A stretch of 63,138 nucleotides of DNA, filler included, from Polymyxa betae A26-41 (Eukaryota > Protista > Endomyxa: Phytomyxea): the NCBI GenBank assembly GCA_003693705.1. It is 5 parts of 5 records of this genome, joined end to end, with 100 filler letters (N's around TTAATTAATTAA, not from the genome) between each part and the next. Parts side by side here need not be neighbours in the genome. Positions count along the whole stretch, not along the records: positions 13,390 to 40,473 come from RBZT01000693.1; 4 more parts are not named here. One strand, written 5' to 3'. Numbering within the stretch: position 1 is the first letter of the stretch; every line of letters begins with the position of its first letter. The notes below the pieces were generated by a model. It was not told the DNA's origin. It did no database searches and saw only the letters and a list, made by a program, of their open reading frames with translations. The position numbers and the translations under genes were made by a program. This document shows, piece by piece, positions 1-63,138 of the stretch.

Positions 1-233
1 GAGAAACGTATGAATTTTGGAGTTGATCGGAATGGTTGCGTGGAGGCCGCTCCTCGCCATTCATAGTAGGGAGACGAGGGGACCCGCGCAGTCCGTGACA
101 GTTCGGGCTCTTCCCCTATAGGAATCGTCAGCAGGGGCGCAGCCCTCTGTGCAGCCCCTCAGGAAGGGCCAGTACGACTGCCTGGTGGTCGGCTGGGCGG
201 CTGCGAGTACTGTCATGCTCAATGGGCATGACA
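1..233 (-). repeat. Partial LTR of a chromovirus-type Ty3/gypsy element
   Basis: 37-233 closely matches 47815-48002, which follows a polypurine tract and chromodomain tail on the minus strand; minus-strand start TGTCATG. Confidence 0.75.
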
Positions 234-283
234 TTGACCATTATTGTGGTCTCAGTTCCAGCCTCGCCCTTTCCCTCTCATCA

Positions 284-830
284 TTAGATGGCGATCAGCA
301 TTTGGATACCAGCAGAATTACTGAATTGACCGAGCAGAGTGCTGAAAACTTGCACCACCATGTCCTTTCCAACTTCCGCGTCGGTGAGAGTTTGGCTGGC
401 GGTCCCCGAGATCTGTTTCGATGCCAACGCTTTCAGTTTCTGACTGCAAAAATAATCAAATAATGAGCTCATACTTGTTAACTCTATATTACAGGTGTGC
501 TCGTTCATTTTCGTCGAATCGCAAGCCTCGCAGTGCCGAGTAGCCTTCCAATGGAACTCGTTCTCTGAGACAAGGAGCATGAAACATTGGGGTGGAAAAA
601 AGAAGACATTCATGACATACCAGTCGATCTGGAGCATGAAACATTGGGGTGGAAAAAAGAAGACATTCATGACATACCAGTCGATCCCTTCCAATCGGCT
701 TTGAATCCGGGTATTTGTTGCATCTTTGACGTTTTGTAGCAAGCGACCAGCCTTCAGCGCCTGATTATCGAAGATGAAGCGCTTTTATACACAGGCCCTA
801 CTGATCTATAAGCATTCGCATTGACTGTCT
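284..830 (-). pseudogene. Possible Tc1/IS630-like DDE transposase remnant
   Basis: Minus-strand FIFDNQ...FFPP...ENEFHWK loosely resembles the DN and PPxSPxLNPIENxW motifs; disrupted by a duplication. Confidence 0.3.
574..686. repeat. Tandem duplication, 57-bp period, 2 copies
   Basis: GGAGCATGAAACATTGGGG...CCAGTCGATC at 574-629 and 631-686. Confidence 0.95.
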
Positions 831-1769
831 TTCTTCATTCCTCTTGAGAGTATGACAATGATTCTGACAAGGAGAGCTCCATCTTGATATATATGATAGC
901 AGCGGTCTTGGTCATTAAACCCGAAGTGCAACCGGAACCGGCAATGCTCTAAATCTGGACGACCGCATAGTCCACATTAAACAAATCTTCGCTTCCTTAC
1001 GTCGCGATAAAGGCACGTCTGCCTCAAATACTCTGACAAATTAACTGCTGGTAAATGTTTTTTTCTGTGGTTTACACGTTCGGCAGATTGTGGCTTTTTG
1101 GATTTAGGTTTCTGTACGGGGTAGTATTTACAGAGTATTTTTCCACAAGTAAAGATAGTTACTGCCTCTTGAGGATGGTTAAACGTGATTTTAGCACAGT
1201 TGTTGGCCTTATGTGTAATTTTTCGACTGCAATGGCCCGACAGGGTTAGTCCCGTAGGAAGTCATCGAATCCGTGGATGCATTTTGGTATGTTGACAGTA
1301 ACAACCCGGATACGAGCTGTAAGGTGTGGAATGACGTCACTTTTTTTGCCGAGTGTTTTGACCGCGTTTAAGGTTTTTGAATTGGCCTGAAAGGATCGAT
1401 CACGGTATGATGGGGGATTTTGGAATTTTACAAAATATCAAGTTTGTGATCGTGATATCGCCGTTTCCGTTCACTTCGATCAATGTGAGGTCGTACCATT
1501 AGATGAGAGAAAAACTGAACATGTTTCGCGAGTTCCCGTAGGACACATCGTATATTTTAACTTTTCCGTTGTCGCTTTTTCTGCGTTGATTATCGCTTTT
1601 TGAAAGAGGAAGATGGACCGAATTCTCAACAACGCCCGCTTTGGGTTAAAAAGATCGTTAATAGCACCTGGAACACTTTCGTAAGATTCTGCAAAGAAAC
1701 CATGTCGGTGTCCACTACAGCAGGTTCTGGCCATGGTGGGCTGTAAGGTACGTTGATTGTTTGCAAATA

Positions 1770-1959
1770 GGCAATTTAATAGAGCTGACCAGTTAGATGC
1801 TGTCACTTCTCTTACCTTCGGGAGACAGTAAAATGTAGGGAGGCTGGATTTTGAGATCACCAGGAAGCGAAGCGCTTTAGTTGGAAGCTCTTTTCGAATT
1901 TTATAATAAACGTGAGTAGATTTCTGTGCTCCATTAAAAGCTGATCTGAGATGTGCCAT
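1770..1959 (-). pseudogene. Possible Penelope-like RT N-terminal fragment
   Basis: LPTFYCLPKV resembles the Penelope PxxYxLPKIHK motif; no RT core seen. Confidence 0.35.
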
Positions 1960-2405
1960 TGCTGGCAGTCGATAGAGCTGATAAACTCGTAGACATCAAC
2001 GTTGGATATATCGGAGTGAATGATCGAGATCGTTGTAGTGTTTGATATGAAGAGGAACAGGTCCCGAATTTTTATCCAATTGCACGATCGATTTTCAGAG
2101 GGTGAAGCTTTAGGAAATGTTCCGATCGATTCATTTTTTGGACCGCAATAATCATGGAAGATGAGCCAGTCATAATGCTCTCTTGTACGGTCCTTTTTCG
2201 GTTTTCAACCAGGTCGACAGCCTGTGTGTGGCCTTGATTTCTTCGACGTCGGATTCATCCATCATCATCAGACGTAGATCATCTTGTCTGCAATCGCTGT
2301 CGCTGCTGTCGTCAACAAGCTCGGACTGAAACTGTTGGCAGAAAGCAACCACAATAGATACGATTCTGACAATATGTCTACATGAACGAAATCACACCAA
2401 AGGTA

Positions 2406-2680
2406 TCAAGACATTCTGGCTGCTTTGTATTTTGCGCGATGCTTTGATAGCGCGCGTTTCAGTTTCGAGCATTTGATAAGTAGACGTTCGAGTGTTTCGC
2501 GCTTGTTTGAGCAAAATCGGCATTTGTTGTTGGATTCGATGCCCAAGTCTTCTAAATGGGCTTTACATCTGGTGTGACCCGCACGTGCTCGATTTAGTAG
2601 CGGTCTGTTTTGTTTAATTTTTGAAACTATTCTCTCGGGTCGCGTTTGCACGACATTTTTATCGTAGAACTTCTACATCG
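2406..2680 (-). pseudogene. Non-LTR retrotransposon ORF2 C-terminal zinc-knuckle fragment
   Basis: LNRARAGH...CRFCSNKRETLERLLIKC fits the RxGH / CxxC-x8-H-x4-C LINE C-terminus (His degenerate). Confidence 0.75.
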
Positions 2681-2959
2681 GAGTCTATTTTTCCGATTCT
2701 CTGTGCTTGCAATAATATATTCCGCAATGAAGAATTTATTATATTGAAAAACTCCAGCGTTATTCTGTAGTGCAAGAGCAGATATTGTTCCTGTCAAGTT
2801 GCAGTTATTTGTGTGCGACGAATCAGCAGTTTGCAAGATTCAACGCCATCAGGGTCTAAATATTTCTCTGAAATAATCGCATTAGGGGGCCAGAACTGTT
2901 GAACATTTCCTCTTCCGGACCATTGAAATAACGTTTGCTACAAGTAAATATTTAAACGA

Positions 2960-3312
2960 GCTCTTCTAATAGACGTTTATTCTCGAACACAGAGTAGAGA
3001 TGGTAATACAGATTACCAGATTTACTTTGACAGCGCTCTATTAAACAGAGTACGAACAGGACACACTCGAGCTCGATCACATTTACACACTCAAAAATTG
3101 AACCCAGCGATTTATGTCGACACTGCCATAGAAAGAGTGAAACTATTGAACATCAACTGCTGAAATGTAGCAAATTTCAAGATCAACTGAAAAAATATCG
3201 AAAAACATACAAATAAAATAAGATTGCTAACTTCAACGACGCGCTGTATACACAGGCCAAACTCATAGCAAAGTTTCTAGCAGAAGCATATTCTCATGGC
3301 TGTTACATTTAG
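2960..3312 (+). pseudogene. Non-LTR retrotransposon ORF2 C-terminal fragment
   Basis: Manual translation LNRVRTGHTRARSH...CRHCHRKSETIEHQLLKCSKF...CYI* with a frameshift and a stop; paralogous to 2406-2680. Confidence 0.8.
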
Positions 3313-4058
3313 CGACGCATGGTGAAAGCTGGGAATCCAGTAGGAGAGTAGTAGAATGGATAGGGTTTCGAGTCCCTGTTGGATTAGGCGGGTGCTATCT
3401 TACCTTATCGAGGCTCTCTTAGGTCCAGCATATTGGCCGCCAACGATCAAAAATTCTCAAAATGGGCGAAATATTGTCTCTGGAATCTATTTGGGCAATT
3501 TGCCAAAACTTTCCAGCCATGCGTTTTGGAAAGAGCGCCGCCTGTTGACCAGAAATCAGCGAGTAGTCGAATTCAATCCAATCCAATCCTACCGGTGAAT
3601 ATTGAAATGCAACAGTTCGTCTGTACTTGTGGGAGATCGAACTGTTTCAATCTGAAATAGAATAACTTTGGAAATATTGAAGTCGCAAGATCGAGTTGGC
3701 TTAGAGAATCTATCAAAGGAGATGTCACGATAATGTGGTGAAATGAGGTCTGCCCAATCCATTTATTAGAACCGAAAGAGAGGTAAAATCGATGACCAGG
3801 ATGAGACAATTGAATCACGCAGATTCCGGAGATGACTCATACATCCTTCTCATCAATAGATCCTGAAAATCTCATCCAAAAGGAAAAAATTTCTTTTCCA
3901 CGCGGGAATAATTATTTTTTATGTTTTCCTTTAAAATCAGATCCGGAATAGATACACTCTCGTGAGGAATGAGAAAATAATCCCAACTTGCGTATATTCG
4001 GGATCCTTGATAAATAGGGCTCCCAGACGGTGCCGGTGTTCAGAATATTCTGCCGTCT

Positions 4059-7000
4059 ATGGTTTGCGTTGGCGACGATTCCCCCCTGTCCGTATGCATA
4101 CCCATCCACGGAGTCCGAGAATCTGCGCTTCACGAGTCAGACGACAGACATTGGGGCTCCTCTTCGTCAATGACGGGATCGGCGATCTGTATCATCGTCG
4201 TGTATGCGCTGCTGCTAATACCGGGCTCGTCCAGCTCCGTCTCTAAGCGGCTTCGTGATCATGTAAGCTGCCCGATACTGCCGACGTCGTCTGTGGCGGA
4301 GCCCAAGGTTCATGTCCGTGTCCAAGCAGAGACCTCGGAGCCGGAATATCAAGACCAACTCGGCCATCCAATCGAATCTCCAAAATCTATCTTGCATGTA
4401 ACTTGGCATAATTTTCGTTGCAAAGCCGATTTTGATATGTTCTTAGGAATTCTATAGCAAGACTGATTGTGAAGACGATATGGTCCTGCCTACTAAATAT
4501 TTTCCAACAAGAAAATCTTCAAAAGTTGGTTTGTTTATTGTGTATTTTCAAGATCAAAATAGCATTTTAATCTGCGATTTTTCATTTTCTTTTTTCTCGT
4601 TTTCCGTCTATGTCTCTCTTATACTTACTGAATCATCGTGCAGCCGTCCAGACCCGAAGAGCGCTCCCGCCAGCAAGATCACCATCGTCTGTTAATCGTC
4701 ACCAATCGTCTGCCAATGTCTGTGGAGAAGAAGGGTGCTGTAGAATCGTGGCCCTGCTCGATGAGCTCTGGCGGGTTGGTCTCTGCATTGACCGCTGTCA
4801 CCAATACCGACATGATATGGATTGGTTGGCCTGGAGCTGAAATTTCCCATCCAGAAGAGCAACGGGTAGGGCTCATTGCTGCTAAATCGCTCTATTCTGA
4901 CTTTTTCTAAAGCTGATCTCGAAGAAATTGATGAAGAAATTCTACCATCCTGTGTTTTTAACCCAGCACATGATCGATATGTACTATAGCGGCTACTCAA
5001 ACGATGTGCTTTGGCCATTGTTTCATTATCTCATATTACCTACAGATCAGCTCAAGAAATCCGGCATGCTATTCGAAGTTTACGAAGCTGCTAATCGCAT
5101 GTTTGCCGAGGAAGTTTTAAATGTTGGAAGTTTTTCTCGAAGTTTTCGTATATTTATTCTGCCCTTTATAGGTTTATCGGCCCGGTGATTTTGTCTGGAT
5201 TCATGATTACCATTTGATGCTTCTTCCTGGGATGCTTCGCCGTGCTTGCCCTGATATGAAGATTGGATTCTTTCTACACACTCCCTTCCCTTCGTATGTC
5301 ACTCTCGTTCATGCATGCTGCATCTAATTGCTTTCAGATCGGAAGTTTTTCGCCTGCTTCCACAAAGAACAGGTAAGATTTTTTTGCGATATTTTCTGAA
5401 ACTTTTCGAATATTCATTCTTCCTTTAGTGCTTCTTCGTAGCTTGCTGTCATCCGACCTGATTGGGTTTCAAGTTTTTGATTACTGCAGGTAGGCAAGCG
5501 CCCTTTATTACAACACTATTTCTTATTGGTTCTGTCAGGCATTTCTCCAGTGCTTGTACTCGGCTATTACGGCTGGATTCCAGTCCATCCGGGACCCAAA
5601 ATCTGCCACCAATCGACGCCTTTCCTATTGGGATCGAGCCTCGCCGATTCATGGTATTTGCCATCACTTTCTGTCTATGTATTATTCACAAGCTTGTATC
5701 AGGATGCTCTATCAAGTCCGGACGTACAGCAGCACATCGCCGAGATTCGAAGACAGTTTCCCGGCCAGAAGATCATCATCGGAATTGATCGCCTCGACTA
5801 CGTCAAAGGCATCCCGCTTAAGATCGACGCATTCGAACATTTCTTAAAAGAGAATCGCCAATGGTATGTCAGGCTCTGCTACTGCTATATGACCTGATCA
5901 TTCTCCAAGGAGAGGCAAAGTCGTACTGGTCCAGATCGCCATCCCATCTCGAACTGAAGTTCCGGAATATCAAGTATCTTTCGCCCGATTTTTCGCTTTC
6001 CGTTTGTGACTATTGTACAGAAACTCGCTCGAGATATTCGCGAACAGGTCCGCCGTGTTAATGAAGGTTTCGTGTCGGATGGAGGTCCTCCAATACACTA
6101 TGTGGAGCAGTCGATCGTGTTCGCTCAGGTTCGGGATGCTCTCTATCGCTGTCGTGAAACGATTCTGATTGTATTCCAGCTGGCTGCGCTTTACACAGTA
6201 GCCGATATGTGCCTGATTACATCGCTACGAGATGGCATGAACTTGGTCTCATTCGAGTTTATAGCAAGCCAGACGCCGGCTCATGGAATCGGCGTGCTGA
6301 TGCTGAGCGAATTCTGTGGCGCCTCCCAATCACTCGGTATTGCTGCCTCACATGTCGCGACATTTTCATCATGCTGTCAACAGGCGCCGGCGCCATTGTA
6401 GTGAGTCCATGGGACATTCACGAAACCGCCAAATCTATCAAGTTTGCATTAGAAATGAGTCCCGCACAAAGAGAGGTTTCTATTCGATGTTGCTGTTGCT
6501 GTTGCACTGAAATGTTTCTCACAGGAGTATCATCGTTATGCTATGCAATATGTTGCTACGCATACAGCCCAGCATTGGGCCGAATCATTCATCGCGAAAC
6601 TGAATCTCGCCAAGAATGTCCCGTCCCCGCCTTTACCGCAAAGCCTGAACGTAGACGAGGTCGTCCGCGAATTCCGAAGGCGATCATCGTAAGCAAAATT
6701 CACTCAGTATCTGAGTTCGATCTAAATACAACCTTTTAGATCGCATAGAGTGATTGTCCTTGGCATGGTTGGAACTTTAACCCATCTTCGTTCAAGGTTA
6801 GTTCAATATTGTTTGGGTTTAGGGGTTTTTGATTTTGTAATAGTGGAATGACATTCCAAATGTACGAACGGTTCTTGAAATGCAATCCTCGTACGTTGGC
6901 CGCTCTCCGGAAGCTTGCTGAAGATAAGAATACCACGGTTGTGATTCTGACATCTCGTAAGCGAGCTGTGTGCGAATCCGTGCTGGGCAGTACGCCTGCA

Positions 7001-7895
7001 TGGGTCGCCGCAGAAAACGGTTTCTTCCTCAAAGCTGGTGTGGACGCGAAATGGGAGCCGCTGCAGGTAGTGATCAGTTTTCATCTGCTGAATGCGTTTC
7101 TTAAGTTTTATCACAGGAACCGCTGGATTGCTCGTGGATGGAAGAAGTTCAGAAAGTGTTCGATTATTTCACAGAACGAACACCCAGGTCTTTTACAGAA
7201 AACGTATCATCAATGGTTATTTTTTCGTTTTTTTTTAATGTTTCTCAGGAAGGTACGTCTATGACCTGGAACTACGAAGATTCTGATCCGCGATTTGCTG
7301 AATCGCAAGCCAGAGACCTAGTCATGCACCTGGTAGCAAATTCGCTCTGATAACTCCTTTCTCGTATTTGATTTCTTTATAAAGGTTGCAGGTCCACTTG
7401 TAAATACATCGACGGAGGTGATCGATGGCTGTAAACGTGTGCGGGTACGACCTGCTGGTTTCACAAAAGGTTGGTGTGCCTCCTACGTTGGGCTAATCTC
7501 TGATTACCTGTTTCAGGAGCCATGTGTAAACGCATATTTAATTTGATCCAAGCTCGGCATCAGGATATTGGATTCGTACTTTGTATCGGTGCATTCCTGA
7601 GTCGAGATGAAGATGTTTTTGAGGCCCTTTCTTATGGTTCATTTAATGAGGTCTGGATGATTGGCTTGATCTGACAACCCCACTGCTTAATTTGGTTTTC
7701 TAGAAGGAGATGCAAAGATTTCCTCCTTCAAAAAGAATGCCACAAGTTCGCTTGCCTGAACAGTGTTTTGTCACGACCGTTAATGTTGGCGGTAAAGCCG
7801 GCAAAGCACAGAAGTTTATCCGAAGCTCGTTGGAAGTTGAAAGCTTTCTGAGAAGTCTAGCCGAGACTCTTGGCTCGGATGGCACAACTGTTTAA
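4059..7895 (+). CDS. TPS1: Trehalose-6-phosphate synthase (GT20) fused to a degenerate HAD trehalose-phosphatase domain, about 21 exons
   Basis: Spliced GT-AG exons give [90 protein letters not shown], then [15 protein letters not shown] and RDEDVF; stop at 7893-7895. The start is uncertain (ATG 4059, 4170 or 4480). Confidence 0.93.
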
Positions 7896-8699
7896 ATAAG
7901 CTAATGAATATGTTTTGTGCCGAATTATGTTTGAAGCATTAGAAATTCGCGTCTAGCTAAAATTCGCAGTGCGCCGAGCAGCGGAGGGCTGCGCCCGCAT
8001 ATAAAAATGTGCGCACCATATTTCTCACAATTTTGTGCTCTTCTTTCTTTTTTCGAATACCGTACCGTAACCCGCAGAGGACATCTCAGAGTGGTCGATG
8101 GTGTCATCTATCGCGAAATTGGCAGAACATGAACCGTCACTTATCTTATTTTTCATCTAATTATGAGAAATTTCGAATAAGATCGCTACTGGAATTGATA
8201 TCACAAGAACAAGAATGAAAGCAAAGTGACGTCTCCATAAAATACTTGAATAAACATTGAAATTTTTTCTGAAAGAAAAGAGCTAGTGAACGGGCAGTTT
8301 ATTATGGAGATCCTAAAATTCCGGATACGACTGCCCAAGCGGAAGCTTACCATTGCTTTCTGAAGAATGTTTGCCAGTCTGGTAAAGGAAATCGCTACAT
8401 TATCCGGACTTTAATGTCAATTGCGGAGGATTACTGGATTATAGGCTCATTATATATACTAATAATTTTCTTAAATGTTCAGTTGAATAGAGAATTTTAA
8501 GGAACCAAAATGCTTAATCTCTGGAGCTGCCGAGTTGGATGTAAAGGCAATGTAAAAAGATTCAAGTCCGTTTTAAGAATGAGAATTGACCAAATGAACA
8601 ATTCCTTTTCTCTTCGAAAAACTATTTTTCCTGATTCGCAATGTCTGGTCCGAGTTGAATAATCATGTTGTATCGGATCAAAAATCTACTACTGACGGA

Positions 8700-10440
8700 C
8701 AGTGGCGGAGCCAGAGATTTTTCTCTGAGGGGGTCCATCGCAGAAAACCCAGTTATGATAGTGTGTATTTAAAAAAAAATTAAAGTGGACTTTTAACAGG
8801 CGTCTGGATTTTATATCGCAAAACAGAGATATCACTACATCTACAGCAATTCCGCGGGAAATGCCCTTTTCGATGTATAAATATTCATCTCGGAGACTGA
8901 AGTTCATCGGCCAAATAGTTCATGCTGTTGAGTCGCTCTACGCCAGTCCACACACTGCCTCCCCCAAGACAAGTTTAAAGGAAACTTGTGCAAATGGAAG
9001 ATAAACAGATCCGCTATGATATTGGAGCACCGGTAAAACCCACCCGAAAACCCTTTGGGATAAAAGTAGGTAGGCAAAAGGTATACTCACAATTATTATT
9101 CCTTGTTAAAAGAGAGATATTGCCCAAAATATAAAATTAAGTGCGTCTTTCAATAGAAATATATATACTGGCCAAAATGCTCTATCACAATGTCCGCACA
9201 TCTTAACAAAAGTCAATATCATACAATGCCCAGTGCGTAGTTAATAAATAACATTACAACTGGTCCCTTGGCCATGAGCAAGATTGTATGAACGCCAAGT
9301 CAAAATGCATCGTCAAAGTAACATTACAGTTTTAGCAGAACAGTATATACAGTAACATCATTGGATGCAACAGAGTGAGCAATACAATAATTGTAAAGTG
9401 ATCCATCAACAACAATTTGACAGAATCCAATTCAGAGAAAAACCCAATCCCCCGAGTTCCCGTAATGTTCTGATTTTTTTTCTATCTTTTTTTCATTGTG
9501 ACGTTCTTGGGAAATTAGGTGCGCACTTAGAATGAATGCTCGGAAGCGTCCGGCCTGACCTAAATTTTTAACTACGGATTAAATCTCAAATGACCTCTAT
9601 TGTCCACATGATATTAAAATCACTTTAATCTCTACCAGAGTTGTCTCAAACAGAATTGAGCTATGACCGTTATATGCGCCTGCGGCCGCAAATTGACATT
9701 CGTCTTCTGTCCAGATGACATTATATATTCGATAGCATGGCTATGGAATCGATCAGCTTTTAACTGACTATCCAGAAACGCCAACATGCTTTTTCATAGA
9801 AAATCGAGGCTTAACAGCTGTCGCCATTCCCTGATCTTAAGAATCTCTGAAACTTTACTTATAGCGATTAAACTTAACGCTTAAAATTAACAGTTTGTCG
9901 AGGAGCTAATGTCCTCAAGGTCAGTAAATATCCTTATCGAAAAGCTTACTGTAGATTCCGCCTCCTATACCACCATGCAATCTGAGCGAATCCAATCAAT
10001 GTAAATGCGTAATGCTTGCCAATGTCGGATGTCGAACTACAAAGATCCAAGATCATGTCGGACCTCTTCATGATCAGCACAAGTTTAATGATAAACTTGT
10101 CTTGGTGGAGGCAGTGTATGGGATCTTGGACTGGCGCTGAACGATTCGACTACATGAACAATATTGGATGATGATTGAATATGATGAATATATAAAGACA
10201 GACTATTTTAACCTTTATTAGGAAGATATCAATTGGATCTGAGTTCCAATAGCGGCTGGAACCACACAAAGATCTTTGTGTAAGCTCCAACCTTTTGATA
10301 ATTAAAGAAATAGAACTCTATTTTATATATCAGATAGTAGATCCCTTAAATATTGATCTTGGAGACTGAAGTTCATCGGCCAAATAGTTCATGCTGTTGA
10401 ATCGCGCTACGCCAGTCCAAACATCGTCTTCACAGGCGCA
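8700..10440 (-). mobile_element. hAT element end plus rearranged C-terminal dimerisation-domain fragments
   Basis: CAGTGGCGGAGCCAG terminus at 8700; minus-strand GVERLNSMNYL...LYIEKGISRGIAVDVVISLFCDIKSRRL resembles the hAT C-terminus; the fragment recurs at 10361-10419 (direct) and about 10093-10170 (inverted). Confidence 0.55.
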
Positions 10441-10599
10441 TTTAAATCTGCGCTTGTCAGTCGGTCACAGGCATGCATTGTTGTATAAAAACATCTGCTA
10501 CCTATGTACGCTGATTGCCAATGTTTAAACTTAAATAACTGTTTAAACATGTTTATATATGCTTAAACATTTAAACCCATGAGCAAGCAAAAAGTTCAG

Positions 10600-11830
10600 T
10601 GAAACGTCCTTTATGCCAGTCTGGCGAAAAGCGCGCGGTTCCTGTAGCCAGGTTGCGTCATTTCAATCCGGCCAGAGTGGTCGAACAACACCAGATGCTA
10701 ACTCAACTTCTTCGACCTCCAGTTCCTGCATTGTTTCAGCCGCCATCAAGTCGAGACCATAACGAAAACACATTTTGGGATTCATCCGCTGCTGATTGTT
10801 GTTCGGTCTGTCCGGCTTCAGTATCAGAGCCGCTTCCGTCTTCGGACTTGTTATCGGTATCCGTTTCATATGACGTCTCAATAACTATTACCAAAGAACC
10901 GCATAAAAATCTGACTTCGGATATTTGAATGAGGGATGTCAATAAGGTTTCCGGAAGTGATTGATAAAGCTTTCGTCATGAAGGGTGCAAAAACAGAGCC
11001 GACACGAAAAACGGTTGAACGTAATCTTCCCACCGTTTTTCAATGCATGCTCTCACGAAAGCTGATAAAGACGGTACTAGGTTCAAAAGAACATCAACCA
11101 TGGGGTTTTGATCTTGCTGTAACCGAAACGAAGACAGCGATAGGCTTCAATTTACCCATAACAATTTTGCTACTGCACCATACCAGAAGTCATCCGTCTG
11201 CAGTCTCTTCAGAACAATCGGGAAATCGGGTTTTCCGCCCAGCGCCAAAAAACATTCTCAGTGCAGTGCCTGCTGCATACGGATCAGCAGTGATTCTAGT
11301 AACTTGGCTATGGCAAGCCCGTCTTGACAATTCGATAGCACTGACGCATCGTAAGTCAAAATGCCTCCGTTCAGATTGAGCTGGACAGCCATGATATGCG
11401 ACCGAACAATGTTCTCCCGTGCATCCGTGAGAAAGTTAACACGTAAATCAGCGGATTGCTCAGTGCGAAGGGCGTTGATGTCGGCAGCGGAAGCTGCTGA
11501 ATTGTACGCACAAGAATTTTTCCTCCAAGATTACTGGGAAAATTTCTTGCACATTGTAAACTAGCAAACTCCGATAACCGCTACAGGCGACTGATAAAAG
11601 TTGCTGGCAGAATGTTTTTTCCGCTTGGAACTCCAACAGAAGATTGTAAAACGTAGTCATTTGATGAGTATCCAAAGGAGCCGGACAATATCATGAATTA
11701 ATTGTCGACCGGAGGTATCGCGTTGTTACTGCTAGATGGAGCCACGAAGCGGCAGTTGAGGTCGCAATTGATTGAGATTGAGGATCTAGCAGACATCGCC
11801 ACAGTTCCGAATGGAATGGCAGCGAAGGCA
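10600..11830 (-). pseudogene. Degraded hAT transposase
   Basis: Minus-strand HIMAVQLNL (CxAHxLNL-like) and RWEDYVQPFFVSALFLHP. Confidence 0.55.
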
Positions 11831-12093
11831 GCATAATGCTCACAATCGCGAGAATGAGATTTTAAAGGCAAACTTGCGCGCGCCCGATAATCTTCTGCGG
11901 CGGATCCACAGATTCCGGGTTTTGTTTGTGTGCGCGTTCACAGTTAGACGTTCAACTTGACAAAATGCAAAATGCCTTCCGATGCAGGGCGACCACCAGC
12001 TTGTTTTCAAGACGACATTGCAGCTTGATAAGAAAGAAGAAATAGCATTCCAAGAGACTGAGGTGATCCACGGACAGCGTTGCCCTTATAAAG

Positions 12094-12302
12094 TGTAACG
12101 GGCACTGCGAGGACCGTAACGCCACGGGGTTGCGCCGTCCCCGCCTTTCCCTCTGCGTCGGAGTCACGTACTGGGCCGACTCGGCGTTCCTGCCGGGCCT
12201 CGACCTGAGTATCATCCCAGCTTTTGAATTCATTCTCATAAAGAGTTCTTTAGTGTTGAACTGCAATTTATTAACGTCTGCACGCAAGCTTACCCGCTTA
12301 CA
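12094..12302 (+). repeat. Putative 5' LTR
   Basis: TGTAACG...GCTTACA termini directly upstream of gag-like ORFs. Confidence 0.55.
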
Positions 12303-12321
12303 TAACTAAAGAACTTAAGCT

Positions 12322-13289
12322 ATGGCCGTTACAGGAAACCAGACTCAAGAGATGGGTCGGCGAAATCAGAACGAGGATGCGACACCCTTGGTCAAGACCG
12401 GGACGCTGGAATTGACCACGAGAATCAAGGGCGTTCTAATCCGGACGAGGAACCACGTGTGTCAAGAGATAATGATGATAATGCCGACGTCGAAGACCCC
12501 CAGGGCACGACTCGAAGAGGTGGCGATAACAGCGAGAGCGCTGGAGATCGAGTACATAATGGTGGCGGACAAGGAGTTCGCGAGGAGGATTACAGTCGAC
12601 TGCTTATGCAGGAGATGGATCAGACCCATACAAGAGAGATAGAAAGACTGAGACGGGAGCTGGCTGAGGCGAGAGGGGCTGTGACTCGATCCAATCAGGA
12701 CGGCAACTCAACTACGACCACAAGGCGGGAGCTCCGTTATGAAGACAGCGTTGGCGCTACATCCCGGTCGCCGATTCGATCCCTGCGATTTTGAGTGAGA
12801 TCACGAGAGCGACATCTGATACGGCGACGACCTCGAAGCGATCGAAACTTCATGCTGTAGAGATGCCGTATAAGTTCACGGGAAAGGATGAGTCAACTCA
12901 GCCTGATCAAATCATGGACGCGGAGTCATGGCTGGACATGTTCGTCCATCTGTGCTCGCTGACGGACCCCAACGAGGAGCTCCTCGACCGACAACCAACG
13001 GCTACGCGCTTTATATAAGAACCTGAAAAGGCCGGCCCTAACCATGGCCCTCGCCGAGGGTGATGACTCTGATTATACGACCGTTATGGACCGTCTTCGC
13101 AGGATGTATACTCTTCACGACATGGCCGGTAACAGCCTTGACCGCTTCAACGATCTGCGACAGAGGCCGAACCAGAAGGTCGAAGACTTCCATGTCGAGT
13201 TCTCTTTGGCATACGCGAAAGTCCGGCGGGCGTCTAAGCAGAAGTTCGAGATGTCAAGTTCACTGATGGCGCAGAAATTCCGTGACGCA
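12322..13289 (+). pseudogene. Retrotransposon gag, frameshifted and cut by a gap
   Basis: PYKFTG...AESWL and LRQRPNQKVEDFHVEF (gag QxxxExVxxY-like motif). Confidence 0.65.
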
Positions 13290-13389
13290 NNNNNNNNNNN
13301 NNNNNNNNNNNNNNNNNNNNNNNNNNNNNNNNNTTAATTAATTAANNNNNNNNNNNNNNNNNNNNNNNNNNNNNNNNNNNNNNNNNNNN
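13290..13389. other. Artificial contig linker
   Basis: N run, TTAATTAATTAA (stops in six frames), N run; 100 nt in total. Confidence 0.95.
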
Positions 13390-14082
13390 GCAAAGTAGTT
13401 AGTTCCCTTCGTCCCCTTCATCTAACTTCAGTCGCTCCCCTTAATTACACATTCAATGTTGGCGCAGCCCGTGGTCCAACCTGAATGCGAAATTATGCTA
13501 CCCCAAGTTTCGGTAGTCATTTGAGTTCCACCAGTATTTTTTGTATGGAGGCTCCGCCGCATTTTTGGCGCAGCCCACCGTTAGTTTTGGTGAAACTGCG
13601 GGTGACTACCGGCAATTTGGCTACGTTTACGGATACCTCTACAATATAGATAGAGTGACATAGTTTAGGCCACGGCTTTCAAAAGCGCGGGCAATTGGAA
13701 CGTGTTTGGGGTTTCTGCACCAGTCGGCGCTCGACACTGGAAGCTTCCCATGTCACACATGTGCATGTGCGACATGTTTGGCGGTGCATCAATAGCTCAG
13801 CGCGCCGTATAATTCGACCCAGCTCATGCGGCAGCTTGAAGAGGGACAGCCGCCTCCTCGTAGGATCATTCTTCAATCTTATTAGGGGGTATCAAAGTTG
13901 AGTCGCCGCAATTTTTTTGATTCCGATCTATCAGCGCAGAGTTTCAACGTAAGATTCGAATCTAACTTAAGATTCACTTCCAGGAGGTGAATCTTACTCC
14001 GAAAATCGAATCTTAAAAGACGCAGCGGGAATAAACACAGAAAAATTTGCTGGTTATCATCGTTTCCATCCGTTTGAGTCAC

Positions 14083-15401
14083 ATGGTTCCTCCTTCAGAC
14101 TCGCGATCAGCTACGCCAGCGAATGCTAAAAACAGCCGCAGGCGAACCTCAAAGCCAGAATTCCTTGCGATGATCCCATTCCTGGAAGTTCGTGAGAACT
14201 TCTTTTTGATCGAAGGAGGGGCAGCCGCCGGTAAGCCTATGACATCTGGGCAGAAATTGTCCAAAAACGAAGGCTATAAAGCTCTCGCCCTGCATGTCAA
14301 TGAGCCGATCAGTGATAAAAGCTGGACTTGGACAACTGATGGCGCGAAACGTCGCTACGCCAGTTTCAAGAAGCTCTACAGAATAACGAGAGCTCTAATA
14401 GGAACAACAGGGTTCGGTTTAACTGAAAAAGACAATGCTAAAGGAATTACGACTGTCGAGCAAAAACTCGAGTCGCGGTGCTTGTTCTATTCTGGAATGG
14501 ATGCACAGTTCGGTTTCCGACAAAATATTAATCGATCCGTTATTCAGGAAACAGGAGTTGATGTGGGACCTGGGATCTTCAATTCGCCTCATACATGGAA
14601 CGAATCTTACTCATTTTCTGAAGATGATTCCAGCGACGTTGATAAAAATGAATACACCATTGCGTGTAAAGCTAGCTACATTGTAAATCGCAAGAAGCAC
14701 CTGATAAATTTCCAGGTACAATGAATAAGGATCGAGAGGGCAACAACTATAGACAGGAGTCAAATGCAGGTAACGACTGTGAAACAGATGGCTTTGCTAA
14801 TGATGTGCCTAATTGTGCAGTCTCGGATAGATACGCTGCAGAAGAAATCGTCGCCAGCGGGGCAGTTGTGATGCCTCATATCCAGTCCTCACTCAATCTG
14901 CCCTTTCCAGGTAAATTATTGTCACGCTATTAACTCACCGAATTGCTGACACCGATAAGATCGCGTCGACGTAGAGAATGAAGCACGGGCTGAAGAGAGT
15001 ATGCGGCGTGCAGATGTCACTGATTCGGAAAGCGACAGTTGTGATACCGATACAGATTAGAGGCACGCCGTCGTGCGAACCTTGAAAAACCTATTTCGAA
15101 AAAACCCAAGACACCGAAGCCGAAATGACTGGATTTTACAATCGGCAAAAACAATGCATCTGTGACTTCCAGTCAGTCCAAAAAAGCGAAGAAGGATTTC
15201 ACAACCACGTTTGCAGAAACGCAACATGCTTATCTTGAGTTTAAAATGGAAACGCTTCAAACCGAAAGGGAGAAGTTAAAAAACGAGCAGAGCCTCGCTG
15301 AGTAGATTGCCAAAGGCAATATGGTGTCTTCTCTGCTGAGCACTGGACCGAGCATCGACGTCATTAAGGAGGCCTTGAACCTGGTATTCCCTGATAGTTA
15401 A
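14083..15401 (+). pseudogene. Harbinger Myb/SANT-like DNA-binding gene
   Basis: WTTDGAKRRYASFKKLYR...TGFGLT...CLFYSGMDAQFG; intron-like breaks and internal stops. Confidence 0.7.
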
Positions 15402-15423
15402 AGTAGTGCTGCAGGCGATCCAT

Positions 15424-16697
15424 TTAATCATAAAACCCGAAATACTCCAAAACTTCCTTCTGAATCTTACATCGCCATTCTTTTAGGGTGCAACTTTCGT
15501 TTCGACGCCCATGTATTTCCAAATCATATTGGGTAAGATCATGAATTTGGGCTTCTGACTCATAATCAAGATGGTCTGCTGCTACCCGCAGACCATTAAC
15601 CATGCTGTGCAAAACGCAACAGGCAGCAATCCAATCGCAAGCATAGGAGACATCCTTCGGCATATTGATAGTAATCGGTAAGCCTCGTAACGACTGCCAG
15701 TGCTGTTCCAAGATCCCGTTGCCATGCTCAGACACCACCCGCCCCCGGGATAATCGCTTATTGAACTCTTCATTTTCTGGGAGCGATGTTGCGGGTTGAC
15801 GGTACGGAACAAGCATCTGTTTGAATAACGAAAACCCAGAATCTCCAAACTGGTACTCCCCATCGGAGAAGAACCTTTCTGGATTCTTATCAACGGCACC
15901 ACTTTCCCATACTGCTGTGCCATGAACCGAACCGGGCCATCCGGCTATTACAAAACGAATGCTTCTGTTCTGATCAAACGTTAGCATGACGTTCATGGAA
16001 TATGTACACTTGCGACTGAAGTATACTTCGCCTTCAAGGGTAGGACGCTGAATAACCCAACATGTGTTCCATCAGTAGAAGCAACACAGCACTGAAATCC
16101 AAACTTTTCATGTGTCCTTGCGCGCTTAGAGCCCGTCTCTCTTCTACATCCGGCCAATAAATATACTTTCTGCTCAGGCTCTATAACCCATGGGTAACTC
16201 CCTTAGTATAAAGCACGACACTACCATAGCCTACTCCTTTGGAAACGGCTACCATTCCAATCGTCGAGCCAGTATTATGCACAGGCTAGCTGAACCCAGA
16301 CAGGGGCCTGGGGATTCTGCGATTCATTCTGGAACACAGGATGATCTAAGAAAAATAAAACGTGTATTCGAGTGACTTATACATGCTGAAACCAAACTTT
16401 GAATTTCACGCAGAAAGCGAAAGTTTCCTGACATACTCTAAGTTCTTGCTGGAACTGCCGAACTCCAAGATGTGGCAGGAGCCGCAGATGGCCTAGATTC
16501 TTTGGCATGGCCTGTCGAAAATTAAAATACCGTTGCTCCGGCACCGAGGCATAGATCGTCATCAGTTTTTTCGCTGTCTTCCTGAAATGCTTGGAATCTT
16601 CAGCGTCCAAGCCTGGACAGGCAAGCTGAGTAGCAAGATAGCGAATGGCATCTTCAAGCTGTCGTAAGCATTGATATCGCTCTGAATTTCGAACCAT
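15424..16697 (-). pseudogene. Harbinger DDE_Tnp_4 transposase
   Basis: DGTH, GWPGSVH, GDSGF, RVVSEHGNGIL, ACCVLH motifs; frameshifted. Confidence 0.88.
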
Positions 16698-16898
16698 AAC
16701 AAAAAATATAACAGCCAAGTTTGACAACCCCGCGCGAAACCGCATTTGAGAATAGAATCTAGAACCCGGTTTATGTACTTAAGATTCGAATCTGCAAAGC
16801 ACGATAGAAGACCAGAGATTCTTCGGAATCTTGAACTTTGATACCCCCTATTGCTCGATTGCTGAATCATGACTGTACCCTAGCCCACCACGATCACC

Positions 16899-17731
16899 TA
16901 GGGCTCCGATCGGGTTCGGGTAGTGTCCGAAAAACGCGGGTCGGGTCGGGCTCGGGTAGCGGGACGATACCCGACCCAACTATCCGACTGTATCCGACGG
17001 TTAATAATTTGAGCTGTACAAACTGCGCACGGATTTACGCTCAGCTAACATTTGTGTATTTTGTCAAGTTGCATCATTGCAATGGTCACGAATATGGCAA
17101 CCCGCAAGAGCAAAGCACCCATTTCGTCAACGACGCTTTCGCAACTATTCCAAAAAAAGACTTCAATATTGATTACTCTGACATTATCGAACTTGTTTCA
17201 CTTCTGATAATCTCTTATTGGGAGAACAAGTGACCGATTGGGAGAAATATGTACTGCTGAACAGGTCCAAACCGCTACCACAGGAGAAGCTGGTGATGAT
17301 TCTTCTCTTTTCACGTACCTCGATGTTCTCTCATTGCGTTTGTGAAGGCCAATAATGGATGAGGCCGACAAATATTTGAACTTGTGATCCTCTATATTAT
17401 TACATCGCATGCAATGCAGTTTCACATCTTTTGTCGAAAGAGACATACTGTCAATTCCTGGATCGTCTGTGTCGGATTTTAGAAATTTTCAATGGTGGAC
17501 ACAATGTGCTTAGACTGCGTCGACGTTCCCTTCAGCCTGAGACACTAAGTGCATTGATATTAGGGAATAACTCACTTATAACGCACCCAATCAAGATGTG
17601 TATACAGCGTTTCTGTGAACATTTTCTCTCGCCATACAATTGTCGGGTTGCTACCCGACCCGTCTAAAAATGTCGGGTCGGGTTCGGGTATGGGGCTGGT
17701 ATCCGACCCGACCGACCCGATCGGAGTCCTA
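16899..17731. mobile_element. Non-autonomous hAT derivative
   Basis: 17-bp TIRs TAGGGCTCCGATCGGGT (1 mismatch), CGGGT/ACCCG subterminal repeats, internal RRRSLQPETLSAL dimerisation remnant; no TSD match. Confidence 0.8.
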
Positions 17732-18149
17732 AAAACATTAAGGCTGATTCTGCGAGTTCAATGAAATCGGAAGCTGTTTCAGGAGGTTTTGATGACACCC
17801 TTGGATCATAGACTCTGAAACGTCATAACACACCGGAATCTCGAAAGACCGCCTTTCCCATTACAATCCATTGCAGTTGCAGATGGCCGCCAAATTGATA
17901 TACTTGGAACTGGTCACTCAAAACAAATCACGTTAGGACATGCCGCCATCAGTTTGCAAGACGTACAGCACGTTCCAAACAAGAACCACAAGCTGCTGGC
18001 TGTAGGGCAAAGCACGGAAATGAGTCTGTCCTTCCTGTTCACTGGAAACACATGTTACTTCTTGGACAAGCATTACGAGGTCATCCATCGAGTCGATAAG
18101 AACGGGAATAATCTTTACATATTTTAGCAATCAAAGAAACGCCACAAAA

Positions 18150-20005
18150 CTAATGACATCTCCGCTGTTAACCAAATCATTAGCCACCAACTAGCTCACC
18201 TACGATCCGGTCACTTGTGCGACAGGCTCCTGAGGAAGGCAAAAAATCTTTACGGTGGGACTTGATTTCGCAACCGACCCCTCCAGCGGCCCTGGAAATG
18301 CGCTGGAGGGATGCATCCAAGATGACTAGAACATCATTCAAGGTAAGTGTACATCGTGTCGAACTCCGATCTTCAGTTTCAAAGACTTGGTACACATGTT
18401 TGATACACAAAAGGGGACGGCGTACGGAGATTATACGGTATTCAGACCGCAAGTCAGCAATTTGACGCGGACCAAAGCCACGATCGGCAGCATGGATGAA
18501 ATCGATCAAGCGGACGTTGGGGATTGTTCATTCGCAGATTGCAATCTTCGAATATCGCTATAGATTGTCAGGAACGCTGACAGATTGTTTGGAGCGACGT
18601 CGTTATAAGACCATTCCCAGTTCCATCAATCGGAGGCAATAGGTATATGAAATCATTCACTGATGCCTACTCCAACAAAAGTTGGGTTTATTTCTTCAAG
18701 TTTAAATCGGATGATCAGGAAATTGTGGAAAATTTCGAGCGCCAGGCGTTTTGAACAAGTCCTCAAACAAAACGGAACTAATCCGCACCTGGAGAACGGA
18801 CAATGGGACAGAGTTTTTTGTCGACGGTTTTTGCCACGAAAACGGAATTTTGCACGAATCTTCGATACCCTGAAATCCAGAACAAATGGATGCGGCAGAA
18901 AGGTTCAATAGGTTGCAATATGAATAGACTCGACGAAGCAGGAACAGCTTCTCCCCGCCGCCTAGAGCCGGCTTGCAGCGATGGCGATACGAACCATCTC
19001 CTGACTATAGGGAAGCGACATTGGCTGCTACGTGTTGAGCCATGTCTCAACGGCACCGAATTGATGCTCGACTGCTGACTTCCACGACGTTGCCACGAGA
19101 ATTGGAGAAGGCGGAAGCCGATGAGTTTTCACGCAGCTCACCCATGAGAATTTTTTGTAGAAGCCATTGCAGCTGCAAACGTTCTCAGAAATGAGTCCCC
19201 GACAACCGCACTCGACGGAACGCAACATGAGGGAAGTCACCAGAGGAAGCCTTCTCAGGACAAATACCAGACGAATCTCGATGGAGAGTGTGGGGCTGTC
19301 GGTGCTGGTCGTTTGTTCCGAAAAGTTAAGACGAAAGGTGGACCCGAAAGCGAGGCGTGCGATCTTTATAGGATACGTCGACCGACAGAAGGGCAACAAA
19401 CTTTGGGATCCTATCACCAGGAACGTCTACTGCAACAAGCACGTATCAGGTTCGACGAGAGCGCATTCTCATGGGATGACGAAAAGAAGAGCGGCCACCA
19501 TTCTTTTCAGCCACTTCTCTCCTATGATATTGACGAAGCCGATGACACCCGGCAGCGCCAAGACCTAATTGGGAATCATTTAATAGGTACTGATGCGAGC
19601 GTAATCAACGAATGGAGCGACGACGCTCAGACCGACATGCATGTGAATGAAGAAGACTTAAACGAGAGTGAAATGGCCGACGAAATTAATGAAGATGCCA
19701 CAGGAGAGGAGCTAGATGACGACGTCAGCGACTACCATACCACACAAGAAGAGTTTGAGGCGCCAGACCCCGCAGGAATAACTGAAACGCGGGCTCCCAA
19801 TGATGCACGAAGACCTCACAGGATACATCGTAAGTCTGCCGCTACCAGCCGATTGATTTCCGGAGAACTGAGACAGAGGAAGATTTCGGGTCAAAATTCG
19901 TTAACCTTGCTGCAAAGCAACCCAAACAGTGCGACAGGCCCTGGAAGAGGCGACGGATACAAATGCCAAACCCGATATCACAACTGTGAAAGGGAACCGT
20001 TGTAA
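18150..20005 (+). pseudogene. Ty1/copia integrase-region remnant
   Basis: Degenerate PxQNGxAER motif and RKVDPKARRAIFIGY...KLWDP SH3-like motif. Confidence 0.75.
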
Positions 20006-20397
20006 TTTGACCCCCATATTTTACTTTACGAGCGAATCCCATTCCAAAAATAAATCACGCCCGATGATACAATCGGCACTGATCCTGTCCGAACGACAAA
20101 GGTGGTCCGAACCTGTCGCCCAAAGTTGATCATGACGTCCGACGTCCCTGTCAAGACATCAAGCCAAGGCAGGTGTACACGTCAAGTGGGCGCACGATAA
20201 CTTGGCTCGAGTCGTGCATGGCCACGAACCACTGGACTTCTCAAGCTCCGAACCGGAGCTGCTATAGCACACACAGACCCAGTCGACAATGGCAGCTCCC
20301 CACTGGTGTACGACAACTCCGCCATGGAATTTTCATATATATGAATCTGCGTTAATCTTATTTTACTATATAAGAGCCCACCGGGCCATCAATACAA

Positions 20398-21495
20398 TCA
20401 CTTCGTAAACTGACTGCTTGTCCAGACATTGATCGCTGTTGCCTCTCTAGTCTCAACAACCCCTTCGGCTTCCACAGTTTCGCCTACGAATCCCAGCATG
20501 CGAATGCGTTTCTCGGCCCTGCTGTCAATCTTCCCTCCTGCGGCTTTCACGGAGTCGTTCTGCACGATGCTGATGATGGCGCCTGTGTCGATAAGCGCAT
20601 TCGCGGTCCTGTCACCGAACTGCACCGTGATAATCGGCGCAGGAGGCGTTGTACGCGTCGTTACTCTGGGTAATTGTTGGTATATGCAGGGCTGCGCTGC
20701 ATGTGATGTGTGGCCATGCGTCGCCCCAGGGTCCACGACCAGGATAGCAGGTTGGAGTTCAACAGAATCGTCCGTTCCACATCATCCAGCTCCCTTGACC
20801 GGTTGCTGAAGTTGTACTTTGAGTCCAGCATGGCCCGAGTTTTGTCGCTGATGCTGCCTCGGTAAATGTTGAACGTTAGCTTGGGTGTTGCTTCACTTGA
20901 GTTGTGGGCGAACTGGCTGAGGGCTGCCTCGAGTCGGCAAATCAGCGCCGTCAAGTCTCATTGTCACGCTGATGGGCTGCGATTAGGGCTTCTTTCCAAC
21001 GATCCGCTTCAACAGAAGACGACCCAGTGATGCGGTCTCGAAGATCCATCAGCACCGTGTCGTATGTGTGGTCGGGCAGCTGGCGCTGCACCGCTCCGAT
21101 CAACGAGGCCAAGTTAGGGTTGCCGAATTCGGCCTTTATCCATGCTTCAAGAACATCGCGTGATCCGGAGACCCGTTTTGTCGCGGCCGCTGCCATGTTG
21201 AGCCACGTCACTGCTTCTTTGGACTCGTTCCATGGGCCGGCGGTTCAGACAGCCAGCTTCGGTGGGTTGAAGGCTTGGATGGGCAATCTCCGTGCGGTCC
21301 CTCCGGTGCACTTCGCTGGCTCGTCCGGCGTGGGTGTCCCAATAAACGACTCCTTGGATTCGTTTTTTATATTTCTTTTGGCCTGTTGAGTCTCCGAAAA
21401 GCGTTCCAGCATCCTCTTGAAGAATGCTTGCAGGGCGTTCAAGGCGTCAACCAGACGTTCAACCCGTTCAATTGGGGCGGGTATTGGCGTGCCAT
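20398..21495 (-). pseudogene. Ty3/gypsy-type gag and aspartic protease fragment
   Basis: ALIDTGAIISIV protease motif; upstream gag-like ORFs. Confidence 0.7.
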
Positions 21496-21717
21496 TTGAA
21501 ACGTTTTCTTGTTGTCATTTTGATTCCGATAAAGTGTTTCGGTTATGCGAAACGTCCAGGAACCGGGGATCTAGGTGTTCGTAGACGTACAAGTTATAAA
21601 ATCGAGATACGAGAGATAGTGAGAGCTAGAATAACGGTGGTATAGCAGAAACACTTTATGAAAAAGACAAAAGCAGCAGCCTCTGTCTTGTTATCAGCTA
21701 AGTCATCAGGGTAGTCA

Positions 21718-22364
21718 TCACAACCATTTGTCTTTAATGGCTATAGGCTTCAAAACATCAACCAAGAACTCAACATAACTTTTGGCTGCTTTCTGAAACC
21801 CATTGAAAAAACGCTGCCAATTATGGACCTCAATCAAGGTTTCCAGCTGTTGAACTAGATCAATAACTCTGGCTTTTGGTTTGAGCTTCAGACTTAACTT
21901 CAGAGATGACGTTACACTCGAGGGAATTTCACAATGAGTAGACGTATCAGAGGCAAGATATTGCTTCAAAAAATCCATAAACCTCTTATCTGTCAAGTCA
22001 TTCTTTTCAATCTTCATTGGATGTTACAAATAACAGATTAAAGGTTCGTGTCAATTAATGTGATAACGCTCTGAAGAAAAGCCGTGGCTCCAGTTCCTTG
22101 TCGACGAGCATTTTCAAGAACGTCAAAATACTGTTTGGCACAACATCTGGAATATCCAGCATCTTCAACCCGAATCGATGAAAGAACAGTCGACGATGCA
22201 TTCGACGACGAGGCAACGTCCGCAAACGCTGCCGATAACATTGAACTGGTTCCTGCAGACGAAAGTGCAGGTGTTGAAAATATCGACCCAGCAACATTGT
22301 CTGCAGGAGATGCTTGCTTCGAAAGGTCTTCAGTCTGCATGAGATCGGTAGGTGCTTTCGACAT
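21718..22364 (-). pseudogene. gag remnant, probably of the W[VI]DD gypsy group
   Basis: Weak resemblance in layout to gag at 28076-28399 and 33328-33906 (e.g. LTDKRFMDFLK...LVDVLKPIAIK). Confidence 0.45.
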
Positions 22365-23267
22365 TGTTCAAGATAAAAGTCGCTACAGAGCGTTCTGTGC
22401 GATCTTTCAAAGAAAACGATCACAATAATCTGTACTCTTAAACTGTTGAATTAAAGTCAAAGGGATCGTGCCTTGCTGTTCAGAACCCATGATTCAGAAA
22501 TATATATGTCTACGACCAATCAGTAACTGGGATAAATTCATTTATGAAAATTCCCATACAATCGGATTGTGCGCAATTCATTGCGTACGGGGGCTTTGGG
22601 ACCTCAAATCCGATTAAACCTGTTTGGAACATTCCGATATTTAAGATTGCGAGGGCTGCGGAAGTCTCCGCAGATTATCCGGGTGGCGGTCGCTTCTTTA
22701 CACTCCCATCAGATCCTCCGCTCGGAACCGCAATCAGCTGTCCTGATACTTTAAGAGATATATTCGGTGCCACGGGGTTTGCACGAATATCAGCATCTTG
22801 CTGGATTAGCATTACAGCAGCTTGACCGTCTCTGACTAACCGCGAATCGCACGAAGTGGCCCGCGACGTCGATATGTTTTCGTTCGATATCGCTCCTTGT
22901 CGTCCTCAGCTATCGCTATTTAGTCTCTTACTTGAACAATGACTTGAGAATTGAGAGCACTATTGAATTATGATTTAAGTAGAATTTGATTCCAGTCCCC
23001 AAGGTCTCGTTCGGGGCGGCCAGGGTAGTTCCGGGCTTTCGGAAGCCTGACAATGACTCACGCCGCCTCTTGTCCATCAGTGACGATTTGGACCATCGGG
23101 TCTCCCCCTATCATTTTAGAGTATTTTACGGATATATTCTGTTGGATCAATGTCACTGGAACAACTATTTGCATCGACTGACTCAGGTTTCCTATTTGTC
23201 TTAAATGTGAGACAGCCTTACTACACACTGTTTCCTTCAGAATCGTCGCACTCCTGATTGAAGCCAA

Positions 23268-23653
23268 TGTTGAGCAATAATGATCGCACCCATAATACCG
23301 GAACGTCTTGACAAGCCTTGCTGAGCGATTCTTACTCCGCTTCTGCTGTGAACAACATATGGCACTTCTGCTTGCTACTTGAGTAGTGCACAGTGTTGAA
23401 GTTCGAGGACCTACTGGCCAAGATGAGTCTGGAAAGGTAATTCAGGTTAATTCGAAGTACTGATCTACGTAGTGCTCGTGCAGAGGTCCCATAAGTAAGT
23501 CCTGTTCCAGTTACCACATATAACCAGATCTCTAAATAGACAATAACTATTGAAGCTGAAATAAAGGCAGTGTATTCACGAGAGATATTAAGGTACCTTA
23601 GCCTCTCTTCATTCAAACTAATCCGAATTCCAAAACTTGGTCTGGCTTCAACA
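23268..23653 (+). repeat. Ty1/copia 5' LTR
   Basis: TGTTG...CAACA termini followed by a PBS-like GATTAAGAGTCCCA and a copia gag start. Confidence 0.7.
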
Positions 23654-23736
23654 GATTAAGAGTCCCAAGCTACACAGAATCCATTTCTCATTACTCTTCC
23701 ATAAACTATTTGCCTATTCTACTCATCAACTCCCAA

Positions 23737-23979
23737 ATGGCGTCTTCTGATCTTCATGACCTAAAACTGACTATCTTCAATGGCGAACGATCCTCTTTCC
23801 AGTTATGGAAGTCGAAATTGCTGATGTATCTGGACTCAAGAGACCTAGAAGAATTTGCAACTGGAATTATTGACGACATGGGCAGTTGCTCTCCGGTAGT
23901 TATCAAAGACGACCTCCAAACGAAACAAGCAAAAAAACAAAAAGCCTTATATGTCTTTGTCTCCGCGATGAAGTACTAA
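23737..23979 (+). pseudogene. Ty1/copia gag N-terminus, truncated by a gypsy element
   Basis: FNGERSSFQLWKSKLLMYLDSRDL, the typical copia gag N-terminal pattern. Confidence 0.75.
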
Positions 23980-23985
23980 GCTCGG

Positions 23986-26900
23986 TTATAGAACGTAATC
24001 ACCGACAGTGAAATTGGCTGCGGGATACTTACGCTTAGAGTTTTTGCGAACTCGGCTACTAACACGACTTTCGGCAACGTCAGCGTGCATTTTAGATAAC
24101 GACTCTTTCAAGTCAGAAACACGCTTGGCCATCTTCTCCTCCGACAGGGGCATTGACATAATCTCCTGTTTGCGTGGGTTCCAAATTGCGTCGAGAGGAG
24201 TCGACGGATCGCGAGCAGTGAACAATGTAATCGGGGAGAAACCTAAGGCTGGCGGAATGGTATTATTCAAAGCAAAACGTACACTTGGTACTAGCAAAGG
24301 CCAATCGCGCAGAGCCAGGCGAAACTCCGAAATTAACGATCAAAAGACCGATAAAATACGATGATTAGCTGTTTCGACACCTCCGTACGTCCACGGGCAG
24401 TACGCCAAGTGAAAGTGATGTGTGGCACGCATACGTAGAGCTAATTCAGCAATAATATAAGTCACAAAATGAGTACCACGGTCTGTGACCCAAACGGGGG
24501 CTATTCCATGACGAGAAACCCAATCTAACAAAGAATCGGCGGCATGAGCAGCGCTGGGCTCAACCGCAGGAAACATATCGACATAGCCTGAAAGTCGATC
24601 GCGAAAAACCAACAAGTGTTTTGACTGAAAATTAGAAGGACCGATATATAGATAATCGAAATCAATAATCTGGTTAGCTACTGTAGGAGCAGCTGTAGCA
24701 CCGAATGGTCTAGGAACTACATCACCAGCTTTGCCTGGCACACAATGTAAACATAAGCGAACAAATTCCGCGACATCAGCTCATATAGTCGACCAAAAAA
24801 TCGAGGAAGTAAAACAGAAAGCGTTGCTGAGACACCACGATGGCCAGAAGAGCCACAATGCGCGACTATCAAAATACGTAGTTGAAGAGTTTTAGCACTA
24901 TCAGGAATCCATAGGACACCAGTATCGCTAATAAAAAGTCCAGCTAGATTACGAAAAAAATTAATCGATCCTATAACGTAGGATTCGACATCACCATTTA
25001 GAGCTTCGCGCTGAACATCAGCAATCTCAGACTCTGTAAGGAACACGAGGTTCTGAAAAGGATTAACGATGCCTGCAGGAATGTTGGACTGTCGTTTCAA
25101 TCTACAAACTCGGAGTGGTATAACTGAAGGACCAGCACCCCACCGCGAACGCATATCCGCCCAAACATTGAACTGTCCTGGAATGTGCTCAATATCATAA
25201 TCAACAGAACTAAGCTTCAGGGCCCATCGATACGATTTATCCAAAGTGTGTTGTTTCAAAGGAAACGAAGTTGATTCGGGGTTGAAGATAAACATAAGAT
25301 TGCGGTGATCAGTGAAAATAAGTAGTTTACGATCATAAATCAGAAGGTAATCGAATCGTTGACTTGCATCTACAATAGGGGACGCCTCCTTTTCGGGAAT
25401 AGCCCAACGAGCTGACAAACCCCGAAAACTACGACTAAAGAATGCTAACGGAAAGTGGTTTTGTTCAGGAAGAGGCTTACTGAGCTCTGAAGGTTCGACC
25501 TGTGTTATAATAATAGAATAAGAATCTGCTGAAGCATCAGTAAAAAGACAGCGATCATGATCCTCACGCGGATGGTATAGAGTTACCGCGTTAGAAATCG
25601 CGCTAATAGTACTACGAAAAGAATCCTCATTTTTAGAAGTCCAAGCGTGCGTCATGATAGGAATACGCCGCGAGACAGCCTTAGAACGAGACGGCTGACC
25701 ATGGAGCAGTTGCTCCAAAAGGTCGCGCAGCGGACGTACGTGACGCTCAAAGTCAGATATATGAGTACTAATCCAAGTAGCAGCGCAAAGAAACTGCATA
25801 AGATCCGCTGCAGTTTTCGGAGATGGCATTGTTACTAACGATTGAATTCTAGAAGGATCATGCCGTACTGACCCTTGAGAATAGAAGCGACCGCAATATT
25901 TGGCCTCCGTAAGAAACAGACGACAACGAGCAGCATTTAATTTCGAACCTTTGACCTTATAGAATTCGAAAATAGTTTGAAGAACGATAAAAAGATCATC
26001 AGACGACGGCGCGTGAGCTAAAAGGTCATCGACCCATATTAACATTTGAAATTGGGAGAGAGAGCCTCTAAAAAAAGTCTCCATCCCCTGCTGAAATATA
26101 AAGACAGAATTGGTATTTCCTTGTGGTAGGCGTCGAGGAGTCACAACGCCTAAAGGAGTTAGCATAGACTTTGACTCAATATCACCACAAATAGGGAACT
26201 GCCAGAACCCTTTAAAAGCGTCCAGCGTAGCAAAATATTTAGAATTTACCAAGTAGTCTCCAACAGTGTGTAGATGAGGCATCGGAAAAACACGCCGTAA
26301 AATCTGAGAATTGGGATATCTTAAATATACCACGGCGCGTAATGTCCGATTTTGTCCTGGTTTAAGAACGTAAAATACCGGAGAAGACCACAACGATTTT
26401 GGGTTATGAAAGACAAAATCGTAGGCGATAAGCTGTTCGAAATGTTTTGTAAGAAACTGACTATGAGGAAAAGGATGACGTCGTGGGCGACACAGCTGCG
26501 GCAGAGCATCTTCCTTTAACATAATTGGAAAAGCGGGAATATCCAGCGCGGGATCAGGTCCGAGACGAACTCGAAAAATATCGCGATAATTTATCAGAAG
26601 AGGCCGAAAACGGGCAACAAAATCAGTAGAAGCGCCATTGCTAACAGCGTCCTGTATAATATCACGGAGCGCCGTATCGAGTTCGGCATCGTCTGTTATT
26701 CTTAGAAATACAGAATCGTCACCTTCTAATTCTGAAACCAAATCACCACCAATATCATCAGGTTCCGTCGACGGTATAGCGGAAGATAATTCTGTAGCAC
26801 CATCATCCACTTCGACTTGTTGAGCTCCCAACGCGGTCGCAATGCGATCCACGTCGATCCCTAATGCAAGTAACAGCGGTCGACCCAGAAGAACTTCATG

Positions 26901-28390
26901 CATATCACCGTTCAAAACGTAGATCCAATGACGCCGGACAGTTACGGGCCCAGCAGAGGTGTGAATAATGACATCAGCAAGAAACTTTATAGAAGACGTC
27001 TGAATACTGCCATCGCACAAAGAGAAACTCTGCACGACCTTGCAGATTTCACAATCAGCAGTTGAAATAGCATTCCATTTATTTTTGCCAATAACTGTAA
27101 AATCGGCACCATCATCAAGGACGCTTGCAAAATCATGTTCTTGGTCACCGATTACAATACGAACAGAATCGATAACGCGAGCGACAGGACGAGGAGACAG
27201 CTTGACAGCACTATCTGTACTTACCTCAGAAGAGCTGAGAAAAATCAGATGAATAAATAGACGCATCAGAATCCGAAACTGGACCCGATACGATCGAAAC
27301 AGATTGCGGAATAATCGGAGCAGACCAGAATTGATAGCTTTCCGTATCAGTAAGACGACTAGCCCGAGCGGTATTCCATTCGTGTTCCTGGACGGAGCAG
27401 ACGGCTGCGATTGCGAATTAACGGCTGTAACCGACGCTGCCGATGACTTAGCAGGTGCTACAGTCGTAGACGCTGGAGTAGAGGTGGTGCTCATGCTATT
27501 CTGCACCCTGGGAACGAAATTCCTACTGTAACCCCCATAGGAATTAGTTGAAGATGATTGCTGGCCAGGCAGACCCGATCTATTCCTAGAATTGTCGGCG
27601 TTCGATGTTATAGCACCCTGGGCCGGTACCGGCTTCGAAGCCAAAAGTTTACGCTGACGAAATTCTTCCAATAAACGATTAGCTTCTTCATTACTGCAAC
27701 TTGGACATTGTCTGACATGATGCTGGCCCTTACATTTAAAACATTCTAAAGGACCACGAACAGTTGTTATAGATTTAACTGGAAGATTAGAAGGTGTGCG
27801 GTTGAAGCGCTTGAACGCTAGCAAAGTTTCCACTAAAAAATCGTGAAATTTTAACATGTCTGATTGGGCTTCAACATGCTCTACGTCTAAAGAAGCTAGA
27901 ACAGATTCTCGCAACGCCTCTGGGTGTAACGAATCGACGATTGCGCGTATCTGTTTTTTACGAAGATCTTCTAGAGAAGCGAAACGATCATTAAGACCAT
28001 GTTGTCGGAGAATCTCATCCGATTGATTGAAGATACTCATAACACTAAAATACAGATCGTCGTGATGACCGAACTTCAAAGATTTGAAGCACTGTGAAAA
28101 GCTAGACCAGTAAAGGATTTAAAATGAGTTAAGAGCTTATCGTCGGTCACGCTATCTGCTGACCCATGAGCCAACTTAAGAATGTATGTACATAGATGAT
28201 TCAGAATCCAAGGCTCAATCGCCTCTCGTAGCGGGATCGCAGACAGCTTCCGATCGTCGGCAACTGCTGTATTAAAACGAGTAATACTTGAAGTGTAATT
28301 GGTCCATTCTGTAAGAAACAGTCTAACCAAATTACGATCGTATCCACTAAGGCGTGGCGGTGTAATCAATGAGGTCTGAAAACCGTTCAT
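23986..28390 (-). mobile_element. Ty3/gypsy gag-pol, near complete, with frameshifts and 3' truncation
   Basis: CFKCKGQHHVRQC knuckle, LDDGAD protease, LDAFKGFWQ and IWVDD RT, TDAS/EKE/TDHRN RNase H, HHCC and DFDY/TDRGTHF/GGVE integrase in PR-RT-RH-IN order. Confidence 0.95.
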
Positions 28391-28689
28391 ACCTATCAAA
28401 GGATATAGGAGAAAAAATGCGAGAAAGATCGAGGGTTAGGGTTTAGAGAACCCTAAGACTAGAATCGATTATAATGAGAGATAAAGAAACAGCTACAGAG
28501 TGAGCCGTATAGCGAGTAGAGAAGCAACGAAAATAGGCCTATGAGACGACTTCCGTAAACGCTAGAAAGTCTAGACGAGAAGAGTCTTTTAAGTAGAACA
28601 AAACAAGCAGAAGAATAATAATGTATTTACATATAAGAGACCATGAATCGATCTTAGTCTACTCGACCGATTGTACGGTAAATGTTGGT

Positions 28690-29255
28690 AGTTATTTTCA
28701 AAAAGAGAATCTGAAAAAAACGACTCACGCCTCACATCCGCAATCTATACTCCTTCTTATTGCTCTTGCATCACTGCATGGTTTGCAGATGCGCCAGGTA
28801 GATGTTGTTGGGCCATTCTTAAATGGCGCCCTTGAAGAGTCCATATACATGTCTCAACCACAGGTCTTCAAAATACCTGGGTTGGAGCATAAAATCTGTA
28901 AGCTTAAGAAATCACTTTACGGGCTTAAACAGGCAGGAATGGTTTCTAACACTGAACGAGACAAGTTCCTTACATCACACTTGAACTTCATAAGGGGCAG
29001 GGCAGACCCCTGCATCTACGTGTATAGAAACTCATCCCAGCTCATCATGATTGCCGCACATGTCGATGATCTGCTCATTGTTCACAACGATTTAAACATA
29101 TGTAATAATGTCGTGGACAAATTATCTTCAAAATGGAATTTAACCGATCTAGGTATCCCAACTAGATTATTAGGTATGCGTCTACGTTAAGCATCTAACG
29201 GGGCCATCATGTTGGAGTAGACAGAATATATGGAGCAGCTGTTTGACAGATTCAA
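28690..29255 (+). pseudogene. Ty1/copia RT fragment
   Basis: QVDVVGPFLNG, IYMSQP, LKKSLYGLKQA, DPCIY, HVDDLL. Confidence 0.9.
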
Positions 29256-29399
29256 TAGGCGGTAACAAAATTAGATTTTGTGCGCTCCCGGAGAATCGAT
29301 TCTCCCACGGGATTCAGCAGATTTTTCGATTCTCCCGGGAGAATCACGGAGATAAAATAGCGTGATCGATTTTCGGGATTGATCTGGTCATGATGTGTG

Positions 29400-30626
29400 G
29401 TGTCTGTCTCGAATATATCATCCATTTCTACTATGAACGCACCTGTTATCCAAGCTGCCGCTTCGCAGCCACGTGCTGTGGCTGCTAATTTTCCTCAGAC
29501 AGCAAAGCAACCCTTGCGACAGGTTTTCCTTCCAATAAGAAGAAAACAACAGAGCCTGGAGCTGCACTCTCCATGACAAACGTGTTTTGATGCAGTTAAT
29601 GAGTCTATTGCACGCAATTTTTCCAAACGCACTGACGCATTTTATTACAACAGTGGCGCACTATTACGCCGTCACTGGCGCTGTTTTTGACTCGAAACTG
29701 AGCGTGGCTGCGCAGACACCGCACGCACTCCATGCACCCTCTTGTCCTCATTCCTTTCACCTTTTATTGTCGACTTCACACCAAGATCAGTCTTGCGCCT
29801 GGGCATGGCTATGACTAGAGGCGATATGATGAGGTGTACGGCCCTCTGTCGCGAGGGCCGGTCTCCTGAAATAATGGATAACCCCTCTTCTCTTAACGCC
29901 TACTTGTATGTCTGAAGCCGTTACCTGGGCCATCCTGCAATGGTATCAGAAAGTCTACATGCTCTTTTCCGATGTCTATTCAAGCCAAGTGTAAAATCCA
30001 TACGGCCCGTTTTAGGGTGCTTAATACCGGTGGATCTTGGCTGCTGTCGGCATAGAGCTGTAGAATCTTACCAATTGTACAGCTACCTGTGAAAGGGCCG
30101 GTCTCCTGGACAAAATGATGACTAGTGGTCTGTGTTTTACGTTCTTCTGACTTTTTTGGAAAATGATAGTACCTGTAACAGCCGCCTGAAAGCAAATATT
30201 CTTGTCGGGATGAATTAGATTGCATATGAAAGAGATTCCTGGCAATTATAATTGGATTGCTTACTGGTGATGTATTGGCTGATCTGGCTAGGCTGCGAAT
30301 AACTTTGACAAATAAACTTTAAAAACAGATATCACTTTACTTTATGTTCGAGATTGATTGATTAAAGCTAGCTACGATTTTTATTGTAAAAATTTAATTT
30401 ATCCTGATTGCGTTTCTCTGCCATTATTGTGATTACATGCGTTCTGGATATGTAAATTTTAGGCAGATGCTCATGCAAATATCTGCAATGCTCCGCAAAT
30501 ATCTGATAGCAGAAACTGCGATTTCACGCATTTCGACATGCAAAATTCTGCGTGAGCTTGCGAAATGGCCGTGAAAATTCGCAGGTCCGAAAATGCGGTA
30601 AAACGCAGGTCTGCGCAGTTCCGGTG
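29400..30626 (-). mobile_element. CACTA/CMC-like element copy 1 (terminal part)
   Basis: Minus-strand terminus CACCGGAACT at 30626; carries the conserved hairpin and an accessory gene fragment MESAAPGSVVFFLLEGKPVARVALL homologous to 55475-55696. Confidence 0.75.
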
Positions 30627-30800
30627 GATACACCAGAATACAGTTCAGGAATTGGCGACAAAGACATTACCACATCAACTGGCATCATCAGAATCGAAAA
30701 TGTCCTGCTAGTTCCGAACTTGAAGCGCAAGTTAATCTCAGTAGGCCAACTGAGAGGGTTACAAGTTTGCGTTCGATGGGAGCCAATTAGATATCTATGA
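30627..30800 (+). pseudogene. Ty1/copia protease-region fragment
   Basis: GIGD...IENVLLVPNLKRKLISVGQL. Confidence 0.7.
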
Positions 30801-33800
30801 GAGAAATGAATGGTTAACCGCTGGGAACTGGAAGTCGGCTGACTGGAGAGGCTGTACGATGCCGACAGGGATCTTAATGACGCGGCGGACAACCGGAGAT
30901 GGTATTTGGGGCGCAACCCATCGAGTCAGCATATCAGCCCGGATGTTAAGATGACCCGCAATATGTTCGATAATATAGTTTAAACTACTTAAACGCAAAC
31001 TCCATCGATATAACCAGTCGATAGAATGTAGTTTTAACGGGATCTAAGAAGATTCTGGATTGAAAAAAAATCTGTGATCAGTAAAAATGCGAAATGGTCG
31101 TTCAAAAAGAAGAAGATAATCGAAAGGATCAACTGCTTCAATCCAGCCATACGCTTTTTTCGGCACGGACCACAGAAGGGCTGCGTCAAAAAATGGCTTG
31201 CTGTAGAATGCAAGCGGTTCGTGATTCTGCTCGGCGATCGGCTTGGACAATCCACCTGGTGACAGCTGCGTGATAATGACCGAACAAGAATCTCCGGATG
31301 AATCGTGGAAAACGCATCGCTCCATTCCAGCTTTGGGATGAGACAAAGCAAGAGTATGGTTTTGTTTCAACAGTTGCTCCAACAGGCTCCGTAAAGGCTG
31401 GATGATGCGAGCGAACTCCGGGATGTAGAGCTAAGCCATGTACAAGCACAGACAAACTGCATCAAGTCCACAGCAGTACCCTAACCCAAACATTGAGCGT
31501 AACGCAGCAGAACGGACAGGGTCATGATTCCAACCGCCTTTAAAATAAATTTTCCCGAATTATTTAGCCTGAGAAGAAAGAATTTACACAGCGAGGCATT
31601 AAGTTTCAGCTGAATTTTACGGCATAACTCTAAAACTGTGCGTTAAATGCGCAACAGAGATGTAGGGTCTGGAGCGTGGCCATGCAAGTAGTAGATCCAT
31701 ATGACTATTTCACGACACGATAGCGAGGGTCTGAAAATTGTATCCATGGCATGTTGAAAAATATAAACCGAATTGTCAGACGATATGGAGTGACTATACC
31801 AATGGGGGGAGACATTGATTGGCTCTCGACGTCACCAGCGATAGGTATCCGCCAAAAACTTTTAGAATCGTCCAGATTGAAAAAAGCAGCCGACTCCGAA
31901 ATGTATTCGCCTAACGAAAGTAAGTGCGGCATGGGGTAGGAAAGACGTTGCATTTTAGAATTCGGATCTCGAAGATCACAAACTGAGCGAAGAAATCGTT
32001 TAGCTCCAGGCTTCATAACGCAAAAAGCCGGAAAAGCCCAGCGGGATGACGGATTAAGAAACCCGTTGCCGAAATCAATCAACTGAGAGAAATGCTGGGA
32101 TAAAAAATCACGATAGAGTGGCGCCATATTACGAGGCTTTCATAGCAGAGGCTTCGCATCGGGAAGCATTTGTAGAATAGCATGCTCGATATCTACAAGG
32201 TGATCAGGGCCCAATTTGACACGGAAAACATCTATGAAATCGAAATGTAGATTTTCAAGTTCCTTAGCAATCGCTGGCGGAGCATGGATGGCTGATGCAG
32301 CGACGGCCTCCTTTAAAGCGTCCGCAACTTCAGACAGGTCTAACACAAAACGGGAGATGCTCGATATCGTGATCAGCGAAAGCAGATTCATCCGAGACTG
32401 GATCGGGTCGAACGGCGAGCTCGCATAAGTGCTTTTCAACATCAAAGATAGAAGCAATGGGCGACCCAGCAAAATCTCCGCTAGTGGGATATCCGCAAGG
32501 AAAACCTTTTGGCCACGGGATATGACTGTACCGGCCGATGTCTAAAGATGATTGTCGATAAAAGCGGATTTCGTCACAGTAGCCTGTGAGCCGTTTGCTA
32601 ATTTGAACTGCATATTAACAGCTTCTGCGGATAAACCGGTGTCAGCTATGGTGTCCCAAACATTAGACGCCATAAGAGTAATATCGGCGCCGTCAGAAAT
32701 TCAAAAAAATCCCCATCAATTTCGAGTCTCACAGAGAGCAAACGAAACATTGTTAACTCGTGAGGAAGCCTGATCGTCATGGCCCTCTTGCGTGTCCAAA
32801 GGTCGACTAGAAAGGACTTCAATGAAAGGAGAATCTGGTACTTGCATTTTAGTCCAAAATTCAGATTGGGAGTCTGCGTCATTCGAAAGGTCCGCGGGTA
32901 TACGATTCACACGAGGGGGATCCATCTTGGGAGCAGTAGATGTCCCAGGCGGCGGAGTTTGTACGGTGTCCGCCATCCGGCGAGGGACGAATACGTTGGG
33001 GACATAAACGAGCCCTGGGCAGCTGGCTTTGCCGGGGTATGCGGAGAGGGACCTGAAGACGCGGCCGCAGTAGTTGACGCCGTAGTTTTGTTACGGCCCC
33101 GAGCTATGAATTCCTCAACGAGACGTTCGACAATACCAGTTAGGCACGTAGGGCAATCCCTGACGTGGTGCGACCCACTGCAATGGAAACAGCGAAATTG
33201 CCGTGGAGGCCCCGCCATAGTGGCAGTAGAAGGCCGCGTAATAGTTGGCGGTGGTTGAGACATAGATGGCAAAACCGGGTCGAAGAGTCGATCACTGTTC
33301 AAGGTCTCATGCATGAACTTAAAGAATTTAGATAGACCAGACCGGCAGACGTTTGTCTAAATTTAAGCGATTACGAATTGCATCTCGCAAAACCTCAGGA
33401 TGAACGGCTGATACACTCCCATCAGTTTGTTTAGAGCGTAGTTCTGCATGAGTTTCGAAAAGCGACGTCAATCCGTACGACTGGATGACAGAACGGCACT
33501 GGCCAAAAATATCGTAAACATTCCTCACAGGATCATCATGATGGACAAATCGAATAGATCTGAATAACTGCTTCGTATCCAGAGGAACTGCAACGACTTC
33601 ACCAATATTACATTTGAGAAGAGTGAGAATTTCATCATCCGGAATCGAAGCAAGTTTCGATTCCGCGACTCCATTCTCCAAAACACAGATAGAGTAGAGC
33701 AGAAATGACTCGATACAATCGCTTAATGGAACCGGAAAATACTGGGCAGACTGTTGTTGCGAAATAGATGAATTCAGCCGGGCCACATCAGCTTGATATT

Positions 33801-34330
33801 TCTCCCAGTCAGATATAAAAGAGATGATAGAGAGGCGATCATAAACAGAAAGTTGAGGAGGAAATATCAGCGAGAACAGGAACGGATTCATGGGGGTGGG
33901 TCTCAAAGAAGAAAAGAATGTTGAAAATTTTATAGAATCAGCAAAAAATTGTCAGAGAATGAAATTCGCTACCCTTACGCAATAACGGAACCGGTTTGTG
34001 AAGAAACGGCGTTAAATGAAAAGAAATCAAGGAAACGACGTTACCCGTTCACAGTAACGGAACCCGTTTGCAAAAGAGCCTTAAGAGACGATGAAAAGGA
34101 ATTGGAAGAAAAGGGGTTAGGGTTAGGGTTTAGGATTTCGACTCTGAGAAACAGAGGGACAGAAACGTTGAGTGTGAAGAGGATGGAAATGAAGACTATT
34201 TGCCAAGACAGCGACAGCAGCTGCAGAAAGTCAAGTTTACAGACCGAACGGCAAGAACGGCTGTTCGAACAGAAGAACGAGATGATAAAAACAAGAGATT
34301 CGGAAAGGAATGATTCATTTATTTGCTAAA
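30800..34330 (-). mobile_element. Degraded Ty3/gypsy element related to 23986-28390
   Basis: gag PPQLSVYDR...FVHHDD, CFHCSGSHHVRDC, LGRPLL, LDDSKSFWRIP, HDSS/TDHR, RADMLTRW; many frameshifts. Confidence 0.9.
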
Positions 34331-34799
34331 AAGCCGCCACGTGCAAGCAGGGACAGATGATTAGCGGTAGCTGCAATAGTACAGAAAGTGAAGGGAATAA
34401 AATTTTTTATTAAAAATCACGAGAAGGAACCACGCAGTTTTGAACGCAAAAAAGAGCGTGAGAAATTATACGTCACAAGCTCTAAAAAAGAAAACACATC
34501 TTTCGCACATTATCAGTAACGATAAATGATGGTCGTCTAGGAAAAATATATCATTGAGCGATATAGCCAATTGCTGCCCCAAATTGGCGATATAATTCCT
34601 TTCGAATTGCAGATGACACCTCGAGAAAACGAATGCGCCCAAGCTTTATGCCGAAAGCTGTCCTTGATGACATTGTACTATCACAATCAAGCTAGATGGG
34701 ACATCTGCAGACCAACGTCAACAAAATTTAGAAAGCGAAAGCATTAATTTGCTCTCACTTACAAGACAATGTAATGTCCTACAAGCTGTCATACAGCAA

Positions 34800-35720
34800 C
34801 TGCATCCCACTGCTCATGATGGTTGGAAATTTCTTAAATCCCGATAGGATATCCTTTCTCGTTGCGAACAAGTGAGAATTGTAAAAATTCTGGCTCTGTG
34901 AGTAGTCAAATCTTAAAAGCCAAGATTATGTTACCATGCTGCAAAGCAAAGCGTCGAATGCAACTGCTGTTGGAATTACTATTTCTGACAACGATGTCGT
35001 CAACAAGTTGCTATGAACCTTGCCAAACGAGTTCAATTTCAACTGCGTCTCGCAATGATCAAGAAAAGGATATCAAACTCGGAAACTTGGTATCTGCTTT
35101 GATCAGAGAAGAGCGCTGACTGCAGAATCAACAACCGTGCACTCAAACCGCATATGTCAGCTGAAGCTCTGCTCAAAAAGACCCGACCTAAATACGATGA
35201 CTGCAAAAGGTCAGGACATAATGCCGAACGATGTTTGGTGCTGCATCCGGAGTTAAAACCAACTTTCCCTAACAGTGTCAATAAATCAGCCAACATTCAA
35301 GCATATTCAGGAGAGACTGTCACAGATAAACAGTCTGATGAGGATTGGCTGTTGGATTGTGGTTGCCCACACCATATGGCTCCCTATGAACTCATAGAGT
35401 TTATCTACGCCGAAAACGTCCGCTGTTCAATTGGGGAGCAATCAACTTGTAAGCGTTAATGGAATTGGCAGCAAAACTGTAAAATTGAAAGCCTCCAACC
35501 TGATACTTGGCGATGTTTTACAAGTCCAAGCTCTTGGAAAGAATCTTCTTTCAATTGGACAAAGTACTGAAAAAGGTTTCAAGTTTGTATTTGAAAAAAC
35601 CTTCTTGCAAAATCTATTCGTCCTATTCAGAAGGTCCAATTGCTGTTATCCCAAAGAGCAAGACAATCTGTATCACACGTCAAAATCACATGCACTACCA
35701 TTTGAGTCCAATTCTGCAGG
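34800..35720 (+). pseudogene. Ty1/copia gag-protease remnant
   Basis: CKRSGHNAERC, WLLDCGCPHHM, GIG, NLLSIGQ. Confidence 0.8.
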
Positions 35721-36439
35721 ACATAGCTCACAACCGGTTGCCTTAGAAGATGGCTGTGAATTCCAAAATTGGAAGCTCATTTAGTGACGACAGATTGCAA
35801 GAACAACCGAAAGCATTTTTCAGCGGAACAGGGATGGATTGATTGCGTTTCTGATAGATGCGGGACTCGAACAAATCATTGATAGCCGCATTGCAAGGTA
35901 AGTCTGTTATCTAGTTTGTTTATTGTATATGTTGGCCTTTTGCTGTAGTTTTAGAGTTAGATGAAAATCACCATTGTTGGCTTTAATTTCAAGTTGAAAC
36001 TTGACCTTCGAATAGACACATACTTAATTGGTCAATAATAAGATTTCAGTAAGAGCTCTTACTTCGGGTCTCACCACGACTGTTGGTTAGGGGAGTTTGC
36101 CAGCATCATAGGTATAATGTATAGCGGCAGAATATTTCGCTCTCGGAAATACGAGCGAAAAAAGCATTGAAAACAAGCAACAATATGATGCAGATTAGGG
36201 TGGCAACAACGCATCCCAAGATACCGTTTGGTTTGCTGCCGCCAACTAATTCACAAAAATAAGAATCAACGATGATACCGCTGAAGTATTTTAGCATATG
36301 TTTTCTGGTACCGATCTCCTAATGGTGCAAATGCCGGCTTCACTATAGGTGAAGAGACCGAATTGCAGATCGTACAGCCAATGACGAGCGCCGAGAACAA
36401 GAAATGGTCCCGATGGGTATCCTTTGACAATGTCGAGCC

Positions 36440-37563
36440 GATTAATATACAGTAAATGTTTTTACTAAGACCCTGAAACATTTTCTCAGGGTTTAGGGTG
36501 CTAGAGACCTTCAGCGTTCAGGGTCTTATTCTTAGGCCTTCAGCAGCGTTTCAGGGTCATAACATTATGAAAAAGATAGCGGTTCTTATTATTGTTTGAG
36601 ATGACCAAAGAAAATGACGGTGATGATTTGGACTTGCTTGATGTCACAATCAATGACGATTCTGTGTCGTTCTGGAATCGATATGCGGTTTCCGAAGAAA
36701 ATCGTTTTTTAACTGACGGGTGGCCTGATGACCAAATTCAGACGGACGGAACTCCCTGCGCTTCACAGGCTGCCAAGGATACGCTTCATCGAAACGATCC
36801 CAAACATAAAATAAGCGCAAGAGCGCTGCGAAGACAGAGATGAATGCCACACGGCTGAGTTTCCGTTCGGAACCGACCCCGCAGTTTAAGAAGGGAAAAA
36901 CAGACTTTACAACGGCATGGATCGAGATGCAGAGTCAACATCTTGCTTTGGAACAGGAAAGATCTCGGCGAGATCTGGAGTTTCAGCAATGACAGGCAGA
37001 GCTCAATGCTGTGAAACTGAAAGAGGGTCACCGGTTGGCCACTCAGATAGCCAAAGGCAACTTTATTGCTGATCTCATGAAAAGCGGTCGTAGTGTGACC
37101 GAAATCAAAGAAATGGTGAGCATGGTTTTTCCTGACAATCAACCACGACAGTGGCGTCTAAAAACGTCATCATTGATCAGTGCAGAATTTCTCAACGGTA
37201 TCAGATATTTCCGTTTTTGTGATGCTTTCCAGAAACTATCACAAAAACCGAAATACCTGATACCTTTAAATCATCTGTCTCTTATGCTCATATCTATATT
37301 GGATATATTAAACAAAATCCCAGTACTGCAGTACTTTCTGTTGAATAGATCGTCTCCAATCCGAGATCGTTCCATTGCTGTGCGCTCCGTAATCTTCGGT
37401 GTCGCATGATTCTTCTGAAATTATTCCCTGTACCTCTCGGTTGTCCATGTCATCGGCAGGAATTTGAAGAGCTGTAACCATATTATGCAATACCTAACAG
37501 GCCAGAATCCAGTCACACGCCTTGTTGACATGGATGGGCTTGTTGATCGAAACTGGAAGCCCT
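36440..37563. mobile_element. Truncated Harbinger remnant related to 13884-16849
   Basis: Plus-strand QIAKGNFIADLMKSG...VFPDN matches IAKGNMVSSLLSTG...VFPDS near 15300; minus-strand LPVSINKPIHVNKACDWILAC.VLHNMV matches the transposase C-terminus near 15600. Confidence 0.75.
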
Positions 37564-39600
37564 CACCGTAACTCCGTGAGCCTGCTTTTTTCTACGTTTG
37601 CCCTGCCAATTGGACCCCGAAAATTCGCAGGTGTACAGAGGCAGAAACTCATCGGAAAATGCGTGGTTACGCATTTTTGTTATTGCATAGATTGAAAGAA
37701 CATTTGCTGTACATTGCGGAATACGGTAAACTGATGTTTTGCAGAAAACGCCTCGAGTTCGCATGCAAACACAGAAAACGCAGCTTTGCTTATATTCGAC
37801 AATTGATGAGGTGACTTTATCCAGCGTTCTGAAAAGTCGTGCATTTTTATTACTAAATATTGCAGGTCGAAAAATCGTATATACACAAATCTCATACAAA
37901 TCGCGATATCCACCCTCTTGATCTTGATATCATCTATAAACACGTTTAACGGCAATGTCGAATACAGTTTTCCGGCATTTGATAGTCGAAGTTTTGAAGT
38001 GAGCCTTGATGGTGGAACGCGCGGGACACAATTAGCACGTAGCACAGAACTGAAGGTCATCCGTTATTTCAGGAGACCATCCCTCGAATACGAGAACAGT
38101 ACTCCAGTCTGGTTACTATACAGCGTTATTCCGGCAGCAGCCAAGATCCATCAGTATTAAGCACCCTAAGCTCGGGCCGTATGGAATTTTACACTTGGCT
38201 TTGAGACACCGCAATAAGCATGTACGCTTCTCATCGCCCATTTACGCTTATTTCCTCCTTGATTTATAGCGGCAGATAACAAAAGAAACTGTCGATAAAA
38301 CACTTGGGAGGTCATCCATTATTTCAGGCGACCGGCCCTCGTACTGAGAGCCGTACATCCCATCTTCTTTATCGTCTTCCGCAGCTTGTACGAACTGCAG
38401 GGGCCCAATGCCCGGACAGATCTGAAGTCAAGCTCTTGGTCGGGCAGATGTGGGAGTGTGGCTTAGATGCCTTTTTGGATGCGACGAAGTTTGAGGTTGA
38501 CATCAAGCCAAGAGGTATTCAATAACACTAGGTAGAGTGGTCCGCCTCGGACTGTGCAACTATCAGTTGCTGGTTTAAATTGATACGAAAAGGTCACATA
38601 TACAAATGTGCGCAGTCAGACGTGACGCATTCATATGAAATTTAAGTCACACAAATCGCCAATTTCAGATTGGAAGATTCCTTGCTGATTCGATTGAAAT
38701 TTAGCAGTATTTCGCTCACTTGCATTTCGAATAATCACTTCAAGAAAATTCTGGTCGCTCTCTTCCATTGTTAATAAACACAGATGCCTGTAGTTAGGCG
38801 GGAATGCAGAGATTTACTTTTGCGCAAGACCAAGTTTGCAAGAGCTTTATCGTTTTTGATTCAATGGACACAGCTGCAGCAGGCACCGAAGGATTTTACG
38901 TAATCAACAAAGAGCCGGAGGCCAGGGTGGAACTCTTAGTTGCTGAGATCGATGCAAGGGAGCATTGCGTTAGGGTCCATTGTGAAGATGTAGATCTGCG
39001 AACACATCGTGCTGTTCGAGTGACCAGGGTTTTGGCAAAAACAGAAATCCCATTGGTCCGAACTAGTGGTTCCAATGAAAAAGTTCTCAGCAAAGGGTTA
39101 CGTTTCATCGCTGATCGGAATGATATTCGCTACGAAATTCCTAAGAAGGGTCTTCCAGCTGAAGTCATCTGGGTTTTGCAGACATCTCACTGTCACATTC
39201 TTTAGGTAGAAAGCGAGTGCGATCTGACGACCTCACATTATCTGAAAGCCCTGATGTGTATTGGAAACCGTGAAAAAAAAAACGCTCACTAGGGACGAGC
39301 TTGATGAACTGAAAATGGAGACTGCAAGTCAATGACCCCGGAGCGAAGGCTGATGTGCCAGTTGATTCGAGATCAAATCAAGTTCCAAAAGAAAGACCTG
39401 AAATTCCAGAGTGATTGAACGTTTCGACAAACCGTTTTCTAGCATTAATCCTGAGACAATCGAGGCTGAAGCTGAACGTTTGTTGAATGAGATTAACCGC
39501 AAGTTTCCGAAGGCCAGGGCTAACAAAGAGCTGGTTCAAAAAGGTAAGCTGAACAAATTTAGAACGTCTCTCGTGAGTGTAGCAGGCTCACACTAGCAAG
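37564..39600 (+). mobile_element. CACTA/CMC-like element copy 2 (terminal part)
   Basis: Terminus CACCGTAACTCCGTGAGCCTGC aligns with copy 1 CACCGGAACTGCGCAGACCTGC; has the hairpin and an accessory gene at 38804-39596. Confidence 0.75.
38804..39596 (+). pseudogene. Uncharacterised accessory gene of the CACCG-ended element
   Basis: MDTAAAG...ARVELL...VHCEDVD...KGLRFI and EAERLLNEINRKFPKA match blocks at 55475-56220. Confidence 0.6.
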
Positions 39601-39706
39601 ATATGTAAAAGCAGAAGTCATTTTATTTTGTAGGGTACTGTTGATCGACCCAAGAAAAAATAAAGATAGTCACAGCAAAAAATAAGAAAGAGATTTCATA
39701 AAAACT

Positions 39707-40473
39707 CTACATTCCCCCCTCTGCCTGAAGAGAGGCAAATGCCTTGCGGCTAACAGCATCTTTACGTTCAGAGAAGAACGCAAGAACAGCTTGAGGTGCG
39801 TCCGCGTAGATAACAGATAGCGGCTCCCACGGAGACTCTTCCTTGGCGAATCCTCGCCATTCGACATGAATCTCGAAACGAGATTCAAACTCATTCCAAC
39901 GAACATCGACAATACGATCGATTTCATATGCTCCTTTCTGATGAAGTATCGCTTCAACGAGAACAGAACTGACATTCAAAGAACTGTCAGAATACAACTT
40001 AAGACGTGTAACATGGACTTCCAGCCGAGTCCCATCGATCACCTCAACCATGTAGATCCAATCAGAGATAAGCCCCACAACGCGGTAAGGTCCTCTCCAC
40101 CAAACACTCAACTTGTCGTGCGACCGGTTCGCGTGCGACCAGAACGAAATCACCGATATTGAAATTCGGTAAGACACCTTGCTTACTGCGAGAGTCCTTC
40201 TCACGACTCTCTTATTTGACCTTCGCGACTTTCTCCTGCATAGAAGATAGCTCACTATCAAGTCGCTTCATCATCGACTCCAAAGCATCTGCAGAAATAG
40301 AAGACTTCGCCAACGTAGACACGACTTTGGCTCCTGAATTGTAGACACAATCCAGAGGTCTACTTGGCGGCAAACCCGTAAAGATAGTAACAGGTGCATA
40401 GCCATGAATACCCTGAATCGCATGGTTCAAAGCCCAATTAGCCATCGGCAAGACGTGGGGCCAATCCGAAAAG
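39707..40473 (-). pseudogene. Gypsy integrase C-terminus with chromodomain, followed by a PPT
   Basis: WRGPYRV, VHVTRLK, YEIDRIV...VEWRGF...WEP; GAGGGGGAA then TGTAG. Confidence 0.88.
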
Positions 40474-40573
40474 NNNNNNNNNNNNNNNNNNNNNNNNNNN
40501 NNNNNNNNNNNNNNNNNTTAATTAATTAANNNNNNNNNNNNNNNNNNNNNNNNNNNNNNNNNNNNNNNNNNNN
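40474..40573. other. Artificial contig linker
   Basis: N-TTAATTAATTAA-N. Confidence 0.95.
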
Positions 40574-40760
40574 GACGGATTCATAATGCAGACGAGATTG
40601 CGATGGTCGGCGAAGATTGCGAGCCCCTTCTCCCTCAACAGGAAGAGTCCCAGACGGCCTGTCGACTCGATGATGGGAAACGCGTCCTTCTCGATAGTCG
40701 ACCAGTTCATTGACTGTCCTTTGAATGTGGCACTCAAAAAAAACCTGCGGCTCGTGACGT
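40574..40760 (-). pseudogene. Gypsy RNase H fragment
   Basis: WSTIEKDAFPI...ADHRNL. Confidence 0.75.
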
Positions 40761-41963
40761 TGTTCGTAGGCGTCCCCGACAAGATCATCAGCGATCGTGG
40801 TCCTCAATTCATCTCGAAGTTCTGGAACCGCCTCTTCGAACTTCTTGGAGCAGATGTCTCCCTAACATCCGGTTACCACTGCCAAACAAACGGTCAAACC
40901 GAACGCCTCAACCAAGTCCTCGAGCAGTACCTCCACTGCTACACCTCCTACCGCCAATCCGACTGGTCTCAGCTCCTTCCTCTCGCCGAATTCTCCTACA
41001 ACAACTCTCAACATGCCGCTACTGGTATATCCCCGTTCTTCGCGCTTCGTGGTTACAGTATCATCCTAAATTTGATCCTGCTATCCCCTCCACTGCCCAA
41101 GTTCCTCGTGCCGAATCTTACGCCAAGTCCCTCACCGAGCTCCACTCCTGGCTCCGCGACCAGATCTCCGTCGCCCAGCAACGCTATCAAGACTATGCTG
41201 ATCGTCATCGTGCTCCTGCCCCTACCTACTCCGTTGGTGACCGTGTCTGGTTATCAACCTCTAACATCCCCTCCGCCCGTCCCTGCCCCAAACTTTCGTC
41301 CCGAAAGATTGGTCCCTTCCCCATCAAACGCGTCTTAGGTCCTGTTATTGTTGAACTCGACCTCCCGCCATCAATGAAAATCCACCCGGTCTTCCACGTT
41401 TCTCTCCTCACCTCTTCCCAACACCATCCCTCACCGTGTCCAACGTCCACGTCACCCTGTCTTCGTCGACAACGACCCATCCCTGACACCTCACTACCTG
41501 GTCAACTCGATTCTGGACTCCCGCTATTTTCGTTCCAAGCTCCAATATCTTATTGATTGGCAAGGTTATTGTCCTGCTGATCGTTCATGGGAGCCTGCCG
41601 AAGTCATCGCCACAGACGTTCCTGGCCTTGTCGCCGAATTCCATCGTTTCCACCCCGATCTTCCCGGTGCAGCCTTCACTGCCTCACAGCCCTCTCGAGC
41701 GTCTGGTACCCGCTCGTCTAGAAGGGGGGTAATGCCATGATTCACTACTTCCGCTCAGCTTCCGAGGAGCTACCTCATGAGTCATCTACCATCAATTCCA
41801 AGTTTCTGTTGACTCAAGTATCGTGACTCACAACTTCGAACCTTTGCTTTCTCTGTTTATCGAAATACATCATTCTCGAATCTATTCGATTCTTATTAAG
41901 TTTTGTTCGCCTGCTTCTCCGTAACCTTTGTTAATTCCTCCTCGCCCTGTCCCAGTCCTCACA
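40760..41963 (+). mobile_element. Chromovirus 3' half: integrase, chromodomain, PPT and 3' LTR (about 41733-41963)
   Basis: [34 protein letters not shown]...SWEP; AGAAGGGGGG PPT; TG...CA LTR. Confidence 0.88.
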
Positions 41964-42167
41964 CTAAACCATCTGTCTATTGAATTTGCATACCCTAGCA
42001 GGTCATCTATCCACACTATTAGAGAATCTTGTATTAGGCTTTTAAAGATTTCAGCCATTCTCGCCTGAAACCTAGTGGCAGAATTTAAAGCGCCTTGTAT
42101 GGATCTCGGTGTATACACACCTCTGTCAGTCATGAATGAAAACATTTCCCGACATTCTTCTGCCTAT

Positions 42168-44870
42168 TGGAAGACCTCCGTATTTGGAAAAATGCGCGAT
42201 GCGCAAAAGTGCCGCAAAACGGTCGCGCAGCCTCTCGCAAACATTACGTATATTTGTTGAGACTAAATACCGGTCTCGACAAATTCAATAAAATGCGCCG
42301 GGCTGCGCTTCGCATTTTGGAGGCCACGCTCGGTTTACAGTGCTGGGCTAGGGTTTTCTGTCTGTCTGAACGTCCTCGCGCTGGAACTGCTTGCTAGATC
42401 GACTCCCCGGTAACAAATGTCGCAGTCAAAAGGCAGGACGTGGACCCGGTTGGTCCTCTGAACAGCTTGATCGTCTGTCTCGTCATTCCAGGAGTGTTGA
42501 TTAATACTCACCGAGTTCAGGGGCGGTTACTCTGGCCGAAGCGATGCTCCCTTTCGGTGCTAATAAATGGGCAAATTTAGAGCATGAGTACAATCGGAAC
42601 TTGCCTGCTGGGTGGACCCCTCGTGAAGGGGATACAATCAAACGCAAGCTGCAAGCTCTAAAAAACATAATAAAACCGACAGGTAAAATTTTTAGCATTC
42701 ATTTGTTTGTATAATCAATTCGCTGATACCCAGGCGTCGCGTTCTGTCCGCCTGAGATCAGTAAGGCGAAACAATTGTTCAGAGCCATCGATCGGGAGTG
42801 TTCTGTTGCCGACCTCGATGACGACACTCAAGACAATATTCTGGCGCCAAGCGCTGAAAGGTCCCCTCCCAACCACGAAAACAGCCCAACCACTAACCAA
42901 CTGTAATCTGGATTTGTAAGGCATTGCGGTCATTCACCACGACTCAGATTATCCGATTTGGGCATTGATCCCACCAAGGATTCGGCTGATCTAGGGCAGT
43001 TACCACAAATTACCCATTTGCCTCCGCCAGCTGTTACGGCTGTGCCAAAAAAGGAGCTGCCGCCCCATCAGCAGCACCTTCCCGCCCCAATCCGGCACTC
43101 AGCCCCCCTCAGGCTGCTTCTCCACGCTGCAGGTCGTCGCCTACCGCCCTGTCAAAGCTATCGGGAGACTTGAAGTCGTTCCTCACCGGTGACCATGAGC
43201 CATACTGCTAGCCGACGATCAAAGCTCGACTTGGCAATTGAAAAATGACATCGTCTGATGACGGATCCAATATGATGGAGATGATGATTATGCTAGACGA
43301 GCGTCAGGCGGCGAGAAGTTTGGAGTATCGTCGAGAGCGCGACGAAGCTATGGCACGCGCTGAAGCCATTCGAGAAGAAGCGCGAGCAGAAGAACGGAAG
43401 CTTCGAGATGAACGTGAAGAGAGGATGGCTACCCGCGACGCTAATAATCAACAGATGATGATGATGATGATGGCCAAAGTCTTCGGAGTCCCTGTCGAGA
43501 AACAATGAATTTAAACAGTTAATTGTTTACATGAAATGAACGGATCTAATCTGGCTAATGCCAGTCCTTCGTACTCGAAAATTGTAGAGACGAAGAATAT
43601 TCGCCAACCGCAGCTCTCTAGCTGCAGGAGAGTAGGGGAGGGGTAGGTTCAGCTGCCTATAAACTTTGGGAGCCGATCCCATTCCCCATTCACCTGCCTG
43701 CCGGATTGCTGTAATAGCGTTGCTGAGCGCGATCATGGCAAGGCGGCATTGAGGAGACACCCGTTCTAGGTCGCCATCTTTCATTGGAGTGATAATTTTT
43801 CCTTGAAAATCTTTTGAAACAGGAAATGCAGAATCTGTGGCAATACAGCCTTCTGGCAAAGTCTTGCCTGGATCCAGAAGCTTTTCCTGTAATCCTCTGC
43901 TCATCTCAGCGTCGTTCCACGAACCAGGACAGTTGTGCCTTCCCCATATTAGATAGCCGTCAAAGTCATAACATAAAACACCTGTAACCCATGTGGAATG
44001 TAGCCAGCCTACTCGACGAAATTAATGCATAATCAATGGAGATCTCATGATCATCATTCCCATTATGCATTGCATTTTGCAGATCGACGTCAGTCGGTTC
44101 TTGAACTGCTAAATTAAGACCATCTGCTACTCCGAAACAGCCCTTACACAAAAGTCAATAGAGATTCTGAATCAAAATTATAGTACGTTGATTAACGGTT
44201 CTTTGGCGTTGCATAAGCTGGCCCATAATTGCTGTTCATCGAAAGAAGGCCAAGAGATACGGGCCTCTGGTATTTCTTTTAAAGCGCAAAAGAGAGCCGA
44301 TTCTGCTTTAGCCATAATTCGGGACATTGTCGACGGAGGAACACCGAACATTTTACAAAGCGATTTGTAACGAACTTCGGCAGTATAGAAATGCAACAAG
44401 CACCCCAGGATTGCGTTTTTGTGCAGTAATCTGCTGGGACGTCCACGTTTGCCAGGCCCATTCAAAACAATATAATGATTATCAAAAAATTTCAAAAGAT
44501 AATCGAACGAATCCGGATCGATAGAAATCAAGTTAATAAAGCTGCCTCGATCTCGGCTGCTATGAAGCGTGTGCCATGGTGATTCCGAAGGATCAATCAA
44601 TGCCTGCGTGGAAAGATAATTCCTTTCGCGATTAAGCATTCTCAAACGCAACAGCAATAGCAGACGTTGCCGCCGACGCCGCCAAGCTAGCCGGTCCAGT
44701 AAAACCCATTTAAAACGCTGTGTCATATTTATGATATCTGTGTCATTTTTGGTGGTACCCTATTTAAAACGCCGCGCGCAAATCCGGCATATTCCGGCTG
44801 CACAGCCCCTCGAAATTCCACCGCAAATATACTTTGCGATCAGGATTGCGCGATTTTTGGAGGTCTTCCA
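42168..44870. mobile_element. PIF/Harbinger (ISL2EU-like) element
   Basis: 12-bp TIRs TGGAAGACCTCC, AT duplication; plus-strand Myb-like gene (about 42414-43508) convergent with a minus-strand transposase. Confidence 0.9.
43527..44726 (-). CDS. Harbinger transposase (spliced, possibly near intact)
   Basis: FGVADGLNL, PGSWND, TDSAF, RQAGEWGMG, LYNFRVR. Confidence 0.8.
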
Positions 44871-47581
44871 ATGGCATCATCCAGAAGCCTTTAAATGCGT
44901 CTAATTTAAACCAGCATTTCGATCCAGCTAAGTTGTTAATAATCGCTTCTAAAAATGGAATCGGCCATTAGGTACTTTCAGATAGTGCATTAACCCCTCT
45001 CAGATCGACGCACATTTTTCTACTTCCGTCAGGTTTATTTACTATAACGACTGGAGAAGCCCATTCCGAATTATGGTTTCCTTCAACTAGGCCATTTGTT
45101 TCTAGTTCAATAAAGTGTCTTAGAAATTTACTGTCTTCAGTGCTGTCCCTACGATTTGGACATCTATACGGTCTTGAGTTTGGTACCAGGCGGGAAACAA
45201 ATGGTGTAACCTTTGCTGGGACATCGTGACCTAGTGTTACGCCCCATACATCTCTATATTTTCGAACAAGCCGGTTTATCTTTCCCGTCCATTCTTCTGG
45301 TAAACCGTTTGGTCTGGCGACTTCTATCAAATTTTTAGCCGTCTTCGATATTTCAACGTCTGAAGGAGCTTTTATCACCATTTTTTTTCAAAGCTGTCGA
45401 AGTCATCGCCTTCTTTGTCTTCTATATTATCAACTTCTTCTGTGACCTTATTGTCATCTATCTTGGCCCGTTTTCTCCAAATTAATGAGCCGAGCGCAGT
45501 TTTTGGCTCGATTTCGAGTTCCTCTAGTAGGTCACCCCGAGTAAAATTTCTTCACTGAAAAGACGTCTTAAAATGAGCATTTTCGCTGTCTCGTGATAAT
45601 TTCACCGGCCGCCCGATATTGAGTGTTACGCACTCCGTGGCTTTAACCTCAGTTCTATTATCAACTGGACGGAGTCGAGTCGTGTCTCTTAGCCGCTTCT
45701 TCTTGATTGACGGGTCTTTCGTCCTCGCAATCTGTGCTATCCTTAACGGGGTTAGCGACATGTTGCTCCACTATTACGTATACCACTGACGTACATGCCC
45801 TCACTAATCTTAACATCTATTTGCCGGGTTGCGTCTGGGTTTCTACCAATTCTACAGATCATCATGTATTGGAATCCTTAAATGTATTATCATGCTTCTT
45901 CAACAATTTGTGTACCTCCTCCTTGGAGAGGCCTTCTGGGCACTGGAAAGCTGCATGGCCGTATTTACAACAGTTGAAACACTTCAATTGTCACCGGTCT
46001 GATGAGCTGCCTTTCTTCTCGCCTTTCGCCTTCTTCATGTCTCGGGGCTTCTTGTCATCATTTCGCCCGCGCTTACGCATACTTCTTGTCATCTTCTTCA
46101 TCGCTTTTCAGGGTGTGCGTCATTTCATGGTTTATCGCCTTTTCGCGCAATAAGGTCATAACAGCGACGTGCTATTTTTTGCAAATTTCGGCTCCTGTCT
46201 CTTCTTGTTTTTTATAATTGTTTTCCATTCTTTCGGCTCGATTCCGTTGGTTAAGAACCGAACTTTCATCTTCCCATCTTCATCCTCAAAAAGATGATTC
46301 CATCCATTGTGCTTGACAAATTAATTACATTGGACCTAGAGATCCGTTACCCGCAGGCCTGGAGAATAGATCTTCAAGTCCATTTTCAACTTCTTCATCT
46401 AAATTTGGGAATCCTGCGAGCGATCATCTCTCAAAGCTTGGTTAACCCAGGCTTCGATATTGTTATTTGTGACATTCTCGACTTCGACGAAGATGTCACA
46501 CTCGCAAATGGTTTTTAAAACCGTCATCTAGATCATCGAAACCAAAGATCGTGTATTACCTGCGGCATTAACATCCCGAAAGTTGTGGATATACCGATCC
46601 TTGCTCTCAACGAATCTTAGGATCGCCTTGCGATCCAGCTTCCGTAGTAACGGGGCCCAATTCGTCTCAACCACGGCAAGATTACCGGAGGCTAGGTTTC
46701 GGTGACGGTCATCTGTCATCTGACTGCCATGATTAGCCACAATTTCTTCATTGTTGGACAGTCTGCCGTCATTACTATCGTCTTCATCATCAGTATTAGC
46801 CGACGAAGGCGGACTGAGTTCATCTTCATTGACTTCGACAGAGCCTCGGCCAGCCACTCTTTCTTCTTCTGTCGGAGTTTCGTAATCGTAAACGATTTCG
46901 TCATCATACATAGGTTCATCGTCAGACGTCGACATCAGAGTAGCCATCTAATTAAAAGAATTCTGGGTAGCAATCTTCTCGATTCTACGATCAGATCCAC
47001 AAGAGTGAAGGTAAAATCAACAATGTCTTATATTCAAATCCGAAAAGAGCTCCAGGGCCCAAATGTCGTCGCGGGGTCCGTTCAAGGTCTGGGACGAAGT
47101 AGTTCTTCGGGTAGCCCGGTCATAGTTTGAAAATCTTGTAGTTTTCTTGTTATCATTGATAAACTATACAAACTTGCTACAGACAGTGAAAAAGGGAGAA
47201 TCCCAACCTGCAATGTTCCAATTGCAAGGACAAAATTAAAACGAAAATATACCAATTTTAGCGGAAGTCCGTCTACGGCATTTTTATACCCCCGCTTTCC
47301 GAACCTCTTCTCTAACCATGCTATCTGTTAATCTCTCGCTTCATTCTGAGCTTCGTATATATTGGCCTGCCGTTACAATGTCCATGAAAGCCATCCGAAC
47401 CCCTTTCCAGTCTCAACACCTGATTGACTACGGTCTAAAAGTGATGCTGATCGACCCGCAATCAGAATGTGGTCTCTACCCGCTGCCAATTCTGCATTTT
47501 TTTCGGAAAAGAAATTCCTGGAAGGAAACGTCAGCGGCAGCAATAAAAAATGTTAAGTCTTGGCTGTCGTTTCGGCCCAGA

Positions 47582-48179
47582 TGTTAGGATCGAGTAAAAG
47601 GACCCCTGTTATTGGTTAGATAAGCGGTGCGATGACTCGGGGCGGAGGGTATGACGCGGGGGACCGGGGTCCTGCAACGGAGCGACGTCAGGGAGTCCTC
47701 GGAGGCGGAGCGGCAGGCACGGAGTGGAGCGTAGGAAGNNNNNNNNNNNNNNNNNNNNNNNNNNNNNNNNNNNNNNNNNNNNNNNNNNNNNNNNNNNNNN
47801 NNNNNNNNNNNNNNTGCGTGGAGGCCGCTCCTCGCCATTCATAGTTGGGAGACAAGGGGACCCGCGCAGTCCGTGACAGTAGGGCTCTTCCCCTATAAGA
47901 GTCGTCAGCAGGGGCGCAGCCCACCGCACAGCCCCTCAGGGAGGGCCAGTACGACTGCCTGGAGGGCGGCTGCGCGTACTGTCATGCTCAATGGGCATGA
48001 CATCGCCCCCCTCTTAGGCCTGGAGCGATTAGTCAGTCAGAGCGGGTCCTGGCCGGTCAGGGTGTCGCTGATGGAAGGCATCGATCTCGTTTTGCAGTGC
48101 GGGAGTCGGGTCCAATGATGTGGCGGGTTCCCAGGTTCGTTCGTGGATTCCGAAGCCTTTCCAGTGAATAAAATACTGA
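47582..48179 (-). mobile_element. Chromovirus 3' end: chromodomain remnant, PPT and LTR (47582-48002, with internal N gap)
   Basis: IHWKGF remnant; AAGAGGGGGGCGA PPT then TGTCATG...CCTAACA. Confidence 0.8.
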
Positions 48180-48279
48180 NNNNNNNNNNNNNNNNNNNNN
48201 NNNNNNNNNNNNNNNNNNNNNNNTTAATTAATTAANNNNNNNNNNNNNNNNNNNNNNNNNNNNNNNNNNNNNNNNNNNN
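48180..48279. other. Artificial contig linker
   Basis: N-TTAATTAATTAA-N. Confidence 0.95.
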
Positions 48280-49719
48280 GAAAATATAAGTTGATACACC
48301 TTACGAGAAAGATTCGAGCACGTCGCCGTGACGGGTTAAAGGCAAAACGGTTATGGATATTATCCACTGCACGAGATATACGCAAAATGCGTTTAATTGT
48401 CGACCCACGGGACGTATCAAACATTAAAATCTCGCATGCCTGGTATTACCATGGTTTTTTAAAGCGTTCCGGATTTTCCGTTCGTCGGTCTTCTAACGTG
48501 AAACAAATAATATCGGCTGGGCATTTATAACATTCGATTGTTTCACGTTAGAAGACCGACGAACGGAAAATCCGGAAAGCTTTAAAAACCATGGTTATTT
48601 AAGTTTCACGACGAACTGTTCAAAAAATTCAATGTTCAACCTCATATCGATTCTGAATTCGGACATTATACCAAACGGGACGTTCTTAACTTCGATCAGA
48701 TACCCCTACCGTTTGTTTGCGACGCTGACAGCCGTAAGGCTGACGATTTTGGAGCTGCACGTGTTTCGTGTCGTCAACCTGGCTCTGGCTTAGAAAAACG
48801 CCAGGCTACCATGCATCTAACACTTTGTGCGGATGACGACGCGATACAACCAAAACCTATAATCATCTTTAGAGGTACCGGGAAGAACATTCTGCATTCA
48901 GCGGAAAAGGACAAATGGGACAAGCGTGTGACAGTGTTGATTCAAAGTGCGCCTGGATGGATACGGATACAGCAGTTAAAGTTACGAAATGCTATCGGTC
49001 GGACCCTGCATTTATCGAGCGACGCAATCGCTTTGTTAATCTGCGACAATCTTTACGCCCAAGTCTCTGATAATTTTTTTACCGAAACGAGCAGCATTGG
49101 AGAAGTTTTGTATCTGCCCCCGAATTTGACTCATCTGGTTCAGCCAATTGCTGCAGGTGCTGGCCGATCTACAAAATATCACATGGGAAACGCATTGAAT
49201 GCTGCCCTGCAGAACCCTAACTTTTTGCAGAAATGGACAGGCGATAAGTTCACAGCTTCCGAACGCCGAGTTTGTATCCCCAAATGGGCTGGGGACGCAT
49301 TTAATGAGCTAGTATCCTGTAGACGCATTTCAAAGTACTTTCTGAAGACCGGATGTTTGCTACGAATTGATGGTACACCGAATCCAATCAACATTCAGGG
49401 GCTGCCGGTATATGCATACCCTAACGCATACAAGAAAACATTGGTTATAAATCTGGATAGCAGTGAAGACGAAGCAGATTCAGATGAAAGCGGTGCCAGC
49501 GGCGAGTTTGAAAGTGGATGCGACCAGGATTTCTACGGAAGTAGCGATGAAGAGCAGATCGAAATTGCCGATTAACCCTTATAAAAAGGCCACTTTTCCA
49601 TTTCACAGAATGTGATTTACCTTTCTGGATATTAAGACCATCTAAATCCTGAACCCCCATTTAGACTTAGACCCCGGACCCCATAAGTTACACCATAGTC
49701 TTCATAGAAACGTTTACTG
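48280..49719 (+). mobile_element. pogo/Tigger-like element with a disrupted DDE_1 transposase
   Basis: GFLKRSGFSVRR, NFDQIP, KPIIIFRG, ICDN, LPPNLTHLVQP; right end ...ACTG followed by TA. Confidence 0.85.
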
Positions 49720-49721
49720 TA

Positions 49722-50950
49722 CCGAAATTTCTATGGAGCAACCTGACGGATTTAAGTCCCAATTTTCCATCTTATTATTGCAAACTTCAGAAGGGTTTAA
49801 ATGGCTTAAAACAGGCTGGCCACATTTGGAACCAAAAGCTAATTTTTTTCTTAACGCAATCGCCAAAATTTTCACGATGCAGGTCGGATCCTTGATTCTA
49901 TTACCTGTTCACGAGTTCTGGTAAAATCGTTTTCCTTTCGACACTTGTAGATGATATGATGTTTGCACATAATGATGACACCATGATGGAAGTCGTCATC
50001 AGAAACTGAACTCTGAATTCGACATAACTGATCTCGGAAAGCCGGAGAAGCTTCTTGGATTCACAATTCATTATCATGAAAGCAACAGAACCATCAGTAT
50101 CAGCCAGCAATCGTACATTGAAGAGCTTTTAGTGGAATTTGATATGTTGGACTGTAACCGGTTGATACGCCACATCAGTTTGGATTTTATTTATCCAGAA
50201 ATATGAGCCCATCAACCGAAGACGAAAAGGTTCAGATGGGAGATGTCCCGTATTGTAAGCATTTCGGTTCACTCAATTATATTGCGACCAGAGCCAGACC
50301 TGACATTGCTCATCTTGTTATTGTATTATGCCAGTTTATGTCTAATCCTGGACGAGAACACTGGACCGCAGCGAAGCGTATATTACGTTACCTAGAAGGC
50401 ACTGCGTCGCTAGGACTTAAATTTAGCAATGATTGTAATCCAGATCTCACATACAAAGACAACGACTTTGCTGGTGATCCTGATCAACGACGATCAACAT
50501 CTGGTATTGCTTGTATCATGGCGGGCGCTGCCATCATTTGGAGGAGCCAACGGCAAAAGATAACTGCGGAATCGTCATTAGAAGCGGAATATATGGCGCT
50601 AGACCTAGCTGCATGAGAGACGAAATGGCAAAAACAATTTTTATTTGAATTGCGAATGTTACCAGAGGATACTCCAATCACTATTAGAGGAGACAACCAG
50701 TGTTGCCGTAGCGTTGCCAACAATGATAGAACTGATAGGCGCACAAAACATATCGACGTCAACTATCTTGCTACGATCGAGAGATAAGATCAAGGACGGC
50801 ACGATCAGGCTAGAGAATTACTCAACAGAGATGATGGACGACTCTCTCCCTAAGCCAATATCGAAACGAAAGTTTAAATGGTGTAGATCTAAAATGGATA
50901 TTACCGACTGCTCAGAAGATATCATCTTGGGGAGGGTCTGTTGGAGCGCA
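49722..50950 (+). pseudogene. Ty1/copia RT-RNase H remnant, PPT and LTR start
   Basis: MEQPDG, LVDD, RPDIA, AAKRILRYL, RRSTSG, EAEYMA, KHIDV; GGGGAGGG then TGTTGG. Confidence 0.9.
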
Positions 50951-51069
50951 TCCTGAATCTCCTAACCAGTAACGTTGATAGGACTCCCGTCACAGCCCTT
51001 GTTTACCAAAATATCTTCTATCACTAAAATCACTTTCCTTCTTTGTCCAAGTCTCTGCTGTCTACTTTA

Positions 51070-53385
51070 AAAATGTTTGGTGGCGCGGCCTTCGCAGAAT
51101 TTGGCCCTTGACGAAATTTGGCCGAAGCTGTTCACCCTTGCGAAGCTTGGTGAAAACCTTGGCCCAATTTTTGAACGCTTGAGGAGGCCGTGACGCAGTT
51201 AAGCGTTTTCCATTGCTGTTTGTCGACTATGTCTGCGATTACGACTAGCGATGATTGTCTTAGCTTTCTGTCCAGCACTGATAGTGAGGACGAAGTCGCT
51301 GCTGTGGTTGCAGAACTTGATCCTGCTCCTCCGGGCAAAAAGGCAAAAGTAGTGGGCGTAGCGATTCGTCAGACCGTTACCTCCGAGAAGCTGAGAGTGC
51401 TGATGGCATTGCATAAAAATCACTATGCGACCTGGTCATAAGGTCAAAAGAAATCCGGCCGCCAGCTGCTTCCTGCTGAAGTTTGGTCCAAAGTAATTTT
51501 TTAGACGTGATCTGGCTCTTTATCTAATAAACAGCCGTTCGCGCAGATTTACAACGATTAGAAACAGGTCTTTCCTGACTGTCAAGTTACAGAGGAGCAG
51601 TTGAAAGCTCATGTTCGGAAAGAGAAGGAGTCTATAGATTCCGGAGGAGGGGACGACGCCTCTGGGAAAGTGCATGTCCAGCCTGTCGACGTCATGGAGC
51701 AGATACGCCAAGGCGATCGTCATGCAAGCAGTAATATTCATTCAGAGCGAGCGAAGATGCTGGTATCTTCAGACAAGAATGTCACTCCGGCGCCTAAGAG
51801 CGCGCTTGAGCTGACTAAAGTCGGTGATTCGGCTGATAGAAAACCAGTTAAGCTATCGAAGACCCTCTGCCTTCAACACACCGGTAACGTCAATGGCTGA
51901 TATTGCTGCTGATCTTAAGAAAAGCGTCGAGCTTCGTGAGCCGTTCAACAGGCTCCATGAGGAAGCCTTTCTGGCACAGGCGAACAATGCCAAGTTCCAA
52001 AATCTTCAAAAGGCTCGAAAAGTTGGTGTTATTTCCGAGACCGAATTTTTGGAGAAGGCAAAGCTTGTATGGCTTTAGATGACTACAAAAGTCGGAAGTC
52101 GCCTTGCCACCCACCCCCGGCGTTGTTATTTGTGTCGACACCAGCGGTCATGTCGTTCGACGACGCAGGAAATTAGTCATGATCGCAGCTGAACCAAACA
52201 AAAATGGTAAACTTATCGTGCTTCATGCCAGTTTTCTTCATCAGTCGTCGCCACTTGGGTTTAAGGCCTCCAATCCCCCATTCGACTTGGACTCTGTACC
52301 CAGCGTCCATGGAATTGAATGCATCGAGCACAGACATCTCACGGTCCTCCACAGTTTCGCGACGACCGATGCGACGCACTATGAACATATCCTCGCGATG
52401 TAACCGGGATCACCAAGCAAATATTCGAATATTCGTCGGTGTGGGCGAAGTGACGAAGCCAAATCTTGTACAGCTCGGATTGTCGCAAGATGTTTACATT
52501 ATGCAAAGATCCTGGGTAACCTGAATCGATATAAATAGAGAGACCGTTGTGGTCAACCACAACAGCATTGTTGAAACAATACATCGACTTGCGGCCGTTA
52601 TACCACAACCGCTGCTGATCAACACGAGACTCAGCAGCCGGACGAGGAATCTCGATCAGCGTCCCATCAATGAATCCGATGCATCCCTAAAATTCTGGAA
52701 AACACCTTGCAAGTACACGGCGTTCAAAATCATTCAGCCATTTGAGCTCATTTTTTAATGCATCGTTCAAACAGCTCGAAACGAAAATAGCGTCGTTACA
52801 TGCTGACGATTTAGACCAATTACAAGTGTATGCCTCGTAGCGCACGACGTTGTCGTGCTTCAAATTGAAAACTAAATGAAGGAGCCGCTGTTCAGGACTG
52901 AGCTTTGGACGCCGTCCAAACAACTGATCGAGGAGCGCCAGTAGTTCGAGCGTGGTTTGATATCAAGGGACACCCAGCAGCGCAGAGATCCTCGAATTCG
53001 CTAGTCGTGAAATCGTGAGATCCTTAAACAGAGAAGGTGTCTGTAGCAAAGTTGCTAACTGATCTCGTACTCCAACTATAGAATTCACAAACGCTTGGTC
53101 TTCGTCGTTCAGCTCGTCTGGAGCAAAGAGACACCAGACATTGAAGGCAGCAGTACCAACTGCACCAATAGCAGCTAACTCTTCCACAGTCAGCTCAAGA
53201 AGTTCAATCATACCAGGGGAATTCAGAGCTGTACAGCTTCAGTAGAAACTGAACCGTGAAACAAAAAACCACACAAGAATAAAAGCTTGGCCAAACTTTT
53301 GCATTTCTACATTCAATACCGGACATGCGCCAAAGTTGGGCGAACGGCAAATTTTACTGCGCAAAGTTCGGTCCCATTAACGGAC
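51070..53385. mobile_element. Degraded Harbinger element
   Basis: Minus-strand IDGTL, WYNGRK, GYPGSLHN, RVQVEWGIGGLK; convergent plus-strand accessory ORFs; TIRs not clearly resolved. Confidence 0.78.
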
Positions 53386-54455
53386 ATGTCTACTGACTAC
53401 GAATCTCGATTTCGACTTTTCGCTTAGGATGCGGTATGGCCCGAACTTCTACTCATCGATCAGTTTTGTCAAGGACTGGCACCTGAACTCTCACAGATGC
53501 TGGCTATTGTATGTGCCAGCGGCACTGTCTTCTCCACAACCGAGCAGATCATGTTTGTAACATCCCGACTCGCCTCCTAAACGTCATCCTCTGCATCGTG
53601 CGAACTGTAGTTTTGTAATCAAAAATTTACAAATATCCACACAAACGAAAATGGGCCGCGACCTTCTCTCTCCCCTGAAGAGAAACAGCTTCGGGACGCA
53701 CTCGGCCTCTGCAGTTATTGTAAAAGTGATGACCACTCCCTCCAAAACTGCCCAGGCGAAGCCAAAAAAGAAGGCGCTCTCAAGTACTGAAAACGACGGT
53801 TAACGGTTACCCTCTGTACTTTGTGCAATGTAGCATTCTGATAGAAAATAGAATTATCGACGCCCTTTCCATGATCGATAGCGGAGCAAGTTTTTTGTTG
53901 TATAAGTTCTTGTTTTGCTATTTGAAACGGTATTAGCAGAAGATCCTTACAAGATTGTTTGACAGCTTCGGCCTTTGATAACCGGCCTACCACAATCCGT
54001 TATCAGACTCACTGCAGGTGTTAATTGCAGAGCATTCCTGCGAACACGAATTTCTACTCTTGCCTACTTCGCGATATGATGTTATTATCGGCCTCGACTG
54101 GCTCAGCAAACACAACCATAGGATCGATTGGACCTCGCCTAGGCTTACCATCCCACCAGATTGTCGATCCGCCTATAGGCAGGCGACTCCTTGTTTCAAG
54201 AATGAGCGACCCACGGCAAGCCTCCATTCCATAGCGACTGATTCCCAACGAAAACAGCATGTTTCCTACTGTCGGAGTACAGCGACTATAAAAAGGTGTT
54301 CGAGAAAAACCCTGGCGAATACTTTGCCGCCACATCGACCATATGATTGCAGCATCGAGCTGCATCCGGACTCGACACCACCACATGGTCCTATCTATTC
54401 TCTGTCGATAACCGAGATGACCAAATTGGGTAAATATATCACTGAAAACTTGAAG
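53385..54455 (+). pseudogene. Chromovirus gag-protease-RT start fragment
   Basis: GLCSYCKSDDHSLQNC, IDSGAS, IIGLDWL, LPPHRPYDCSIEL. Confidence 0.85.
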
Positions 54456-54763
54456 CACCGCAACTCCTATTTCCATTATTCGCAGATAAAAGAGCCTGAT
54501 AATGCAGGAAAACGCCAATATGATTATCTAAACGGTTTCCAAAATTCTAGAGATATTTCCATTGATGGTATTTAAACAAAGGTTTTTGCATTTTATGGAT
54601 TCATGAGATTTAAAACAGAGAGAACAAATTTGATATTCTATTGTGATATCAAAGCATCACATAAATATAGGCATCTTACCTTCTTTTATCTCACTTGAAT
54701 AATCTTTGCCAAAGACTTCAATTTTCACGTACGCGCTGGTCCTAATTATCATATGAAATCAGA

Positions 54764-55051
54764 ATGGCCACTGTACATCTGTGATTCGACAGCAGCCAAG
54801 TTCCACCGGTACTAAGCACCCTCAAGCGGACCGTATGGATGTTTACACTTGACTTTACAGACATCGAAAAACAACCATGCAAGCTTCCTTTGCACCATGA
54901 GCGATTTACAATTGGTATGGTCATTGTACATCTGTGATTCGACAGCAGCCAAGATCTACCGGTATTAAGCACCCTCAAGCGGGCCGTATGGATATTTACA
55001 CTTGACTTGACAGACATCGAAAACAACCATGCAAGTTTCCTTTGCCATGAG
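54764..55051. repeat. Tandem duplication, 153-bp period, of the conserved hairpin unit
   Basis: 54764-54901 is closely similar to 54917-55051. Confidence 0.92.
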
Positions 55052-55474
55052 GGTTGATATGACATTACCATCCGATCAGAATCCCGGGAAAATAGATAGT
55101 GTCAGCACTTCTTTTTATGCAGAAGGCCTCGAGCCCAGAGACGTACACCTCATCACTTCTCGGAGCTTCGTGTGGCAAATCAAAATATGTTCCTGCATAT
55201 CGAAACCAGTAGATGATGAAGATGGAGGAGACGAGATGTAGAGAGCTGAATGGACAGCGAAACGGGAGAGGTTCCGGAGTCCGTAAAAGTTAACTGCGCA
55301 AATATATGTCGAAACAAGAATCCGTGAGTTCTAGGTAGCACAACGTGTCAAATGGAAGGCCACAAGTCACAGAAAAACGAGCGCATATTTTGTGCGAGAC
55401 CGGATTTGCAAAATCACAAGCTTCTGATATTAGAAATCTGGTCAGCTTTTGTAATATCGGAGTGTCTATAAATA

Positions 55475-56546
55475 ATGGACTTTCACATCAAAAAAAAAGT
55501 GCACGCAAAACCGAGGCTCTCATTTCGCGTGATGGAGACTGCAGCTCCAGGCTCCATTGTATTCTTCAAAAGAGATGGTAAACCGGTTGCAAGGGTAACT
55601 CTTTTAGCTGATGAACAAGACCATCATGAGCATATCAAGATCGTTCACGGCCATGATGTCGATTTTGAAACCGAAAGAGGGGTGTCGGTTGTCTGACTGC
55701 TTGTCGACGACCAAATTCCTTCTGTTAACACGAGCTCAGAAAATCAAGAAACTTTAACGAAAGGTCTTAGATTTATAGTGCCACTTGACTACCTGTCATT
55801 CAAGGTTGATACTAGACGTACGTTGGCAAATCAAAACAGTAATACTCTATTTTTATATATGACCTTTGTCATGCAAGCAAACGTCATAAAGCTAGAGCTT
55901 GAGCTTTCTACCATACGAGATACCTACTGGCCTCGTCCTGCTTGGCTTAATCACCCAAGAAATGGTCCACTATCTGTTGAACTTCTGAAGAAATTCAGAA
56001 TGGAGTCACCGCAAGCAATGACTCCAGAGCGTACCAAGATGCGCCAAGTGCTTCGCGACCAGATTACCTATAACAAGTGTGTTATTCCCATACCTCATTG
56101 TCGAGTATGACTCACATATATTGAAGGATGTCACAGGCTACAATTAAATCGGATGCTGAGAAGCTTTTTAATGTGGTTAATGACCTGTTTCCTCATGCAA
56201 AGGCGACCTTCGAGCTGATATACGGTGGTACGCTTGCGATAATCCGGCGTTAATAGATTGTTAGTTTTCAGCGTATTCAACAGAGTTACTGGATGAGTTT
56301 TCTGACATGCAAGCTAAGGAGAACGCAAAACGTAGGAAGCTGCAGAAACAACAATTGCCAGATCCAGAGGAATATGGTCAGTATAAATTCCCTAATGATT
56401 CCCTTGGTATGCTGCTAGAATCTGTATATGAAGAATTTGCTCACAAGGACCAAAACGATAATGCATGTTTCGACATCAACACCAACAATCGAGGTCAAAA
56501 GACTAGGATCGAAATAGTTTCACATCTGCAAAAGCGCAGTAAGTGA
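55475..56546 (+). pseudogene. Uncharacterised accessory gene of the CACCG-ended element
   Basis: Homologous to 38804-39596 and about 29470-29590; internal stops and probable introns. Confidence 0.6.
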
Positions 56547-56886
56547 TGCAGTGACAAAACTTTATAGAAACACTAAGACTCTTGAGCTTGAAATCAATCA
56601 AATACATGTGAATCTGTGGATACTTAATTCTTACGATTTCATGGACTGAAATAAACAGAACCGAAGTAGGTACACTTTTCGAACGATTCGATTACATTAT
56701 CATCAACACCCGTAAATGGTCACCAACAAGGACCGACGAACCAGCAATGGCCCCAAAAGGAAATGCTTTTGTAGAACACATCGCTGCAAAGGCAGCCTTG
56801 TGCACCCTCACACATACAGGAAACATCAACTCGATGATTTCAATATGTAAGACAACATTGATGATCTTTCGTCGATTGCATCTGTG

Positions 56887-58400
56887 ATGTCTTCTGGACG
56901 TTCCGATAGTCAATCTGCTGCTGACGATCCAATGCAGCAAGAGATTTCAGATACATCGATAAACCAGGCTGACTACAGCGATGAAAGCATTTATGCAACT
57001 GCCGAAAATCATACTGGCTATCACGATGAGGAGACGTTGTCATCGGTTTCTTCTGCTTCGCATAAAGACATTTTGTCTAACAGCAGCTCCGATCAGGTTC
57101 CAGATATCGACGACACCAATGACTCAGAAGTTTTTTCAGAGGATCGGCATATTGATGAAATCTCTGGGCTTGAATTCGACTTTGATAGGCGGTTAAGACA
57201 ATGAATGCTGCTAGAGCGATGCTGCAAACCTTGCCAGAAATCCGTCATAATCAAATGAATGAGCTTGCGATTTCAAACATTGGCCATCTGGAAAAAATCA
57301 AGATAAAAATTATGCAATTTGCAGACCAATGCCTACGCTCTGGCGTTAATAAGAAAAGCTTTGACGACCTGATGACAGCTTACCTATCAGCGATATCCTT
57401 ACAAACAGATCCGTTGTCAGGCGAAGACAATCATCTTTACCTAAATTTTCCAAACAGCTGGAAGGAAGCGAAGATCACAATTTTACGAGACATATTCCTT
57501 CAATTCAGGCCCCTTCTCCTAGAATCACGCCCTTCAGGACATTGCATATTCGCATTGGAAAACAAAAACGAACAGCGCTGTCCAGTGTGTCTCACTTCAA
57601 GGCAGAAGTCAAGAACGTTTCTGTACTGGCCTTTCTCTTATGCTATCCATGTATCTTGAATTTAGCATTGATTTGCTCTGTTGCTGATTATTATCAGATT
57701 CGATTCGCTTTCGCTTCATTTGCGAATCTGTTTTGGACAGGATATGAAGAACTAGATGTTGCTGACGAGAAGTATGCTGACACTCAGCACAAAGAGCAGA
57801 TTATTCGCGACTGGATTCAAGGGGATTTGTTTTATGATTTGTATGTACCATTTCATGTAAAAAGCAAACGGGATGCTGCACAAGGTGCTATCATTTAGTT
57901 AATGCCTACGTCATACTCATCATTTAAACAGGGAGAGAATCTATGGTTGTCGCTCTTTCCCATTGCTTTGATGGCTCTAGAGTGCACAACTCTTCGAAAG
58001 TATCGGTATGGCCTCATCTTTTCTCATATCTAACTCTGCCATCATGGGCACGTTGCAAGCCATCAGCAGTTGTAATGACATCGTGCTCCTACTTCTCTAG
58101 CCAAGCATTTTTTTGGTGACGCATGAGCTGAATATGATCAATATGGAAGGTCTCTGTATATATGATGCTTTTAAAGATCGTTTAATCAACGTAATATCGT
58201 CTGAGATCTGTGAATCTGGGTGCAAGTATCTTCAAACAGGTTAAAATCATATTAATGAGCAGCATGGCAGACTTACCAGCTTTTGCAAAGCCATGATGAA
58301 GGCAGGGTCGTCAAGTATAAACGGAGCTTGTATTTGCTCTATTGTAGGAGTCAAATGCAACAAACGAACTTGCCGGCTAGGATCTTTCAGATTTCTCCCT
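56887..58400 (+). pseudogene. CACTA Tnp2-like (Transposase_21) transposase, N-terminal half
   Basis: PSGHCIF...CPVCLTSR...FLYWP, IRDWIQGDLF, CFDG...VSVWP...LPSWAR, DLPA motifs. Confidence 0.7.
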
Positions 58401-59000
58401 GGAACGCATCCGTTTTGCAAGAAAGCTCTAATCCCAAAATGTTTAGGTCTTCTTCATTAAAAATCTGCAACTCCAACATTATGGACAAGGGATCATATTA
58501 TCGGTAAAATTTATTACGATTGTGTGTTTAAGGCGGAGGCCAAATTCGCCATCGGGAGGGAGGGAATAAGAATCCTGTCCCCTCAATTCGCCAAAGATCT
58601 AGCTTCTGGACCTCCCTCTGATTCGCGAATTTGGTATTTCGACTCCAAATCTCTTTCAATGTCTTGGCTTGGGTAGGCAACGGGTGAATCGATGTTGAAG
58701 TTATCGACTCGTTTGAAGAATGATTCAAGATAGAGGCGCCGAGGTCGGGTGATCACCCCAAGGCCCGAGGCTTGCGCCAACCTGCTGAGATGTTAACACA
58801 CTGGTGCTGTTAGAAGGGTACTGCGTCTCTAGTCCTTGAACCACTGGGATCCCAGTTGGCTCTTGGGCTCCACAACCGCCACGCGGCAGCCGCTCTTCAC
58901 TTGACTGTACCATCAGCACAGCTCACGCAACGCGGCATTTGGCTGTGGCTTTAAAACAAAAATTAAACAACCTGTGTGAGACTCAAACCTAGAGCCTGAC

Positions 59001-60352
59001 TGTAACATCCTCATCTTGAATCTCTTGGTCTATGATGGAACCTTTGAATCTTCATCCTTTTACTCATAATCTCGATACTTGCTGATTTCGTTCCTTCATT
59101 GCCAGATCCCAATAATGGAAGCAGGTCTGAAAACGTTTGTAAAAAGAAATGTTTTCTGAGCATCTAATAGGAACAGTATCGGATATGTATGAGTAAGTCT
59201 CAGATTTGAGACAGCTATACTACACAGTCCATACTGGTAGTAATTACTGGTCTTATCGTTTATATAATCAGATAGTACGCACCATACTGCGTACGGAGGT
59301 TTAGAGAACCTCAAATCTGATACACTCCCCTCCTCAAAAAAAATTAGGGTAACTTTTTAAAAAAGCAGAAGTACCTGCTCAACCTCACAAACCAAAAAAG
59401 GTTACATCCTTCATCGTGAATGGAGCACACGACCTCATCTATCAGAACAAAAACGCCAACCAACTCAGTCAGCATGCCATCCTCATGTCCTGAATCTTTA
59501 TATTGCTTATACATAAACATCACTTAAATTACTTATATATATAAACATCAATTTAATTACTAAATAATTTATGATAGCATGGATAGGCATTAAAAACCTT
59601 CGCAGGAAAAAAGCGTCACTAATCCAGCCAAAATCATCTAGAATTGTCCTCAATGAACTGGGCCACCTCAGACGCCAATCCATGCCTCTCGTTCCTCAAT
59701 CTTGTTGCATAGGCCTCAATCTTTGCCCGCACATCCTCATATAGATTCCTAAGCGGTTCCCAGGAATCCTCCTCAACAGAAAACCCCTTCCAGGAAACCA
59801 AAATTTCAAGTTCCTGGGTCACGGGATTTTTACGGCATTTTTTCAATTCTTGAATTTGAAATCGCTCCCCATCATGAGCGAACTGCCGTTTGATCTCCTC
59901 AGTTAACAATAGGTTTTTATCTGAATAAAAACGAACTCTATCTCCATGAACCCACCGTTTCGTCGAGTCCAGTATATTTTCCACTTCAAAAATATAGTTT
60001 GCATCAGTGTCAACTATCCGAAATAGTCCTAGTTTCTGTCCAGCAGATTTCGTAGGCTCCGGAAGCCCAACTAAGACAAAATCACCAACACAAAAATTTG
60101 GTTCTTTTCTCTTCATATTCTTTAATGAAGATTTTAATTTTCGTAACTTTTCAGAAGTTAATGTTACAGACTTATGCATTTCCGTCAATGCGAGCTGTAA
60201 TTCCTCAACATGCTTCTTGATAGATATGCCATCCACCTTGATTGTCCCAAAAGCGTGATATGGACACTTAAATATTTCCTCAAGTGGATTTTCAGCAGGT
60301 AATCCAGTCATCACTGTGATTGGTGCGAGCCCATTTAACCGATCCTGACCCC
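59001..60352 (-). mobile_element. Gypsy 3' end: integrase C-terminus, chromodomain, PPT and LTR (59001-59324)
   Basis: VHGDRVRFY, LVSWKGF...DSWEP; GAGGAGGGGAG then TGTATCAGA...TGTTACA. Confidence 0.88.
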
Positions 60353-60452
60353 NNNNNNNNNNNNNNNNNNNNNNNNNNNNNNNNNNNNNNNNNNNNTTAA
60401 TTAATTAANNNNNNNNNNNNNNNNNNNNNNNNNNNNNNNNNNNNNNNNNNNN
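60353..60452. other. Artificial contig linker
   Basis: N-TTAATTAATTAA-N. Confidence 0.95.
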
Positions 60453-60589
60453 GCGGAGTCCGGAAAGTCCGGAACCACTCTTGACGGGCCTGAACGAGGT
60501 TTGAGGCCTGATATTGAATCCCAATAACAACAATCCAATTCAACGCTTTATTAAAACGTGTCGCGTTCTCGAGACGAAACCGCTACAGA

Positions 60590-62510
60590 ACGAAGTCCAC
60601 AGTAAGGATTTCGATAATTTGAAACAGGCTATCTCTGGTGCTGTAGAATTAGCCTATCCTAGTGAAAATATGATTAAATGTGTCTATTATGACGCAAGCT
60701 ATCATGGTAGTTCTGGAGTTGTTACTCAAATTCCAATCGAAGATATAAATAAACCAATTCATGAACAAAGGCACCAACCTTTGGGCTTTGTTGGACACCG
60801 GTTCAATGGCTCTGAGCTGAACTGGGCGGCCATCGATAAAGCAGTCTTTGATATTAAAGAAACCCTTAAAAAGATATCATATTTATCACACATGCCCAAC
60901 CCATTTCATCTATACACAGATCATCGGAGTTTGATCGCTATGTATAGTCCTTTGAAATGTACTAAACAGTCAGCTGAACGCTTGGTTCGTTGGGGCATTG
61001 AATTACGTGATTATAGATATCTCATACATCATATCCCTGGTGAAGATAAATACTGGGCAGACTTATTGTCTCGATGGGGTACAGGTACTCTTGATGCGGG
61101 ACCTGTTGCCCACATTCAAGCATAAAGAGAATCTATCGATTCTTCTGACACCGACCCGACAGCGTTGATAACCTCAACTGTTCGTATTCAACCATGCAAA
61201 ACTTTAGTTTGGCCAGACCAGTCTGAATAATACATGAGCAAAGTTTCCATTTTATTGATAGTAATTTTGCTAAAAATTCAGATGGATTATTGGTTGACAC
61301 ACACAATCGAATACTTAAACCAGTACAGAGTATTGACCTGAAGCGACGCCTATGCATTATAGCTCATGCCGGCTGTCATTGTGGTTATTTTGCTTTTGAA
61401 AATGCACTTGCAATGTTACAAAGCTGGGTATACTCGGGCAGTATGACGCAAAACATCAAAGATGTCTGTCTTCTTGTCTACATTGCCTTCCAACGAGCAA
61501 AGGATTTCGTATTCCTCGACCCCTTGGATCAGCATGCCATGGCGCGACACCTAATGAGGCTCTTCATTTTGACTATGTATAATGCATAAATTGAAGAGTT
61601 CTTTGAACTATCAATGGATTTCGTCATTCGGGATGGCTTTTCTGGATTGGTCTTACTTAAGCCTGTTATTGTGCCAAATACAGCAAATACTGTAGATGCT
61701 TTATTGCAATGGCGCTCTCTATTCGGAAAGTCAAAAATATATGTCTCTGATCAAGCAGAGTACTTTGTAGATGAGATCATGAAGCCTTTTTGTAAAAAAC
61801 TCGGTGCAGAGCAACATTTTTTTATTGCATATGCTCACTACTCTAATGGACAATAGAGATTGTTAATCGTAGTATTAAAATTTTTTACGTTGTATGATCT
61901 CTGAACATCGTTCTGATAAAGCGGAATGGCCTTGGAAAGTGAAGTTAGTAGAACATGATATCAACCATCGTCCCTAACGCCGCTTAGGTGGCCCAGCGCC
62001 TATCTCCGCTATGACAGGATTACCTGCCGATAATCCCCTGGATTCAATTTTCTATTATCCAGAATCCTTTGCTATCAGCTCTATAGAATTTCAGTCAGAA
62101 CAAATCGTATCGCACATTGAACAACTTCAACACAGTCTTCAATATATGCATAAACAGATTCTATCTGTTACTGAGACTGAGCGACAGGCTCATCGTGATT
62201 GTAAATCTCAACATAAAACTTTGCCAAACTTTGATATTGGCGACTATGTTTTAGTCGCTATACCTGAAACTAAATCCGTTTCGAAACTTGACTTTATCTG
62301 TCATTGCAGTATCGAGTAGTCCATGTTCACAGGTCTTATAATTTCACAGTTGAACTCTTGCTCACTGGAGACAAACAACAAATTCATGGTGACCGATTCC
62401 AATTTTAAAACCCTAAACATCTAAATGTCACCGATGATATCTTGAATCAGTTGAAGTATGAAACAGCTCATAGACAAGTTGAAAAGGTTTGTGATGCCCG
62501 ATTAAACTCG
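60590..62510 (+). pseudogene. Gypsy RNase H-integrase remnant
   Basis: YDAS, TDHRSL, WADLLSRW, IIAHAG, RDGFSG, VSDQAEYF, IHGDRFQF. Confidence 0.88.
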
Positions 62511-62519
62511 ACAAGTACT

Positions 62520-63062
62520 GAGGATTTTCGGAAGATGAAAATTCCTGGTGCCCAGGTGCTAATTTTCGCCGATATTACCCTGGTGCTATCCATGAGTTTC
62601 TCGTGCACTTCGGTAATCATCTTTTTGCACCAATTATACGCGCATCCTTACCAAAAGTGCGAGAACTTGTTTGTAAGTAGACCTTTTTTCCATAACCCGA
62701 TTTCATCCCATTGGGTTTTACGGGGGCGGTTTTACTGGTGCTTCTTACATGTGTTCTTCGATTGGTATTTCTTATCACAAATTTCCTACTTCCTCAAATT
62801 TAGTGTATGGGAATTATTGGGGGATTATTTCGTGGCCTGATTACTGATTCTGGACGTGTTCTAAATGACTGGTGCTGAATACTCTACGACGATTCATCTA
62901 CTTACATTGCTACGATTGAAATACAGAATACTTTTACTCAATTTGACCTTTTATGAGAAACCCCACACAGCTTTCTGCGTGCGCCGGTCTTCAAACTGCG
63001 TACGCACTCCAAAGGGATTCGCGATTTTATGTTTAAAAATATCTGATACACTCCCCTCCTCA
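62520..63062 (-). repeat. LTR and PPT related to 59001-59324 (left boundary uncertain)
   Basis: ATCTGATACACTCCCCTCCTCAAA is shared by 59315-59338 and 63041-63064. Confidence 0.6.
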
Positions 63063-63138
63063 AAGTAAGTCCTCAGTTTAGAGTTTCCATTTAGCTTAGC
63101 TCTTTACGTCCCTCAATCTGATCTTTAAATTTCAGATC

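Follow-up and report, generated by a model that had tools for sequence, protein, structure and literature searches.

The window is a 63,138-nucleotide stretch of Polymyxa betae A26-41 DNA made of five joined parts. The piece from RBZT01000693.1 (positions 13,390 to 40,473) is a nest of transposon fragments, among them a Harbinger-type DDE transposase, Ty3 and Ty1 reverse transcriptases and two copies of a CACTA element. The Harbinger-type DDE_Tnp_4 gene (15424–15996) has a probable partner ORF at 14047–14724 and lies beside a pair of 41-nt direct repeats beginning GTCGGGTCGGG (16940–16980 and 17672–17712).

CACTA copy 1 is on the minus strand and copy 2 on the plus strand. The left terminal inverted repeat (TIR) of copy 1 (CACCGGAACTGCGCAG, 30611–30626, minus strand) recurs at either end of full-length copies that are flanked by 3-bp target duplications; that of copy 2 (CACCGTAACTCCGTGA, 37564–37579, plus strand) was assigned from the terminus seen in the sequence and from full-length copies. 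The first gene of the element, gene 1, is TnpA-like. In copy 1, gene-1 comparison and profile matching identified its truncated start, carrying an in-frame stop (29467–29574, minus strand). In copy 2, a profile match and a predicted model placed its N-terminal domain, a DUF8039/Tnp1-En/Spm-like beta-barrel, at 38864–39148 (plus strand). At the truncation point of copy 1 (29296–29346) there is a short direct repeat of palindromic GAATCGATTC-like units, possibly the end of another element.

The CACTA host element

A genome search returned about 17 loci, and longer cuts yielded five complete elements of 7.0–8.8 kb. The family is one of 8–9 kb elements, about 40 copies of which carry the cassette described below. 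All five carry CACCG(G/C/T)AACT at both ends, the terminal inverted repeats of a CACTA/EnSpm element, and four are flanked by 3-bp target duplications (TTT, CGT, CTG and AGG in L030, L033, L035 and L036, respectively); L031 has none. A leader of 0.9–1.55 kb is followed by gene 1 and then by a decayed transposase, two exon pieces of which, searched apart, matched PF02992 below the cut-off (E = 0.007 and 0.044).

Gene 1 had no Pfam match by sequence. The model of its N-terminal domain (pLDDT 75) is an SH3/Tudor/KOW-like barrel, a fold class in which nucleic acid binding is frequent, and among its best matches in the Atlas are plant CACTA clusters of the DUF8039 and Transposase_23/24 families (TM 0.60–0.69). 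The host thus belongs to the CACTA elements, with a TnpA-like gene followed by a probable Tnp2-type transposase, and the CACTA-like assignment of the initial annotation, given the CACCG ends, target duplications and TnpA-like gene, was correct. The right thirds of full elements hold subfamily-specific tandem arrays, of units of about 300 bp in L030 (positions 5300–7700) and of short ATCATCGATGAT-rich units in L031 and L036.

Two motifs in a one-sided cassette

Within the left end of the element, at a depth of 0.3–1.1 kb, lies a cassette of tandem modules of two motifs, A and B, which are two previously undescribed structured motifs in a DNA transposon. Motif B is the long imperfect hairpin of the initial annotation. 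Its core was found where it had been reported, at 29941–30073 in copy 1 (element on the minus strand) and 38119–38224 in copy 2 (plus strand), within about 700 nt of a terminus and 550–560 nt inside CACCG(G/T)AACT ends. The first of these assignments is based on folding and multi-copy comparison and the second on a covariance model and the consensus fold. On both sides of this core in the piece is a second repeat, motif A, which was absent from the initial annotation. In copy 1, a degenerate, TIR-proximal A at 30066–30133 scored 26.6 bits with covariance model R1, and a second A at 29825–29893 scored 79.1 bits. In copy 2, the TIR-proximal A (38045–38112, 41.1 bits) is partly decayed and the gene-proximal one (38300–38367) scored 76.9 bits. 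All these features are given on the strand favoured for the RNA, which is antisense to the genes (plus in copy 1, minus in copy 2). The copies at 54764–55051 lie outside the piece and were set aside.

All cassette copies come from one genome. Besides the TIR, the only words common to ten or eleven subfamily leaders were those of motifs A and B. Covariance models gave 60 A and 31 B matches genome-wide, about half of them known by position only, and an exact-pattern search for the B core found 20 copies genome-wide against 0 for the reversed control. When covariance-model coordinates were compared by hand with gene-1 profile matches, a cassette lay upstream on the same strand in 31 of the 40 distinct gene-1 loci; eight had no detectable cassette and one was at a contig edge, while seven cassettes had no gene-1 match. 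The orientation relative to gene 1 was the same in all cases, and a covariance-model scan found no A or B motif at the right end of complete elements. Module orders were A-B-A, A-B-A-A, B-A-A, A-B-A-B, A-B, B-B and A-A-A, so that some elements carry A without B. The lone gene-proximal A of copy 1 (29825–29893) looks recombinant when set against L030:1809–1948, with the 5′ arm of the first tandem A and the 3′ arm of the second. In one copy (L027 near 760, G000:C61), two CCCTAA telomere-like units are inserted directly downstream of motif A.

Motif A is a three-way junction of 60–70 nt, in which a closing helix of 5–13 bp and a fixed junction of 4–5 nt join two hairpins, one of 3–9 bp and one with a fixed 9-nt loop. 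At 29825–29893 these parts are the closing helix, the 5-nt junction UGUAC, the variable hairpin and the conserved hairpin with loop UGAAAUAAU. Core identity between subfamilies was 0.84. In the alignment 86% of cells were paired, compared with about 40% in slid controls, and two-sided changes were seen at 13 of 21 pairs overall, including all seven in the closing helix, a result reached by 0 of 500 shuffles. Among 15 non-redundant copies, 69 of 105 cells in the arms were Watson–Crick, against 37 ± 6 when arms were permuted. By parsimony, about 10 compensatory events fall on distinct branches of the tree. The covariation of A is stronger than that of hairpin B; the pairing of its conserved hairpin is predicted rather than proven, since that hairpin is nearly invariant.

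Motif B consists of a nearly invariant 34-nt tip (29999–30032 in copy 1, 73.8 bits with covariance model R2; 38149–38183 in copy 2) on a long stem. On the antisense strand the tip reads as a helix with a bulged A, a 9-nt bulge, a 3-bp stem and a loop closed by G..A; this pairing too is a prediction, because the tip is too invariant for covariation. The nested stems reported initially are present in the sequence, as are the covarying outer pairs (CGA/TCG versus CGG/CCG, and GCTCT/AGAGC versus TTATT/AATAA). The long hairpin as a whole had been called conserved, which is true of the tip, with 0.89 identity between subfamilies, but not of the stem, which in distant subfamilies has no sequence relationship (0.63 identity versus 0.54 shuffled). 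The arms nevertheless pair with their own partners better than with those of other subfamilies (p < 1e-5), and in the consensus of the eight alignable copies 7 of 28 pairs showed two-sided change. One B hairpin, that of L039, has a near-perfect stem of 20 bp. Folded singly, the copy at 29941–30073 had a z-score of about −4.5 on either strand, whereas that at 38110–38240 did no better than shuffles (z = +0.6/−0.2). The evidence for the hairpin is therefore the multi-copy comparison and not single-sequence folding.

Selection and the favoured strand

The conservation of the cassette was compared with that of its surroundings. Leader flanks were 0.56–0.57 identical between subfamilies, which is the shuffled level (0.56–0.57), and gene 1 was 0.47 identical in amino acids and 0.33 at third codon positions, so the claim that the core exceeds both its flanks and the accessory protein holds, at least for the B tip. 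The cassette is under selection as a non-coding, single-stranded structure. The covariation sought in a larger copy set was found in the arms of B and throughout the closing helix of A, and the original proposal of a selected RNA or single-stranded DNA structure stands in this sense, except that the hairpin is only half of a two-motif cassette. It is highly improbable that the sequence is instead a short coding exon or uORF (in the PPVLSTLKRAVW or VIHYFRRPA frames). Several B changes are synonymous in such a frame, and its third positions (0.81) are less conserved than its first and second (0.94–0.96), but third positions that are truly coding, in gene 1, are far more divergent. Furthermore, B contains indels of 1, 4 and 5 nt that break the reading frame, as had been noted for single-base indels, and these, with one of 3 nt, are located in its small loop; flank stops vary by subfamily; the A frame has a TGA in several copies; and the length of A varies by single bases. 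Hardly credible at all is an old MITE or captured repeat in neutral decay. Its palindromic shape and variable copy number would fit, yet the core is conserved far above synonymous sites, compensatory changes arose independently, and the block has no TIR or target duplication of its own.

The structure is probably read on the strand antisense to the element's genes. In the aligned core columns, non-canonical pairs read A-C rather than G-U on the gene strand in 39 cells to 7, and in 14 columns to 3. The RNAalifold consensus of B was −23.0 kcal/mol antisense and −9.2 kcal/mol sense. On the antisense strand, G-C pairs have repeatedly become G-U, and U-G pairs U-A, and small B loops read G..A in 12 of 15 cases. 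The initial statement that most substitutions become G-U wobbles on this strand is thus borne out by the core columns and the consensus fold. It does not extend to the outer arms, as strand-neutral counts gave no G-U bias (13:10 in the outer arms of B, 3:4 in the closing helix of A). We hold the antisense assignment no more firmly than probable because the outer arms have no preference and the composition of the antisense strand alone favours wobbles. An unpaired UGUA, the word at the core of PUF protein binding sites, occurs on the antisense strand in the A junction and in the B internal loop, in the latter only in eight closely related subfamilies.

Function and likeness to known systems

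Free stems combined with fixed loops, bulges and junction, in tandem, imply a fold that presents bases for recognition or catalysis. Our preferred reading, which is a tentative one, is that the cassette encodes an antisense, protein-binding regulatory RNA of the transposon; its transcription, protein partner and regulatory role are all postulated. The RNA would be read antisense to both genes, from just upstream of gene 1 outward to the left TIR. Stems would only be required to pair, while the bases of loop, bulge and junction would be kept constant by the need for recognition, most probably through a protein. The candidate binder is the TnpA-like beta-barrel protein of the element or a host RNA-binding protein, and tandem A and B copies may provide avidity. 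Such an RNA could control the element in cis, by binding or titrating the accessory protein or by marking the outward transcript for processing.

The main rival is that A, B or both form an undescribed class of self-cleaving ribozyme, which would cut transcripts at the left end, whether they run outward or read through. The motifs have traits typical of the hammerhead, twister and HDV-like ribozymes of retroelements: they are small, their junction and loop bases are fixed but their stems are free in sequence, they stand as interchangeable tandem copies within a mobile element, and one hairpin shrinks to 3 bp plus a tetraloop. We nevertheless consider it unlikely. A permissive search with Rfam 15 covariance models (E ≤ 10) gave no ribozyme match, nor any family match to the motifs, in line with the initial annotation, which had matched the hairpin to no known family. 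The known-class descriptors fail: hammerhead (CUGANGA + GAAA core) had one chance match in 12 cassettes; pistol, hairpin, twister-sister and group II domain V fail across copies; and for twister only a loose AAGC word was found, without matching helix and pseudoknot partner. Nor is it obvious why a DNA transposon should have to process an RNA intermediate. Somewhat less plausible still is folding on the gene-sense strand. The modules would then lie in the 5′ leader or the first intron of the gene-1/transposase mRNA and would govern its splicing, export or translation. The cassette does sit immediately ahead of gene 1, plant CACTA mRNAs begin close to the left end, Watson–Crick covariation is blind to strand, and there are splice-site-like words in A (TTTCAG|G and CC|GTAC) and B (CC|GTATG); against this, the recurrent non-canonical pairs are A-C on the sense strand and G-U on the other, and the consensus energy is far weaker on the sense strand.

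It is quite unlikely that the motifs act as DNA, either as subterminal sites for TnpA or a host factor or as single-stranded or cruciform DNA, with arm symmetry kept by template switching. CACTA elements do have subterminal direct and inverted repeats (PMC8978399), CCGG...CCGTA words are common to A and B, B contains CACCGG like the TIR, and G-T is tolerated in DNA too. But the motifs are at one end only and in one orientation, a double-stranded site would not call for arms that stay paired as their sequence changes, around inserts of 45 nt, and the wobbles are strand-asymmetric. A descriptor scan of the cassettes found no rolling-circle nonamer NANTATTAC in a hairpin loop, and no HUH or helicase gene was seen in the element pieces scanned. 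Very improbable, finally, is the suggestion of the initial annotation that B is a small-RNA precursor, or equally a guide scaffold, with the variable stem as product. Long imperfect hairpins, such as the near-perfect one of L039, would suit it. The stem, though, differs in sequence from one subfamily to the next and the tip does not, whereas microRNA precursors show the opposite pattern; some elements carry A alone; and cassette segments, the arms included, match nothing else in their own element, ends included, beyond chance. Outside the CACTA copies, a near-perfect 36-bp hairpin with a 2-nt spacer (37194–37267) had only sub-threshold microRNA-like Rfam scores. Other candidate roles were tried and dropped: a guide to the element ends (no variable segment matching ends or targets), loop–loop kissing of A with B (no complement was conserved) and H/ACA or C/D boxes (not conserved).

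The element shares with CACTA (En/Spm) elements its CACC ends, 3-bp target duplication and TnpA-like second gene, a probable Tnp2-type transposase, and motifs that recur a few hundred nt in from an end, and differs in that the repeats are covarying secondary structures at one end and in one orientation, and in that the TnpA-like gene precedes the transposase. Like the tandem ribozymes of retroelements (hammerhead in Penelope and retrozymes, HDV-like in R2, twister), the motifs are small modular folds with fixed cores, free stems and tandem copies; unlike them, they match no class in sequence or topology and sit in a DNA transposon without reverse transcriptase. Transposon guide RNAs (omega RNA of TnpB/Fanzor, bridge RNA of IS110) are likewise structured non-coding RNAs in DNA transposons, here predicted, but no RuvC nuclease or recombinase ORF was seen in the element pieces scanned, the cassette does not abut the end, and no segment matches ends or targets. 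The antisense A hairpin carries an AY-like bulge, placed five bases beyond a paired NGC triplet, and in this it may resemble the U6 internal stem-loop and group II domain V. We treat this as a lead only: the loop has 9 nt and is not a pentaloop, the triplet is mostly GGC in place of AGC or CGC, and there is no ACAGAGA equivalent, no Rfam match and no fit to the descriptor. The roles of triad and bulge in these RNAs have been described (PMC7297123).

Exact-pattern scans of metagenome (two), viral (two) and prokaryote (one) contigs gave 0 matches each, and word searches with gene 1 and with a cassette-spanning frame gave none. Profile searches found only five or six protein relatives, on short metagenome contigs, and those with DNA end before the cassette position. 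No RNA run was among the sequencing runs holding the sequence; the one holder has low-depth, DNA-like contigs with relatives lacking intron joints. No description of such a cassette in CACTA elements was found in the literature, within the limits of the library searched.

In the prevailing view, CACTA elements are run by proteins that bind their DNA ends. A selected modular structure, kept across subfamilies whose proteins share only about 45% identity, suggests either control at the level of RNA or a new ribozyme chemistry. It is doubtful, but a possibility of some weight, that A and B represent catalytic RNA of a new class or serve the CACTA transposase or the TnpA-like protein as a required RNA cofactor; if true, this would be a cut-and-paste DNA transposon that depends for its activity on a structured RNA of its own. 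At 35–70 nt the motifs are amenable to direct cleavage, probing and binding tests, and the two covariance models provide a handle for related genomes.

Between the cassette and gene 1 there is a further candidate DNA-binding site, motif C (GTCCG..CGGA), recognised by eye. It is the palindrome GTCCG-N3-CGGAC at 38540–38552 in copy 2; in copy 1 a C-like candidate site (29717–29738) and a pyrimidine tract together span 29717–29770. Motif C also occurs in the leaders of L031, L033, L035, L036 and L038. It overlaps the reverse of the TIR-proximal ACTCCGT, follows a purine-rich tract and lies about 250–320 nt ahead of the start of gene 1. Motif C and the adjoining tract may possibly constitute a divergent promoter region.
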